From contig OZ219866.1 of assembly GCA_964291675.2 (NCBI GenBank), forward strand, positions 3,072,001 to 3,136,000: 64,000 nucleotides of DNA, given 5' to 3'. A program made the position numbers and the translations under genes. Below, in pieces: positions 1 through 64,000 of this stretch. This DNA is from Alphaproteobacteria bacterium (GTDB lineage Bacteria; Pseudomonadota; Alphaproteobacteria; MPNO01). Position 1 is the first letter of the stretch. Every line of letters starts with the position of its first letter. A model generated the notes under the pieces. The model searched no databases and was not told the origin of the DNA. It was given only the letters and a program-made list of their open reading frames with translations.

Positions 1-333
1 ATCGGCGAGCTGGCGGGCGCGGTCGACCTCGTGCTCTCCGATATGGCGATCGCCGCCACCGGCCACCGCGGCACCGACCAGATCCGCAACCAGCGCCTCG
101 CCGAGCTCGCCTGCGAGCTCGCGCTCGGCGTGCTCCGCCCGGGCGGCGGGTTCGTGGTCAAGGCGTTCCACGGCGGCGGCGCGGCGGCGTTCACGGCGGC
201 GCTCAAGCGCGCCTTCGCCGGGGTGCGGAGCTTCAAGCCCGCCGCCTCGCGCGCCGAATCCGCCGAGCTCTACTTCGTCGCCCGCGGATTCCGGGGCTCA
301 GGGCAGCGCCGATCTCGCCGGCCCCTTCGTTGA
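1..333 (+). CDS. rlmE: 23S rRNA U2552 2'-O-methyltransferase RlmE/FtsJ, 3' part (truncated by window edge)
   Basis: DLVLSDMA..TGH..D, LRPGG.FVVKAF and KPAASRAESAELY motifs. Confidence 0.92.
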   Translation: MGELAGAVDLVLSDMAIAATGHRGTDQIRNQRLAELACELALGVLRPGGGFVVKAFHGGGAAAFTAALKRAFAGVRSFKPAASRAESAELYFVARGFRGSGQRRSRRPLR

Positions 334-392
334 CATCTCCGGGGGGCGCACCCATTGTCCCCGTCGATGCCACCGAAGCCGCCGGCCCGACG

Positions 393-2985
<2,593 letters not shown>

Positions 2986-2992
2986 GCCGGCG

Positions 2993-3532
2993 GTGACCGC
3001 GACCCTCCGACCGGCCCGGCCCGACGATGCCCCGGCGATCGCCAGGATCTACGTCGCCGGCTGGCAGGACGCCTATCCCGGGCTGCTGCCCGACCGGCTG
3101 CTGGTCGGCATGCGCCGCGGCGAAGGGCGGGCGGAGCGCTGGGCGCGGACCATCCGCTACCCGGGGCGGGGCGAGCGGGTGATGGTCGCCGAGGCCGCGG
3201 ACGGGGCGGTGATCGGTTTCGCCGGCGGCGGTCCGGCGCGGCCGCGCGGCTTCGCCTATGACAGCGAGGTCTACACGCTCTATATCGACGGCGACCACCA
3301 GCAGGGCGGCGTCGGCCGGCGCCTGTTCTGCGCGCTCGCGGTCGAGCTCGCTTCGGCGCTCGGCCCCTCGCTGATCGTCTGGGTGCTGGCCGGCAACCCG
3401 GCGCGCTATTTCTACGAGGCGCTGGGCGGGCGCCATGTCGGGCGGCGCGCGGGCTCGCTCGGCGGCGCGGCGATCGAGGAGCTCGCCTATGGCTGGCCCG
3501 ACGCGGCGGTGCTCGCCGCCTCCCAGGGCTAG
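2993..3532 (+). CDS. GNAT family N-acetyltransferase
   Basis: LRPARPDDAPAIARI, HQQGGVGRRL (acetyl-CoA motif), NPARYFYEALG. Confidence 0.85.
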   Translation: MTATLRPARPDDAPAIARIYVAGWQDAYPGLLPDRLLVGMRRGEGRAERWARTIRYPGRGERVMVAEAADGAVIGFAGGGPARPRGFAYDSEVYTLYIDGDHQQGGVGRRLFCALAVELASALGPSLIVWVLAGNPARYFYEALGGRHVGRRAGSLGGAAIEELAYGWPDAAVLAASQG

Positions 3533-3547
3533 GCGCTGCCTCCGCCC

Positions 3548-5105
3548 ATGCAGCGCTCGGACGAGGCCGTCCTGATCCTGGATTTCGGCTCCCAGGTCAC
3601 CCAGCTCATCGCGCGCCGCATCCGCGAGAGCGGCGTCTATTGCGAGATCCATCCCTGGTTCGTCGGCGACGAGGCGATCCGCGGGTTCGCGCCGCGCGCG
3701 GTGGTGCTGTCCGGCGGGCCCGACTCGACGACCCGGGCGGAGGCGCCGCAGGTTCCCGAAGCCGTGTTCGGGCTCGGCGTTCCGGTGCTCGGCATCTGCT
3801 ACGGGCAGCAGGCGATGTGCGCCGCGCTCGGCGGCGCGGTCGACAGCGCCGAGGCGCGCGAGTTCGGCCGCGCCGAGCTCACCGTGACCGAGTCCTGCGG
3901 GTTGTTCGACGGCGTCTGGAAGCCCGGCGACCGGGCGCAGGTCTGGATGAGCCACGGCGACCGGGTGACCAGCCTGCCCGACGGGTTCGCCCCCGCCGCG
4001 GTGAGCGAGGGCGCGCCGTTTGCGGCGATCGCCGACGAGGCGCGCGGCTATTACGGCGTCCAGTTCCACCCCGAGGTCGTCCACACGCCGGACGGGACGG
4101 CGCTGCTGAAAAGCTTCACCCACAACATCGCCGGCTGCGGCGGCGACTGGACCATGGCGTCCTATCGCGACCGCACGGTCGAGCGGGTGCGCGCCCAGGT
4201 GGGCGACGGGCGGGTCGTCTGCGGCCTGTCGGGCGGCGTCGACAGCGCGGTGACCGCGGTTCTGCTGCACGAGGCGGTGGGCGAGCGGTTCTTCTGCGTC
4301 TATGTCGACACCGGGCTGATGCGCGCCGGCGAGACCGAACAGGTGGTCGAGCTGTTCCGCGGCCACTACAACATCCCGCTGCGCGCCGTCGATGCCGGCG
4401 AGCGCTTCCTCCGCGAGCTGGCCGGCGTGACCGACCCGGAGGAGAAGCGCAAGCGCATCGGCGCCGCCTTCGTCGACGTGTTCGCGGCCGAGGCCGAGGC
4501 CGCCGGCGGCGCGGAATTCCTCGCCCAGGGCACGCTCTACCCCGACGTGATCGAGTCGGTCTCGGTGACCGGCGGGCCGAGCGCGGTCATCAAGTCGCAC
4601 CACAATGTCGGCGGCCTGCCCGAGCGCATGGACATGGCGCTGGTCGAGCCGCTGCGCGACCTGTTCAAGGACGAGGTGCGCGCGCTCGGGCGCACGCTCG
4701 GCCTGCCCGAGACCATGATCGGCCGCCACCCTTTCCCGGGGCCCGGGCTCGCCATCCGCATCCCCGGCGAGGTGACGGCAGAGAGCCTGGAGATCCTGCG
4801 CCGCGCCGATGCGATTCTACCTCGAGGAGCTGCGCTCGGCCGGGCTCTATGACGAGATCTGGCAGGCCTTCGCGGTGCTGCTGCCGGTCCGCACGGTCGG
4901 CGTGATGGGCGACGAGCGCAGCTACGACAGGGTGTGCGCGCTGCGCGCCGTGGTCTCGACCGACGGCATGACGGCCGAGAGCTACCCCTTCGACCACGCC
5001 ACGATCGCGCGGATCGGCACCAGGATCGTCAACGAGGTGCGCGGCATCAACCGGGTGGTCTACGACGTCACCTCCAAGCCCCCCGGCACCATCGAGTGGG
5101 AGTGA
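3548..5105 (+). CDS. guaA: GMP synthase (glutamine-hydrolysing), split by a 1-nt frameshift near 4815 (probable sequencing error)
   Basis: [37 protein letters not shown] in one frame; YLEE...[15 protein letters not shown] in the next frame. Confidence 0.95.
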
Positions 5106-5157
5106 AGGGGGCCGCGGCATGCTATAGTCCGGGCTTCCGGATACGGAGGCCCGAAAG

Positions 5158-5967
5158 ATGATCGTGCAGAGCGCACCCCCCGAAGAGCCGCGTTTCGTCA
5201 TCACGATGGCCCAGCACACGAGCTTCGCCGGGCGCATCGCGCGCGCCTTCGGCAACGACGGGTTCGAGCCGGTCGAGCCGCGCGATGTCGTTCTCTACAT
5301 CGTCGACCACCACGACGCCGGCTGGGCGGAGCTCGACGCCGAGGGGCGGATCGATCCCGGCACCGGGCTGCCCTACAACCTGGTGCAGACGCCGTTCCCG
5401 GAGATCGTCAAGACATCCGCCGCCTCGCCCGAGTTCAACAGCCGCCGCCACGCCTATTGCGGGCTGTTGTCGAGCATGCACAGCTGGGGCCTCTATAACG
5501 GCCGCTACGGCATGTCCGACCACGTCCTGCTCGACAGCCTCGCCGCCGAGAACCGCTCGACCGCCGAGGGCATGCTCAGCGGCGAGCTGGAACGCCAGGC
5601 CCGCCTCAAGCACGCGCTGGCCGAGAACCCCGACACCGCTGCATGGGTGGACGAGGCGCAGGTGATGCAGAACTACAAGCAGCTCCAGTTCTTCGACACC
5701 ATGGCGCTCTACTTCAATTGCAACGGCGCCGCCGACCGCAAGCCCCAGAGCTTCACCCATGTGCCGAAGTCGCGCGACGAGGACGCGACCATCGCGCTCA
5801 CCCCGCGCGATGCCGCGACCTACGCGCTCGATCCCTACCCCTTCGCCGATGACCGGCTGGAGGTCTCGTTCGCCGGGCGCTACATGGCGCCCGCGCGCGA
5901 TGCGGCGAATGTCGATCTCGGCGCCATCGACGAGGAGTGGCAGACGGTCACGCTGATCGCCGGCTGA
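5158..5967 (+). CDS. DUF3891-like protein
   Basis: MIV...ITMAQH..FAGRIA..GN, HHDAGW, YCGLLSSMH, LQFFD.MALYF, LDPYPF pattern. Confidence 0.7.
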   Translation: MIVQSAPPEEPRFVITMAQHTSFAGRIARAFGNDGFEPVEPRDVVLYIVDHHDAGWAELDAEGRIDPGTGLPYNLVQTPFPEIVKTSAASPEFNSRRHAYCGLLSSMHSWGLYNGRYGMSDHVLLDSLAAENRSTAEGMLSGELERQARLKHALAENPDTAAWVDEAQVMQNYKQLQFFDTMALYFNCNGAADRKPQSFTHVPKSRDEDATIALTPRDAATYALDPYPFADDRLEVSFAGRYMAPARDAANVDLGAIDEEWQTVTLIAG

Positions 5968-5973
5968 GCCGCG

Positions 5974-7074
5974 ATGAGCGGCGATATCGAGGCCCGCAAG
6001 AGGGAGCACATCGATACCGTCCTCGGGGCGGACGTCTCCGCCAAGGGGGTGTCGGCGGGTTTCGAACGGTTCTTCTTCGAGCACGCGGCGCTGCCCGAGC
6101 TCGACCTCGACGCGGTCGATCTCTCGACCCGCCTGTTCGGGCGCGCGCTGAAGGCGCCGCTGCTGATCGGCAGCATGACGGGGGGCACGCCGCGCGCGCG
6201 GGACATCAACCGGAATCTCGCCGCCGCGGCGCAGTCGCTCGGTATCGCGATGGGAATCGGCTCGCAGCGCGCGATGATCGAGCGGCCGGCGCTCGGCGAG
6301 ACCTACCGGGTGCGCGACGTCGCCCCCGACATCCTGCTGTTCGCCAATTTCGGCGCCGTCCAGCTCAACGACGGCTATGGCGCGGACGAGGCGCGGCGCG
6401 CGGTGGACAGCATCGGCGCGGACGCGCTGTTCCTGCATTTCAACCCTTTGCAGGAGGCGGTGCAGCCGGGCGGGGACCGCAACTGGGCCGGTCTCTACCG
6501 CAAGATCGAACGTCTCGCCTCGTCGCTCGACGTTCCGGTCGTCGGCAAGGAGGTGGGTAACGGGATCTCGGGCGAGGTGGCGCTGCGGCTGGTCGAATGC
6601 GGCCTCGCCGGGGTGGATGTCTCGGGGGCCGGCGGGACAAGCTGGAGCGAGGTCGAGGCGCATCGCCAGCCCGACCCGGAGGTCCGCGCCGTGGCGCATG
6701 TCTTCGCCGGCTGGGGCATTCCGACCGCCGCCGCTCTCATCGACACCGTGCGGGCGATTCCCGACCGGCCGGTCTTCGCGAGCGGCGGCATCCGCGACGG
6801 GGTCGACGCGGCCAAGGCGATCCGGCTGGGCGCCTCGCTGGCGGGCACCGCAGCGCCGATGCTGGAGCCCGGCGCGGATGCGGCGGCGGCGGCGGCGAGA
6901 CGCATGGCGCGGATGCTCGAAGAGCTGAGGATAGCCGCCTTCTGCGCCGGCGCCGGCGACATCGCGGCGCTGCGCCGGGCGGTCCTGCGGCGGGTGGCGG
7001 ATTGGCAACCCGTGCCCCCCATCCGCGACGCTCGCCCGGAAACCGCCTTACCCCGCCGCGCGCTCCGCCGATGA
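5974..7074 (+). CDS. fni: Type 2 isopentenyl-diphosphate delta-isomerase (FMN-dependent)
   Basis: [42 protein letters not shown]. Confidence 0.95.
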
Positions 7075-7780
7075 GCGCCCGCCCCGCCCCGCCGCCGCTG
7101 CGCGCGCCCGGCGAGCCTCTCGCGCGGCCGCGCGACGCGGCGACGCTGATCGTCTACCGCGAGAATGCGGGCGCCTCGAAGTGCTGATGGGCGAGCGCCA
7201 CGCCCGCCACCGCTTCATGCCCAACCGCTACGTGTTTCCCGGCGGGCGCATCGATCCGCGCGACTCCAGGGTGCGCTGCGCCTCGCCGCTCGCCCCCGCG
7301 GCGGCGGCGCGGCTCGGACGCAAGCTCGGCCCGGCGCGGGCGCGGGCGATGGCGGTGGCGGCGATCCGCGAGACCTTCGAGGAGACCGGGCTGATCGTCG
7401 GCGGTCCGGACCCGGAACCGGAGCGCCCGCCGCCGCGCGGCTGGGAGGGGTTCTTCGGCACCGGATTCGCGCCGGCGCCGGGTGCGCTGTCCTATATTGC
7501 CCGCGCGGTGACCCCGCCGATCCGCCCGATCCGGTTCAACGCCCGGTTCTTCGTCGTCGCGCATGCCCATGTGACCGGCGAGGCGCGCGAATCGGACGAG
7601 CTTCTCGGCCTCCAATGGTTCACCGTGGAGCAGGCGCTGACCCTCGATCTCGCCCTGATCACGCGGCGCGTGCTGACCCATTTCGGGACTTCGTTCGCGA
7701 CCGCCGCAAGGGGCGAGGGGCACGGCCCGGTGCCCTATTTCAAGTGGACCCCGGGCGGGCACGTGCTGATCGACGAATGA
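7071..7780 (+). CDS. NUDIX hydrolase with a frameshift near 7175
   Basis: ATG 7071 overlaps fni stop; RPRDAATLIV in one frame continues as VLMGERH...YVFPGG...AAIRETFEETG in another. Confidence 0.85.
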
Positions 7781-7810
7781 GCCGGGGACCGGCGCTCCCC
7801 GCGCCGCGGG

Positions 7811-8143
7811 TCAGACCAGCCTGAGCCGGGGCTCGAACAGGTCGAGGACGGCGTTGAGCGAGGTGCCGCGGCGCAGCCGCCGGCAGCCGTCGTAGATCAT
7901 GTATTCCACCTCGCCGCCGTCGCCCGCCGCCATCTTGACGACGGTATAGGCGGGCCGGTCGCAAGCACGGCGGAACACCGAGAACACGGCCATCCCGTCG
8001 CGCGGCGCCATCGCATAGTCCTTCCACTCGCCGGTGGCGACGCGGCGGCTGTACAGCGTGAGGAGACGGCTGAGGTCGTTGCGGTCGAAGAACACGGATC
8101 GGGGCTTTTGCCGGTAGGCGCGAAGGTCGAATACCGTCGCCAT
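7811..8143 (-). CDS. DUF2794 family protein
   Basis: VFFDRNDLSRLL.LYSRRVA.GEWKDYA...AVFSVFRR. Confidence 0.85.
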   Translation of the reverse strand: MATVFDLRAYRQKPRSVFFDRNDLSRLLTLYSRRVATGEWKDYAMAPRDGMAVFSVFRRACDRPAYTVVKMAAGDGGEVEYMIYDGCRRLRRGTSLNAVLDLFEPRLRLV

Positions 8144-8353
8144 TCTCGTGCCGTACGCCCCCGTTCGATGACAGTTTCGTGACACCCGATATATCGCGTA
8201 TTTCGCGCCCGGCGTCCAGAGTACCATTGCGGGTATCCACGGTCCGGCCGGCCGGCATGTTGCGGATTGCCGCGCAAGGTTGTAATCCCATGGCCGGACC
8301 GGAGGCGGGCGCCGCGTGGCGCCATGCCGGTCGGACTTGGCGGAGGGCCGCGC

Positions 8354-9007
8354 GTGGCCGACATTTTTCGCGAGATCGACGAGGAGCTGCGCCAGGAGCG
8401 GGCGGAAAAGCTCTGGCGGCGCTACGGCAAGTACGTCATCGGCGGCGCGGTCGCGGTGGTGCTGGCCATCGCCGCCTATACCGGCTGGCAGGAATACAGG
8501 ACCGACCGGCAGCTCGAAGCGGGCGCGAAGTTCGCGGTCGCCAAGGCGCTCGCCGAGGAGGGAAAGACCGGCGACGCCGAGGCGCTGTTCGTCGCGCTCG
8601 GCGCCGAATCGGGGACCACCTACGGGGTGCTCGCGCGCTTCCACGCGGCCGCGCTGCGGGCTTCCTCGGGCGATCCCGCGGGCGCGGCCGAAGCGTTCCG
8701 CGCGCTCGCCGCCGACGGCGCCCTCGACCGTCCGATGCGCGATCTCGCGACTTTGCTCGCCGCGCAGAACGCGCTCGACGCGCCCGGCGCGGACATGCAG
8801 CGCATCGCCTCCGACCTCGCCCCGCTGACCGGCCAGGACGGGGCCTGGCGCCACCTCGCTTTGGAGACCCTCGCTTTGGCCGAACTCAACACCGGCAACG
8901 GGGATCGGGCGAAGACCCATCTGCAGCGTATCGTCGACGACGCCCAGGCGCCCGCGAATGTGCGGCTGCGGGCGACGCAGATGCTCAGGATGGTCGCCGA
9001 CCGATGA
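8354..9007 (+). CDS. YfgM-like TPR membrane protein (ancillary SecYEG subunit)
   Basis: DIFREIDEELRQERAEKLWRRYG + TM helix; GGAGG RBS; upstream of bamB-der. Confidence 0.85.
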   Translation: MADIFREIDEELRQERAEKLWRRYGKYVIGGAVAVVLAIAAYTGWQEYRTDRQLEAGAKFAVAKALAEEGKTGDAEALFVALGAESGTTYGVLARFHAAALRASSGDPAGAAEAFRALAADGALDRPMRDLATLLAAQNALDAPGADMQRIASDLAPLTGQDGAWRHLALETLALAELNTGNGDRAKTHLQRIVDDAQAPANVRLRATQMLRMVADR

Positions 9008-10350
9008 TCGGCCTCGCCGCGCGACCGGGAAGGATGGCGATTCGCGGCGCGATGCTGGCGGTATCGCTGCTCGCCGCCGGCTGCGAAGGAGCCTTCTTCG
9101 GCGAACCGGAAGAACCGAAGCTTGCCGGCGAGCGGCTGCCGGTTCTCGGCCTCCGGCAGGCGCTCGTCCCCCACCCGGGCATCGCCAGGCTGGAGGTGCG
9201 CCTGCCGCCGCCATCGGCCAACGCGAACTGGCCCCAGGCCGGCGGGCTGCCCAACCACGCGATGCATCACCTGGCCGCGAACGGGACGCTCGACGAGCGC
9301 TGGAGCGTCGACATCGGCCGCGGCTCCGACGACGAGGGACAGCTCCTCGCCCAGCCGGTGGTCGCCGGAGAGCGGATCTACACCCTCGACGTCGACGCCG
9401 AAGTCCGGGCTCACGATCTGGAGGACGGGTCGCTGTCGTGGACCCGCGCGCTGGACCGCGAAACCGAGGATACCGGCACCCTCGGCGGCGGGCTCGCGGT
9501 CGGCGAGGGGAGGCTTTACGTCACCACCGGCTTCGCCCAGGTGTTCGCCCTCGAGGCCGCCACCGGCGAGGAGCTGTGGCGGCGCAAGCTTTCGAGCCCG
9601 CTGCGCGCCGCCCCCACGTCCCGCGACGGAAGGGTGTTCGCGATCACGCTGTCGAACGAGCTGTTCGCGCTCGATGCCGCCACCGGGCGGGTCCTCTGGT
9701 CGCATGCCGAGATCGCCGAGCCCGCCGGGCTGGTCGGCGCGGCCGCCCCCGCCGTCGCCGGAGACATCGTCGTGGCGGCGTTCTCCTCCGGCGAGATCGT
9801 CGCCCTCAGGGCCGCCAACGGACGCGTGCTGTGGTCGGACCGGCTGACGGCGCTGCGCCGCACCGATCCGGTGTCCAGCCTCGCCCACATCCGCGGACTG
9901 CCGGTGATCGATCGCGGCCTGGTCGTCGCGGTCAGCAATAGCGGGCGGACGATGGCGATCGACCTGCGCACCGGCAGCAGGGTGTGGGAGCAGCAGATCG
10001 GCGGCACCCACACGCCCTGGGTCGCCGGCGATTTCGTCTACCTGGTCTCCGGCGACAGCCACGTCGTGTGCCTCTCGCGCCGCGACGGAAGGGTGCGGTG
10101 GGTCCGCACGCTGCCCCAGTTCGAGGACCAGGAAGACCGCACCGGCCCGATCTACTGGGCGGGTCCGGTGCTGGTCGGCGACCGGCTCCTGATCGCCGCC
10201 AGCACGGGCGAAGTCTGGTCGGTCTCGCCCTATACCGGCGAGCCGCTGGGCCGCATCGAGGCGCCCGATTCGATATTCGTGGCGCCAGCGATCGCCCGCG
10301 AGACCGTGTTCCTGCTCACCGAAGGCGCGGATCTGATCGCGCTCAAGTGA
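9004..10350 (+). CDS. bamB: PQQ-like beta-propeller lipoprotein, BamB-like
   Basis: Lipobox LAAGC, repeated ALDA.TG..LW blades, yfgM-bamB-der synteny. Confidence 0.85.
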
Positions 10351-11687
10351 TGCCCCTCACCGTGGCCATCGTCGGGCGGCCCAATGTCGGCAAGTCGACC
10401 CTGTTCAACCGCCTGGTCGGCCGGCGCCAGGCGCTGGTCCACCCGACCCCCGGGGTGACCCGCGACCGGCGCGAAGGCGAGGCCGCGCTGCTCGGCCTGT
10501 CCTTCAGGGCGATCGACACCGCCGGGCTGGAGGACGAGGCGGGCGAGACGCTGGCCGGGCGCATGCAGGCGCAGACCGGGCTGGCGATCGACGAGGCCGA
10601 CCTGCTGCTCATGCTGGTCGATGCGCGCGCCGGGGTGACGCCGCTCGATGCGCATTTCGCCGACGCGCTCAGGCGCTCGGCCAAGCCGGTGGTGCTCGCC
10701 GCCAACAAGTGCGAGGGCGGCGCCGGCGCGGCCGGGCTGATCGAGGCCTGGCGGCTCGGCCTCGGCGAGCCGGTGCCGATCTCGGCCGAGCACGGGGAGG
10801 GGCTTTCCGCCCTGTTCGACGCGCTGGCGCCGCATGCCGGCGCGCGGCACGGGGACGAGGCGGGCGCTGCGGAAACCGGGGAGGGCGCGCTCAACCTCGC
10901 CATCGTCGGGCGGCCCAATGTCGGCAAGTCCACGCTGGTCAACCGGCTGCTGGGCGAGGAGCGGGTGCTGACCGGTCCCGAGCCCGGGGTGACCCGCGAC
11001 GCCGTCTGGGTGGCGTGGTCCTGGCGCGGCCGCGGGATCCGGCTGATCGACACCGCCGGGCTGCGCCGCAAGGCGCGGGTCACCGAACGGCTGGAGCGGC
11101 TGACCGCGGCCGACACCAGAAACGCGATCCGCTTCGCCCATGTCGCGGTGCTGCTGGTCGACGGGGTCGAGGGCCTGGAGAAGTCCGACCTGACGATCGC
11201 CCGGCAGATCGCCGAAGAGGGCCGCGCGATGGTGCTGGCGGTGAACAAGTGGGACGCGGTCGCCGACCGAGACGCGCGCATCGGCGAGATCCGCGACCGC
11301 CTCGAACGTTCGCTGCCCCAGATCCGCGGCATCCCGGTGCGCACGCTCTCGGCCCTCACCGGGCGCGGCGTCGCGCGGCTGCTGCCGACGGTGTTCGAGA
11401 TCTACGAGATCTGGAACGGCCGGGTCGATACCGGGCCGCTGAACCGCTGGCTCGCCGGGACCGTCGACCGCCACCCGCCGCCGATCGTCGACGGGCGCAG
11501 GCTGAGGCTGCGCTACATGACCCAGATCAAGACCCGTCCGCCGACCTTCGCGCTGTTCGCCTCGCGCCCCGCTTCGGTGCCGGAGTCCTATCTCCGCTAC
11601 CTGACCAACGGGCTCAGGGAGGATTTCGGGCTGACCGGCGTGCCGATCCGCATCGCCCTGCGCAAGGGCAGGAATCCCTATGTCTGA
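10350..11687 (+). CDS. der: Ribosome biogenesis GTPase Der/EngA
   Basis: Two [10 protein letters not shown]-loops, DTAG, NKxD/E motifs, C-terminal KH-like domain. Confidence 0.97.
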
Positions 11688-12469
11688 CCCGGATTTCCCG
11701 CCGCGGGGTCAGTAGCACCGCACCACCTCGCATGCGCGCGGTGGGGCCGCATGGGTGGCCGGATCAAGTCCGGCCCGTGGCGGCCGCAATCGGCGGCGGC
11801 CAGGTCGACGAAGACGTCGCCCAGCGCGTCGGGCGGCTTGAGGCTCGCCGGGTCTTCGCCCGGAAACGCCTGGGCGCGCATCCCGGTTCGCGTGCCGCCG
11901 GGGTCCACGACATTGACGCGGAGCCGGGTCCTGGCGGTCTCCGCCGCCCAGGCGAGGGCCATCGTCTCCAGCCCCGCCTTGGAGACCGCATAGCTGCCCC
12001 AATAGGGCAGCGCGAGACGGCCCGCGCCGCTGCCGACGAAGATGGCGCGGCCCGCCTCGACCGCGCGCAGCACCGGATCGAGGGCGCGGATCAGGCGGAA
12101 ATTGGCGCCGAGATTGACCGCCAGCACCCGGTCCCACTCGCGCGGGTCGATCTGGTGCATCGGCGCCAGCGTGCCGAGCTGCGCGGCGTTGGCCACCAGG
12201 ATGTCGAGCCGCCCGAAACGCTCGGCGATCGCGGCCGCCAGCCTGTCGGCGGCGCTCGCCTCGGCGAGGTCGACCTCCACCAGCGTGGCCGACCTCGTGC
12301 CGCCCGAGGCGGCCCTGATCGCGTCGTCGACCTCCTCCAGCCCGCCCACGCTGCGCGCCGCCAGCACCGGAAGCGCGCCTTCGCTCGCGAAACGCCGGGC
12401 GATCGCCGCGCCGATGCCGCGCGAGGCGCCGGTGATCAGCGCGACCCGCCCGTCGAGCCTCGCCGCCAC
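11678..12469 (-). CDS. Short-chain dehydrogenase/reductase (YciK-like); true C-terminus may end near 11764
   Basis: [13 protein letters not shown] catalytic motif, PGGTRTGMR; located downstream of purF. Confidence 0.88.
11751..11781. repeat. REP-like palindromic element (GGCCGGA-TCAAG-TCCGGCC)
   Basis: ATGGGTGGCCGGATCAAGTCCGGCC resembles (from recall) alphaproteobacterial GTCATGGCCGGACTTGATCCGGCC repeats; 7-bp perfect stem 11757-11775. Confidence 0.6.
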
Positions 12470-13930
12470 TCAGCGGGTCTCCGCGAGCAGCGAGAGCTGG
12501 GTGTCGGTGTCGCCTTCGCTGCGGTCGACCAGCGGGATCGGGTAGCGGCCGGAAAAACAGGCGTCGCAGAACCGGGGCGCGCCCGCGTCGCGGCCCTCTT
12601 CGCCGAGCGCCCGGTAGAGCCCGTCGAGCGAGAGATAGGCGAGGCTGTCGACGCCGATCACCCGCATCATCTCCTCCACGCCGTGGCGCGCCGCCAGCAG
12701 CTCGCCGCGTTCCGGCGTGTCGACGCCGTAGAAGCAGGAATGCGTGGTCGGCGGCGAGGCGATGCGCATATGGACCTCGGACGCGCCGGCATTGCGCACC
12801 ATCTCGACGATCTTGGTCGACGTGGTGCCGCGGACGATGCTGTCGTCGACCAGGATCACCCGCTTGCCGCGGATCAGGTTGCGGTTGGCGTTGTGCTTGA
12901 GCTTGACGCCGAGATGGCGGATGCGGTCGGTCGGCTCGATGAAGGTGCGTCCGACATAGTGATTGCGGATGATGCCGATCTCGTAGGGGATGCCGGCCTC
13001 CCGCGCGTAGCCCAGCGCGGCCGGCACGCCGGAATCGGGGATCGGAACCACCACATCGGCCGCGGCCGGCTGCTCGCGCGCGAGCTGTTCGCCGATGCGG
13101 CAGCGCGCCTCGTAGACATTGACCGACTCCACGCTCGAATCGGGGCGCGCGAAGTAGATGTATTCGAAGACGCAGAAGCGCTTCGGCCGGGGCGGGAAGG
13201 GCGCGAGGCTCCGCACCCCTTCGGCGCCGATCAGCACGATCTCGCCCGGCTCCACGTCGCGCACGTATTCGGCGCCGATGATGTCGAGCGCGCAGGTCTC
13301 CGAGGCGAGTATCCAGCCGTCGCCGATACGCCCCAGCACCAGCGGCCTGACCCCCAGCGGATCGCGCACGCCGATCATCGCGGTGTTGGTCATCGCCACC
13401 AGGGAATAGGCGCCGACGACCTGTTCCAGCGCGTCGACCAGCCGTTCCTCCACCGAGTCCTTGGCCGAGGTGGCGATCAGGTGGACGATGACCTCGGTGT
13501 CCGTGGTCGAGTGGAACAGGCATCCGCGCTCGACCAGGGCGCGGCGGATGCGCCTGGCGTTGGTCAGGTTGCCGTTATGGCCGATCGCGAACCCGCCCGA
13601 GGCGAAATCGGCGAAGAGAGGCTGGACGTTGCGCAGCACCGCATCGCCGGTGGTCGAGTACCGGTTGTGACCGATCGCACGGTCCCCGGGCAGGCTGCGG
13701 ATCACCGCCTCGTCGCTGAAATTCTCGCCCACCTCGCCCAGCGCGTGGTGGCTGTGAAAGCGCTCGCCGTCGAACGAGACGATCCCCGCCGCTTCCTGCC
13801 CGCGATGCTGCAGCGCGTGCAGGCCGAGCACGGTCAGCGCCGCGGCATCGGCGTGGTCCCACACGCCGAACACGCCGCATTCCTCGCGCGGCTTGTCGCT
13901 GTCCCGGCCGGGGGCTTCGCTCGTCCGCAT
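12470..13930 (-). CDS. purF: Amidophosphoribosyltransferase
   Basis: EECGVFG, LQHRGQE, HNGN, VDDSIVRGTT, CFYGVDT. Confidence 0.97.
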   Translation of the reverse strand: MRTSEAPGRDSDKPREECGVFGVWDHADAAALTVLGLHALQHRGQEAAGIVSFDGERFHSHHALGEVGENFSDEAVIRSLPGDRAIGHNRYSTTGDAVLRNVQPLFADFASGGFAIGHNGNLTNARRIRRALVERGCLFHSTTDTEVIVHLIATSAKDSVEERLVDALEQVVGAYSLVAMTNTAMIGVRDPLGVRPLVLGRIGDGWILASETCALDIIGAEYVRDVEPGEIVLIGAEGVRSLAPFPPRPKRFCVFEYIYFARPDSSVESVNVYEARCRIGEQLAREQPAAADVVVPIPDSGVPAALGYAREAGIPYEIGIIRNHYVGRTFIEPTDRIRHLGVKLKHNANRNLIRGKRVILVDDSIVRGTTSTKIVEMVRNAGASEVHMRIASPPTTHSCFYGVDTPERGELLAARHGVEEMMRVIGVDSLAYLSLDGLYRALGEEGRDAGAPRFCDACFSGRYPIPLVDRSEGDTDTQLSLLAETR

Positions 13931-13935
13931 TTCGC

Positions 13936-14589
13936 TCACTGGTTGGCGTTGAACAGGCGATCCATCTCGCGCCGCTCGTCCTTGCTGTACCCCGACTTGT
14001 CCTTCGTCGCCGGGTCTTCCGGAACCGGCGTCATCAGCCTCTCCGCCTCGGCGCCGGGATCCGGCGGCGGCGCGGCGGCGCTGTCCGCCACACCTGCCGG
14101 GCGCCATTCCGGCGGCAGCAGCGAGACCATGAAGCGCGCCGAGAAGGCGAGCAACGGGGCGGTCCGGGAGTCGCGCAGCCATTCCGGCCGCTCGCTCCCC
14201 TGATGCGGAGGGACGAGCAGACGCTCGACCACCAGATAGCTCCCGGACGCCACCACGATCCCGAGCGCCAGCCCGACCAGGAGGCCGAGCGAACGGTCGA
14301 CCGCGCCGAGGGCGCTGCCCCGGATCCGCTCGGCGATCAGATGGGTCAGGACGGTCAATGCGATCAGCCCCGCCGCGAAGACGGCGGCGCCCGCCGCAAG
14401 ATCGGCGAGGAAGGGGCTTTCGATCCAGCCCCGCGCGGTGGGGCGCAGCAGCGGCATGCCGTACACGGTGAGCAGCGCCGCCCCGATCCAGCTACCGATG
14501 CCGAGCAGGACGCGGACCACGCCGAGCCACAGCCCGAGCAGCCCGGCGATGACCAGGGTGGCGATGACCGCGAGGTCGAGCGGCGACAC
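13936..14589 (-). CDS. cvpA: CvpA family membrane protein
   Basis: Four TM helices, DRSLG motif, directly upstream of purF. Confidence 0.88.
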   Translation of the reverse strand: MSPLDLAVIATLVIAGLLGLWLGVVRVLLGIGSWIGAALLTVYGMPLLRPTARGWIESPFLADLAAGAAVFAAGLIALTVLTHLIAERIRGSALGAVDRSLGLLVGLALGIVVASGSYLVVERLLVPPHQGSERPEWLRDSRTAPLLAFSARFMVSLLPPEWRPAGVADSAAAPPPDPGAEAERLMTPVPEDPATKDKSGYSKDERREMDRLFNANQ

Positions 14590-14590
14590 G

Positions 14591-15988
14591 CTAGACGCCT
14601 CCGGCTTGCGGCCAGGGCGCGGCGCGCGGCGGGCCGAACATCGCGACGAGATCGCTCAGATGGCCGATTTCGGTGACCTCGATGCCGGCCTGCGGGATCG
14701 CCTCTCCGCCGCCCCGCGCCGGCGCGATGGCGCGGGCGAATCCGAGCTTCGCGGCCTCGCGCAGCCGGAGCGCCGGCCGGGCGATGCCGCGCACCTCGCC
14801 GCCGAGGCCGATCTCGCCGAACATGACCGCGTCCGAAGGCGCCGCCCGGTCCGAGGCGGCCGACAGCACCGCGCCGGCGACGGCGAGATCGGCGGCGGGT
14901 TCGGCGATCCGCATCCCGCCGGCGACGTTGAGATAGACATCGCGCCCGGCGAGCCCGATGCCGCAGCGCGCCTCGATCACGGCGAGCACCATCGCCAGCC
15001 TCGCCGAATCCCAGCCCACCACGGCGCGCCGCGGCGTGGCCAGCGGCGAGGGCGCCACCAGCGCCTGGATCTCCACCAGCACCGGGCGGGTTCCCTCCAT
15101 GCCGGCGAAGACCGCCGCGCCGGGCACGTCGCTGCGGCGCTCGGCGAGGAACAGCGCCGAGGGGTTGGAGACCTCGATCAGGCCACGCCCGGTCATCTCG
15201 AACACGCCGATCTCGTCGGTCGGCCCGAAACGGTTCTTGAGCGCGCGCAGCACGCGGAATTCGTGGCCGCTCCGGCCTTCGAAATAGAATACCCCATCGA
15301 CCATGTGTTCGAGCACGCGCGGACCGGCGATGGACCCGTCCTTGGTCACATGTCCGACCAGCAGCAGACAGAAACCGCGACGCTTGGCGAGATGGATCAA
15401 CTCCTGTGCGCTGGCGCGAACCTGGGCGACCGTACCGGGCGCGGATTCCAACGTGTCGACATACATCGTCTGGATCGAATCGACCACCACCGCCCGCGGC
15501 GCCTCGCCGCCATCGAGCGTCGCGGCGATGTCGCGGACGCCGGTCGCCGTCGCCAGCCGCACCGGGGAGTCGGCGAGGCCGAGCCGCCGGGCGCGCAGGC
15601 GGATCTGGTCGACCGCTTCCTCGCCCGAGATATAGGCCACCGGCACCGCGCCGGCCAGCGCGCCCGCCACCTGCAGCAGCATGGTCGACTTGCCGATACC
15701 CGGGTCTCCGCCCACCAGCAGCGCCGAGCCGGCGACCAGCCCGCCCCCGGTCACCCGGTCGAACTCAGCGATTCCGCTGGCCAGCCGGGGCGCGTCGGCC
15801 TCGCTTCCGGCGAGCGGAACGAACTCGATCGCGGCGCCCTGTCCGGCGCCCGGCCCGCGCGGCGCCGCGGGGCGGGGCCGCTCCTCGACGATCGCGTTCC
15901 ATTCGCCGCAGGAATCGCATCTGCCGCTCCACTTGGCGAAGGCGGCGCCGCATTCCTGGCAGACATACCGGCTGGCCTGACGGGCCAT
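14591..15988 (-). CDS. radA: DNA repair protein RadA/Sms
   Basis: CQECG..W.GRCDSC zinc finger, GDPGIGKST, KNRFG. Confidence 0.97.
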   Translation of the reverse strand: MARQASRYVCQECGAAFAKWSGRCDSCGEWNAIVEERPRPAAPRGPGAGQGAAIEFVPLAGSEADAPRLASGIAEFDRVTGGGLVAGSALLVGGDPGIGKSTMLLQVAGALAGAVPVAYISGEEAVDQIRLRARRLGLADSPVRLATATGVRDIAATLDGGEAPRAVVVDSIQTMYVDTLESAPGTVAQVRASAQELIHLAKRRGFCLLLVGHVTKDGSIAGPRVLEHMVDGVFYFEGRSGHEFRVLRALKNRFGPTDEIGVFEMTGRGLIEVSNPSALFLAERRSDVPGAAVFAGMEGTRPVLVEIQALVAPSPLATPRRAVVGWDSARLAMVLAVIEARCGIGLAGRDVYLNVAGGMRIAEPAADLAVAGAVLSAASDRAAPSDAVMFGEIGLGGEVRGIARPALRLREAAKLGFARAIAPARGGGEAIPQAGIEVTEIGHLSDLVAMFGPPRAAPWPQAGGV

Positions 15989-16021
15989 TCTCGACGTCTC
16001 CCGCGACCGTTGCCGGGCGGT

Positions 16022-16825
16022 TCAGGCCGCGTGGGCGGCCGTGCGGATGGGACCTTCCGTACGGCCGTGGATGAACTGGTCTACCGCCGGATCGCCGCTG
16101 TCGTCGACCGCGTCGGCCGGACCCGCCCAGATGATCCTGCCGGCGTGGATCATCGCGATCCGGTCGGCGATCCGGCGCGCGCTCGCCATGTCGTGGGTGA
16201 TGGTGAGCGCGGTCGCGCCGAGCCCGCGCACGCATTCCACGATCAGCTCGTTGATCGCATCGCCCACGATCGGGTCGAGCCCGGTGGTGGGCTCGTCGAA
16301 GAACAGGATCTCGGGCTCGACGGCGATGGCGCGGGCGAGAGCGACGCGCTTCTGCATGCCGCTCGACAGCTCGGACGGGTAGCGGTCGGCCTGGCCGCCG
16401 CCGAGACCGACATGGGCGAGCTTCCCGATGGCCGCCTCGCGCGCCGCGCCGCGTTCCATGCCGCGGCTGTGGATCAGCCCGAAGGCGACGTTCTCCCAGA
16501 CCGGCATGGAGTCGAACAGGGCCGCGCCCTGGAACAGCACGCCGAACCTCGCGAGCACCGCGTTCCGCGCCCCGCCGCAGAGCCCCACCGTCTCCGCGCC
16601 GTCTATCGCGATGCTGCCCGAATCCGGCCGCATCAGGCCGATGATGTTCTTGACCAGAACCGACTTGCCGGTTCCCGACCCGCCGATCACCGCCAGGGAT
16701 TCGCCGCGCATGATGTCGAGATCGAGCCCGTCGAGCACCCGGTTGGCGCCGAAGGACTTGCACAACCCCCGCACCCGGATCGTCGGGCGTTCGCCGGCCG
16801 CCGCCGTCCCGTGTCCGGACATCAC
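16022..16825 (-). CDS. mlaF: MlaF-like ABC ATPase
   Basis: GGSGTGKS, LSSGMQKRVALARA, DEPTTGLDP; adjacent to mlaE. Confidence 0.9.
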   Translation of the reverse strand: MMSGHGTAAAGERPTIRVRGLCKSFGANRVLDGLDLDIMRGESLAVIGGSGTGKSVLVKNIIGLMRPDSGSIAIDGAETVGLCGGARNAVLARFGVLFQGAALFDSMPVWENVAFGLIHSRGMERGAAREAAIGKLAHVGLGGGQADRYPSELSSGMQKRVALARAIAVEPEILFFDEPTTGLDPIVGDAINELIVECVRGLGATALTITHDMASARRIADRIAMIHAGRIIWAGPADAVDDSGDPAVDQFIHGRTEGPIRTAAHAA

Positions 16826-17592
16826 GCGAAGAACGCTTCTGTGATCAGGTAGTTGGAGGCGAGGATGAGCACCGACGCCGAGACCACCGCGTTGGTCGTC
16901 GCCGCGCCGACGCCCTGCGCCCCGCCGCGCGAATAGTAGCCGTGGTAGCAGCCCATCAGGGCGATCAGGAAGCCGAACACGGCCGCCTTGACCAGCCCGG
17001 AGACGATGTCGATGACCTCGAGGTACTGAAACGTGCTCTTGAGGTAGACCGTCGTGTTGAAGCCGAGCTTGTTGACCGCCAGCAGATAGCCGCCGAAGAC
17101 GCCGATCGCGTCGGCGGCCAGCACGCAGAGCGGCAGGGTGAGCGTGCCGGCGATCAGCCGCGGCGCGACGAGGTACTTGAAGGGGTCGGTCGCAAGAGCG
17201 GTGAGGGCGTCGATCTGCTCGGTCACGCGCATGGTGCCGATCTCGGCCGCCATCGCCGCGCCGATGCGCCCGGCCACCATCAGCCCGGCGAGCACCGGGG
17301 CGAGCTCGCGGGTGATCGACAGCGCCACGATGGCGGCCACCGCGCTCTCGGCGTTGAACCGCGAGAACCCGGCATAGCTCTGCAACGCCAGCACCATCCC
17401 GGTGAACAGGGCCGTCAGCCCCACCACCGGCAGCGAGTAGTAGCCGACCTCGATCATCTGGCGGCCGATCAGGCGGAAATGGAACGGCGGACGGACGCAG
17501 TGCATGGCCCCGGTGCCGGCGAACAGGGTGAGCCGGCCGGCGGCGGCGAGGAAGTTGAGCGTCGCGCGCCCGACCGAGGCGACGGCGTTCAC
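16822..17592 (-). CDS. mlaE: MlaE lipid-asymmetry ABC permease
   Basis: RELAPV, AEIGTMRVTEQIDAL, GVG.ATT.AVV. Confidence 0.93.
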   Translation of the reverse strand: MNAVASVGRATLNFLAAAGRLTLFAGTGAMHCVRPPFHFRLIGRQMIEVGYYSLPVVGLTALFTGMVLALQSYAGFSRFNAESAVAAIVALSITRELAPVLAGLMVAGRIGAAMAAEIGTMRVTEQIDALTALATDPFKYLVAPRLIAGTLTLPLCVLAADAIGVFGGYLLAVNKLGFNTTVYLKSTFQYLEVIDIVSGLVKAAVFGFLIALMGCYHGYYSRGGAQGVGAATTNAVVSASVLILASNYLITEAFFA

Positions 17593-18671
17593 CCGCCCGC
17601 CCCGCCGCGATGGATCCGGCGCACCCGGCTGCCGATGCGGGCGAGAATCTCGTAGCCGATCGTGCCTGCCTCGGCCGCCAGCGCGTCGGCGTCGTGCGCG
17701 TCGTCGATCAGGTCGACGACGCAGCCCGGGCGGACCAGGCCGGGCTCAATCCCGGTTACGTCGAGTGTCGCGAGGTCCATCGATACCCGTCCGACGAGGG
17801 GCACCGGCGTGCCGCCGATGCGCCCGCTGCCGCGGTCTCCGAGGGCGCGTGGCAGCCCGTCGGCGTAGCCCATCGCGATGGTGGCGAGCGTCGATCCGGC
17901 GGCGATCAGGCGGTCGGCACCGTATCCAACGGGTGTTTCGCTGTCAACGATCCGCGCCTGGAGGATACGGGCCTGAAGCCGGACCGCCCGCTTCATCGGG
18001 TTGGGCCGGCCGGATACCACCGACAGCCCGTAGAGGGCGGCGCCCGGGCGCAGCAGGTCGTAGTGAAACCCCGGTCCGAGAAAGATCCCGGCCGAGTTGG
18101 CGAAGGAAGCGGGCGCGGCGGGGAGGCGCGCCCGCATCGCGTCGAACGCCGCCTTCTGGGCCGCGTTCAGGGGGTGGTGCGGCGTATCGGCGCAGGCGAG
18201 ATGGCTCATCACGAGGGCGAGCTCGATCCCGGCCAGCCGGTCGGGCTCGGCCGCGAGCGTCGCCGCTTCGGCCTCGCCGAGACCGAGCCGGGTCATGCCG
18301 GTATCCAGCATCAGCGCCGCCCGCCGCCCGCCCTGCGCCTGGGCGTGGCGCGACCACAGCGCCAGCGCGTCCAGGGTGCCGAGGACCGGGGTGAGAAGAT
18401 GGCCGTCGTAGCGCGCCGCATCGCCTTCGACATCGCCGTCGAAGACCAGGATCTCGGCCGGCGCCGCTTCCAGCGCCCGGCGCAGCGCGGCGCCCTCCGC
18501 CGGGGTGGCGACGAAGAACGTCCGGCACCCCGCGCGGCTCAGCGCCCGGCCGACCGCCGCCGCGCCGAGCCCGTAGGCATCGGCCTTCACCACCGCCCCG
18601 CATACCGCGCCCGGCGCGCGGCGGGCGAGCGCGCGCCAGTTTTCCGCGACCGCCGCGAGGTCGACGGTCAT
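17589..18671 (-). CDS. alr: Alanine racemase (start uncertain, 18671-18701)
   Basis: AVVKADAYGLG PLP lysine, DTGMTRLG, GRVSMD, GTIGYE. Confidence 0.96.
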   Translation of the reverse strand: MTVDLAAVAENWRALARRAPGAVCGAVVKADAYGLGAAAVGRALSRAGCRTFFVATPAEGAALRRALEAAPAEILVFDGDVEGDAARYDGHLLTPVLGTLDALALWSRHAQAQGGRRAALMLDTGMTRLGLGEAEAATLAAEPDRLAGIELALVMSHLACADTPHHPLNAAQKAAFDAMRARLPAAPASFANSAGIFLGPGFHYDLLRPGAALYGLSVVSGRPNPMKRAVRLQARILQARIVDSETPVGYGADRLIAAGSTLATIAMGYADGLPRALGDRGSGRIGGTPVPLVGRVSMDLATLDVTGIEPGLVRPGCVVDLIDDAHDADALAAEAGTIGYEILARIGSRVRRIHRGGAGG

Positions 18672-18697
18672 CCACGCGCGGTCGCTGCGCCCGGCGC

Positions 18698-20185
18698 TCA
18701 GTAGGGCGCTTCCCGAGTCTCGTTCAGGTTCTCGAACTTGGTCATCTCGGCGTGGAAGCGGAGCACGACCCTGCCGGTCGGGCCGTGCCTCTGCTTGGCG
18801 ACGATGATCTCGGCGCGGCCCTCGGCCTTGCTGCGGCGGTCTTCCCATTGCTCCTGCCGTTCGAGGAACTTGGCCGCGTCCTCGTCCGCCCGTTGGCTCG
18901 GCTCCTGGCGTTCGAGATAGTATTCCTCGCGGTAGATGAACATCACCACGTCGGCATCCTGCTCGATGGTGCCCGATTCGCGGAGGTCGGCGAGAAGCGG
19001 GCGCTTGTCCTCGCGGTTCTCCACCGCGCGCGAGAGCTGCGACAGCGCGAGCACCGGCACGTCGAGCTCCTTGGCCAGCGTCTTGAGGCCGCGGGTGATC
19101 TCGGAGATCTCCTGCACCCGACTGTCGTTGCGCGCGTTGCGGCTGCCGGAGACCAGCTGCAGGTAGTCGACCACCAGGAGGGCGAGCCCGTGCTGGCGCT
19201 TGAGGCGGCGCGCGCGCGTGCGCAGCGCGGACGTGGTGAGCGCCGGCGTGTCGTCGATGAAGAAGCCGAGCCCCTCCAGCTTGCGGCTGGCGACCACCAG
19301 CCGCTCGAACTGGCTCTCGTTGAGCTCGCCGCGGCGAATCTTGTCCGACGAGATCTTGGTCTGCTCGGCGACCAGCCGGTTGGCGAGCTGTTCGGCCGAC
19401 ATCTCCAGCGAGTAGAACCCGACGGCGGGCGGGGCCTTGCCCGTCTCCGCCCCGGCGACGGCCGCCTCGGCGACGTGGAAGGCGATATTGGTGGCCAGCG
19501 CCGTCTTGCCCATCGACGGCCGGCCGGCGAGCACGATCAGGTCGGATTTGTGCAGCCCCCCCAGCATCAGGTCGAGCTCGGTGAAGCCGCTGGGTGCGCC
19601 GACCGTCTTGCCGTCGCGCTTGAACGCCGCCTGGGCCATGTCCACCGCGTCGGCCACCGCCTCGGTGAGCGCGCGGAAGCCGCCCTCGTAGCTCCCCGTC
19701 GTCGCCAGGTCGTAGAGGTTCTGCTCCGCGCTCTCGATCTGGTCGACCGCGCTGACCTCCAGGTCGCCGGCATAGGCGTCGTTGACGATGTCGGTTCCGA
19801 GCTCGATCAGCTCGCGCCGCAGGAACAGGTCGTGGATCAGGCGGCCGTAATCGGCGGCGTTGATCACCGTCGTCGCGTTGGCGGCGAGCCGGGCGACATA
19901 GGCCGCGCCGCCGATCGCGCGGTAGACCTCGTCGGACTCGAAGAAATGCCTGAGCGTGGTGGGGTCGGCGCGCTGGCCGCGCTCGATCAGCGTCTTGCAG
20001 GCGCGCCAGATCCGGCGGTGGAACTCCTCGCTGAAATGCTCCTCGGAGAGGAATTCCGAGACCCGCTCGAAGGCCCGGTTGTTGAGCAGGACCGCGCCGA
20101 GCAGCCCCATCTCGGCCTCGACATTGGCCGGCGGGCTGCGCTGGCCTTCGCGTTCGCTCTCGATGACTGGGACCGTCTCGGCCAA
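18698..20185 (-). CDS. dnaB: Replicative DNA helicase
   Basis: GRPSMGKT, SLEMS, VDYLQL, LSQLSR, DLRESG, KQRHG; no intein visible. Confidence 0.98.
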   Translation of the reverse strand: MAETVPVIESEREGQRSPPANVEAEMGLLGAVLLNNRAFERVSEFLSEEHFSEEFHRRIWRACKTLIERGQRADPTTLRHFFESDEVYRAIGGAAYVARLAANATTVINAADYGRLIHDLFLRRELIELGTDIVNDAYAGDLEVSAVDQIESAEQNLYDLATTGSYEGGFRALTEAVADAVDMAQAAFKRDGKTVGAPSGFTELDLMLGGLHKSDLIVLAGRPSMGKTALATNIAFHVAEAAVAGAETGKAPPAVGFYSLEMSAEQLANRLVAEQTKISSDKIRRGELNESQFERLVVASRKLEGLGFFIDDTPALTTSALRTRARRLKRQHGLALLVVDYLQLVSGSRNARNDSRVQEISEITRGLKTLAKELDVPVLALSQLSRAVENREDKRPLLADLRESGTIEQDADVVMFIYREEYYLERQEPSQRADEDAAKFLERQEQWEDRRSKAEGRAEIIVAKQRHGPTGRVVLRFHAEMTKFENLNETREAPY

Positions 20186-20358
20186 GCCTTACCTCCCCCG
20201 GGGCGAAGCAGGGACGGTAATCGAGCCCGGGGCGAATCGGTACGGCGTCGTCCGCCGGTCATGAGAAATAGCGGGGGCGAAAGTTATTTTCGCCGCTGAG
20301 TCGCGGGGAAATCGGAAGTAACCCGCGAGCCCGCAAGGCCGATCCGGACGAAGCGGCG

Positions 20359-20367
20359 TGTGGATAA
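20359..20367 (-). promoter_or_regulatory. Perfect DnaA box upstream of dnaB
   Basis: TGTGGATAA (= TTATCCACA on minus strand) in the cfa-dnaB intergenic region. Confidence 0.6.
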
Positions 20368-20369
20368 GC

Positions 20370-21614
20370 TCAGGCGGCGATTTCCGCCCGCCGCGCTTCG
20401 GCGGCCGTCTGCGCGCGCTCCCAGTCGGTGATGTAGTCCCGCGTCAGCGGCACCGCGTCCTGGTTGCGGGCGATCTGCATCTGGAAGACCATCTGGTTCC
20501 AGTAGCGGAAGGCCATCTCGCAGCCTTTCAGATAGAACTCCCACATCCGGCAGAAGCGCTCGTCGTAGAGATCGCAGATCCGTGACCTGTTGTCTTGGAA
20601 GCGCTGGTGCCAGTGCGCCAGCGTCTTGGCGTAGTGCAGCCGCAGGATCTCGATGTCGGTGACGTAGAGCTTCTCCCGTTCGAGGGCCGCGAGCACCTCC
20701 GACATCGCCGGGGTGTAGCCGCCGGGGAAGATGTACTTGCGCAGCCAGGCGCTGGTGGTTCCCGGCGGCTCCATGCGGCCGATCGAGTGCAGCAGGGCGA
20801 CCCCGTCCTGCGGCAGCAGCTCGCGCAGCTTGCCGAAGAACTCGCGATAGTGCCGGGCGCCGACATGCTCGAACATGCCCACCGACACGATCCGGTCGTA
20901 TTGCCCCGTGCGATGCCGGTAGTCCTCCAGCATGAACCGCACGCGCCCGGAAAGCCCGGCTTCGGCGGCCCGGCGCTCGGCCACCCTGTGCTGCTCCTCC
21001 GACAGCGTCACGCCGGTCACGTCCACCTCTTCGAGCCCGGCGAGGTAGAGGGCGAGCCCGCCCCAGCCGGAGCCGATGTCGAGCACCCGGAGCCCCGGCC
21101 GCAGCCTGAGCTTGGCCGCGAGGTGGCGCTTCTTGTTCTCCTGAGCCTCGTCCAGGGTGTCGGCGTCGTCCGTGAAATAGGCGCAGGAATACTGCCGGTC
21201 GCGGTCGAGGAACAGGTCGTAGAGCGTGTCCGACAGGTCGTAGTGATGGGCGACGTTGCGCCGCGCGCGGCCGATCGGGTTGTGCTGCTGCAGCCAGCGC
21301 GTCCGGCGGCTCAGCCATTGCGACAGGCGGAACGCGGGGTTGTCCTCCGCTGCCTGCGAATTGACGCAGCAATATTCGATGAAGTCGCCAAGCGTTCCTT
21401 CCTCGATGGTAAGAGTTCCGTCCATATAGGCCTCGCCCACCCGAAGCCATGGGTTGGTGACCAGCTGGACGTGCAGCCGGCGGTCGTGCAGCCGGACCGC
21501 GCATTCCGGTCCCGGCGACCCCTCGATCCGGTGAGTGCGCCCGTTCGCGTCGATCAGGGTCAGACGACCGGTGGACGCAACCTTTCCCAACGCCCAGTCG
21601 AGCAACATCGACAC
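20370..21614 (-). CDS. cfa: Cyclopropane-fatty-acyl-phospholipid synthase
   Basis: AHHYDLS, YSCAYF, VLDIGSGWG, SVGMFEHVG, YIFPGG, RMWEFYL. Confidence 0.93.
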   Translation of the reverse strand: MSMLLDWALGKVASTGRLTLIDANGRTHRIEGSPGPECAVRLHDRRLHVQLVTNPWLRVGEAYMDGTLTIEEGTLGDFIEYCCVNSQAAEDNPAFRLSQWLSRRTRWLQQHNPIGRARRNVAHHYDLSDTLYDLFLDRDRQYSCAYFTDDADTLDEAQENKKRHLAAKLRLRPGLRVLDIGSGWGGLALYLAGLEEVDVTGVTLSEEQHRVAERRAAEAGLSGRVRFMLEDYRHRTGQYDRIVSVGMFEHVGARHYREFFGKLRELLPQDGVALLHSIGRMEPPGTTSAWLRKYIFPGGYTPAMSEVLAALEREKLYVTDIEILRLHYAKTLAHWHQRFQDNRSRICDLYDERFCRMWEFYLKGCEMAFRYWNQMVFQMQIARNQDAVPLTRDYITDWERAQTAAEARRAEIAA

Positions 21615-21959
21615 ACCCCTCCCGTAGTTGCGCCGATTCCGGACCGCGACAGGCGAATTCGCGGCCTGGACCGAATTCTAGCTCCTGTCTGCTTCCGCTC
21701 CAATGGCTTGTGCGACGAATCGGGGCGGCGGCGGACCGGTTCGGCCCGGGCATGGCGGCGCGGCGCCGGTGGCGAGTTTTCCCCAGTCCGTGCGACAGTT
21801 CGCCGCAGGGAGCCGCCTTGTTGCTGGCGCCGAATCCCTCGATACGCTAGGTTGATGGCGACTCGGCGTCGTCGACGCCATCAGGTCTGCAGGATATCCG
21901 TGGTTTCGCCAGCTCATGTCGAACGGCGATCGCACCCGATCATCGAAGGAGATACGGTA

Positions 21960-22244
21960 ATGAAGGCTTTGAAAACTTGCGCGGTCGTTGCGCTGCCCTT
22001 GATGTTCGTCGCCGGCTGCGAAGTGGTGACGGTGGAACAATACCGGGCGACGGACGCGACCGCGAAGCAGGCCGCCGCCGCGGCGGCTGCCGCGGGCGCC
22101 AAGGCCGATGCCGCCGGCAAGCGCGCCGAAGACGCGGCCCGCGCCGCGGAACGTGCCGCCGCCGCGGCGGAGCGCGCCGCCAACGAGGCCAAGTCCGCCG
22201 CGATGAAGATGGACCGCATGATGCAGTCCAAGATGCGGAAATAG
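21960..22244 (+). CDS. Lpp/OprI-like alanine-zipper lipoprotein, 94 aa, C-terminal Lys
   Basis: AAGGAGA RBS; signal peptide with lipobox VAGC; Ala-rich helix; ends RMMQSKMRK. Confidence 0.8.
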   Translation: MKALKTCAVVALPLMFVAGCEVVTVEQYRATDATAKQAAAAAAAAGAKADAAGKRAEDAARAAERAAAAAERAANEAKSAAMKMDRMMQSKMRK

Positions 22245-22265
22245 GCGGGTTTGGACTGACTTGAC

Positions 22266-22297
22266 GGCCGCGTCGGGCAACTCCGCTCGACGCGGCC
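22266..22297. terminator. GC-rich hairpin between convergent lipoprotein and LDT genes
   Basis: GGCCGCGTCGGGC-AACTCC-GCTCGACGCGGCC, 13-bp stem with one G.U pair; no clear U-tract. Confidence 0.5.
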
Positions 22298-22310
22298 CGT
22301 CGGCGGGACG

Positions 22311-23294
22311 CTACCCCGCGGCGCCCTCCCTCTTGAGGACGGCAATCGGCAGCCCCTCGCGCTTGCGCAGGGCCTGCCGGATACGGCTCCAGTCGAGCCT
22401 CCTCGCATTCCCCCGGACGGCGGCGACGAGCCTGTAGGCGATCTCGGGCGCGCCCTCGCGGGTCATCCGCTCGCCGGCTTCCACCTGGTCGGCCTGGGCC
22501 TGGGTCGGATGGACCTCGAGCATGAGATCGCCGCCCACCCAGGCGATCTTGATCGGCTGGTCGACCACGGTGACGGGCGTGCCGACGGGGATTTCGCGGA
22601 ACAGCCGGGCGATGTCTTCCGGGTAGAGCCGCACACAGCCATGCGAGGCGCGGCGGCCGATCCCGTAGGGCCGGTTGGTGCCGTGCAGCAGATAGGCCGC
22701 CCAGCCGAGATAGAGCGCGTGCAGGCCGAGCGGGTTGTCCGGCCCGGGCGGCACCACCGCCGGCAGATCCGGGCGTTCGGCGCGAATCGACTTCGGCACG
22801 TACCAGGTCGGCCTTGCGCGCTTGCGCACCACCCTGGTGCGCCCGGTCGGCGTCGACCATCCCTCCCGGCCGATCCCCACCGGATACGAGACCACCGTCT
22901 TGCCGTCCGGCTTGAAATGGTAGAGCCGCTGGTCGCCGAGGTTGAGAACCAGCCCGCGATGCGCCGCCTGCGGGACGATATGGGCGGTCGGGATCAGGAT
23001 CTCGGTGCCTTCGCCCGGCAGCCATGGATCGACATAGGGGTTGGCCGCGCGCAGCTCGGTGTAGCCGACGTTGAAGCGCCGCGGCAGGTGGATCAGCGTG
23101 TCCTCGTGGCGCGCGCGGTAGCGCAGCACGCGGCCGATCATCGCGGGATAGGCCGTCTCGCTCGAAACCGCAGTCCCGGCCGGCCCGGCGGCGTTCTCGG
23201 CGGCCTGCGCCGCGCCCAGCCAGAGGGCCGCGGCGCAGGCGCAGGCGATCCCGAGCGCCCGGTTTCGGATGGGCGGCAAGAGCCCGTCTCTCAT
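22311..23294 (-). CDS. L,D-transpeptidase, ErfK/YcfS/YnhG type with LysM-like domain
   Basis: Signal peptide ending AQA; ANPYVDPWLP, YPVGIGR, PPGPDNPLG, HGTN, SHGCVRL. Confidence 0.93.
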   Translation of the reverse strand: MRDGLLPPIRNRALGIACACAAALWLGAAQAAENAAGPAGTAVSSETAYPAMIGRVLRYRARHEDTLIHLPRRFNVGYTELRAANPYVDPWLPGEGTEILIPTAHIVPQAAHRGLVLNLGDQRLYHFKPDGKTVVSYPVGIGREGWSTPTGRTRVVRKRARPTWYVPKSIRAERPDLPAVVPPGPDNPLGLHALYLGWAAYLLHGTNRPYGIGRRASHGCVRLYPEDIARLFREIPVGTPVTVVDQPIKIAWVGGDLMLEVHPTQAQADQVEAGERMTREGAPEIAYRLVAAVRGNARRLDWSRIRQALRKREGLPIAVLKREGAAG

Positions 23295-23452
23295 GTTCCG
23301 CTGGTGCATGCCCCCGTCGCGCGCCGGCCGGCCCGGCCCGGCCCCGCCCGGCCTCCGGCCCGCCGCCCGGTCATGGCGTCCTTTCCGCAAAGTCCCCGGT
23401 CCGTTAGATTGTCGTCCCGATTATACCAGATCGCGTCGCTGGAGGGCGGTTT

Positions 23453-24076
23453 ATGGAGCGCATCATTGTCGGCATCACCGGCGCCACCGGCACGATCTAC
23501 GGCGTGCGGCTGATGGAGATGCTGCGCCAGTCCGGCGCGTTCGAAGTCCATCTGGTGATGAGCCGGTCGGCCAAGCTGACCCTCAAGATGGAGCACGACG
23601 TCGACATCGCCGACATCAACGCGCTGGCCGACGAGGTGCACGAGGTCGGCAATATCGGGGCGTCCATCTCGTCGGGCTCTTTCCATTCCAAGGGTATGGT
23701 GATCGCGCCGTGCTCGATCAAGACCATGTCGAACGTGGCGATGGGCAATACCGGCGACCTGATCAGCCGCGCCGCGGACGTGGTGCTCAAGGAGCGCCGC
23801 ACGCTGCTGGTGGCGATCCGCGAGACGCCGCTGCATGCCGGCCATCTGGAGAACCTGATCCGCCTCGGCCGGCTCGGCGCGGTGATCTTCCCGCCGGTGC
23901 CGGCGTTCTACAACCGGCCGGTGACGTTGCAGGACGTGGTCGACCAGAGCTGCATGAGGATGCTCGACCAGTTCGGCATCCACATCGAATCGGCCCCCCG
24001 CTGGGGCGAGGAGGGCGGCGTGCCGGCGGTCGGCCAGAGGATCGTCGGCGGCAAGGCGGCCGCGGTCGACGACTAG
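23453..24076 (+). CDS. ubiX: Flavin prenyltransferase UbiX
   Basis: GITGATG, ISSGS, APCS, RAADVVLKE, RETP, PAFY. Confidence 0.93.
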   Translation: MERIIVGITGATGTIYGVRLMEMLRQSGAFEVHLVMSRSAKLTLKMEHDVDIADINALADEVHEVGNIGASISSGSFHSKGMVIAPCSIKTMSNVAMGNTGDLISRAADVVLKERRTLLVAIRETPLHAGHLENLIRLGRLGAVIFPPVPAFYNRPVTLQDVVDQSCMRMLDQFGIHIESAPRWGEEGGVPAVGQRIVGGKAAAVDD

Positions 24077-24240
24077 CGCGCGCCCGGTTGGGCCGGAAGC
24101 GTTCCCCCCCATTCCCGCGCCGCCACCGTCGGCGAGGCCGGCCGTCAATGCGATCCATGGTTGTATGTCCGTCCGGGTTTGTTCTGGATCGCCAATGCGG
24201 CGTCCACTATATTCGCAAACGAGGATGGCGGAGTTCGACT

Positions 24241-24432
24241 ATGGCCACCCAGGCCGATACCCATGAAGCAGCCTTCGGCCAGCGTCTGGCAAGGATCGAA
24301 TCCTTCATGGAGCATGCCGCCACCCGCGAGGATCTGCTCAATCTCAAGGTGTGGATTCTGTTGTGTGCCATAGGCGCCATCGCGGGCGGGGCGACGCTCG
24401 CGATAGCCGTCGTCCAGCTGTTCATGGGGTAA
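24241..24432 (+). CDS. Small protein (63 aa): short coiled coil + C-terminal TM helix
   Basis: RLARIE...ATREDL then hydrophobic WILLCAIGAIAGGATLAIAVV; stop overlaps convergent gene; locally lower GC. Confidence 0.55.
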   Translation: MATQADTHEAAFGQRLARIESFMEHAATREDLLNLKVWILLCAIGAIAGGATLAIAVVQLFMG

Positions 24433-25225
24433 TGCGGGCGTAGCCCAGCCTGACCTCCGCCGCACCGATCCCGTCGATCTCGACGCGCGCCGCGGCGGGA
24501 AAGCGCGCGAGCCACACCGTCTTCACCAGCGATCCCGTCATCACCAGCGAGCCCGCGCGCAGCACCGCGCCCCGCCGTCCGAGCGCGCGGGCGAGCCATG
24601 CAACGGCATCGAGCGGATGCCCGAGCACGTCCGTCCCCGCGCCCCGCCCGGTTTCCACGCCGTCGATCAGGGTCCGCCCGGACGCGCGGTCGAGCGCCAT
24701 CGGGTCGCAGTCCGCCGGCTTCCCCAGCACGCAGGCGGCCTGGAAGAAATCGTCGGCGATCAGCGTCGGCGTGCCGAGGGCGGACCAGTCGCCGTAGCGG
24801 TTGTCGACGATCTCGATCGCCGGCATCGCCGCGGCGACGGCACCGGCGATCCGGGCGCGGGGCGGGGCGCGGCGGCGGGCGTCGACATCGCGGCCGAGCC
24901 GGAGCGCGATCTCGCATTCGATGCCGGGCGCCCGGAACCCCGCCGCGGCCAGCACGGCGCCGGTGGGATGGACGTCGCCGGCGCGGATGCCGCCATAGAC
25001 CGGCGCGTCGAGGCCCAGCATCGCCTGCATGACGGGGGTGGTGCAGCCGAGCTTGTAGCCCGCCTGCGGCGGGTCGCCGTTGTCGGCGAACCAGGCGCGC
25101 AGCGCCTGCTGGACGCGATAGGCTTCCGCCTCGTCCGCCGGCCGCAGCGGCCCGGGAAGCGGCCCGACCGCCGCGACGTTTCGCCGCGCCCGGCCGAGCA
25201 GCGCCGCCGCGTCTTCCGCGGTCAA
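24422..25225 (-). CDS. 2-keto-4-pentenoate hydratase / FAA-hydrolase family protein
   Basis: AYRVQ, GYKLG, IECEIA, PAIEIVD.RY, IADD, GHPL..V.WL, VMTGS; TTG start overlaps upstream stop. Confidence 0.85.
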   Translation of the reverse strand: MTAEDAAALLGRARRNVAAVGPLPGPLRPADEAEAYRVQQALRAWFADNGDPPQAGYKLGCTTPVMQAMLGLDAPVYGGIRAGDVHPTGAVLAAAGFRAPGIECEIALRLGRDVDARRRAPPRARIAGAVAAAMPAIEIVDNRYGDWSALGTPTLIADDFFQAACVLGKPADCDPMALDRASGRTLIDGVETGRGAGTDVLGHPLDAVAWLARALGRRGAVLRAGSLVMTGSLVKTVWLARFPAAARVEIDGIGAAEVRLGYARITP

Positions 25226-25941
25226 ACGACCGGCCGCTCGTCCTCGAAGCGGGCGGCCTCCCTCGCGGCGTTCTTCGCCCGTTCGGCGGCGCAGTCCTCG
25301 AACAGCGTGCCCGGGTAGAGGTCGCGGAAATCGCCGATCACCCGGTCGAAGTCGAAATCCGACCACACGCCGTGATCCCGGACATACTCCATGTGGCGCC
25401 GGCCCTGCCCGTCGAATTCCTGGAACAGCGCGTGGCCGGTGCCGTCGAACTCGGTCGGCAGCACGTCGAACTTCTCGCACAGCTCCAGATTGAAGGTCGC
25501 CGCCGCCTTGACCCAGCCCCCGTCGAGATGCAGCACCGCGTAGCCGTGGTGGATGAACAAATTGCTGCCGCCCATCAGATTGAGCAGGCGCTCGGTGCAG
25601 AGATGGTTGGTCACGTCCGACAGACCGAGCCCTGCGGGGATGCCGACGGCGCGCGCGCAGGCGACCAGGAGATTGGCCTTGGGCACGCAGAACGCGGCGC
25701 CGGATTCGAGCACGCGGCTCGCCCGGTAGCTCTCGCGGTCATCCGATATGGTGTAGGGGTCGTAGCGGATCTCGTCGCGGATCGCGTAGAACAGCGCCAC
25801 CGCCCTGGCGACCGGGGTATCCGCGCCGGCGGTCCTGGCCAGCGCGAACGCGCGGACCGACGGCGCGTCGTGGTCGAAATACCGGGTCGGCTCCAGATAC
25901 AGCCCTCCCGGCTCCGGATAGCCCGCCTCCACATGCTGCAT
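25222..25941 (-). CDS. Transglutaminase-like domain protein
   Basis: LFYAIRDEIRYDPY, FCVPKA (Cys), HGY, WVKA. Confidence 0.8.
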   Translation of the reverse strand: MQHVEAGYPEPGGLYLEPTRYFDHDAPSVRAFALARTAGADTPVARAVALFYAIRDEIRYDPYTISDDRESYRASRVLESGAAFCVPKANLLVACARAVGIPAGLGLSDVTNHLCTERLLNLMGGSNLFIHHGYAVLHLDGGWVKAAATFNLELCEKFDVLPTEFDGTGHALFQEFDGQGRRHMEYVRDHGVWSDFDFDRVIGDFRDLYPGTLFEDCAAERAKNAAREAARFEDERPVV

Positions 25942-26068
25942 CGCCAGCCCTCCCGCCCTTCGCGGCGGGCCGCAACATAGGTGTCCGCCCTGTGCGCTGC
26001 AACGTCGGCGAATGCTGGTATGATGGGACGGTCACCCAGTGGCCGCGCCGGACGGGAGAGGGACCGCG

Positions 26069-27553
26069 ATGCCGAAGGACGGAGATCGACACCGGGAGAG
26101 CCTGCGGGACGGGCGCGAGGTCTATCTCGACGGCGTGCGCATCGGCGACGTGACCGTCCATCCCGCCTACCGGAACGCGGTCGCTTCGGCCTGCGCGCTC
26201 TACGACTTCCAGTGCCGGCCCGAGAACGTCGAGCTGATGACCTTCGAATCGCCGACCAGCGGCGAGCGGGTCAACCGCGCCTGGCAGCTCACCAAATCCT
26301 ATGAGGAGCTGGTCGCGCGCCGCAAGGCGATCGTCGCCTGGATGAGGCTTTCGGGCGGCTGGCTCGGGCGCTCGCCGGACCACATCGCGTCCTCGATGGC
26401 GGGCCAGGTGATGGGCATCCACCTGTTCCGGCGGCACAGCGAGGCGCGGGCGCAGGCGCTGCTCGACTACTACGCCTGGGCGCGGGACAACGACATCTAC
26501 ATGACCTACGTGATCATCAACCCGCAGGCCGACCGGTCGAAGGACACCGGCGAGCAGGACGAGGAGTTCTTGACCTGCGGCGTGGTCGACGAGGATCCGC
26601 AGGGGATCACCGTGCGCGGCGCCAAGATGCTCGGCACCGGCTCGATCATGGCGAACGAGGTGCTGTGCGCCAACATCCAGCCGCTCCGGCCGGGCGAGGA
26701 GAAATACGCCATCTCCTTCGCCGTGCCGATGGCGCACAAGGGCGTCAAGGTGCTGTCCCGGCGGTCCTACGAGGGCTCGGTCACCAGCGAGTACGACTAC
26801 CCGCTGTCGACCCATTTCGACGAGAACGACGCGCTGATCTATTTCGACGACGTGCACGTGCCGTGGGACCGGGTGTTCATCTACCGCGACACCGAGATGG
26901 CGCGGGCCCAGTTCTCCGACACCTACGCGCACTACATGCAGAACTACCAGGCGCAGATCCGCCTGATGGTGAAGATGCAGTTCCTGCTCGGCGTCGCCCA
27001 CAAGATCGCCGAGACCATCGGCACGGTCGGCATCCCCTCGGTGCGCGAGCAGCTCGGCCATCTCGCGGCGCAGACCGCGATGGTCAAGGGGCTGGTCTAC
27101 GGCATGGAAGCCGGCGGCGGCGAGTATCACGGCCATTACGTGCCCGACCGCAACCTGATGTACTCCTCCCAGGTGCTGACCCAGCAGCTCTACCCCGACT
27201 TCATCACCAAGCTGCGCGAGCTCGCCGGCGGGGCGCTGATCATGCTGCCGTCCTCGGCGCGCGACTTCGCCGTCCCGGCGCTCGCCGAGTATATCGAGCG
27301 CACCCAGCAATCGCCGGCGATGGACCCCGAGCCCAGGGTGAAATTCCTCAAGCTCGCCTGGGACGCGATCGGCTCGGAATTCGCCTCGCGCCACGCCCAG
27401 TACGAGATGTTCTACGCCGGCGCCCAGTTCGTCACCCGCGGCCACGCCTACCGCACCTATGACTGGCAGGCGGCGACCGGGCTGGTCGACGAGATGCTGT
27501 CCCGCTACGACCTCGCCGCCTCCATCGGCAGCGCGGAGGAGGCGGCGGAGTAG
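26069..27553 (+). CDS. 4-hydroxyphenylacetate 3-hydroxylase (HpaB) family flavin-dependent monooxygenase
   Basis: ESLRDGREVYLDG, GRSPDH, VRGAKMLGT, FDENDA...FDDV.VPW, RHAQYEMFY. Confidence 0.88.
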   Translation: MPKDGDRHRESLRDGREVYLDGVRIGDVTVHPAYRNAVASACALYDFQCRPENVELMTFESPTSGERVNRAWQLTKSYEELVARRKAIVAWMRLSGGWLGRSPDHIASSMAGQVMGIHLFRRHSEARAQALLDYYAWARDNDIYMTYVIINPQADRSKDTGEQDEEFLTCGVVDEDPQGITVRGAKMLGTGSIMANEVLCANIQPLRPGEEKYAISFAVPMAHKGVKVLSRRSYEGSVTSEYDYPLSTHFDENDALIYFDDVHVPWDRVFIYRDTEMARAQFSDTYAHYMQNYQAQIRLMVKMQFLLGVAHKIAETIGTVGIPSVREQLGHLAAQTAMVKGLVYGMEAGGGEYHGHYVPDRNLMYSSQVLTQQLYPDFITKLRELAGGALIMLPSSARDFAVPALAEYIERTQQSPAMDPEPRVKFLKLAWDAIGSEFASRHAQYEMFYAGAQFVTRGHAYRTYDWQAATGLVDEMLSRYDLAASIGSAEEAAE

Positions 27554-27661
27554 GGGGGCGCCGCTCTGGTGCCGGTCCCGCGAATCCGCCTATAACCGGG
27601 GCTGACGGCCGCCCTCGATCGCCGCTCGCCTGTCCGGGGGGGCGCCGGGCAGGGGGGTCGC

Positions 27662-28918
27662 TTGGCCGCAGGACACGCATCCGACATCGACGCGCGCGCG
27701 GCCCGGAGGGGCTGGATCGTCGTCGCCGCGCTGTTCGCGATGCTCGGCATCGTGATCGCCGCGCGCAACGCGATCGGCCTGCTGATGCCGTTTCTCAAGG
27801 ACGATCTGGGCTGGAGCTACGGCCTGGTGTCCACCGCTGGCGCGGCGATGCTGACCACCATGGCGGCGGTCGCCCCGGTCGCCGGGATGCTGCTCGACCG
27901 GCACGGCCCGCGCGCGGTCTACGCCATCGGCATGGCGCTCGCCGCGCTGGCGCTCGGGTTGTGCGCGCTGATGTCGGAGCCCTGGCAGCTCGTGCTGTGC
28001 TACGGCCTGGTCGGCGGCATCGGCTTCGCGGCGATCTCCCCCTCGCTGGTGTCGACCACGGTGGCGGCGTATTTCGACCGCCGCCTCGGGCTTGCCACCG
28101 GCATCGCGACCTCGGGCAGCACCGCCGGGCAGGTCGCCCTGATGCCGCTGCTCGCGGTGCTGATCGCGGCGTTCGGCTGGCGCTCCAGCCTGTGGATCGC
28201 CGCCGCCGCAATCCTCGCCACCGCGGTCGCGGTCAACCTGCTGATCGGCCGGCGCGGGGCCGCCGCCGCCCGTCCGGTGCCGAATCGGGGGGCGCGAAGC
28301 GGCTTCGGCGCGGTGCTGCGCGAGCTCGCCCGCAAGCCGACCTTCTGGCTGCTCGCCGGCGGCTTCGCGATCTGCGGCTTCACCACCGCCGGGGTGGTCA
28401 AGATCCACCTGATCCCCTACGCCGTCGCCTGCGGCTTCCCGCCGCTGGAGGGCGCCACCGCCTATGGCGTGCTGTCGGCCTTCAGCCTCGCCGGGCTGAT
28501 CGGCTTCGGCCACCTGTCCGACCGCTTCCACCGTCCGACGCTGCTCGCCGCGATCTACTTCATGCGCGGGCTCACCTTCCTCGTCCTCATGCAGATCTCC
28601 GGCAGCACGCCGCTCCTGTTCGCCTTCGCGGTGCTGTTCGGCAGCTTCGACTACGCCACCTTCCCGATCGTCGCCGGCCTGGTGGCGAGCCATATGGGGC
28701 GGCATATCATGGGCGTCACGATGGGGCTGATCTTCGCCGCCCACTCGCTCGGCGGCGCGGCGGGATCGTTCCTCGGCGGCTATCTGTTCGAGCTCTTCGC
28801 GCGCTATGACTGGGTGTGGATCGTGTCGCTCGCGCTCGCCTTCCTGGCCGCCTTCCTGTCGATCCTGATCCGCGAGAGCCGCGGCCCCGGCCCGGCGCTC
28901 GCAACCGCCGGGGCCTGA
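27662..28918 (+). CDS. MFS transporter
   Basis: About 12 TM helices; G.LLDRHGPR and GHLSDRF motif A. Confidence 0.88.
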   Translation: MAAGHASDIDARAARRGWIVVAALFAMLGIVIAARNAIGLLMPFLKDDLGWSYGLVSTAGAAMLTTMAAVAPVAGMLLDRHGPRAVYAIGMALAALALGLCALMSEPWQLVLCYGLVGGIGFAAISPSLVSTTVAAYFDRRLGLATGIATSGSTAGQVALMPLLAVLIAAFGWRSSLWIAAAAILATAVAVNLLIGRRGAAAARPVPNRGARSGFGAVLRELARKPTFWLLAGGFAICGFTTAGVVKIHLIPYAVACGFPPLEGATAYGVLSAFSLAGLIGFGHLSDRFHRPTLLAAIYFMRGLTFLVLMQISGSTPLLFAFAVLFGSFDYATFPIVAGLVASHMGRHIMGVTMGLIFAAHSLGGAAGSFLGGYLFELFARYDWVWIVSLALAFLAAFLSILIRESRGPGPALATAGA

Positions 28919-30240
28919 TGACCGGTCGTTCGCTGGCCGCCCGCCTGCCGTTCTATTACGGCTGGGCGGTCGTCGGGATCGCCTTCGTGACCATGTCCGT
29001 CGGGGTCAGCGCGCGGACCTCGTTCTCGCTCCTGTTTCCGCCGATCCTCGACGAGTTCGGCTGGGAGCGCGGCGTGACCGCGGCGGCGTTCTCGGTCGGC
29101 TTCGCCGCCTCGGTGATGCTGGTGCCGACGCTCGGCTTCGTGATGACGCGTTTCGGCCCGCAGGTGATGATCCCGGCCGGCGCGACGATCGCCGCGGCCG
29201 GGCTGCTGCTCGCCACCCTGGCGACGACGCCGGGCGAGTTCTACCTCACCCTCGGCGTCATGACGGTGAGCTTCGCGGTCTCGATGAGCTATGCCGGGCA
29301 TTCGATGTTCCTGCCCAACTGGTTCGTGCGCCGCCGCGGGCTGGCGATCGGTATCGCCTTCTCCGGCGTCGGCGTGGGGGCGATCGTCATCCTGCCCTGG
29401 CTGCAATCGGTGATCGAAGCCGATGGCTGGCGGGTCGCCTGCCTGTCGCTCGCGGCCCTGCTGGTGGCGGTGATCGTCCCGCTCAACCTGCTCGCCCAGC
29501 GCCGGGACCCGGCCTCGGTGGGGCTCGATCCCGACGGCGACGACCGGCAGCCGGGCAGGGGGCGCGCCGCGCGGCCCGAGACGGTGGTCGACCGTCGCTG
29601 GGCGGAGACCGACTGGACGCTCGGCCGCGCCGTCGCCACCGCCCGCTTCTGGTGGGTGACCTGCGCCTACTTCACCGGGCTGTTCGCCTGGTACGCGGTC
29701 CAGGTGCACCAGACCAAATACCTGCTGGATATCGGCTTCGCCCCGGACTTCGCCGCGCTCGCTCTGGGCCTGGTCGGGTTCTGCGGCATCTTCGGCCAGA
29801 TCGGGGTGGGCGGGCTGTCGGACCGCATCGGCCGGGAATGGGCGTGGACGGTGGCGCTGTCGGGCTTCGCGGCCTGCTACCTGCTGCTGCTGGTCGTCGA
29901 GACCCTGCCGTCGCCGCTCCTGGTCTATGCGATCGTCGCCTGCCAGGGCCTGTTCGGCTACGGGCTCGGCGCGCTCTACGGCACGATTGCCGCCGACATC
30001 TATGCCGGGCCGCGCTTCGCCGTGGTGTTCGGCTTCCTCAGCGTCGGCGGCAATCTGGGCGCCGGGGCGGGTCCCTGGCTGACCGGGACGATCTTCGACC
30101 GCGCCGGCAGCTACGCGCCGGCCTTCACGCTCTGCGCCGCGCTCGCGCTGGTCTCGATCTTCTGCATCTGGATGGCGGCGCCGCGCAAGGTACGGCTCGC
30201 CGCCGGCGTCGCCCTCAGCCGTGCGCGGCGGCGGACCTGA
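28918..30240 (+). CDS. MFS transporter
   Basis: FYYGW start, WFVRRRGLA, GLSDRIGR; TGATG coupling to upstream MFS. Confidence 0.88.
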   Translation: MTGRSLAARLPFYYGWAVVGIAFVTMSVGVSARTSFSLLFPPILDEFGWERGVTAAAFSVGFAASVMLVPTLGFVMTRFGPQVMIPAGATIAAAGLLLATLATTPGEFYLTLGVMTVSFAVSMSYAGHSMFLPNWFVRRRGLAIGIAFSGVGVGAIVILPWLQSVIEADGWRVACLSLAALLVAVIVPLNLLAQRRDPASVGLDPDGDDRQPGRGRAARPETVVDRRWAETDWTLGRAVATARFWWVTCAYFTGLFAWYAVQVHQTKYLLDIGFAPDFAALALGLVGFCGIFGQIGVGGLSDRIGREWAWTVALSGFAACYLLLLVVETLPSPLLVYAIVACQGLFGYGLGALYGTIAADIYAGPRFAVVFGFLSVGGNLGAGAGPWLTGTIFDRAGSYAPAFTLCAALALVSIFCIWMAAPRKVRLAAGVALSRARRRT

Positions 30241-31315
30241 GCCCCATCCGTTCCAGCCGCGGCAGCACCTCGTCGCGGAAATAGGGAAAATGCTTGAGGT
30301 AGTTGGGGAAGCCGAGGGCGAGCGCGCTCACCCCGCCGGCCGACATCAGGCGCATGGTCTCGGCCACCCCATCGGGATCGCCGACGATGGGGAAGCCGCT
30401 ATTGCCGCCGGCCGCGCGCAGCCGGAAGAGCTGCCGCCGGTCCTCCGGGATGCCCGGCCTGTCCCAGCCGCGCTCCACCACCATGGTCTCCACCGCCTCG
30501 GCGTCGCGGTGCTCGACGGCGTAGTGGTGGTGGTAGTCCTCCGCCTCCTTGCGGGTCGGCCGACAGACCACATAGGCGTTGGTGAAGATGCCGACGTCGC
30601 GGCCCAGCGCCCTGGCCTCCGAGCGGATCTCCGCCGACTGGGCGGGCAGGCGGTCGAGGTCCCACACCACGGTGAACAGCATGTCGGCGTTGCGCAGCGC
30701 AAACGCGCGCCCGGTCGGCGACATCGCCGCGCTGACCAGCATCGGGCGGCGCCGGTCCAGCGGCTTGGGCTCCAGCACGGTCGATCGCAGGGTGAAGAAC
30801 TCGCCGTCCAGATCGAACGGCCGGTCCTCGGTCCACACCCGGTTGACGATGTCGAGCCACTCCTGGCCGAGATCGTAGCGCCGGTCATGCGCGCCGAGAT
30901 CGACGCCCAGCATGTCGAACTCCTTCTGGTACCAGCCGCAGACGATGTTGAGCCCGAACCGGCCGCCGCCGATATGGTGGCAGGTAACCATCTGCTTGGC
31001 CGCGAAGACCGGGTTGATCAGCGTCACGTGCAGCGTGCCGAAGGCCATGATGCGCCGGGTCGATGCGAGGATGCCCGCGGCCCAGGTCAGGGTCTCGAAA
31101 TTGGAGCCGTTGTGGTTGGTCTCGCCGCCATAGCCGATCCAGCGTCCGAGCGGCAGCATGAAGTCCATGCCGGCGTCGTCGGCCATGCGGGCGAGCGCGA
31201 GGTTGTTCTCCCAGCTCGCTTCCCAGCGGTCCGGGAAGGTCGAGGTGGCGAGACCGCCCGAGCAATTGGCGCCGAACAGGCCGAGGCTTAGCGTGTTACG
31301 GTTGAGGCCGGTCAT
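30215..31315 (-). CDS. LLM-class (luciferase-like) flavin-dependent monooxygenase
   Basis: GLFGAN, LARMAD..G.DF, RW.GYGG, GRFGLNIV.GW..EF, EVLPRL. Confidence 0.88.
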   Translation of the reverse strand: MTGLNRNTLSLGLFGANCSGGLATSTFPDRWEASWENNLALARMADDAGMDFMLPLGRWIGYGGETNHNGSNFETLTWAAGILASTRRIMAFGTLHVTLINPVFAAKQMVTCHHIGGGRFGLNIVCGWYQKEFDMLGVDLGAHDRRYDLGQEWLDIVNRVWTEDRPFDLDGEFFTLRSTVLEPKPLDRRRPMLVSAAMSPTGRAFALRNADMLFTVVWDLDRLPAQSAEIRSEARALGRDVGIFTNAYVVCRPTRKEAEDYHHHYAVEHRDAEAVETMVVERGWDRPGIPEDRRQLFRLRAAGGNSGFPIVGDPDGVAETMRLMSAGGVSALALGFPNYLKHFPYFRDEVLPRLERMGLRSAAAHG

Positions 31316-31421
31316 CCCGGCCGGAGCATAGGAACAATCGGCGAGGCTGACGAGGGGCGGCGTTTGTGCCGCGGCGCATCGCGGCGTATATGCCCCGTCG
31401 TCGAAGGGAAGGGAGCGTGAG

Positions 31422-32828
31422 TTGCGCTATGTGAGCACGCGTGGCGAGGCGCCGCCGCTCGGATTCGAGGACGTGCTGCTGAGCGGGCTCGCGCCCGATG
31501 GCGGGCTTTACGTGCCCGAATCCTGGCCCCGCTTCGACGCGCGCACGCTCGCCGGGTTCGCAGCGCTTCCCTATCACGAGGTCGCGGCCCGCCTCGTCGC
31601 CCCGTTCACCGAACCGGACATCGACGAGGCGACGCTGGCCGGGATCGCCGCCGCTTCCTATGCCGGGTTCGACCATCCCGCGGTCGCCCCGCTGGTCCAG
31701 CTCGATTCCGGCGACTGGCTGCTGGAGCTGTTTCACGGCCCGACGCTGGCCTTCAAGGACTACGCCCTGCAGCTTGTCGGCCGGCTGTTCGATCACGCGC
31801 TCGCCAGGCGCGGCGAGCGGGTGACGATCGTCGCCGCGACCTCCGGGGATACCGGGTCGGCGGCGATCGAGGCCTGCCGCGACCGCGCCGGGATCGAGAT
31901 CTTCGTGCTGCACCCGGAAGGGCGGGTGTCCGAGGTTCAGCGCCGCCAGATGACCACGGTCGATGCGGCGAACGTCCACAACATCGCCGTCGAGGGGACC
32001 TTCGACGACTGCCAGGATTTGGTGAAGGCGATGTTCAACGACGCCCGCTTCCGCGCCGATTGCCGGCTGACCGCGGTGAACTCGATCAACTGGGCGCGGA
32101 TCGCCGCCCAGGCGGTCTACTACGTCACCGCCGCGGTCGCGCTCGGCGCGCCCCACCGGCCGGTCGCGTTCTCGGTGCCCACCGGCAATTTCGGCAACGT
32201 CTTCGCCGGCTACGCCGCCCGCCGCATGGGCCTGCCGGTCGACCAGCTGGTCATCGCGACCAACCGCAACGACATCCTCGCCCGGTTCCTGGAGACCGGC
32301 ACCATGGAGATCGGCGAGGTGGTGCCGACCGTCAGCCCCAGCATGGACATCCAGGTCTCGAGCAATTTCGAGCGCCTGCTGTACGACTTCGTGCGCCGCG
32401 ACGGCGCCGCGGTGCGCCGGGCGCTGGACCGCTTCCGCCAGTCCGGGCGGATGACCGTGGCCGCGGTGACCATGGCGCGCATCCGCGAGCTGTTCGCCGC
32501 CGGCCGGCGGAGCGACGACGAGACCCGGCGCACCATCGCCCGGGTGTTCGAGGACGCGCATATCATGCTCGACCCGCACACCGCCGTCGGCTACGGCGTC
32601 GGACGCGACCGGCGGCGCGACCGCGAAATTCCGCTGATCGCGATGGCGACCGCGCATCCGGCCAAGTTCCCCGAAGCGGTGGAGACCGCGACCGGCATCC
32701 GGCCGGAATTGCCGCCCCGCCTCGCCGCGGTGCTGGCGCGGCCCGAACGGGTCGAGACCATGGCCAACGACGTGGCGGCCATAAAAGCACTGGTGCGCGA
32801 GAGCATCGGTATCCGGGGCGCGGCATGA
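31422..32828 (+). CDS. thrC: Threonine synthase
   Basis: YVSTRG, LFHGPTLAFKD, ATSGDTG, NSINWAR, PTGNFG, TAHPAKF. Confidence 0.97.
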   Translation: MRYVSTRGEAPPLGFEDVLLSGLAPDGGLYVPESWPRFDARTLAGFAALPYHEVAARLVAPFTEPDIDEATLAGIAAASYAGFDHPAVAPLVQLDSGDWLLELFHGPTLAFKDYALQLVGRLFDHALARRGERVTIVAATSGDTGSAAIEACRDRAGIEIFVLHPEGRVSEVQRRQMTTVDAANVHNIAVEGTFDDCQDLVKAMFNDARFRADCRLTAVNSINWARIAAQAVYYVTAAVALGAPHRPVAFSVPTGNFGNVFAGYAARRMGLPVDQLVIATNRNDILARFLETGTMEIGEVVPTVSPSMDIQVSSNFERLLYDFVRRDGAAVRRALDRFRQSGRMTVAAVTMARIRELFAAGRRSDDETRRTIARVFEDAHIMLDPHTAVGYGVGRDRRRDREIPLIAMATAHPAKFPEAVETATGIRPELPPRLAAVLARPERVETMANDVAAIKALVRESIGIRGAA

Positions 32829-34081
32829 GCGTCGCCACGACCGCGCTGCCGAACGGGCTCAGGGTCGTCACCCACCGCATGGCGAGCGTCGAGACGGTCT
32901 CGCTCGGCGCCTGGATCGATGTCGGGACGCGGCACGAGCGCGCCGAGGTCAACGGCATCGCGCATCTGGTCGAGCACATGGCGTTCAAGGGCACGAGCCG
33001 GCGCTCCGCCCGGGCGATCGCCGAGGAGATCGAATCGGTCGGCGGGCACCTCAACGCCTATACCTCGCGCGAGGTCACCGCCTTCCACGCCACGGTTCTC
33101 GGCGGCGACGAGGGTCTGGCGCTCGACATCATCGCCGACATCCTGCAGCACGCCGTGCTCGACGACCGGGAGCTCGAACGCGAGCGGGCGGTCATCCTGC
33201 GCGAGATCGGCCAGAGCAGCGACACGCCGGAAGACGTCGTCTTCGACGACTTCCAGGCGACCGCGTTCCCGGACCAGCCGGTCGGCCGCCCGACGCTGGG
33301 CACGCCGCAGCTCGTGGGCGCGATCGGCCGGGCCGCGCTGGTCGACTACATCGCCCGCTTCTACACCGCCGGGCGGATCGTCGTCGCGGCGGCCGGCAAG
33401 GTGGACCACGACGATTTCGCGCGCCGTGTCGAGGACGCCTTCGGAGGGCTCCGCGGCGACGCGGTGTCGGCGCCCGAGCCCGCGGTCTATGGCGGCGGCG
33501 ACAGCCGCGTCGTGCGCGAGCTGGAGCAGCTCCACCTGGTGCTCGGGCTGGAGGGCATCGCGCATCGCGATCCCGACTATTACGCGCTCGCGGTGTTCTC
33601 CGCCGGGCTCGGCGGCGGGCTTTCCTCGCGGCTGTTCCAGGACATCAGGGAGGAGCGCGGGCTGGTCTATTCGATCTACAGCTTCAACTCCAGCTACGCC
33701 GATTGCGGGCTGTTCGGCATCTATGCCGGGACCGGGGCCGAGAGCGCGTCCGAGGTGGTCGAGCGAGTCTGCGTCAATCTGAGGACCATGGCCGGCGAGG
33801 TCGACGAGATCGAGCTCGGCCGCGCCCGGGCGCAGCTCAAGGCCGGAATCCTGATGTCGCTGGAGAGCACCGCGTCGCGCGCGGAACAGATCGCGCGCCA
33901 CATGCTGATCTTCGGCCGGGTGCTGGCGACGAGCGAAATCACCGAAGGCGTCGACGCGGTGGACCGCGCCGCGGTGGCGCGGATCTCCGACCGCCTGCGC
34001 GCCGGCCGGCCGACCGTCGCGGTACTCGGCCCCGAGGCCGCGCTGCCGGGCTACGGAGAGATCGTTTCCGCTCTGTCCTAG
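32825..34081 (+). CDS. M16 family zinc peptidase (MPP-like)
   Basis: [11 protein letters not shown] inverted zinc motif, [18 protein letters not shown]. Confidence 0.93.
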
Positions 34082-34653
34082 GCCCGCCCGGCGGTACCCG
34101 ACAGCATGCTGGCGTCGACGCCGAGCTTGCCGATCGCGCGCTCCCAGCGGTCGTCCAGGCCGGTCCCGAAGATCAGGCCGGAATCGGCCGGCACGGAGAG
34201 CCATCCGTTGCGCTGGAGCTCGTCGTCGAGCTGCCCCGGCCCCCAGCCCGCATAGCCGAGCGCCAGCAGGCTGTGCCGCGGTCCCTGTCCCGCGGCGATC
34301 GCCTTCAATATGTCGATCGTCGCGGTCAGCGCGACGGTCTTGTCGATCACCAGCGTCGCGTCCTGGACGTACTCGGCGGAGTGCAGCACGAAGCCGCGCC
34401 CGGTCTCCACCGGGCCGCCGAAATGGACGTTGATGCCCTGCGGCGCCTCCGACCCGGCGAGGTTGAGCTGGTCGAGAAGGTCGGGGAAGCTGATATTGTC
34501 CATCAGCTTGTTGACCACCAGCCCCATCGCGCCCTCGGAGCTATGGGCGCAAAGATAGATCACCGACTTGACGAAGCGCGGGTCCTCCATCTGCGGCATC
34601 GCGACCAGGAGCTGGCCGGTCAGATAGCCTTCGCCGTCGTCCTCGGCACTCAT
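34078..34653 (-). CDS. YqgE/AlgH family protein
   Basis: [29 protein letters not shown]. Confidence 0.92.
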
Positions 34654-34832
34654 AGCACGTCCTCCGGACTGGATCGGATGACGGTCCCGGCTTCCGACGG
34701 ACGGTCGGCGGACACGAAACCGATTGAATTTCCACCGCGCATCGCCGACCTATATATCCGTTGCCGGGGCCGCATCGGCCCTCGCTCGAAGTATAGCCCA
34801 GGATCGGCCGGAACCATAACGGTGCAAACGAC

Positions 34833-36971
34833 GTGATCGGTACCAACAAGTCCCGCCTCGGCGTGGCGCTCGGTCTCGCCGCGCTGGCGCTGTCGCCCTT
34901 GCTCGCCGGCGAGTCGCGGGCCGCCGCTTCCCCGTGGTGGACCAACGAACACGGCGCGGTGCGCCTGATCGCGGAGTCGGACGCCGCCGGCGACGCCCGG
35001 ACGCTCGGCCTCGGCATCCATTTCCGCATGAACCCGGGCTGGAAGATCTACTGGCGGTCGCCGGGCGACGCCGGCTTCCCGCCGCACCCCGACTGGACCG
35101 GCTCGCGCAACCTGGAGGCCGCCGCGCTGTCCTGGCCGGCGCCCGAGCGGTTCTCGGTGGTCGGTCTCGAAACCCTGGGCTATCGCGGCGAGGTCGTCCT
35201 GCCGGTCGATGCCGCGATCGCCCGGCCGGGCGAGGCGCTCTCGGTGCGGGCGCGGATTCCCTATCTCGTCTGCGACGACGTCTGCGTCCCCTATACCGCC
35301 GAGCTCGCCCTCGGATTGCCGGCGGGGGAGGCGGCCCCGTCGCGCGAGGCGGCGCTGATCGACCGGTTCAGCGCCCTGGTGCCGCGCACCGGCGCCGACC
35401 GGCCGATCCGCGTCGCCTCCGCCGCCGCGGTCGGCGGGCCGGTAACGCGGGCGCTCGAGGTCAGCCTCGCCGCCGATGCGCCGCTGGCGCGGCCCGACAT
35501 CTATGTCGAGGGGCCGGATGGCTGGGGGTTCGGCGCGCCCGACTACCGGATCGGCGAGGACGGCAAGACCGCCTTCGCCCGGATCGCAGCGCTCGCCCCG
35601 CCCAAGGGCGGCAGCCTGGCGGGCCGCGAAATCCGCTTCACCGTGGTCGACGGCGAGCGCGCCGCCGAGCAGGTTCTGGCGCTGGCCGCCGCGCAGACCG
35701 CTTCGCCCGGCTCCGCCCAGGCCATGGACCTGTCGCTGTGGACGGTGCTCCTGCTGGCGGTGGCGGGCGGGCTGATCCTCAATCTGATGCCCTGCGTGCT
35801 GCCCGTCCTCTCGCTCAAGCTGCTGTCCGCGGTGAGCCATGGCGGCGGCGACCGGGGCGAGGTGCGCGCCGGCTTCGTCGCCTCGGCGGCGGGGATCGTG
35901 GTCTCCTTCCTGGTGCTCGCCAGCTTCGTCGCGGGGTTGCGGCTGGCCGGCGAGACGGTCGGCTGGGGCGTCCAGTTCCAGCAGCCCCTGTTCCTCGCCG
36001 TCATGGCGGTGATCGTCACCCTGTTCTCCGCCAACCTCTTCGGATTGTTCGAGATCCGCCTGCCCGGCGCGGTCGCCGACATGGCCGCCGGGGCGGGCGG
36101 CCGGCGCGTCCAGGGCAGGATGGGGCATTTCCTCACCGGGGTTTTCGCGACCCTGCTGGCCACCCCGTGCTCGGCGCCGTTCCTCGGCACCGCCGTCAGC
36201 TTCGCGCTCATGCGCGGCGCGGCCGAGATCTACGCCGTGTTCCTGTGCCTCGGAATCGGCCTCGCGCTGCCCTATCTCGCGGGCGCCGCGTTTCCCGGCA
36301 TCGCCACGCGGCTGCCGCGCCCCGGGCAATGGATGGTGACGCTCAGGCGCGGCCTGGGGGTCCTGCTGCTGGCGACGGCGCTGTGGCTGGTGACGGTGCT
36401 TGCGGTCCAGCTCGGGGCGTGGCAGGCGGTCGCCGTCGGCGCGGCGCTGGCGGCGCTGCTCGCCGGCCTCGTGCTCGCCCGGCCGGGCGCCGGGACGACG
36501 CGGCGGGCGGGGCGCGGCCTCGCCGGCGCGGCGGCCGCGGCGGCGCTGGCGCTCGCCATCTGGCCCGGCGCGGGGTCCGGCCGCGCCGCGAGCGTCGCCG
36601 CCCACTGGATGCCGTTCGAGCGCCAGGCGATCGCCTCGGCGGTGGAATCGGGCAAGGTGGTGTTCGTCGACGTCACCGCCGACTGGTGCATCACCTGCCA
36701 GGTCAACAAGGCGCTGGTGCTCAACAACCGGGCCGTCAGCGAGCGGCTGACCGGCGATCGCGTGGTGGCGATGGTCGCCGACTGGACCCGGCCGAGCGAC
36801 GAGATCGACGCCTATCTCAAGTCGTTCGGCCGTTTCGGCATTCCGTTCAACGCGGTCTACGGGCCGGCGCGCCCCGGCGGCGAGCCGTTGCCCGAGCTGC
36901 TGACCGAGTCGACGGTGCTGGAGGCGATCGACCGCGCGGCCGGCACCGCGCCGCGGATCGCCGAACGCTGA
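34833..36971 (+). CDS. DsbD/ScsB-family protein-disulfide reductase
   Basis: Signal peptide, GWKIYW, CDDVC, NLMPCVLP, TPCSAP, WCITC thioredoxin domain. Confidence 0.9.
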   Translation: MIGTNKSRLGVALGLAALALSPLLAGESRAAASPWWTNEHGAVRLIAESDAAGDARTLGLGIHFRMNPGWKIYWRSPGDAGFPPHPDWTGSRNLEAAALSWPAPERFSVVGLETLGYRGEVVLPVDAAIARPGEALSVRARIPYLVCDDVCVPYTAELALGLPAGEAAPSREAALIDRFSALVPRTGADRPIRVASAAAVGGPVTRALEVSLAADAPLARPDIYVEGPDGWGFGAPDYRIGEDGKTAFARIAALAPPKGGSLAGREIRFTVVDGERAAEQVLALAAAQTASPGSAQAMDLSLWTVLLLAVAGGLILNLMPCVLPVLSLKLLSAVSHGGGDRGEVRAGFVASAAGIVVSFLVLASFVAGLRLAGETVGWGVQFQQPLFLAVMAVIVTLFSANLFGLFEIRLPGAVADMAAGAGGRRVQGRMGHFLTGVFATLLATPCSAPFLGTAVSFALMRGAAEIYAVFLCLGIGLALPYLAGAAFPGIATRLPRPGQWMVTLRRGLGVLLLATALWLVTVLAVQLGAWQAVAVGAALAALLAGLVLARPGAGTTRRAGRGLAGAAAAAALALAIWPGAGSGRAASVAAHWMPFERQAIASAVESGKVVFVDVTADWCITCQVNKALVLNNRAVSERLTGDRVVAMVADWTRPSDEIDAYLKSFGRFGIPFNAVYGPARPGGEPLPELLTESTVLEAIDRAAGTAPRIAER

Positions 36972-37054
36972 CCGGGCATGCACCCCCGGCCGGGGTGACA
37001 AGCGGCCGCCGATCCCTTATTTCAGCGGGGATTCACACCAGCCAGGGGCATGAC

Positions 37055-37537
37055 ATGACGATTCAGGTCGGCGACAGGATTCCTTCCGCAACCCTGACCG
37101 CGATGGGCTCGGACGGCCCGGGGCCGGTTACCACCGAGGAGCTTTTCTCCGGCAAGAAGGTCGTGCTGTTCGCCGTGCCCGGCGCGTTCACGCCCACCTG
37201 CTCGGCCAAGCACCTGCCCAGCTTCGTGGAGCAGGCGGCGGCGATCAAGGACAAGGGCGTCGACACCATCGCCTGCGTCGCCGTCAACGACGTGTTCGTG
37301 ATGGATGCCTGGGGCAAGAGCCAGGATGTCGGCGACAAGGTGCGGATGCTGGCCGACGGCAGCGCCGACTTCGCCCGCGCGCTCGATGTCGAGCTCGACC
37401 TCGTCGGGCGCGGGCTCGGCGTGCGGTCGCGCCGCTACTCGATGATCGTGGAAGACGGAACCGTCACCAGCCTCAACCTCGAAGAGGGCGGCGGCTACGA
37501 GGTCAGCGACGCCGGCACCATCCTCGGCCAGCTCTGA
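37055..37537 (+). CDS. Peroxiredoxin (Prx5-like)
   Basis: VPGAFTPTCS, VNDVFVM.AW, RSRRYSM. Confidence 0.93.
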   Translation: MTIQVGDRIPSATLTAMGSDGPGPVTTEELFSGKKVVLFAVPGAFTPTCSAKHLPSFVEQAAAIKDKGVDTIACVAVNDVFVMDAWGKSQDVGDKVRMLADGSADFARALDVELDLVGRGLGVRSRRYSMIVEDGTVTSLNLEEGGGYEVSDAGTILGQL

Positions 37538-37542
37538 TCCCT

Positions 37543-37995
37543 TCAGGCCCGGGCATCGGCCTCGCGCTGCTGCGCGAGGCCCTTGCGCGCAAGCGCGTCG
37601 GCGCGCTCGTTGTCCGGGTGGCCGGCATGGCCCTTCACCCAGCGCCAGTCGATCCGGTGCCCGGCGGCCAGCGCGTCCAGCCTCTTCCATAGATCGACGT
37701 TTTTGACCGGCTTCTTCGCCGCCGTCTTCCAGCCATTGGCCTTCCAGCCCCGGATCCAGCGCGTGATCCCGTCCCGCAGATAGACGCTGTCGGTATGGAG
37801 GCGCACCCGCGAGGGGCGCTTCAGCGCCTCGATCGCCTTGATCGCCGCCATCAGCTCCATCCGGTTGTTGGTCGTCGCCGCCGCGCCGCCGCACAGCTCC
37901 TTCTCCGAGGCGCCGTGGCGCAGCACCGCCCCCCAGCCGCCCGGGCCCGGGTTCCCGCTGCACGCGCCGTCGGTGAAGATGTCGACCACGCTCAT
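37543..37995 (-). CDS. rnhA: Ribonuclease HI
   Basis: [34 protein letters not shown]. Confidence 0.97.
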
Positions 37996-38957
37996 CCGTC
38001 GAGCCCGTAGGCGCCGGGGCCGGCGGCGCCCCGGTGGAAGCGGAGCTTGTGCAGATATTCGAGCGGGTCCTTGCGGCCCACCAGGACGCCGTCGGGCGGG
38101 AACAGCGCGTCGTGCAGGCGGGTCAGCAGGAACCTCAGCGCCGCGCCGCGCGCGAGGATCGGCAGCGCGGCGATCTCGCCCGGGTCCAGCTCGCGCACCG
38201 CGCGATATCCGTCGATCATCCGCCGCGCCCTGGCGGCGTTGAAGCTGAAATCCGCCTCGAAGCACCAGGCGTTGAGGCACACGGCCAGCTCATAGGCATA
38301 GAAGTCGTTGCAGGCAAAGTAGAAGTCGATCATCCCCGACAACCTGCCGCCGAGGAAGAACACGTTGTCCGGGAACAGATCGGCGTGGATGATGCCGCTC
38401 GCCGCCTCCGCCGGCCAGTGCCGGGCGAGAAAGCCGAGCTCGTCGTCGATCTCCGCGGCGAGGCCGGGGGCGATGTCGCCCGCCGAACCCCGGCAGGTCT
38501 CGAACAGCGGCCCCCAGCCCGACGGGCCCAGCGCGTTGCGCCGCCGCATCGAAAAATCCGCGCCCGCCCGGTGCATCGCCGCCATCGCGCCGCCCAGCGC
38601 GGCGCAGTGCGCGGGCGCGATGTTGCGCACGCACATGCCGTGCAGGAAGGTCACGATCGCCGCCGGCCGGCCGCACAGCTCGCGCAGCGCCTCGCCGTCG
38701 CGCCCGCGAACCGGGGTCGGGCAGGCGATGCCGCGGCCCGCGAGATGGTCCATCAGCCCGAGAAAGAAGGGCAGGTCCTCCGGCGCCACGCGGCGCTCGT
38801 ACAGCGTCAGGATGTACGAGCCCCGCTCGGTCTGGAGCAGGTAGTTGGAGTTCTCGATCCCCTCCGCGATTCCCTTGCAGGCCAGCACGCCGCCGATGTC
38901 GTAGGCGGCCACGAAGGCTTCGAGCGCATCGTCCGGAACGTCGGTATAGACCGCCAT
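37992..38957 (-). CDS. thrB: Homoserine kinase type II
   Basis: [29 protein letters not shown]. Confidence 0.95.
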
Positions 38958-38976
38958 GTCGCCGCCGGCGGCCGCC

Positions 38977-39921
38977 TCAGGCCGTGAGCGCTCGCGGCAG
39001 GCTGAACTCGACCGACTCCTCGATCGACGAGACCTCCTCGACCGTCACGTCGAACAGCGTGCGGCAACGATCGATCAGCTCCTCGACCAGGACCTCGGGC
39101 GCCGATGCGCCGGCCGTCACCCCGAGCGCGGCCACGCCGTCCAGCCAGGCGGGGTCCAATTCGCTCGCGCGCTGCACCAGCACCGCCTTGTCGCATCCCG
39201 CGGCGCGCGCCACTTCGACGAGGCGCCGGGAGTTGGACGAGTACGGCGCGCCGATCACCGCGAGCGCGTCGCAGCGCCCGGCGATCGCCTTGACCGCGGC
39301 CTGCCGGTTGGTGGTGGCGTAGCAGATGTCTTCCTTGCGCGGCGGCTCGATCGCCGGGAAGCGCGCCTTGAGCGCCTTCACGATGGCCTCGGTGTCGTCG
39401 ACCGACAGCGTGGTCTGGGTGACGTAGGAGAGCCGCCCGGGATCGTCGACCTCGACGGTACGGGCCTGCTCCACGGTCTCCACCAGAACGATGCTGCCTG
39501 CGGGGAGCTGGCCCATGGTTCCGATCACCTCGGGATGGCCGGCGTGGCCGATCAGGATGACCTGCCGCCCCTCGCGCTCGTGGCGCTGCGCGTCGACATG
39601 CACCTTGGTGACCAGCGGACAGGTCGCGTCGAGATAGAACAGCTCGCGCGAATCGGCCTCGGAGAACACCGCCTTGGCGACGCCATGGGCGCTGAACACC
39701 ACCGGCACGCCGTCGGGCACCTCGTCCAGCTCCTCGACGAAGACCGCGCCCTTCTGCTCCAGCGCCTCGACCACGTAGCGGTTGTGGACGATCTCGTGGC
39801 GCACATAGACCGGCGCGCCGTATTTGCGAAGCGCCAGCTCGACGATGTTGATCGCCCGGTCGACCCCGGCGCAGAAGCCGCGCGGCCCGGCGAGAAGGAT
39901 TTTCAGCGATGGCTTCTGCAT
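38977..39921 (-). CDS. ispH: 4-hydroxy-3-methylbut-2-enyl diphosphate reductase
   Basis: RGFCAGV, IVHN, SAHG, DATCPLV, ICYAT.NRQ, TAGASAP. Confidence 0.97.
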
Positions 39922-40020
39922 GTGCTGCCGACCCCGTTCCAACCGCTCCCTTGAGGATCGCCGGCCGGAACACTAGATTGCCGGGGATACCATAGCGGCA
40001 TTCGGATAGGAAGCTTGGTC

Positions 40021-40260
40021 ATGGCGGAACCGGTCATCGCGCAAAAGGAGCCCTACGGCATCGAGGTCGAGACGGGCACCGAGTACTGGTGGTGCGCCTG
40101 CGGGCGCAGCAGCTCCCAGCCGTTCTGCGACGGCTCGCACAAGGGCACCGGCATGGCGCCCATGCAGTACGAGGCCAAGGCCGACCGGACGGTCTGGTTC
40201 TGCGGCTGCAAGAGCACGTCCAACAAGCCGGTCTGCGACGGTACCCATAACGACCTCTAG
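40021..40260 (+). CDS. CDGSH iron-sulfur protein with two CDGSH motifs
   Basis: WCACG.S..QPFCDGSH and FCGCK....PVCDGTH. Confidence 0.92.
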   Translation: MAEPVIAQKEPYGIEVETGTEYWWCACGRSSSQPFCDGSHKGTGMAPMQYEAKADRTVWFCGCKSTSNKPVCDGTHNDL

Positions 40261-40266
40261 GGTCCG

Positions 40267-40851
40267 ATGGCAGGTCCGAGAGGCGGTCGTTCAGTGCTGT
40301 CCCGCCGCCGGGTCGCAATCCTGCTGGCGGCGTGCGCAACGCCGCTCGCCATCCATGGCTGCGGTGGCGACGCCGGGCGGGCGGAGCGGATCTGCCCGCG
40401 GGTCGAGATCCTCGAACACGCCGACCGGCTGACCGAATTCCGCTCCGGCGCGGGGCGCGACGTGACCGACGTGGTGGTGCGCGGCCGGCTGGTCGATTTC
40501 GCCGGCGAATGCGAGATCGAGGAGGATTCGGTCGAGGTCGATCTGGTCGTCGAGTTCGCGCTCGACCGCGGCCCCGCCAACCGCGCCGGCAAGGCGCGGT
40601 TCGCCCATTTCGTCGCCATCCAGGAGTTCCACCCCGACCCCGCCGGCAAGCGCGTCTTTCCCGTCGAGATCGACTTCGAGGCGGGCCGCGACCGGGCCCT
40701 GTTCCGGGATCGGGTGGCGATTTCGATCCCGCTCGCCGGCGGGCGCAGCGCCAGGGACTACAACGTCTTCATCGGCTTTCAGCTCGACCGCGGCCAGCTC
40801 GACTACAACCGGTCGGGCGGCGCCCGGCGGCCGGTTCGCGGGGGCGGTTGA
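40267..40851 (+). CDS. Putative lipoprotein, hypothetical
   Basis: Basic N-terminus, hydrophobic stretch, HGC lipobox-like; CP.V and IGFQL motifs. Confidence 0.65.
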   Translation: MAGPRGGRSVLSRRRVAILLAACATPLAIHGCGGDAGRAERICPRVEILEHADRLTEFRSGAGRDVTDVVVRGRLVDFAGECEIEEDSVEVDLVVEFALDRGPANRAGKARFAHFVAIQEFHPDPAGKRVFPVEIDFEAGRDRALFRDRVAISIPLAGGRSARDYNVFIGFQLDRGQLDYNRSGGARRPVRGGG

Positions 40852-40920
40852 CGCGGACTCCCCGCCCCATAAGATAGGGCATGTCCGGCCACGGGTCGGA
40901 TGCTGCGCTACACAGACGAC

Positions 40921-41108
40921 CCCCGCGGGAGAGTTCGGTCTCGCACCGGCGCCGAAGGAGCAAGGGCCCCGGAAACTCTCAGGCAAACGGACCGCGGGTT
41001 GATGTGTCTCTGGAAAGCGGGCCGCCGCGCCGTCGGGCGAGCGGTCCCACCGAAGGGGTAAGCGGGACGAAACCGTCCCGTGATTCTCTCAGGTCCACGG
41101 ACAGAGGG
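40921..41108 (+). ncRNA. Tandem glycine riboswitch
   Basis: Two aptamers: GGAGAG..GCCGAAGGAGCAA..ACTCTCAGG..GGACCG and CTGGAAAG..ACCGAAGG..CTCTCAGGT..GACAGAG, upstream of gcvT. Confidence 0.93.
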
Positions 41109-41153
41109 GGCGCGCGGCGCTATACGCGCGCGTGCTTTCTGCCGGAGGACCCG

Positions 41154-42266
41154 ATGAGCGATCCCGAATCCGCTCCCGCCAGGCCGACCCCGCTGACCGG
41201 TCTGCATCGCGCCCTCGGCGCCAGGATGGCGCCGTTCGCCGGCTACGACATGCCGATCCGCTACGCCGGCGGGATCGTCGAAGAACATTTGCACACGCGA
41301 AGCGCGGCGTCGCTGTTCGACGTCTCGCATATGGGCCAGCTCACGATCCGCGGCGCCGGCCGGGCCGGCGCGCTGGAGGCGCTGGTGCCGGGCGACATCG
41401 CCGGGCTCGCCCCGGGGCGGATGCGCTACACGATGCTGACCGACGAGGCGGGCGGCATCCTCGACGACCTGATCGTCACCAATGTCGGGGACTACCTGTT
41501 CGTCGTCGTCAACGCCGCCCGCAAGGACGCCGACATCGCCCATTTGCGCGACGCGCTGCCCGGTGGATGCGTCGTCGAGGCGCTCGACCGGGGGCTGGTG
41601 GCGCTGCAAGGTCCGCAGGCGGCCGCCGTCCTCGCCCGGCTGGCGCCGGGCGCCGAGGCGCTCCCCTTCATGAGCGCCGCGCCCTTCGAGATCGACGGCG
41701 CGAAGCTCGCGGTCACCCGGTCCGGCTATACCGGCGAGGACGGGTTCGAGATCTCCATCCCGGCCGGCGACACCGAACGCATCGCCCGCCTGCTGCTCGA
41801 CCAGAAGGAGGTCGAGCCGGCCGGGCTCGGCGCGCGCGACACGCTACGGCTGGAAGCCGGGCTCTGCCTCTACGGCCAGGATATCGACCGGACCGCCACG
41901 CCGGTCGAGGCCGGGCTCGCCTGGACCGTCTCCAGGCGCAGGCGGGCGGAAGGCGGCTTTCCCGGCGCCCGCGTCATCCTCGACCAGCTCGCCTCGGGTC
42001 CGCCGCGCCGCCGCGTCGGCATCCGGCCCGACGGGCGCGCCCCGGCGCGCGCGCACACGACGATCCGAGAGGCCGGCGGCGAGGCGATCGGCGAGATCAC
42101 CAGCGGCGGCTTCGGGCCGAGCGTCGGCGGCCCGGTGGCGATGGGCTATGTCGACGCCCGGGCGGGCGAAGCGGGAAGGGCGGTCGAGGTCGTGGTGCGC
42201 GGCCGGCCGCTGCCCGCCCGCGTCGCCGCGCTGCCGTTCGTTCCGCACCGCTACTTCAAGGGCTAG
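41154..42266 (+). CDS. gcvT: Glycine cleavage T protein
   Basis: FAGYDMP, LFDVSHMG, RSGYTGEDGFEI, GLGARDTLRLEAG. Confidence 0.97.
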   Translation: MSDPESAPARPTPLTGLHRALGARMAPFAGYDMPIRYAGGIVEEHLHTRSAASLFDVSHMGQLTIRGAGRAGALEALVPGDIAGLAPGRMRYTMLTDEAGGILDDLIVTNVGDYLFVVVNAARKDADIAHLRDALPGGCVVEALDRGLVALQGPQAAAVLARLAPGAEALPFMSAAPFEIDGAKLAVTRSGYTGEDGFEISIPAGDTERIARLLLDQKEVEPAGLGARDTLRLEAGLCLYGQDIDRTATPVEAGLAWTVSRRRRAEGGFPGARVILDQLASGPPRRRVGIRPDGRAPARAHTTIREAGGEAIGEITSGGFGPSVGGPVAMGYVDARAGEAGRAVEVVVRGRPLPARVAALPFVPHRYFKG

Positions 42267-42278
42267 GGGGACAGGGAA

Positions 42279-42653
42279 ATGGCCGACCTCAGATACAGCG
42301 AAGAGCATGAATGGGTCCGCGTCGAAGGCGATATCGCGGTGATCGGGATTTCCGACTACGCGCAGGACCAGCTCGGCGACGTGGTGTTCGTCGAGCTCCC
42401 CGAGCCCGGCCTGGCGGTCGCCCAGGGCGACGAGGCGGCGGTCGTCGAGTCGGTCAAGGCGGCGAGCGAGGTCTATGCGCCGGTGAGCGGCGAGGTGGTC
42501 GAGGTCAACGAGCCGCTGGCCGACGATCCCGGGCTGGTCAACCGCGAGCCGACCGGCGGCGGCTGGTTTCTCAAGGTGAGGATGTCCGATCCGGAGGAGG
42601 TCGACGCCCTGCTCGACGAACCGGCCTACCGGAACTTCGTGTCCACCCTCTGA
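42279..42653 (+). CDS. gcvH: Glycine cleavage H protein
   Basis: [21 protein letters not shown] lipoyl lysine. Confidence 0.97.
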
Positions 42654-42672
42654 CCCGCGGAAAGGCAGAGCG

Positions 42673-44016
42673 ATGCGCTACCTCCCGCTGACCGAGTCCG
42701 ACCGCCGGGCGATGCTCGCCGCGATCGGCGTAGCTTCCGTCGACAGCCTGTTCCGCGACGTGCCCGAGGCGGCCCGCGACCCGGTCTTCGACCTGCCCGA
42801 CCATGCCGGCGAGATCGAGGTCGAGCGCGCGCTCGGCGCGCTTGCCGCGCAAAACCTCGCCGCCGGCTCGGCGCCGTTCTTTCTCGGCGCCGGCGCCTAT
42901 CGCCACCACGTGCCGGCGAGCGTGGACGCGCTGATCCAGCGCGGCGAGTTCCTCACCTCCTACACCCCCTACCAGCCGGAGATCTCGCAGGGCACGCTGC
43001 AGGCGCTGTTCGAGTTCCAGACCCAGGTCGCGCTGATCGCCGGCCTCGATGTCGCCAACGCGTCGATGTATGACGGCGCCACCGCCTGCCTGGAGGCGGT
43101 CGGCATGGCGCGCCGCGTCACGAGGCGGCGCCGCGTGGTGGTCTCCGGCGCGCTGCATCCGCAATACCGCGAGGTGACCGAGACCGGGCTCAGATTCCTC
43201 GATGCCGAGCTCGACTGCCCGGCGCCCGATTTCGACGGCACCGAGTCGCTGGCCGGCAGGATCGACCAAGACACCGCCTGCGCCGTCGTGCAGTATCCCG
43301 ATTTCTTCGGCCGGGTGCGCGATCTCGCGCCGCTCGCCGAGGCCTGCCACGAGGCGGGCGCGCTGCTGATCGTCGCGGTGACCGAGGCGGTGGCGCTCGG
43401 CGCGCTCAGATCCCCCGGCGAGATGGGGGCCGACATCGTCGCCGCCGAAGGCAAGTCGCTCGGCAACCCGCTCACCTTCGGCGGACCCTATGTCGGGCTG
43501 TTCGCCTGCCGCGACCGCCATGTCCGGCAGATGCCGGGACGGCTGGCCGGCGAGGCGCTGGACGCGGACGGAAGGCGCGGCTGGGTGCTGACGCTCGCCA
43601 CCCGCGAGCAGCATATCCGGCGCGAGAAGTCGACCAGCAACATCTGCACCAATTCGGGGCTCTGCGCGCTCGCCTTCGCCATCCATCTGAGCCTGCTCGG
43701 CGAGGCCGGGTTCGTCCGGCTCGCGCGCCTCAACCACGCCCGCGCCGTGGCGCTCGCCGAGCGGCTCGACGCGGTCCCCGGCGCGGCGGTGGTGAACGAG
43801 AGCTTCTTCAACGAATTCACTCTCCGCCTCGACCGTCCCGCCGCCGGGGTGGTCGACGCGCTCGCCGCGCGCGGCGTGCTCGCGGGCGTGCCGGTGTCCC
43901 GCCTGCTGCCGGGCGAGGCCGGCGCGGCGCCGCTGCTGCTGGTCGCCGCCACCGAGACCGTGTCGGAGGACGACATGGCGGCGCTCGAAGCCGCGCTCCG
44001 GGAGGTCCTGCGATGA
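42673..44016 (+). CDS. gcvPA: Glycine dehydrogenase subunit 1
   Basis: [34 protein letters not shown]. Confidence 0.96.
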
Positions 44017-45524
44017 GCGCCGGGACGGGGGCGGACGGCATCCGCCATCGCGGGCTGCGCTTCGAGGAGCGGCTGATCTTCGAACAGGGCGCGGAGGGGC
44101 GCACCGGCGTCGACCTGCCCGAGCCGCCGGCGCTCGCCGACCGCCTCGGCGGTCTCGCGCGCGCGACGCCGATCGGCCTGCCCGGGCTCTCCGAGCCCCA
44201 GGTGGTGCGCCACTTCACCCGGCTCAGCCAGAAGAACTACGCCATCGACAGCGGCCTCTACCCGCTCGGCTCCTGCACGATGAAGCACAACCCGAGGCTC
44301 AACGAGAAGCTCGCCAGGCTGCCCGGCTTCGCCGACATCCACCCGCTGCAGCCCGAATCCACCGTGCAGGGCGCGCTCGCCCTGATGGACCGGCTGGCCG
44401 GCTGGCTCCGGGCGCTCACCGGGATGCCGGCGATCGCGCTGTCGCCGGCGGCCGGCGCGCATGGCGAGTGGACCGGGCTGATGGTCGTCCGCTCGGCGCA
44501 CGAGGCGGCGGGCGATGCGCGGAAGCGCGTGCTGGTGCCCGATTCCGCGCACGGCACCAACCCCGCAAGCGCCGCGATGTGCGGCTACGAGGTCGCCGCG
44601 GTGCCGCTGAACGCGCGCGGGCGGGTCGATCTCGCCGCGCTCAAAGCCGCGCTCGACGACGATGTCGCGGCCTTCATGCTGACCAACCCCAATACCTGCG
44701 GCCTGTTCGAGGACGAGATCCTGGAGCAGGCCGAGGCGGTGCGCGAAGCCGGCGCCTATTTCTACGCCGACGGCGCCAATTTCAACGCCATCGTCGGCCG
44801 GGTGCGGCCCGGCGATCTCGGCATCGACTGCATGCATCTCAACCTGCACAAGACGTTCTCGACGCCGCATGGCGGCGGCGGCCCGGGCAGCGGCCCGATC
44901 GCCCTCTCCGAGGCGCTCGCGCCCTTCGCCCCGGTGCCCTATGTGGTCGGCGGGCCGGACGGCTTCCGGCTGATCGAGCACGATGCCGGGTCGGCCTTCG
45001 GGCGGGTCAAGGGCTTCCACGGCCAGATGGGCATGTTCGTCCGCGCGCTCGCCTACATCCTGAGCCACGGCATCGACGGGCTGCGCCAGGCCTCCTCGGA
45101 CGCGGTGCTCAACGCCAACTACGTCTCGGCCGGGCTAAGCGACCTGATGAGCCTGCCCTATGACGGCCCCTGCATGCACGAGGTGCTGTTCGACGATTCC
45201 TTCCTCAAGGACACCGGCGTCAGCACGCTCGACCTCGCCAAGGCGATGATCGACGAGGGCTACCACCCGGCGACCATCTACTTCCCGCTGGTGGTGCATG
45301 GCGCGCTGCTGCTGGAGCCCACCGAGACCGAGTCGCGCGAGAGCCTCGACCACCTGATCGCGACGCTGCGGGACATCGTCCGGCGCGCGCTGGCCGGCGA
45401 GGCCGATTCGTTCCACGCCGCGCCGGCGCACGCGCCGCGCCGCCGCTTCGACGAGACCGCCGCCGCGCGCCGCCCGGTGCTGCGCTGGCGCCCCCCGGAA
45501 GCGGAAGATCGGGCCGCCGAATGA
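44013..45524 (+). CDS. gcvPB: Glycine dehydrogenase subunit 2
   Basis: [36 protein letters not shown]. Confidence 0.96.
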
Positions 45525-45718
45525 GCGCGGGGGGAGAGACGGTGGAACGCGGCTTCGGGCCGGTCGGCGCCGCGCTGCGCGAGCCCGCGCTCGGCGAGCG
45601 GGCGGGCTAGGCGACAGATCGCCCGACGCGTTCCGGGCCTCCGACGGCCGCCCGGACGCATGCCGGGGGTCGATGCCGTCTCCCCGCGTCACGCCAAAAT
45701 AGTACCGTTTCGGGACAA

Positions 45719-45734
45719 TGTTTCACGTGAAACA
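45719..45734. promoter_or_regulatory. parS site (perfect consensus)
   Basis: TGTTTCACGTGAAACA, exact 16-bp palindrome. Confidence 0.85.
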
Positions 45735-45736
45735 AT

Positions 45737-45753
45737 GGTCAGCATTGCTGACC
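45737..45753. repeat. Perfect 8-1-8 inverted repeat, putative operator
   Basis: GGTCAGCA-T-TGCTGACC, 2 nt after parS. Confidence 0.6.
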
Positions 45754-45777
45754 TATCGTCAAAAGGCAAAATAGCGC

Positions 45778-45806
45778 TTGACATGGGACGCGTTTTGGGG
45801 TAGATT
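45778..45806 (+). promoter_or_regulatory. Sigma70-type promoter
   Basis: TTGACA-N17-TAGATT. Confidence 0.65.
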
Positions 45807-45824
45807 TGCCACGCTCGCGAAATG

Positions 45825-45852
45825 GGGCGCCGGAGATGCCGGCGCCCTTTCT
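45825..45852 (+). terminator. Putative intrinsic terminator
   Basis: GGGCGCCGG-AGATG-CCGGCGCCC followed by TTTCT. Confidence 0.55.
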
Positions 45853-45942
45853 CGCCGCCCGGAACTTCGCCGGGGCGCGGCGCGGGAGCCCGGCGGCGCT
45901 ACTGCGCGAAGGAACGGCCGCCCGTCGTCGTGAGTCCTCGGA

Positions 45943-48822
45943 CTATCCCGGTGCTCCGTGCGCCAGGTTGAGCGCCAGCAGCTTCGCCAGCGCGTTCTCG
46001 TCCGGGATCCCCGCATCCCAACCATAGGCCGCGGCCACGGCGGCATCGAGGGCCGCGTGGGCATCGGCGAGCCATTGCGGGCGGTCGTTGTAGAGGTTGG
46101 TCAGCGTGCGGGCCCTCAGCGCCTTCTCCGCCGCGGCGTTGCGCGGCACCGGGCGCCTCGGGTAGCCGGGAACCGGCTCGTCCACCCACCCCACCCATTC
46201 GGGCGGGTTGAGCCAGCGGTCGCGCAGCTCGACCAGCCGCCGCGCGGCCCCGGCGATGGCGACGGCGCGGGGATCGCCGGCGTAGTCGGCAGCGGGGATG
46301 TCGGGCGAGAGGCCGTCCGGGAACGGGAAGGTCTCGAAGGTGGTGGTCGGGGTGTAGCGCGGATCGTTGCCCTTGCCGAGCCACGTTCCGAGCCGGAGCG
46401 ACCACGCCTCGTGAAACCGGCTGTGCAGGATACCGAAGGTGGTGTCGTCGTCGCGGGCAATCGCGATCGCTGCACTGTCCAAGCAGACGCCGGCATCGAC
46501 CCATACGAACAGCCGGTGTTTGGAGACACGTGGCGTCGCGACAAAGCGTGGCAGACCGTCGAGCGCGCGCCACATGCCCTGTCGCGGCTCGACATGGCGC
46601 CACCAATTGACGCGGTAGGCCTCGCGGCGATTCCGTTGCCGCATCGGGTGGACGTGTTCGCGCGCGTACCGATAGGGCTCCTCGTAGAGCGCGGCCTCCG
46701 CCTCCTCCATGCGCCAGCCGAAATCGACGATCCACTTGCCGGCCGGTCTGCGGGTCAGGTCCATGCCGTTCGCCCAAGGCCTGAGCACGTCGGCGTTCGG
46801 CCGTCCGTTCGGATTGGCCGGAAGGCGCAGCCACGCCCGCGCAAGATCGCCGGGAATGTCGAACGGCCCGCCCTTGGTGTCGCCCATGAAGGCGGCCCCG
46901 ACATTCGCGGGCTGGCGCACGGCCCGCGTCAGGTCGATCCCTGCGCCGCCGCGCCTGGCCGTCAGGTCGGCGTAGATTTCGTCGACGGGCTCGCCGTCGA
47001 GCCGGACCTCGGGCGCGTGACCGTCCCCGGCGCGGGCGAAGCTCACCAGCGAGACCCGTACCGCCGCGCCGTCGATCACCCAGGGCTCGTCGCTCCAGGC
47101 GTCGAAGATCGGGTGTCCCACGGTCGCTGCCTGCAACGCCCGCCGGTTGGCACCGCCGCGGATCGAGTTGGTGGCGACCAGGCCGACCCGGTGCGCCTTG
47201 CCCGTGTCGACATGCTCCCCCGCCTTCACGAACCAGTAGCAGACCAGATCGGCTTCCGGCGGCACGCGGCGTTGGTAGGCCGCGAAGACCCGCGCAACAT
47301 AGTCCTCGCCCAGCTCACCGATCAGGAGCTTCCCGCCGAGGAAGGGCGGGTTGCCGATCACCACGTCGACCTCGGGCCAGCCGGGCTCGCTCCCGTCGGG
47401 CGCCAGGATCGCGTCGCGGCATTCGATGTTGTCGAGCGGCTTGAGGATGGGGTTGCGGGCCTCGGTGAACCCGTTGCGGCGCATCCACTGGATTTCGCCG
47501 ATCCAGACCGACACGCGGGCGAGCTCGGCGGCGTAGGCGTTGACCTCGATGCCCCGGACGTTCGCCGGGCCGGTCGCGGGAAAGCGGCGTTCAAGCCCCA
47601 AGGCCTCCGCTTCAAGCTGTACCCGGTGCTCAATGTCTTTGAGCGCGTGCAGCGCCAGATAGAGGAAGTTGCCCGAGCCGCAAGCCGGGTCGAGCACCGT
47701 GAATTCCTGCAAGCGCTTCAGGAACGCGTTCAGCAAACCTTGCGACGGGCTAATCCTCACGGGTCCTTTCCTGCGGCGTCGCGTCCTCGGCCTTGCCTTC
47801 TCCTCCTTCGCTATAGCGGCCGCGATCTCGGCCTTCGCGGTCTCCCATTCCGCCAGCAGGGGGCGGACGATCACCGGCTCGACGATCCGCATGATCTTGT
47901 CGCGGTCGGTGTAGTGCGCGCCGAGCTGGGAGCGCTTGTCGGGGTCGAGCCCGCGCTCGAACAGGGTGCCGAGGATCGACGGGTCGATCTCCGACCAGTC
48001 GAGCGCCGCCGCCCTGAGCGCCGTGTCGATCTCGTCCCGCTCCAGCGGCAGGGCGGAGTCGTCGTCGAACAGCCCGCCGTTGAACCAGGCGACCGCCTCG
48101 AACCCGATCCGCCCGCCGGACGCCATCGCCCCGAACAGGTCGCGGGCGAGGTCGGCGAATTCTCCCGGCCGCCGGCGCGCGTGTTCCAGCATCCGGGTGA
48201 ACATGTCGTCGGGCAGCAGGCCCACGTCCTCGGCGAACATGCAGAACACCAGGCGGTTCACGAAATGCGCCACCGCCTGCGGGTCGTGGCCCCGGTCGCG
48301 GAGCGATTGCGCGAGCTCGGCAAAGGTTTCCGCGGCGCGCGCGGTCACCGCCTGGCGCGTCTCGCTGGGGCGCAGCCGCTCCGGGTCGGACATCGCCCAT
48401 TTCAGCTTGTCCCGGTTGCCGGGCTCGGCGAGGCCGTCCAGCGCGAACTCGTGCGTCTCGCTCACGCTGTTGGTCCAGTTGGTGCGGATGCGAAACCGCT
48501 CCATGTCCGAGACGATCAGGAGCGGCGGGTTCTCCAGGGCCAGCGCGTATTGCCTGAGCTGGTTGAACGCCGCGTCGAGGTCGGCGAGCTTGCCCTTGTA
48601 CTCCCAGGCGAAGCGGCCCTGCCGCCAGACATCGGCCCAGCCGTCGCCGCCGGTGTCCTTGCGGGCGCCGCGCTCGAAGCAGTAGCGCTCGCCCGTGGGA
48701 TCGGCCTCCGCCGGGGTCGGCTCGCCGAGCAGCCGGCACAGGTCGATGAAGTGCTCCTGCGCCGCCGAGCTCTCCTTCAGCGCGGAGGCGCGCCACTTGG
48801 CGATGAAGTCGCCCGGCGTCAC
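45943..48822 (-). CDS. MmeI-like fused restriction endonuclease / N6-adenine methyltransferase (type IIG/IIL-like)
   Basis: GWADVW..RFAWEYK nuclease motif, FNGGLF, GAHYT, VLDPACGSGNFL, GNPPF, C-terminal TRD with RYTP...FETFPFP; GTG start 48822. Confidence 0.88.
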   Translation of the reverse strand: MTPGDFIAKWRASALKESSAAQEHFIDLCRLLGEPTPAEADPTGERYCFERGARKDTGGDGWADVWRQGRFAWEYKGKLADLDAAFNQLRQYALALENPPLLIVSDMERFRIRTNWTNSVSETHEFALDGLAEPGNRDKLKWAMSDPERLRPSETRQAVTARAAETFAELAQSLRDRGHDPQAVAHFVNRLVFCMFAEDVGLLPDDMFTRMLEHARRRPGEFADLARDLFGAMASGGRIGFEAVAWFNGGLFDDDSALPLERDEIDTALRAAALDWSEIDPSILGTLFERGLDPDKRSQLGAHYTDRDKIMRIVEPVIVRPLLAEWETAKAEIAAAIAKEEKARPRTRRRRKGPVRISPSQGLLNAFLKRLQEFTVLDPACGSGNFLYLALHALKDIEHRVQLEAEALGLERRFPATGPANVRGIEVNAYAAELARVSVWIGEIQWMRRNGFTEARNPILKPLDNIECRDAILAPDGSEPGWPEVDVVIGNPPFLGGKLLIGELGEDYVARVFAAYQRRVPPEADLVCYWFVKAGEHVDTGKAHRVGLVATNSIRGGANRRALQAATVGHPIFDAWSDEPWVIDGAAVRVSLVSFARAGDGHAPEVRLDGEPVDEIYADLTARRGGAGIDLTRAVRQPANVGAAFMGDTKGGPFDIPGDLARAWLRLPANPNGRPNADVLRPWANGMDLTRRPAGKWIVDFGWRMEEAEAALYEEPYRYAREHVHPMRQRNRREAYRVNWWRHVEPRQGMWRALDGLPRFVATPRVSKHRLFVWVDAGVCLDSAAIAIARDDDTTFGILHSRFHEAWSLRLGTWLGKGNDPRYTPTTTFETFPFPDGLSPDIPAADYAGDPRAVAIAGAARRLVELRDRWLNPPEWVGWVDEPVPGYPRRPVPRNAAAEKALRARTLTNLYNDRPQWLADAHAALDAAVAAAYGWDAGIPDENALAKLLALNLAHGAPG

Positions 48823-49049
48823 GGGCGCGTCCGACCGTCGCGGCGAGGCCGGCGATCGGTGTCCCAGGTGATGCCGGGGTTTGCATTGCTCAAGCCGAGC
48901 CCCACCGTCTCGCGCTCCTGCCGTGCCGCGTGCCGCGCAAAGGGTATAGCCGGCGCCGTGATGGCTCAAACGGCCAAGCGGGGCGGATGGCTCGTCTTTG
49001 CTGATGAAATGCTGCCCGCTCGACCGCGACGCCAGGCGGGCAGGCCTGC

Positions 49050-49391
49050 TTAGTCGAAGGCGCGGAGCAAGGTGATGCGCACCGCTACTGGCCCGAGATC
49101 CGTTGCCGCTTCGACGATCCGACTCTCGGGATCGCGGGGGAAGGAGCACCGAGCATCGAACTTGAGGCCGCCCGGCCCGGCCATATGGCCCTGGACAACC
49201 TGCACCCCTTCCGGAACCGATACGACGACTTCCATGTCGAGAAGCTGCGTTTGCTCGTTCCAGCGGTAAGTGCCGTCGTAGCGTCCGCCCGCCCAATCGG
49301 CGCCGACCACTGCGCCGGTGTCTAGCGCCAGCAGAGCGAACCCGGAATCGGCCTGCCCCGCATATTCAACCTTGTAGAACCCCTCCCGCAT
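49050..49391 (-). CDS. Small beta-rich protein, GrlR-family-like
   Basis: MREGFYKVEY...G.VVGAD..G.YDGTY resembles GrlR-family N-terminus (recall); GGAG upstream of ATG. Confidence 0.5.
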   Translation of the reverse strand: MREGFYKVEYAGQADSGFALLALDTGAVVGADWAGGRYDGTYRWNEQTQLLDMEVVVSVPEGVQVVQGHMAGPGGLKFDARCSFPRDPESRIVEAATDLGPVAVRITLLRAFD

Positions 49392-49473
49392 GGGCGCGCT
49401 TCTCCGTGAATTAGAAATGGCATTGGGCGGTGGAAGGGGCCGCGCGGCTGTTGGGTTGTCAACCAATTTCCGG

Positions 49474-49492
49474 TTGTCGAAGAACTCGACAA
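49474..49492. promoter_or_regulatory. Inverted repeat, putative operator between divergent islet genes
   Basis: TTGTCGA-AGAAC-TCGACAA; also GGTTG-T-CAACC at 49454-49464. Confidence 0.45.
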
Positions 49493-49640
49493 AAAGCTGT
49501 CGGACCGCGGTGCCGGTCGCCCTCATCGCGCCGCCTGATAGACGCGGCAAGGGCGCCTCGCCACGATGGAGGATCGGGTCGGCTCCATCGTCAGCGACCG
49601 GCCCGCTTCGCATACGTCGGAGAAAACAGAGGAGCAACGC

Positions 49641-50306
49641 ATGAAGGCCGTCCGCCTGTCGCGCAACCTTGTCGTGGCGATCGCATTGGTGGTCTCCCTC
49701 GGCGCCAACGTGACACTGTTCGTCGGTGGGGTGCTGTACAGCGTCGTCGATCAGCTCGTGGACCAGGCGTTCGACCTCGATACCCCGTGGGGAAAGCAGC
49801 GCAGGGCCGTGGCCGAGTTGAAAAAGGAAAACGACGGTCTGCGAACCGAGAACCGCAAGCTGCGGGGTCAACTCAAGAAAGTCGGCAAGGCCGCGGACCG
49901 GTCCCGGACCCGCCTGCTCAGATCGGCAAGTCGGAGCGTCGCGACGGCGCCGGCGAAGGCGCTGCCCTACGCCGGCGCCCTCGTCGTCGCCGGTCTCACT
50001 GCGATGGAAATCAGGGACCTTTGCGACGCCATGAGCGATATGGACCGCATCAAGCGGGTGGTCGATGACCCGGAATCAGAGACCGAGAGCGAGCCCGCCG
50101 TTTGCCCGGTGCCCGTGCCGTCGCGAGCGCGGCTCCTTGAGCGGATCGAAGGGTCCGCCCAGCAGGCATGGGACGAGAGCACGAAATACGTTCCCGATTT
50201 GCCCGGTTGGAACGACATTCCCGACTCATGGCGAGACGCTTTGCAGAACACCGTTCCCGGCTTCTTGCGGGACACTTGGGAACGCCTGAAACGCCTGTTG
50301 CCTTGA
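49641..50306 (+). CDS. Hypothetical membrane-anchored coiled-coil protein
   Basis: GAGGAG RBS; N-terminal TM, heptads ELKKENDGLRTENRKLR, second hydrophobic segment. Confidence 0.6.
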   Translation: MKAVRLSRNLVVAIALVVSLGANVTLFVGGVLYSVVDQLVDQAFDLDTPWGKQRRAVAELKKENDGLRTENRKLRGQLKKVGKAADRSRTRLLRSASRSVATAPAKALPYAGALVVAGLTAMEIRDLCDAMSDMDRIKRVVDDPESETESEPAVCPVPVPSRARLLERIEGSAQQAWDESTKYVPDLPGWNDIPDSWRDALQNTVPGFLRDTWERLKRLLP

Positions 50307-50465
50307 TCCGTACGCGCCCCCTTGGGCTATCTGATACCCCCCGCCCCTGTACCCCCGCAGTCGAACGGCGCCATTTTGGCAACCCTCCCCGCCGGCCTTG
50401 GTGACCCGGTGGCGACTCAGGCTCCCGCCCGAGTCACCCTATTTCCCCTAACCCCTTGAAAAGCC

Positions 50466-50541
50466 TGGTGCCGGATGAGGGATTCGAACCCCCGACCTGC
50501 TGATTACAAATCAGCCGCTCTGCCGACTGAGCTAATCCGGC
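50466..50541 (-). tRNA. tRNA-Thr(TGT)
   Basis: GCCGGATTAGCTCAG...CTGATTTGTAATCAG...GGTTCGAATCC...ATCCGGCACCA cloverleaf. Confidence 0.96.
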
Positions 50542-50641
50542 GACCCGGCGACAGATAGCGCCGTCGCGGGCTGCATTCAAGCGCCGTCGCGGCTCTGCTA
50601 GGTTGCGCGCGGAGAGTTGCACGAGGCAAGGGGGAGCAGCC

Positions 50642-51751
50642 ATGGCGATCGTCGTCCGCAAGGTAGCGATGGAGCATGTCCAGGACACCGCCGGCATCGA
50701 GGCGGCGATGGCCGACGAGGGGTTCGGCGTCGACGACATCGTCGCCCTGGTCGCCAAGACCGAGGGCAATGGCGGGGTCAACGATTTCGGCCGCATCCTG
50801 GTCGACCGGATGCTGCGCGACTTCCTGGCGCGCCAGGGCAGCGGCGGGCGCGAGGCGGCGATGCGCGTGCCCATCGCGCTGTCGGGCGGGTGTCCCGGCG
50901 TCATCTCGCCGCATATCAACGTGTTCGCCCGCGTCGACGATCCCGATCCAGACCCGGAGGCCGAACGGCTGGCCATCGGCATCGCCATGTCGGAAGCCAT
51001 CGCGCCCGAGGACATCGGCCGCCCCGCCGGGGTCGAGAAGGTCGCCGGCGGCGTCCGCCTTGCGATGCGGGACGCCGGCATCGAGGATGCGTCGGACATC
51101 CACTACGTCCAGTCCAAATCCCCCCTGCTCACCACCGAGACCATCGCCGACGCCAGGTCGCGCGGGCATAGCGTGGCCACCGAGGAGACCATGGAATCGA
51201 TGTCGATCGCCAACGCCACCGCGGCGCTCGGCATCGGCTACGCGCTCGGCGAGATCCCGATGCCGCGCGAGGACCAGATCGGCCGCGATTTCGATCTCTA
51301 CTCCTCGGTCGCGTCGTGCTCCAGCGGCAACGAGCAGGTGGAGGCGCAGATCGTCGTGGTCGGCAACCGCAAGGGCGCCGGCGGGCGGTTCCGCATCGGC
51401 CATTCGGTGATGAAGGACGCGATCGACACGGACGGCATCTACGAGGCGATCCGCAGCGCCGGGCTGCCGCTCGGCGACCGGCCGCGCCCGTCGGATCTCG
51501 GCGATGCGGTGGTCAACTGCTTCGTCAAATGCGAGACCGACCCGACCGGGCGGCTGCGCGGCAGGCGGCAGGTCTCGCTCAACGATTCCGACGTCCACCA
51601 CACGCTCACGACCAAGGCGACGGTGGGCGGGGTGGTGTCCGCCGCGCTCGGCGATCCGGCGGTGTTCGTCTCGGTCGCGGCGTTGCAGCAGGGGCCGGCC
51701 GGCGGCGGCATGGTCGCCGCCATCGTCGACATGGACAAGGCGACCGCCTAG
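50642..51751 (+). CDS. Ring-opening amidohydrolase, cyanuric acid hydrolase/barbiturase family (barbiturase-like clade)
   Basis: KTEGNGGVNDF, SGG, KSPLL, SCSSG, RIGHSVMKD, FVSV..QGP.GGG. Confidence 0.9.
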   Translation: MAIVVRKVAMEHVQDTAGIEAAMADEGFGVDDIVALVAKTEGNGGVNDFGRILVDRMLRDFLARQGSGGREAAMRVPIALSGGCPGVISPHINVFARVDDPDPDPEAERLAIGIAMSEAIAPEDIGRPAGVEKVAGGVRLAMRDAGIEDASDIHYVQSKSPLLTTETIADARSRGHSVATEETMESMSIANATAALGIGYALGEIPMPREDQIGRDFDLYSSVASCSSGNEQVEAQIVVVGNRKGAGGRFRIGHSVMKDAIDTDGIYEAIRSAGLPLGDRPRPSDLGDAVVNCFVKCETDPTGRLRGRRQVSLNDSDVHHTLTTKATVGGVVSAALGDPAVFVSVAALQQGPAGGGMVAAIVDMDKATA

Positions 51752-51760
51752 GCCGCCGCG

Positions 51761-53254
51761 ATGGCGACCGAGACGCTGCTGCGGCGCGGCCTGTTCCGCG
51801 ATTCGGTCGCCCTGATGCAGCTCGCCGCCGCGCTCGAGGCCGAGCCGGGCATCGCGCGCGCCTCGGCGGCGATGGCGAGCCCCGCCAATCTGGCCATGCT
51901 GGCGGAGAGCGGCGTCGCCCTGGACGCCGTCGAGGCCCGGGCCAACGACCTCCTGGTGGCGGTCGAGGGCGAGGACGCGGACGCGCTCGCCGCCGCGCTC
52001 GAACGGGCGGCGGCGATGCTGGACGGCGGGACCCGGCCGGATGCCGCGCCCGGCGGAGAGGCCGCCCCGGCGCGGCCGCGCAGCCTCGCCGAAGCCGTCG
52101 ACGCGGCGCCGGATGCGACGCTCGCGCTGATCTCCTGCCCCGGCGAGTACGCGGCGGCGGAGGCGATGAAGGCGCTCCGGCTCGGGCTCGACGCGATGGT
52201 GTTCTCCGACAACGTCTCGCTGGAGGACGAGGTCGCGCTCAAGCGCGAGGCGGAGCGGCGCGGCCGGCTGCTGATGGGCCCCGATTGCGGCACCGCCATC
52301 GTCGGCGGGGTGCCGCTCGGCTTCGCCAACCGGGTGCGGCAGGGCGCCATCGGCATCGTCGGCGCGTCCGGCACCGGGCTGCAGCAGGTCGCCTGCCTGG
52401 TCGACCGCCGCGGGGCCGGGATCTCGCATGCCATCGGCGCCGGCGGGCGGGACCTGTCCCGCCAGGTCGGCGGGACGACGACGCTGCGCGGCCTCGCCAT
52501 GCTGGCGGCGGACCCGGGGACCGACCGCATCGTCCTGGTCTCCAAGCCGCCCGACGAGGCGGTGATGCGCCGCCTGCTCGACGCCGCCGGCGCGGCGGGA
52601 AAGCCGGTAATCGCCTGCTTCGTCGGCGCCCGGCCGCCGGAGCTCCCGGCCAATCTGCGGTTCGCGGCGACGCTGGAGGACGCGGCGGCGCTGGCGGCCG
52701 GCACCGCCGGAGCCGCCGGCCCCGGCGCCGATCCGCCGGTGCCGCGCGCTTGCGGGCCGGGCCGGCTGGTCGGGCTGTTCTCGGGCGGTACGCTCTGCTA
52801 CGAGGCCCAGGCGGTCGCGGCGCCCCTGCTCGGGCGGATCCTGTCCAACGCGCCGCTCGATGCGCGCGATGCCTGGGACGGCGAGGCGGGCGGACACCTG
52901 ATGCTCGATCTCGGCGACGACGCCTTCACCCGCGGCCGGCCCCACCCGATGATCGACTACCGCCCGAGGCTGGTGCGAATCCGCGATGCCGCCGCCGCGC
53001 CCGGCACGGCGGCGATCCTGATCGACGTGGTTCTCGGCTGCGGCGCGCATGGCGACCCGGCGGCGGCGCTCGCGCCGGCGATCGGCGCCCTCGACGGCCC
53101 GGTCGCGGTGGGCTCGGTGTGCGGCACCGAGGCCGACCCGCAGCGCCTCTCGCGCCAGGAGGCGGCGCTCGCCGACGCCGGCATGGTGCTCGCCGCGAGC
53201 AATGCGGAGGCGGCGCGAATCGCCGCCCGAATCGCCGGCGGGGGCGGGGCGTGA
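51761..53254 (+). CDS. fdrA: FdrA/AllF family protein (SucD-like fold)
   Basis: DSVALM, FSDNV, MGPDCGTA, GASGTG, GGRDLS, GLFSGGTL, DLGDD.FT.GRPHPMID. Confidence 0.88.
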   Translation: MATETLLRRGLFRDSVALMQLAAALEAEPGIARASAAMASPANLAMLAESGVALDAVEARANDLLVAVEGEDADALAAALERAAAMLDGGTRPDAAPGGEAAPARPRSLAEAVDAAPDATLALISCPGEYAAAEAMKALRLGLDAMVFSDNVSLEDEVALKREAERRGRLLMGPDCGTAIVGGVPLGFANRVRQGAIGIVGASGTGLQQVACLVDRRGAGISHAIGAGGRDLSRQVGGTTTLRGLAMLAADPGTDRIVLVSKPPDEAVMRRLLDAAGAAGKPVIACFVGARPPELPANLRFAATLEDAAALAAGTAGAAGPGADPPVPRACGPGRLVGLFSGGTLCYEAQAVAAPLLGRILSNAPLDARDAWDGEAGGHLMLDLGDDAFTRGRPHPMIDYRPRLVRIRDAAAAPGTAAILIDVVLGCGAHGDPAAALAPAIGALDGPVAVGSVCGTEADPQRLSRQEAALADAGMVLAASNAEAARIAARIAGGGGA

Positions 53255-54675
53255 GCGCCGCCGGTCCGACCGGCCCCCGGGTGCTCAATCTCGGCATCGC
53301 CGCGTTCGGCGAAGCGATCCGGGAGGCCGGCGGCAGCGCCGTCGACATCGACTGGCGCCCGCCGGCGGACGGATCGCGCGATGCCGGGCTCGCGCTCGCC
53401 GCGACCGTCAACCATCCCCGCGTCGAGGCCGCCAACCGCCTCGCCTTCGACCGCTTCCTCGCCGCCGAGCCCGCCGCGACCGGGATCGCGCCGGCGCTGG
53501 CGGCGCTGCCCGGAATGGGCGAACGGACGATCCTGCATGCCGGCCCGCCGGTGGAATGGGAGGCGATGTGCGGGCCGATGCGGGGCGCGGTGCTGGGCGC
53601 GATCCTGTTCGAGGGCTGGGCCGCGGATCTCGACGCCGCGCGCGATCTCGCCGATTCGGGCGGGGTGGAATTCGATTCCTGCCACCGCCACGCCGCCGTC
53701 GGGCCGATGTCCGGCGTGACCTCGCCGTCGATGCCGGTGTGGGCGGTCGAGAACGCGCCGGCCGGCAATGTCGCCTTCTGCAGCCTCAACGAGGGGCTGG
53801 GCAAGGTGCTTCGCTTCGGCGCCAACGGCCCGGAGGTGATCGAGCGGCTGCGCTGGATGCAGGGGGAGCTCGCGGACGTGCTGGCGCGCACGCTGGAGGC
53901 GCACGGGCCGGTCGAGCTCAAGCCGCTGATCGCCCAGGCGCTGCACATGGGCGACGAGGCGCACAACCGCAACGCGGCGGCGACCTCGCTGCTGGTCAAG
54001 CGGCTGGTCGCGCCGGCGCTCGCCTGCGGCGCCGATCCCGCGGCGGTCGCCCGGGTCTTCGCCTTCATCGCCGGCAACGACCATTTCTTCCTCAACCTCT
54101 CGATGGCCGCCTGCAAGGCGATGCTCGATGCCGCGCGCGGCGTGGACTACGCCTCGATGGTCACCGCGATGGCGCGCAACGGGGTCGAGTTCGGCATCCA
54201 GACGAGCGCCACCGGGGACCGCTGGTTCACCGCCCCCGCGCCGGTCGTCGACGGGCTCTACTTCTCCGGCTTCGGCCGCGAGCACGGCGCGCGCGACATC
54301 GGCGACAGCGCGATCACCGAGACCGCCGGGCTCGGCGGGTTCGCGATGGCGGCGGCGCCGGCGATCGTCCGCTTCGTCGGCGGCAGCGCAAGCGAGGCGA
54401 TCGCCGCCAGCCGCCGGATGCGCGCCATCGCGCTCGGCGCGAACCCCGCCTTCACCCTGCCCGTCCTCGACTTCGCCGCGGCGCCGGCCGGGATCGACGC
54501 GCGTCGGGTCGTCGACAGCGGGGTTCAGCCGATCGTCAATACCGGGATCGCCCACCGCGAGGCCGGGATCGGCCAGATCGGCGCCGGCATCACCGCCGCG
54601 CCGATGGATTGCTTCGTCCAGGCGGTGCGGGCGCTGCACGGCGCGCTCGCCGGAGCCGGGGACCGCGCCGGCTGA
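53251..54675 (+). CDS. DUF1116 (YlbE/AllG/YahG-like) protein
   Basis: DWRPPA, ILHAGPP, NEGLGKVLRFG, MGDE.HNRN, NDHFFLN, ARNG.EFG, DIGDSAITE, NTGIAH; GTGA coupling. Confidence 0.88.
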   Translation: MSAAGPTGPRVLNLGIAAFGEAIREAGGSAVDIDWRPPADGSRDAGLALAATVNHPRVEAANRLAFDRFLAAEPAATGIAPALAALPGMGERTILHAGPPVEWEAMCGPMRGAVLGAILFEGWAADLDAARDLADSGGVEFDSCHRHAAVGPMSGVTSPSMPVWAVENAPAGNVAFCSLNEGLGKVLRFGANGPEVIERLRWMQGELADVLARTLEAHGPVELKPLIAQALHMGDEAHNRNAAATSLLVKRLVAPALACGADPAAVARVFAFIAGNDHFFLNLSMAACKAMLDAARGVDYASMVTAMARNGVEFGIQTSATGDRWFTAPAPVVDGLYFSGFGREHGARDIGDSAITETAGLGGFAMAAAPAIVRFVGGSASEAIAASRRMRAIALGANPAFTLPVLDFAAAPAGIDARRVVDSGVQPIVNTGIAHREAGIGQIGAGITAAPMDCFVQAVRALHGALAGAGDRAG

Positions 54676-54680
54676 CCCGG

Positions 54681-55424
54681 CTACGCCGCCTGCGCGTGGG
54701 CGTAGAGCGCGATGGCGGCGGCGGCCGAGACGTTGAGGCTCGCCGCGCCCCCGGCCATCGGGATGCGCAGCAGGAGATCGCAGCGCTCGGCCGTCAGCCG
54801 GCGCAGCCCGCGCCCCTCGGCGCCGAGCACGAGCGCGCAGCGGTCGGGCAGCCCGCCCGGCGCCAGCTCGGTCCCGGCGCCGGCGTCGAAGCCGACGCAC
54901 CAGAGCCCGCCCGCCTTCAGCCGGCCGAGCGCGCGGGCGAGGTTGGCGACCCGGATCACCGGCACCGATTCGAGCGCGCCCGAGGCCGCCTTGGCGAGCG
55001 CCCCGGTCTCCGGCGGGGCGTGGCGGTCGGGCATCACCAGGGCGAGCGCGCCGAGCGCGGCGGCGCTCCTGAGCACCGCGCCCACGTTCTGCGGGTCCTG
55101 CACCCGGTCGAGCACGATGGCCGCCGCGCGCCCGCGCGAGCGCGCGGCATCGAGAACCGATTCGAGACCGCCCTGGGCGAGCGGTTCGGCGAGCAGGGCG
55201 AGCCCCTGGTGGACGGCGCCCTCGGGCAGGATCCGGCGCAGCGCGTCGCGGTCGACGATCTCCGGCCCGTGCGCGGCGAGGGCCTCGCCCGCATCGCGCT
55301 CGGCGAGCAGGCGGAGCCGCCGCCGCGCGGGGTTGGCGAGCGCCGCGGCGACCGCGTGCCGGCCGTAGAGCCAGACCGTGCCGCGCCGCGCCCGGCCGGC
55401 GCGCATGCCCTTGTTTCGAGTCAT
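54681..55424 (-). CDS. rlmB: 23S rRNA G2251 methyltransferase RlmB (TrmH/SpoU family)
   Basis: [35 protein letters not shown]. Confidence 0.92.
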
Positions 55425-55523
55425 GGGAGGGACTATAATGCGCGCCGACATTGTTCTAACAACTGATCCTGCATGGCGCGCCTCCCATGGTCCGGGACGG
55501 GCGCTTTCGCACTTTTCCTGTCG

Positions 55524-55552
55524 TTGACAGGAGGATGCAAATCGCCTACTTC
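55524..55552 (+). promoter_or_regulatory. Sigma70-type promoter of tRNA-Tyr/Gly-tuf operon
   Basis: TTGACA-N17-TACTTC just upstream of tRNA-Tyr. Confidence 0.55.
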
Positions 55553-55561
55553 GGCGGTCTC

Positions 55562-55647
55562 GGAGGGGTGCCCGAGTGGCTAAAGGGGACGGGCTGTAAA
55601 CCCGTTGGCGTTTGCCTACGTTGGTTCGAATCCAACCCCCTCCACCA
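55562..55647 (+). tRNA. tRNA-Tyr(GTA)
   Basis: GGAGGGG acceptor, CTGTAAA loop, long variable arm, TTCGAAT, CCA end. Confidence 0.96.
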
Positions 55648-55742
55648 GCCCTCGGCGGCGGCATTCCGAGGGTGCGGGGCGAGGGTGCGGGAGCGGTTGG
55701 CGGAGCGGACGGCCAGTGCAGCGGGAGGCCCAGGAACGTCGC

Positions 55743-55816
55743 GCGGGTGTAGCTCAATGGTAGAGCCCCAGCCTTCCAAGCTGGTTGTGTGGGTTCGATT
55801 CCCATCACCCGCTCCA
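55743..55816 (+). tRNA. tRNA-Gly(TCC)
   Basis: GCGGGTG acceptor, CTTCCAA loop, TTCGATT, CCA end. Confidence 0.96.
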
Positions 55817-55880
55817 ACCACCGACCGCGCGGGTCCGCATCCCGGCCCGGCGAGCCAACCCACACCGGGGACGAATTGAG

Positions 55881-57071
55881 ATGGCGAAGGCGAAGTTCGA
55901 GCGTACCAAGCCGCACTGCAATGTGGGGACGATCGGCCATGTGGATCACGGCAAGACGACGTTGACGGCGGCGATCACCAAGGTACTGGCGGAGGCCGGC
56001 GGGGCGGAGTTCACGTCCTACGACCAGATCGACAAGGCGCCGGAGGAGAAGGCGCGCGGGATCACCATCGCGACGGCGCATGTGGAGTACGAGACCGGCG
56101 CGCGGCACTACGCGCATGTGGACTGCCCGGGCCATGCGGATTACGTGAAGAACATGATCACCGGGGCGGCCCAGATGGACGGGGCGATCCTGGTGGTGTC
56201 GGCGGCGGACGGCCCGATGCCGCAGACGCGGGAGCACATCCTGCTGGCGCGCCAGGTGGGTGTGCCTGCGATCGTGGTGTACATGAACAAGGTCGACCAG
56301 GTGGACGACGAGGAGATTCTGGACCTTGTGGAGCTTGAGGTGCGCGAGCTTCTGTCGAGCTACGACTTTCCGGGCGACGACATCCCGGTGATCCGGGGCT
56401 CGGCGCTGGAGGCTCTGGAGGGCTCGGAGGGCGCGACGGGGACGGGCTCGGTGCTGGAGCTGATGGGCGCGGTGGACGACTACGTGCCGCAGCCGGACCG
56501 TCCGAAGGACATGGCGTTTCTGATGCCGATCGAGGACGTGTTCTCGATCTCGGGCCGCGGCACGGTGGTGACGGGGCGGATCGAGCGCGGGACGATCAAG
56601 GTTGGCGAGGAGGTCGAGATCGTCGGCTTGAAGGAGACCTCGAAGACGGTGGTGACCGGCGTCGAGATGTTCCGCAAGCTGCTGGACTCGGGCGAGGCGG
56701 GGGACAATGTGGGGTGCCTGCTGCGCGGTGTCGGGCGCACGGAGGTGGAGCGCGGCCAGGTGCTGGCGCGGCCGGGCTCGATCACGCCGCACACGAAGTT
56801 CAAGGCGGAGGCGTATATCCTGACCAAGGAGGAGGGCGGTCGTCACACGCCGTTCTTCTCGAACTACCGTCCCCAGTTCTACTTCCGCACGACGGATGTG
56901 ACGGGTCAGGTTGCGCTGCCGGAGGGGACGGAGATGGTGATGCCGGGCGACAACGTGTCGATGGATGTCGAGCTGATCGTCCCCATCGCGATGGACGAGG
57001 GGCTGCGCTTCGCCATCCGCGAGGGCGGGCGCACCGTCGGCGCCGGCGTCGTCGCGCAGATCATCGAGTAG
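55881..57071 (+). CDS. tuf: Elongation factor Tu
   Basis: [40 protein letters not shown]. Confidence 0.99.
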
Positions 57072-57105
57072 CAGGCGTCAACCCGGAAACGGCGGGCACG
57101 ACCCC

Positions 57106-57181
57106 AGGAGTGTAGCTCAATTGGCAGAGCACCGGTCTCCAAAACCGGGGGTTGTGGGTTCGAATCCCTCCACTCCTGCCA
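57106..57181 (+). tRNA. tRNA-Trp(CCA)
   Basis: AGGAGTG acceptor, CTCCAAA loop, TTCGAAT, CCA end; between tuf and secE. Confidence 0.96.
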
Positions 57182-57224
57182 GCCGGTGCAGCGTCTGACG
57201 GGTGACGAGGACAGTCGGATCGAC

Positions 57225-57422
57225 ATGGCGAAGATCGGCCCCATCGAGTTTATCCAGCAGGTCCGGCGCGAAGTCGCGCGGGTGACCTGGCCGAGCCGGC
57301 GGGAGACCGCGGTGACCACGGTGATGGTGTTCATCTTCGTCGCCCTGGCGGCGCTGTTCTTCTTCGTCGTGGACCAGATCCTGTCGGTCGCGGTGCGCGC
57401 GGTGCTGGGGCTCGGGGGCTAG
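57225..57422 (+). CDS. secE: Preprotein translocase subunit SecE
   Basis: F..QVR.E..RVTWPSRRE + TM. Confidence 0.95.
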   Translation: MAKIGPIEFIQQVRREVARVTWPSRRETAVTTVMVFIFVALAALFFFVVDQILSVAVRAVLGLGG

Positions 57423-57425
57423 GCG

Positions 57426-57959
57426 ATGACGGCGCGCTGGTACGTGATCCACGTCTATTCCGGGTTCGAGAACAAGGTCGCCCAGTCGATCCGCGAGCAG
57501 GCCGCGCAGAAGCATCTCGACGACATGTTCGACGAGGTCCTGGTGCCGACCGAGGAGGTGGTGCGCATGCGGCGCGGCGCCAAGGTGCGCGCCGACCGCA
57601 AGTTCTTCCCGGGCTACGTGCTGATCAAGATGGAGCTGACCGACGAGACCTGGCATCTGGTCAAGGACACGCCCAAGGTCACCGGCTTTCTCGGCGGCGG
57701 GCGCGGCAAGCCCTCGCCGATTTCCGAGGCCGAGACCCAGCGCATCCTGCGCCAGGTCCAGGAAGGGGTGGAGCGGCCCAAGCCCTCGATCACCTTCGAC
57801 GTCGGCGAGCAGGTCCGGGTCAGCGACGGCCCCTTCACCTCGTTCAACGGCACGGTGGAGGAGATCGACGAGGAGCGCGCGCGGCTCAAGGTGGCGGTGT
57901 CGATCTTCGGGCGCTCCACCCCGGTCGAGCTCGAATACGCCCAGGTCGAGAAGCTGTGA
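57426..57959 (+). CDS. nusG: Transcription termination/antitermination factor NusG
   Basis: WYVIH.YSG.E, FPGYVL, KOW DGPF, SIFGR.TPVEL. Confidence 0.97.
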   Translation: MTARWYVIHVYSGFENKVAQSIREQAAQKHLDDMFDEVLVPTEEVVRMRRGAKVRADRKFFPGYVLIKMELTDETWHLVKDTPKVTGFLGGGRGKPSPISEAETQRILRQVQEGVERPKPSITFDVGEQVRVSDGPFTSFNGTVEEIDEERARLKVAVSIFGRSTPVELEYAQVEKL

Positions 57960-58003
57960 CGGCGGGGCGGCAGGCGGTGAATTTCTGAGGCGGCGGTCGA
58001 GAG

Positions 58004-58432
58004 ATGGCAAAGAAAATCGCAGGTTTCATCAAGCTGCAGGTGCCGGCCGGGCAGGCGAACCCGTCGCCGCCGATCGGCCCCGCGCTGGGCCAGCAGGGCG
58101 TCAACATCATGGAGTTCTGCAAGGCGTTCAACGCGCACACGCAGAACCAGGAACAGGGCGTGCCGACCCCGACGGTGATCACGGTCTATGCCGACCGCTC
58201 GTTCTCCTTCGAGACCAGGACCCCGCCGGCGTCCTATTTCATCAAGCAGGCGGCGAGGCTCGAGGCGGGCTCGCAGGAGCCCGGCCACACCATGGTGGGC
58301 GCGGTCCGCATGTCGCAGCTGCGCGAGATCGCCGAGAAGAAGATGGCCGACCTCAACGCCAACGACGTCGAGGCGGCGTGCAGGATGCTCGCCGGGACCG
58401 CGCGCTCGATGGGCGTGCAGGTGATGGAGTAA
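58004..58432 (+). CDS. rplK: 50S ribosomal protein L11
   Basis: [26 protein letters not shown]. Confidence 0.98.
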
Positions 58433-58436
58433 GCCG

Positions 58437-59141
58437 ATGGCAAGGAAGGGAAAGCGCCTCAGCAAGGCCTATGAGGGGATCGACCGCGAACGGCTCTACG
58501 GCCTCGACGAGGCGGTGGGGCTGCTCAAGCAGCGGGCGAGCACCAGGTTCGACGAGACGTTCGAGCTGTCGATGAATCTCGGCGTCGATCCGCGCCACGC
58601 CGACCAGATGGTGCGCGGCATGGTCTCGCTCCCCAAGGGGACCGGCAAGGCGATCCGGGTCGCCGTGTTCGCGCGCGGCGACAAGGCGGAGGAGGCGCGC
58701 GGGGCGGGCGCCGACCTGGTCGGCGCCGAGGAGCTCGCCGAGACCGTCCAGGGCGGGACCATCGAGTTCGACCGCTGCGTGGCGACGCCCGACATGATGG
58801 CGGTGGTCGGCAGGCTGGGCAAAATCCTCGGCCCGCGCGGGCTGATGCCCAACCCCAAGCTCGGCACCGTCACCCAGGACGTCGCCGCCGCGGTGCAGGC
58901 CGCCAAGGGCGGGCAGGTCGAGTTCCGGGTCGAGAAGGCCGGCATCATCCATGCCGGGATCGGCAAGGCGAGCTTCGCCGAGGACGATCTGAAGGAGAAC
59001 ATCCGCGCGCTCGCCGACGCCGTGGTCAAGGCCAAGCCGAGCGGCGCCAAGGGGACTTTCGTCAAGCGCGCCGCGCTGAGCTCGACGATGGGCCCGGGCG
59101 TCAAGCTCGACGTCCAGAGCGTGATCGGCGGCGCGTCGTAG
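58437..59141 (+). CDS. rplA: 50S ribosomal protein L1
   Basis: [25 protein letters not shown]. Confidence 0.98.
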
Positions 59142-59209
59142 CGAACGCGTCTTCCGCGCCGCCCGGCGGCGCGAAGAGGTCCGACCCGGGCCGCGTCCCG
59201 GGGAGGAGA

Positions 59210-59267
59210 CCTGTCCGAGACTGCAGGCGCCGCCGGGCAACCGGCGGGTAAGCCCCGCACAGACAGG
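59210..59267 (+). ncRNA. Ribosomal protein L10 leader
   Basis: CCTGTCCGAGACTGCAGG...CCCGCACAGACAGG stem in rplA-rplJ spacer. Confidence 0.7.
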
Positions 59268-59400
59268 GGTCGCGAGTTCATCGGTTGCGCTCCCTCGGGG
59301 CGCGGGCGGCTCGGGCTTCTGGGACAGGAAGCCGGACCCCGGTGGGGGTCCAGTCGCAACCCGACCGGCGGCGATGCCGGTCCGACAGGAGAGACGATCG

Positions 59401-59916
59401 TTGAACCGAGCGCAAAAGGTAGAACAGGTGGCTTCGCTCAACGCGCTGTTCGGCGCCACGACCCTCGTCGTGGTGACCCGGCCGGTGGGCCTCACGGTCG
59501 CCCAGGCGACCGACCTCCGCCGACGGATGCGCGATGCCGGGGCGCGCTTCAAGGTGACCAAGAACCGGCTGACCAGGCTCGCGCTGGAAGGGACCACGTT
59601 CGCGGGCCTGTCCGGCCTGTTCGTCGGCCCGACCGCGATCGCCTATTCCGACGATCCGGTCGCCGCGGCGCGCGTCGCGGTCGATTTCGCGGAACGGAAC
59701 GAAGCCCTCGACATCATGGGTGGCGGGCTCGGCGAGCAGGTGCTCGACGCCGAGGGGGTCACCGCGCTGGCCAGGCTGCCCTCGCTCGACGAGCTGAGGG
59801 GACGGCTGGTCGGCATGATCCAGACGCCGGCGACCAGGGTCGCCGGCGTGCTCCAGGCTCCGGCGGGCCAGTTGGCCCGGCTGATGGGGGCCTATGCAGA
59901 CAAGGATGCGGCCTGA
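59401..59916 (+). CDS. rplJ: 50S ribosomal protein L10
   Basis: TTG start with AGGAGA RBS; [27 protein letters not shown]. Confidence 0.96.
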
Positions 59917-59951
59917 CGGCCGGGCATCCGTATCAGAGAGGAGAAGCGATT

Positions 59952-60329
59952 ATGGCTGCCAATCTCGAACAACTTGTCGAGGACCTGTCGCAGCTCACGG
60001 TCATCGAGGCCGCGGAGCTGTCCAAGCTGCTGGAGGACAAGTGGGGGGTGAGCGCCGCCGCCCCCGTCGCGGTCGCCGCCGCCGTCCCGGCCGAGGGCGC
60101 CCCGGCCGAGGAAGAGAAGACCGAGTTCGACCTGATCCTGGTCAGCTTCGGCGAGAAGAAGATCAACGTCATCAAGGAAGTCCGCGCCATTACCGGGCTC
60201 GGCCTCAAGGAGGCGAAGGACCTCGTCGAGGGTGTGCCCAAGCCGGTCAAGGAGGCGGTGGGCAAGGACGAGGCCGAAGAGATCAGGGCGAAGCTCGAGG
60301 AAGCCGGGGCGACCGTCGAGGTGAAGTAG
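59952..60329 (+). CDS. rplL: 50S ribosomal protein L7/L12
   Basis: [26 protein letters not shown]. Confidence 0.98.
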
Positions 60330-60444
60330 TTGGCCGCGCGCCCAAGGCGGGCGGCGCCGGCGGCAATGTCGATGGGTCCGAACGATCGCTGCGCGCTGGA
60401 CGGCGGCCGCCGCCGCACCGTCCCGCGCGCCTGAAGAGGTGGCA

Positions 60445-64000
<3,556 letters not shown>

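Follow-up and report, generated by a model that had tools for sequence, protein, structure and literature searches.

A conserved three-gene operon joining a barbiturase-side hydrolase to FdrA and AllG homologues: a possible phosphorolytic route for cyclic ureide breakdown

What a ring-opening amidohydrolase does when it is encoded together with homologues of a carbamoyltransferase is the question raised by a three-gene unit at positions 50642-54675 of the window, the 64,000-nucleotide stretch of a wastewater alphaproteobacterium genome analysed here. All three genes are read from the + strand. Gene 1 (ATG at 50642 to TAG at 51751, 369 aa) encodes a hydrolase of the AtzD/TrzD/barbiturase (Toblerone-fold) type, gene 2 (ATG at 51761 to TGA at 53254, 497 aa) a short-form FdrA/AllF homologue, and gene 3 (GTG at 53251 to TGA at 54675, 474 aa) a long-form DUF1116/AllG homologue. 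Genes 1 and 2 are spaced by 9 nt (gccgccgcg), while genes 2 and 3 overlap by the 4 nt GTGA. The left boundary is a divergent tRNA-Thr gene (anticodon TGT; 50466-50541, - strand; ARAGORN), and the right boundary, outside the operon, is a convergent SpoU/rlmB-type rRNA methylase gene (54681-55466, - strand; PF00588 and PF08032) whose stop codon lies 5 nt from that of the AllG gene. The coordinates confirm the layout given in the initial annotation. A promoter is presumed to lie in the 100-nt upstream intergenic region (50542-50641, + strand), which carries a Shine-Dalgarno-like GGGGGAG at 50630-50636; a sigma-70 consensus scan of 50300-55600 returned no site, a weakly informative result in a 70% GC genome. 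The operon contains no transporter or oxidising enzyme and, as had been noted, no AllH/DUF2877 or carbamate kinase gene lies within it or adjoins it.

The three genes have not come together by chance: their arrangement is syntenic in all 15 loci that carry a hydrolase at least 80% identical to this one, all from close (Defluviicoccus-like) genomes, among 51 loci examined. The triad, whose recurrence the initial annotation suggested surveying, is conserved. In these relatives, the triad keeps its place beside gcv, tRNA-Thr, rlmB and tuf, which indicates vertical inheritance.

By its alignments and trees, gene 1 encodes a PF09663 hydrolase that is on the barbiturase side of the family, in a divergent subclade. 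The PF09663 profile matches the full length of the protein (413.6 bits, residues 5-363), the reading frame is intact, and the three Ser-Lys dyads K39/S81, K159/S227 (with E231) and K296/S344 are retained, together with R51 and R309. The nearest solved relative is the Rhodococcus erythropolis barbiturase (Bar, EC 3.5.2.1; PDB 5HWE/5HXU/5HXZ/5HY1), which has the same length and Pfam domain and aligns with residues 2-364 at 395 bits, whereas solved cyanuric acid hydrolases reach at most 269 bits, a margin of 126 bits. Trees place the hydrolase within a barbiturase-side clade with 100% support, in agreement with its initial assignment. It shares with the Rhodococcus barbiturase the motifs SCSSG and VSV-A, as well as an Asn (Asn191 in the hydrolase) that is present in all barbiturase-side alignment rows and replaces the domain-B Arg common to all five cyanuric-acid-hydrolase-type rows. 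However, the hydrolase belongs to a separate subclade that also includes its sister group of Acidimicrobiales proteins, and it scores lower against 5HWE than other barbiturase-side proteins do (448-570 bits). It reads GGCPGV where barbiturase has GGTDGV, ANATAA where barbiturase has SNGGTA, and in its metal loop (ALQQGP) a Gln where barbiturase has a His. Neither FdrA nor AllG is encoded near any of the 17 sister-group hydrolase loci. In Rhodococcus, ureidomalonase hydrolyses the barbiturase product, yielding urea and malonate; here, the partners are FdrA and AllG. The hydrolase also shares its fold family with AtzD/TrzD of the atzDGEHF pathway (Pseudomonas sp. ADP type), and in both systems a ring opener would be followed by an enzyme acting on an unstable ureido product. 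Yet it is 40-42% identical to AtzD and lacks the domain-B Arg, and the downstream enzymes AtzEG, AtzH and AtzF are hydrolases, unlike FdrA/AllG.

The products of genes 2 and 3 were correctly named FdrA and DUF1116 from the outset. Gene 2 matches the FdrA model NF004760 (451.9 bits, cut-off 433, profile positions 4-492 of 555) as well as PF00549 and PF02629, and gene 3 matches PF06545 (AllG) at 310 bits over residues 139-353. The pair is collinear with the E. coli subunits, with 42% identity to FdrA over residues 6-489 and 48% identity to YlbE over residues 58-462, but the boundary between the two genes is shifted by about 55 residues. The gene 2 protein ends ~55 residues short of the C-terminus of E. 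coli FdrA, and a small module found at that C-terminus occupies AllG residues 11-43 (53281-53379), which align with E. coli FdrA 513-545 (E 0.003); a single tblastn alignment of AllG residues 11-462 spans the 3' end of E. coli fdrA and ylbE. On contig C1 of this genome, this module forms an ORF of its own (90 aa), upstream of a paralogue. In a quick tree, the triad AllG groups with plasmid-encoded AllGs (99), its closest relatives at 58-59% identity, whereas the C1 paralogue falls with E. coli YlbE (98); the triad pair is therefore a lineage of its own and no recent copy of the canonical enzyme. The genetic context differs too, the partner of the triad pair being a ring-opening hydrolase rather than allantoin genes.

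Kim & Kim 2024 (PMC11326118) describe E. coli AllF-AllG-AllH as a purified oxalurate/oxamate carbamoyltransferase that is encoded in an operon with the carbamate kinase AllK and requires all three genes for activity. The triad has neither AllH nor AllK, and the initial annotation had considered a two-subunit transferase. A genome search for DUF2877 and carbamate kinase, which it had recommended, recovered one AllH gene and a carbamate-kinase-like gene, both on C1 beside the paralogous, canonical-type FdrA/AllG pair. Each of the 10 other operons tested (9/9 metagenome loci and 1 plasmid) also contains AllH. These results weaken the two-subunit idea; a working two-subunit enzyme is less likely than AllH acting in trans.

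Related pairings were sought in a metagenome neighbourhood survey of 80 barbiturase-side loci. FdrA and/or AllG adjoin the hydrolase in 12 of them, and carbamate kinase adjoins it in 8 others. The metagenome operons run barbiturase-AllH-FdrA-AllG-molybdenum hydroxylase: the gene between hydrolase and FdrA is AllH in 9/9 loci tested, XDH-type molybdenum hydroxylase subunits follow AllG in L081, L088, L093, L143 and L150, and the L088 hydrolase scores 507 bits against 5HWE. On a Citrobacter plasmid, a cyanurate-hydrolase-type PF09663 gene (582 bits to the Moorella enzyme 6BUM) is grouped with genes for an NCS2 permease, DUF2877, FdrA, DUF1116 and carbamate kinase (arcC), and one Bathyarchaeota contig has the order FdrA, AllG, PF09663, the last again of cyanurate-hydrolase type (500 bits to 6BUM). 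The pairing thus occurs in three architectures besides the triad. The metagenome and enterobacterial plasmid operons share with the triad a PF09663 hydrolase, a short FdrA and a long AllG, but they carry AllH in cis (10/10 tested) and often a carbamate kinase, permease or molybdenum hydroxylase, none of which is found in the triad. Because FdrA/AllG also accompany cyanurate-hydrolase-type enzymes, the pairing by itself does not identify barbiturate.

Altogether, the gene set points to the breakdown of a pyrimidine-like ring in which the urea part is conserved as carbamoyl phosphate, and literature searches found no paper on such a pathway or on the pairing of a PF09663 hydrolase with FdrA/AllG, consistent with its having been put forward as undescribed. 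We give about an even chance to a model, built on homology and gene context, in which the triad is one operon that degrades a six-membered cyclic ureide in two steps. The hydrolase would open the ring hydrolytically, the likeliest substrate being barbiturate, or a close analogue derived from an oxidised pyrimidine, and the product would be an N-carbamoyl amide, ureidomalonate in the case of barbiturate. FdrA/AllF and AllG, probably with AllH supplied from the single C1 gene, would then act as the E. coli enzyme does, in the catabolic direction, with phosphate cleaving the carbamoyl-amide bond to yield carbamoyl phosphate and an amide (malonamate). Ureidomalonate being the one-carbon homologue of oxalurate, the chemistry seems plausible. 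Carbamoyl phosphate could be converted to ATP, NH3 and CO2 via the C1 carbamate-kinase-like gene, or enter arginine and pyrimidine synthesis. The recurrent pairing in unrelated lineages, where molybdenum hydroxylases and carbamate kinase often accompany it, supports a sequence of ring opening and then phosphorolysis and fits this route from barbiturate, so that the phosphorolysis proposal of the initial annotation is partly supported. Counting against the model, the genome has no close orthologue of the metagenome-operon molybdenum hydroxylases (35-37% identity) that could supply the substrate.

It is possible, though unlikely, that the ring is cyanuric acid or another triazine-like or N-heterocyclic ring, with FdrA/AllG phosphorolysing 1-carboxybiuret or biuret to carbamoyl phosphate and allophanate or urea. 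The hydrolase does exceed the cut-off of the cyanuric acid amidohydrolase equivalog model NF052395 (397.9 against 360 bits), the plasmid and Bathyarchaeota operons and the affinity of the triad AllG for plasmid AllGs point the same way, and Nitrospira MAGs are reported to carry allFGHK adjacent to biuret/triuret genes (PMC12625717). Against this stand the 126-bit preference for barbiturase, the fully supported barbiturase-side placement and Asn191, the domain-B Arg being reported as conserved in most cyanuric acid hydrolase subgroups (PMC4051656). It is marginally less probable still that FdrA/AllG form an NDP-forming acyl-CoA synthetase-like enzyme making a CoA thioester of malonamate/malonate or of the acid released by ring opening. 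Such a role would suit the succinyl-CoA-synthetase-alpha-type CoA_binding and Ligase_CoA domains of FdrA, its NCBIfam name 'acyl-CoA synthetase FdrA', the presence, in L024, L128, L133, L143 and L150, of CoA-transferase III and carboxyltransferase genes adjoining a barbiturase-side hydrolase, and the enoyl-CoA hydratase gene adjoining a third, lone AllG of this genome. However, carbamoyltransferase is the only tested activity in the family (PMC11326118), and carbamate kinase, for which CoA chemistry offers no role, adjoins the module on plasmids and the hydrolase in the 8 metagenome loci.

Two further readings are highly improbable. Opening of the five-membered parabanate ring to oxalurate, followed by a plain oxamate carbamoyltransferase, would agree with the identity of FdrA and AllG to the E. 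coli subunits, but C1 already provides carbamate kinase, AllH, AllG and FdrA as a set of canonical type, and it is the C1 AllG, not that of the triad, that groups with YlbE, which weakens the parabanate option of the initial annotation. To our knowledge, every PF09663 enzyme characterised so far has a six-membered ring as its substrate. PMC4051656 likewise describes six-membered substrates. Alternatively, the genes could be neighbours without shared chemistry, the hydrolase relying on a hydrolytic ureidomalonase or amidase encoded elsewhere and FdrA/AllG serving another pathway. Neither FdrA/AllG nor carbamate kinase is encoded near the hydrolases of the largest barbiturase-side clade (48 rows), 17-18 of the 80 metagenome loci give amidase-type matches, an amidase adjoins the hydrolase in L040 and L044, both in that clade, and this genome is itself rich in amidases. 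Opposed to this are the translational coupling of the triad genes and the recurrence of the pairing in at least four architectures, spanning Pseudomonadota, plasmids, an archaeal contig and metagenomes.

The three genes under study form a compact co-directional unit on the plus strand (50642-54675) of a 4.8 Mb genome with 69% GC. Gene 1 (50642-51751; ATG start, TAG stop) encodes a PF09663 hydrolase and is followed, after a 9-nt spacer, by gene 2 (51761-53254; ATG start, TGA stop), which encodes FdrA, and by gene 3 (53251-54675; TGA stop), which encodes the DUF1116 protein AllG and takes its GTG start from a GTGA overlap with gene 2. Coordinates, spacer and overlap all match the arrangement described in the initial annotation. 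The GC3 of genes 1 and 2 is 0.93-0.94, the usual value for real genes of this genome. The triad is flanked by a tRNA-Thr(TGT) gene on the minus strand (50466-50541) and a SpoU/rlmB-type methylase gene (54681-55466) convergent with gene 3. A scan of 50300-55600 in this 69% GC genome found no promoter-like sites, and the sole terminator-like match falls within the tRNA. Among 51 surveyed loci with a relative of the gene 1 hydrolase, the hydrolase-FdrA-AllG order is present at all 15 loci whose hydrolase is at least 80% identical. These Defluviicoccus-like relatives also share the surroundings of the triad (gcv operon, tRNA-Thr, rlmB and tuf), which argues for an inherited unit rather than a recent island. 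The operon is real and conserved. At L012, one of the 15 loci, the AllG gene is interrupted by a 2.9-kb IS66-family transposase insertion (L012:13428-16346). On the far side of the tRNA, a 4.9-kb segment of the window (45571-50465) has its place taken by some 860 bp in the nearest relatives (L010, L011 and L020), and the sequence on both sides is 87-96% identical at the nucleotide level. The window segment encodes an MmeI-family restriction-modification protein on the minus strand (45943-49296) and has a tail of lower GC (about 65%) with ORFs devoid of Pfam matches; it resembles a strain-specific insertion adjoining tRNA-Thr.

The hydrolase is a full-length PF09663 match (413.6 bits; positions 2-358 of the 358-position profile) and scores 411.7 bits against TIGR02714 (cut-off 153.1). 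In a ten-row alignment, the three Ser-Lys dyads are all kept in gene 1 (K39/S81, K159/S227 with the conserved E231 four positions beyond the central Ser, and K296/S344), as is the QGPxGGG metal loop, of which Q350, P352 and G354-356 are invariant across the rows; the roles of the dyads, the glutamate and the metal loop are those assigned in PMC4051656 and PMC6557486. Cyanuric acid hydrolases (CAHs) are characterised by three active-site arginines. Two of these are present in gene 1 (R51 and R309), while the third, in domain B, is replaced by Asn191, and Asn occupies this position in all five barbiturase-side rows. PMC4051656 places Gln at the domain-B position of the barbiturase subgroup, and the register of that paper may differ from that of our alignments. 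The best solved-structure match is the Rhodococcus barbiturase 5HWE (395 bits), a similarity from which a three-domain Toblerone fold can be predicted, whereas CAHs score at most 269 bits. Gene 1 lies inside a barbiturase-side clade with 100% support both in a quick IQ-TREE phylogeny (56 rows, one short row dropped, SH-aLRT support only) and in a FastTree phylogeny (96 rows). AtzD proteins from a Pseudomonas plasmid and from Rhizobium, together with Moorella-like proteins, fall on the opposite side of a 100%-supported branch, and gene 1 groups with characterised CAHs in neither tree. The barbiturase-clade assignment made initially is thus upheld by this clade and by the structure scores.

Within the barbiturase-side clade, the Defluviicoccus-like hydrolases are sister to an Acidimicrobiales group (99% support) and separate from a Nonomuraea protein, the closest proxy for barbiturase. 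Scores against 5HWE rise from 395 bits for the window protein to 448, 493 and 507 for the proteins of loci L034, L040 and L088, and to 570 for the Nonomuraea protein; by this measure, the subclade of gene 1 is farther from barbiturase than the other barbiturase-side proteins scored. Automatic names on this branch are unreliable, since the NCBIfam CAH equivalog NF052395 passes gene 1 (397.9 bits, cut-off 360) and the source names of close relatives alternate between 'cyanuric acid amidohydrolase' and 'barbiturase'. Asn191 and the tree position oppose the NF052395 call, which we regard as an over-reach of the model, and pipelines that name the entire branch cyanuric acid hydrolase are probably mistaken.

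The second and third genes resemble two subunits of a known enzyme. Gene 2 matches the FdrA model NF004760 (451.9 bits, cut-off 433), carries CoA_binding and Ligase_CoA domains, and is 42% identical to E. coli FdrA; gene 3 matches the AllG family PF06545 (310 bits) and is 48% identical to E. coli YlbE. In E. coli, FdrA, YlbE and YlbF/AllH constitute the oxamate carbamoyltransferase AllFGH, encoded in an operon with the carbamate kinase AllK, and activity needs all three genes (Kim and Kim, PMC11326118). The AllF and AllG homologues are adjacent in the triad, as expected for an enzyme of this type. The boundary between the two proteins differs, however. E. coli FdrA is longer, the window FdrA ending at about E. 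coli residue 490, and residues 11-43 of the window AllG match E. coli FdrA 513-545 (E 0.003). Indeed, a single tblastn alignment of window AllG residues 11-462 spans the end of E. coli fdrA and the entire ylbE. On contig C1 of this genome, the same module of about 45 residues forms a standalone 90-aa ORF upstream of a paralogous AllG; the ORF shares 45% identity with residues 511-554 of E. coli FdrA (E 2e-10). The module thus sits at the FdrA C-terminus in E. coli, at the AllG N-terminus in the window and in a separate ORF on C1, and because it changes position between genes, its mobility suggests an interface element. In a quick AllG tree of 19 rows, the triad AllG groups with plasmid AllGs (99) and the C1 paralogue with E. 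coli YlbE (98). Orthology of the triad AllG to YlbE was not recovered in this tree, the grouping of which indicates that the genome holds a canonical-type set and a separate triad pair.

No PF11392 (AllH/DUF2877) gene lies near the triad and no carbamate kinase gene is present in its operon, which confirms the absences reported initially: both families are found only on C1. The sole AllH copy of the genome (C1:1114229-1115239, plus strand) lies directly downstream of the only carbamate-kinase-like gene (C1:1113331-1114257, plus strand; 345.3 bits, cut-off 358.25). Facing this unit in convergent orientation are second copies of AllG and FdrA, which share 55% and 49% identity, respectively, with the triad proteins. 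The canonical-type set spans C1:1113331-1118173 (locus L007), with the carbamate-kinase-like and AllH genes on the plus strand and the 90-aa ORF, AllG and FdrA on the minus strand, with two phage-type integrase genes some 2 kb away. The same organisation recurs in 4/4 related genomes, each with a single AllH about 2 kb from a second AllG, none by the triad, and three AllG copies. Assignment of the C1 AllH to one FdrA/AllG pair by similarity was attempted and abandoned, the protein being too divergent: its identity to AllH from E. coli, from the Citrobacter plasmid and from pAPEC falls in the same 28-33% range over some 110 residues, and its reverse similarity searches gave no matches. The third AllG (C2:2836003-2837307, locus L008), on the same contig as the window (C2:3072001-3136000), lies between a Rieske/VanA-type oxygenase gene and an enoyl-CoA hydratase gene. 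It is solitary, with neither FdrA nor AllH adjoining and XDH-family genes about 9 kb away; the E. coli enzyme is evidently not the only setting in which DUF1116 operates.

Pairing of a PF09663 hydrolase with FdrA and AllG is not confined to the close relatives, and the recurrence survey supports the pathway proposed initially: the association reappears on a plasmid, an archaeal contig and in metagenomes. On the Citrobacter freundii plasmid NZ_CP046505.1 (48971-57900; locus L068), a seven-gene operon with a LysR regulator encodes, in order, a hypothetical protein, a PF09663 hydrolase (582 bits to the Moorella CAH), an NCS2 nucleobase permease, DUF2877, FdrA, a long-form DUF1116 (473 aa) and carbamate kinase. 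The same 42.3%-identical hydrolase match occurs in all 12 other plasmid records listed, from Citrobacter, Klebsiella, Enterobacter, Raoultella and Leclercia, the operon itself having been examined in the one C. freundii record. A Bathyarchaeota contig (L050) has the order FdrA-AllG-PF09663, with a hydrolase of the cyanurate-hydrolase type (500 bits to the Moorella structure 6BUM). The E. coli plasmid pAPEC-O2-ColV (NC_007675.1; locus L069), of the ColV type, carries AllH, FdrA, DUF1116, carbamate kinase and cytosine permease genes without a hydrolase, its FdrA appearing in two tblastn pieces and possibly frameshifted. Among the best 80 of 559 confirmed metagenome candidates, all of them barbiturase-side, FdrA and/or AllG adjoin the hydrolase in at least 12 loci and carbamate kinase in at least 8 further ones; these counts are minima, since 38 of the 80 are shorter than 6 kb. 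AllH is the gene between hydrolase and FdrA in 9/9 metagenome loci tested. XDH-family hydroxylase subunits (FAD, 2Fe-2S and/or molybdenum) follow AllG at L081, L088, L093, L143 and L150, and carboxyltransferase and CoA-transferase III genes lie near several metagenome loci. In the FastTree phylogeny, loci linked to FdrA/AllG or carbamate kinase fall in subclades that include the closest barbiturase proxy, while the largest barbiturase-side clade (48 rows) has no such neighbours. Amidase-type genes match in 17-18 of the best 80 loci, and at two members of the 48-row clade (L040 and L044) the amidase adjoins the hydrolase. In the 51-locus survey, FdrA/AllG was found neither at the Acidimicrobiales, Xanthobacteraceae and Micropepsaceae loci nor at L024, and at none of the eight proteobacterial cyanurate-hydrolase-like loci; the Acidimicrobiales sister hydrolases are surrounded by XDH-type enzymes, a Rieske oxygenase, a CN-hydrolase and an ABC importer.

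What recurs is a ring opener accompanied by AllH-FdrA-AllG, carbamate kinase and either a nucleobase-type permease or a molybdenum hydroxylase. The simplest reading of this set, deduced at every chemical step from protein families and gene context, is a four-step route in which a pyrimidine would be oxidised to barbiturate, the barbiturate ring would be opened by hydrolysis to ureidomalonate, the carbamoyl-amide bond would undergo phosphorolysis to carbamoyl phosphate and malonamate, and ATP would be made from the carbamoyl phosphate. The E. coli enzyme acts on oxalurate, of which ureidomalonate is the one-carbon homologue. We give ring opening followed by carbamoyl-phosphate-forming phosphorolysis an even chance of being correct and, under that reading, the substrate is most likely barbiturate or a close analogue. 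A real alternative is a cyanurate-type route, in which carboxybiuret or biuret would be the FdrA/AllG substrate: enzymes of the cyanurate-hydrolase type show the same FdrA/AllG pairing, whereas the hydrolase of the window lies on the barbiturase side. FdrA/AllG could also perform CoA chemistry instead of carbamoyl transfer.

The main reading, ring opening and phosphorolysis, was already that of the initial annotation, and its barbiturase-side hydrolase stands, backed by the recurrent FdrA/AllG pairing, with the chemistry still a prediction; its suggestion of a two-subunit transferase fares less well. The plasmid and metagenome operons carry AllH in cis, whereas the Defluviicoccus triad does not, and this absence from the operon is what prompted the two-subunit idea. 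Against it, AllH is encoded on C1, and since the E. coli enzyme needs all three genes and 10/10 other operons tested have AllH, the triad most likely borrows the C1 protein. We think it unlikely that the triad is a self-sufficient, AllH-independent carbamoyltransferase acting on the product of the barbiturase-like hydrolase (ureidomalonate or an analogue) in place of a hydrolytic ureidomalonase. Were it so, the oxidative catabolism of pyrimidines or N-heterocycles would have a branch that avoids urea and yields carbamoyl phosphate, with one ATP or one biosynthetic carbamoyl group gained per ring. In Rhodococcus, the ureidomalonase step is hydrolytic. Because AllH is missing in cis, the window operon is a natural system for asking whether the protein is indispensable.

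To our knowledge, the oxidative (barbiturate) route of pyrimidine degradation is known biochemically only in a few actinomycetes, where it ends in urea and malonate by hydrolysis. The gene neighbourhoods described here suggest that many bacteria, some enterobacterial plasmids and at least one archaeon may instead pass the ring-opened ureide to an AllF/AllG-type carbamoyltransferase, in which case the ureido group would be conserved as carbamoyl phosphate. If confirmed, one more substrate, possibly two, would be assigned to the AllFGH family, nucleobase and triazine catabolism would acquire a missing branch that saves energy and nitrogen, and the common 'cyanuric acid amidohydrolase' annotation of such hydrolases would need correction. 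Full-text literature searches returned no publication on the PF09663-FdrA/AllG pairing, although a remark in cyanuric-acid-hydrolase papers or their supplements is possible. Nor did the literature searched contain a prior description of the pathway, in line with the novelty suggested initially; the sole related paper (PMC12625717) places allFGHK beside biuret/triuret genes in Nitrospira MAGs, interprets them as oxalurate degradation and reports no atzD. What is new here is the Defluviicoccus version lacking AllH, the separation of its AllG lineage from the canonical paralogue that this genome also encodes, and the connection with modules carried on plasmids.

Neither an oxidase nor an importer is linked to the triad. 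The nearest relatives in this genome of the metagenome-operon molybdenum hydroxylases are 35-37% identical, and the Acidimicrobiales hydroxylase has a relative at 54% identity, encoded some 53 kb upstream of the triad, beyond the window and unlinked. A CN-hydrolase (C2:2145751-2146779; L070:9734-10798) is 74% identical to the neighbour of the barbiturase-like gene at the Acidimicrobiales locus L026, an identity across phyla that hints at gene transfer; its setting is an unrelated cluster of aromatic type, which also encodes a luciferase-like monooxygenase, alpha/beta hydrolases, an Amidohydro_2 protein and a LigB-type dioxygenase. The genome also encodes a second, highly divergent PF09663 protein (C2:2480510-2481598; L009:10511-11599, minus strand), which is 32% identical to gene 1 and scores no higher than 150 bits against the solved structures of the family. 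Its operon partners are an amidase, an arylmalonate-decarboxylase/racemase-family protein (PF17645), an alpha/beta hydrolase and a peptide-type ABC importer, and this operon may represent another uncharacterised cyclic-amide pathway.
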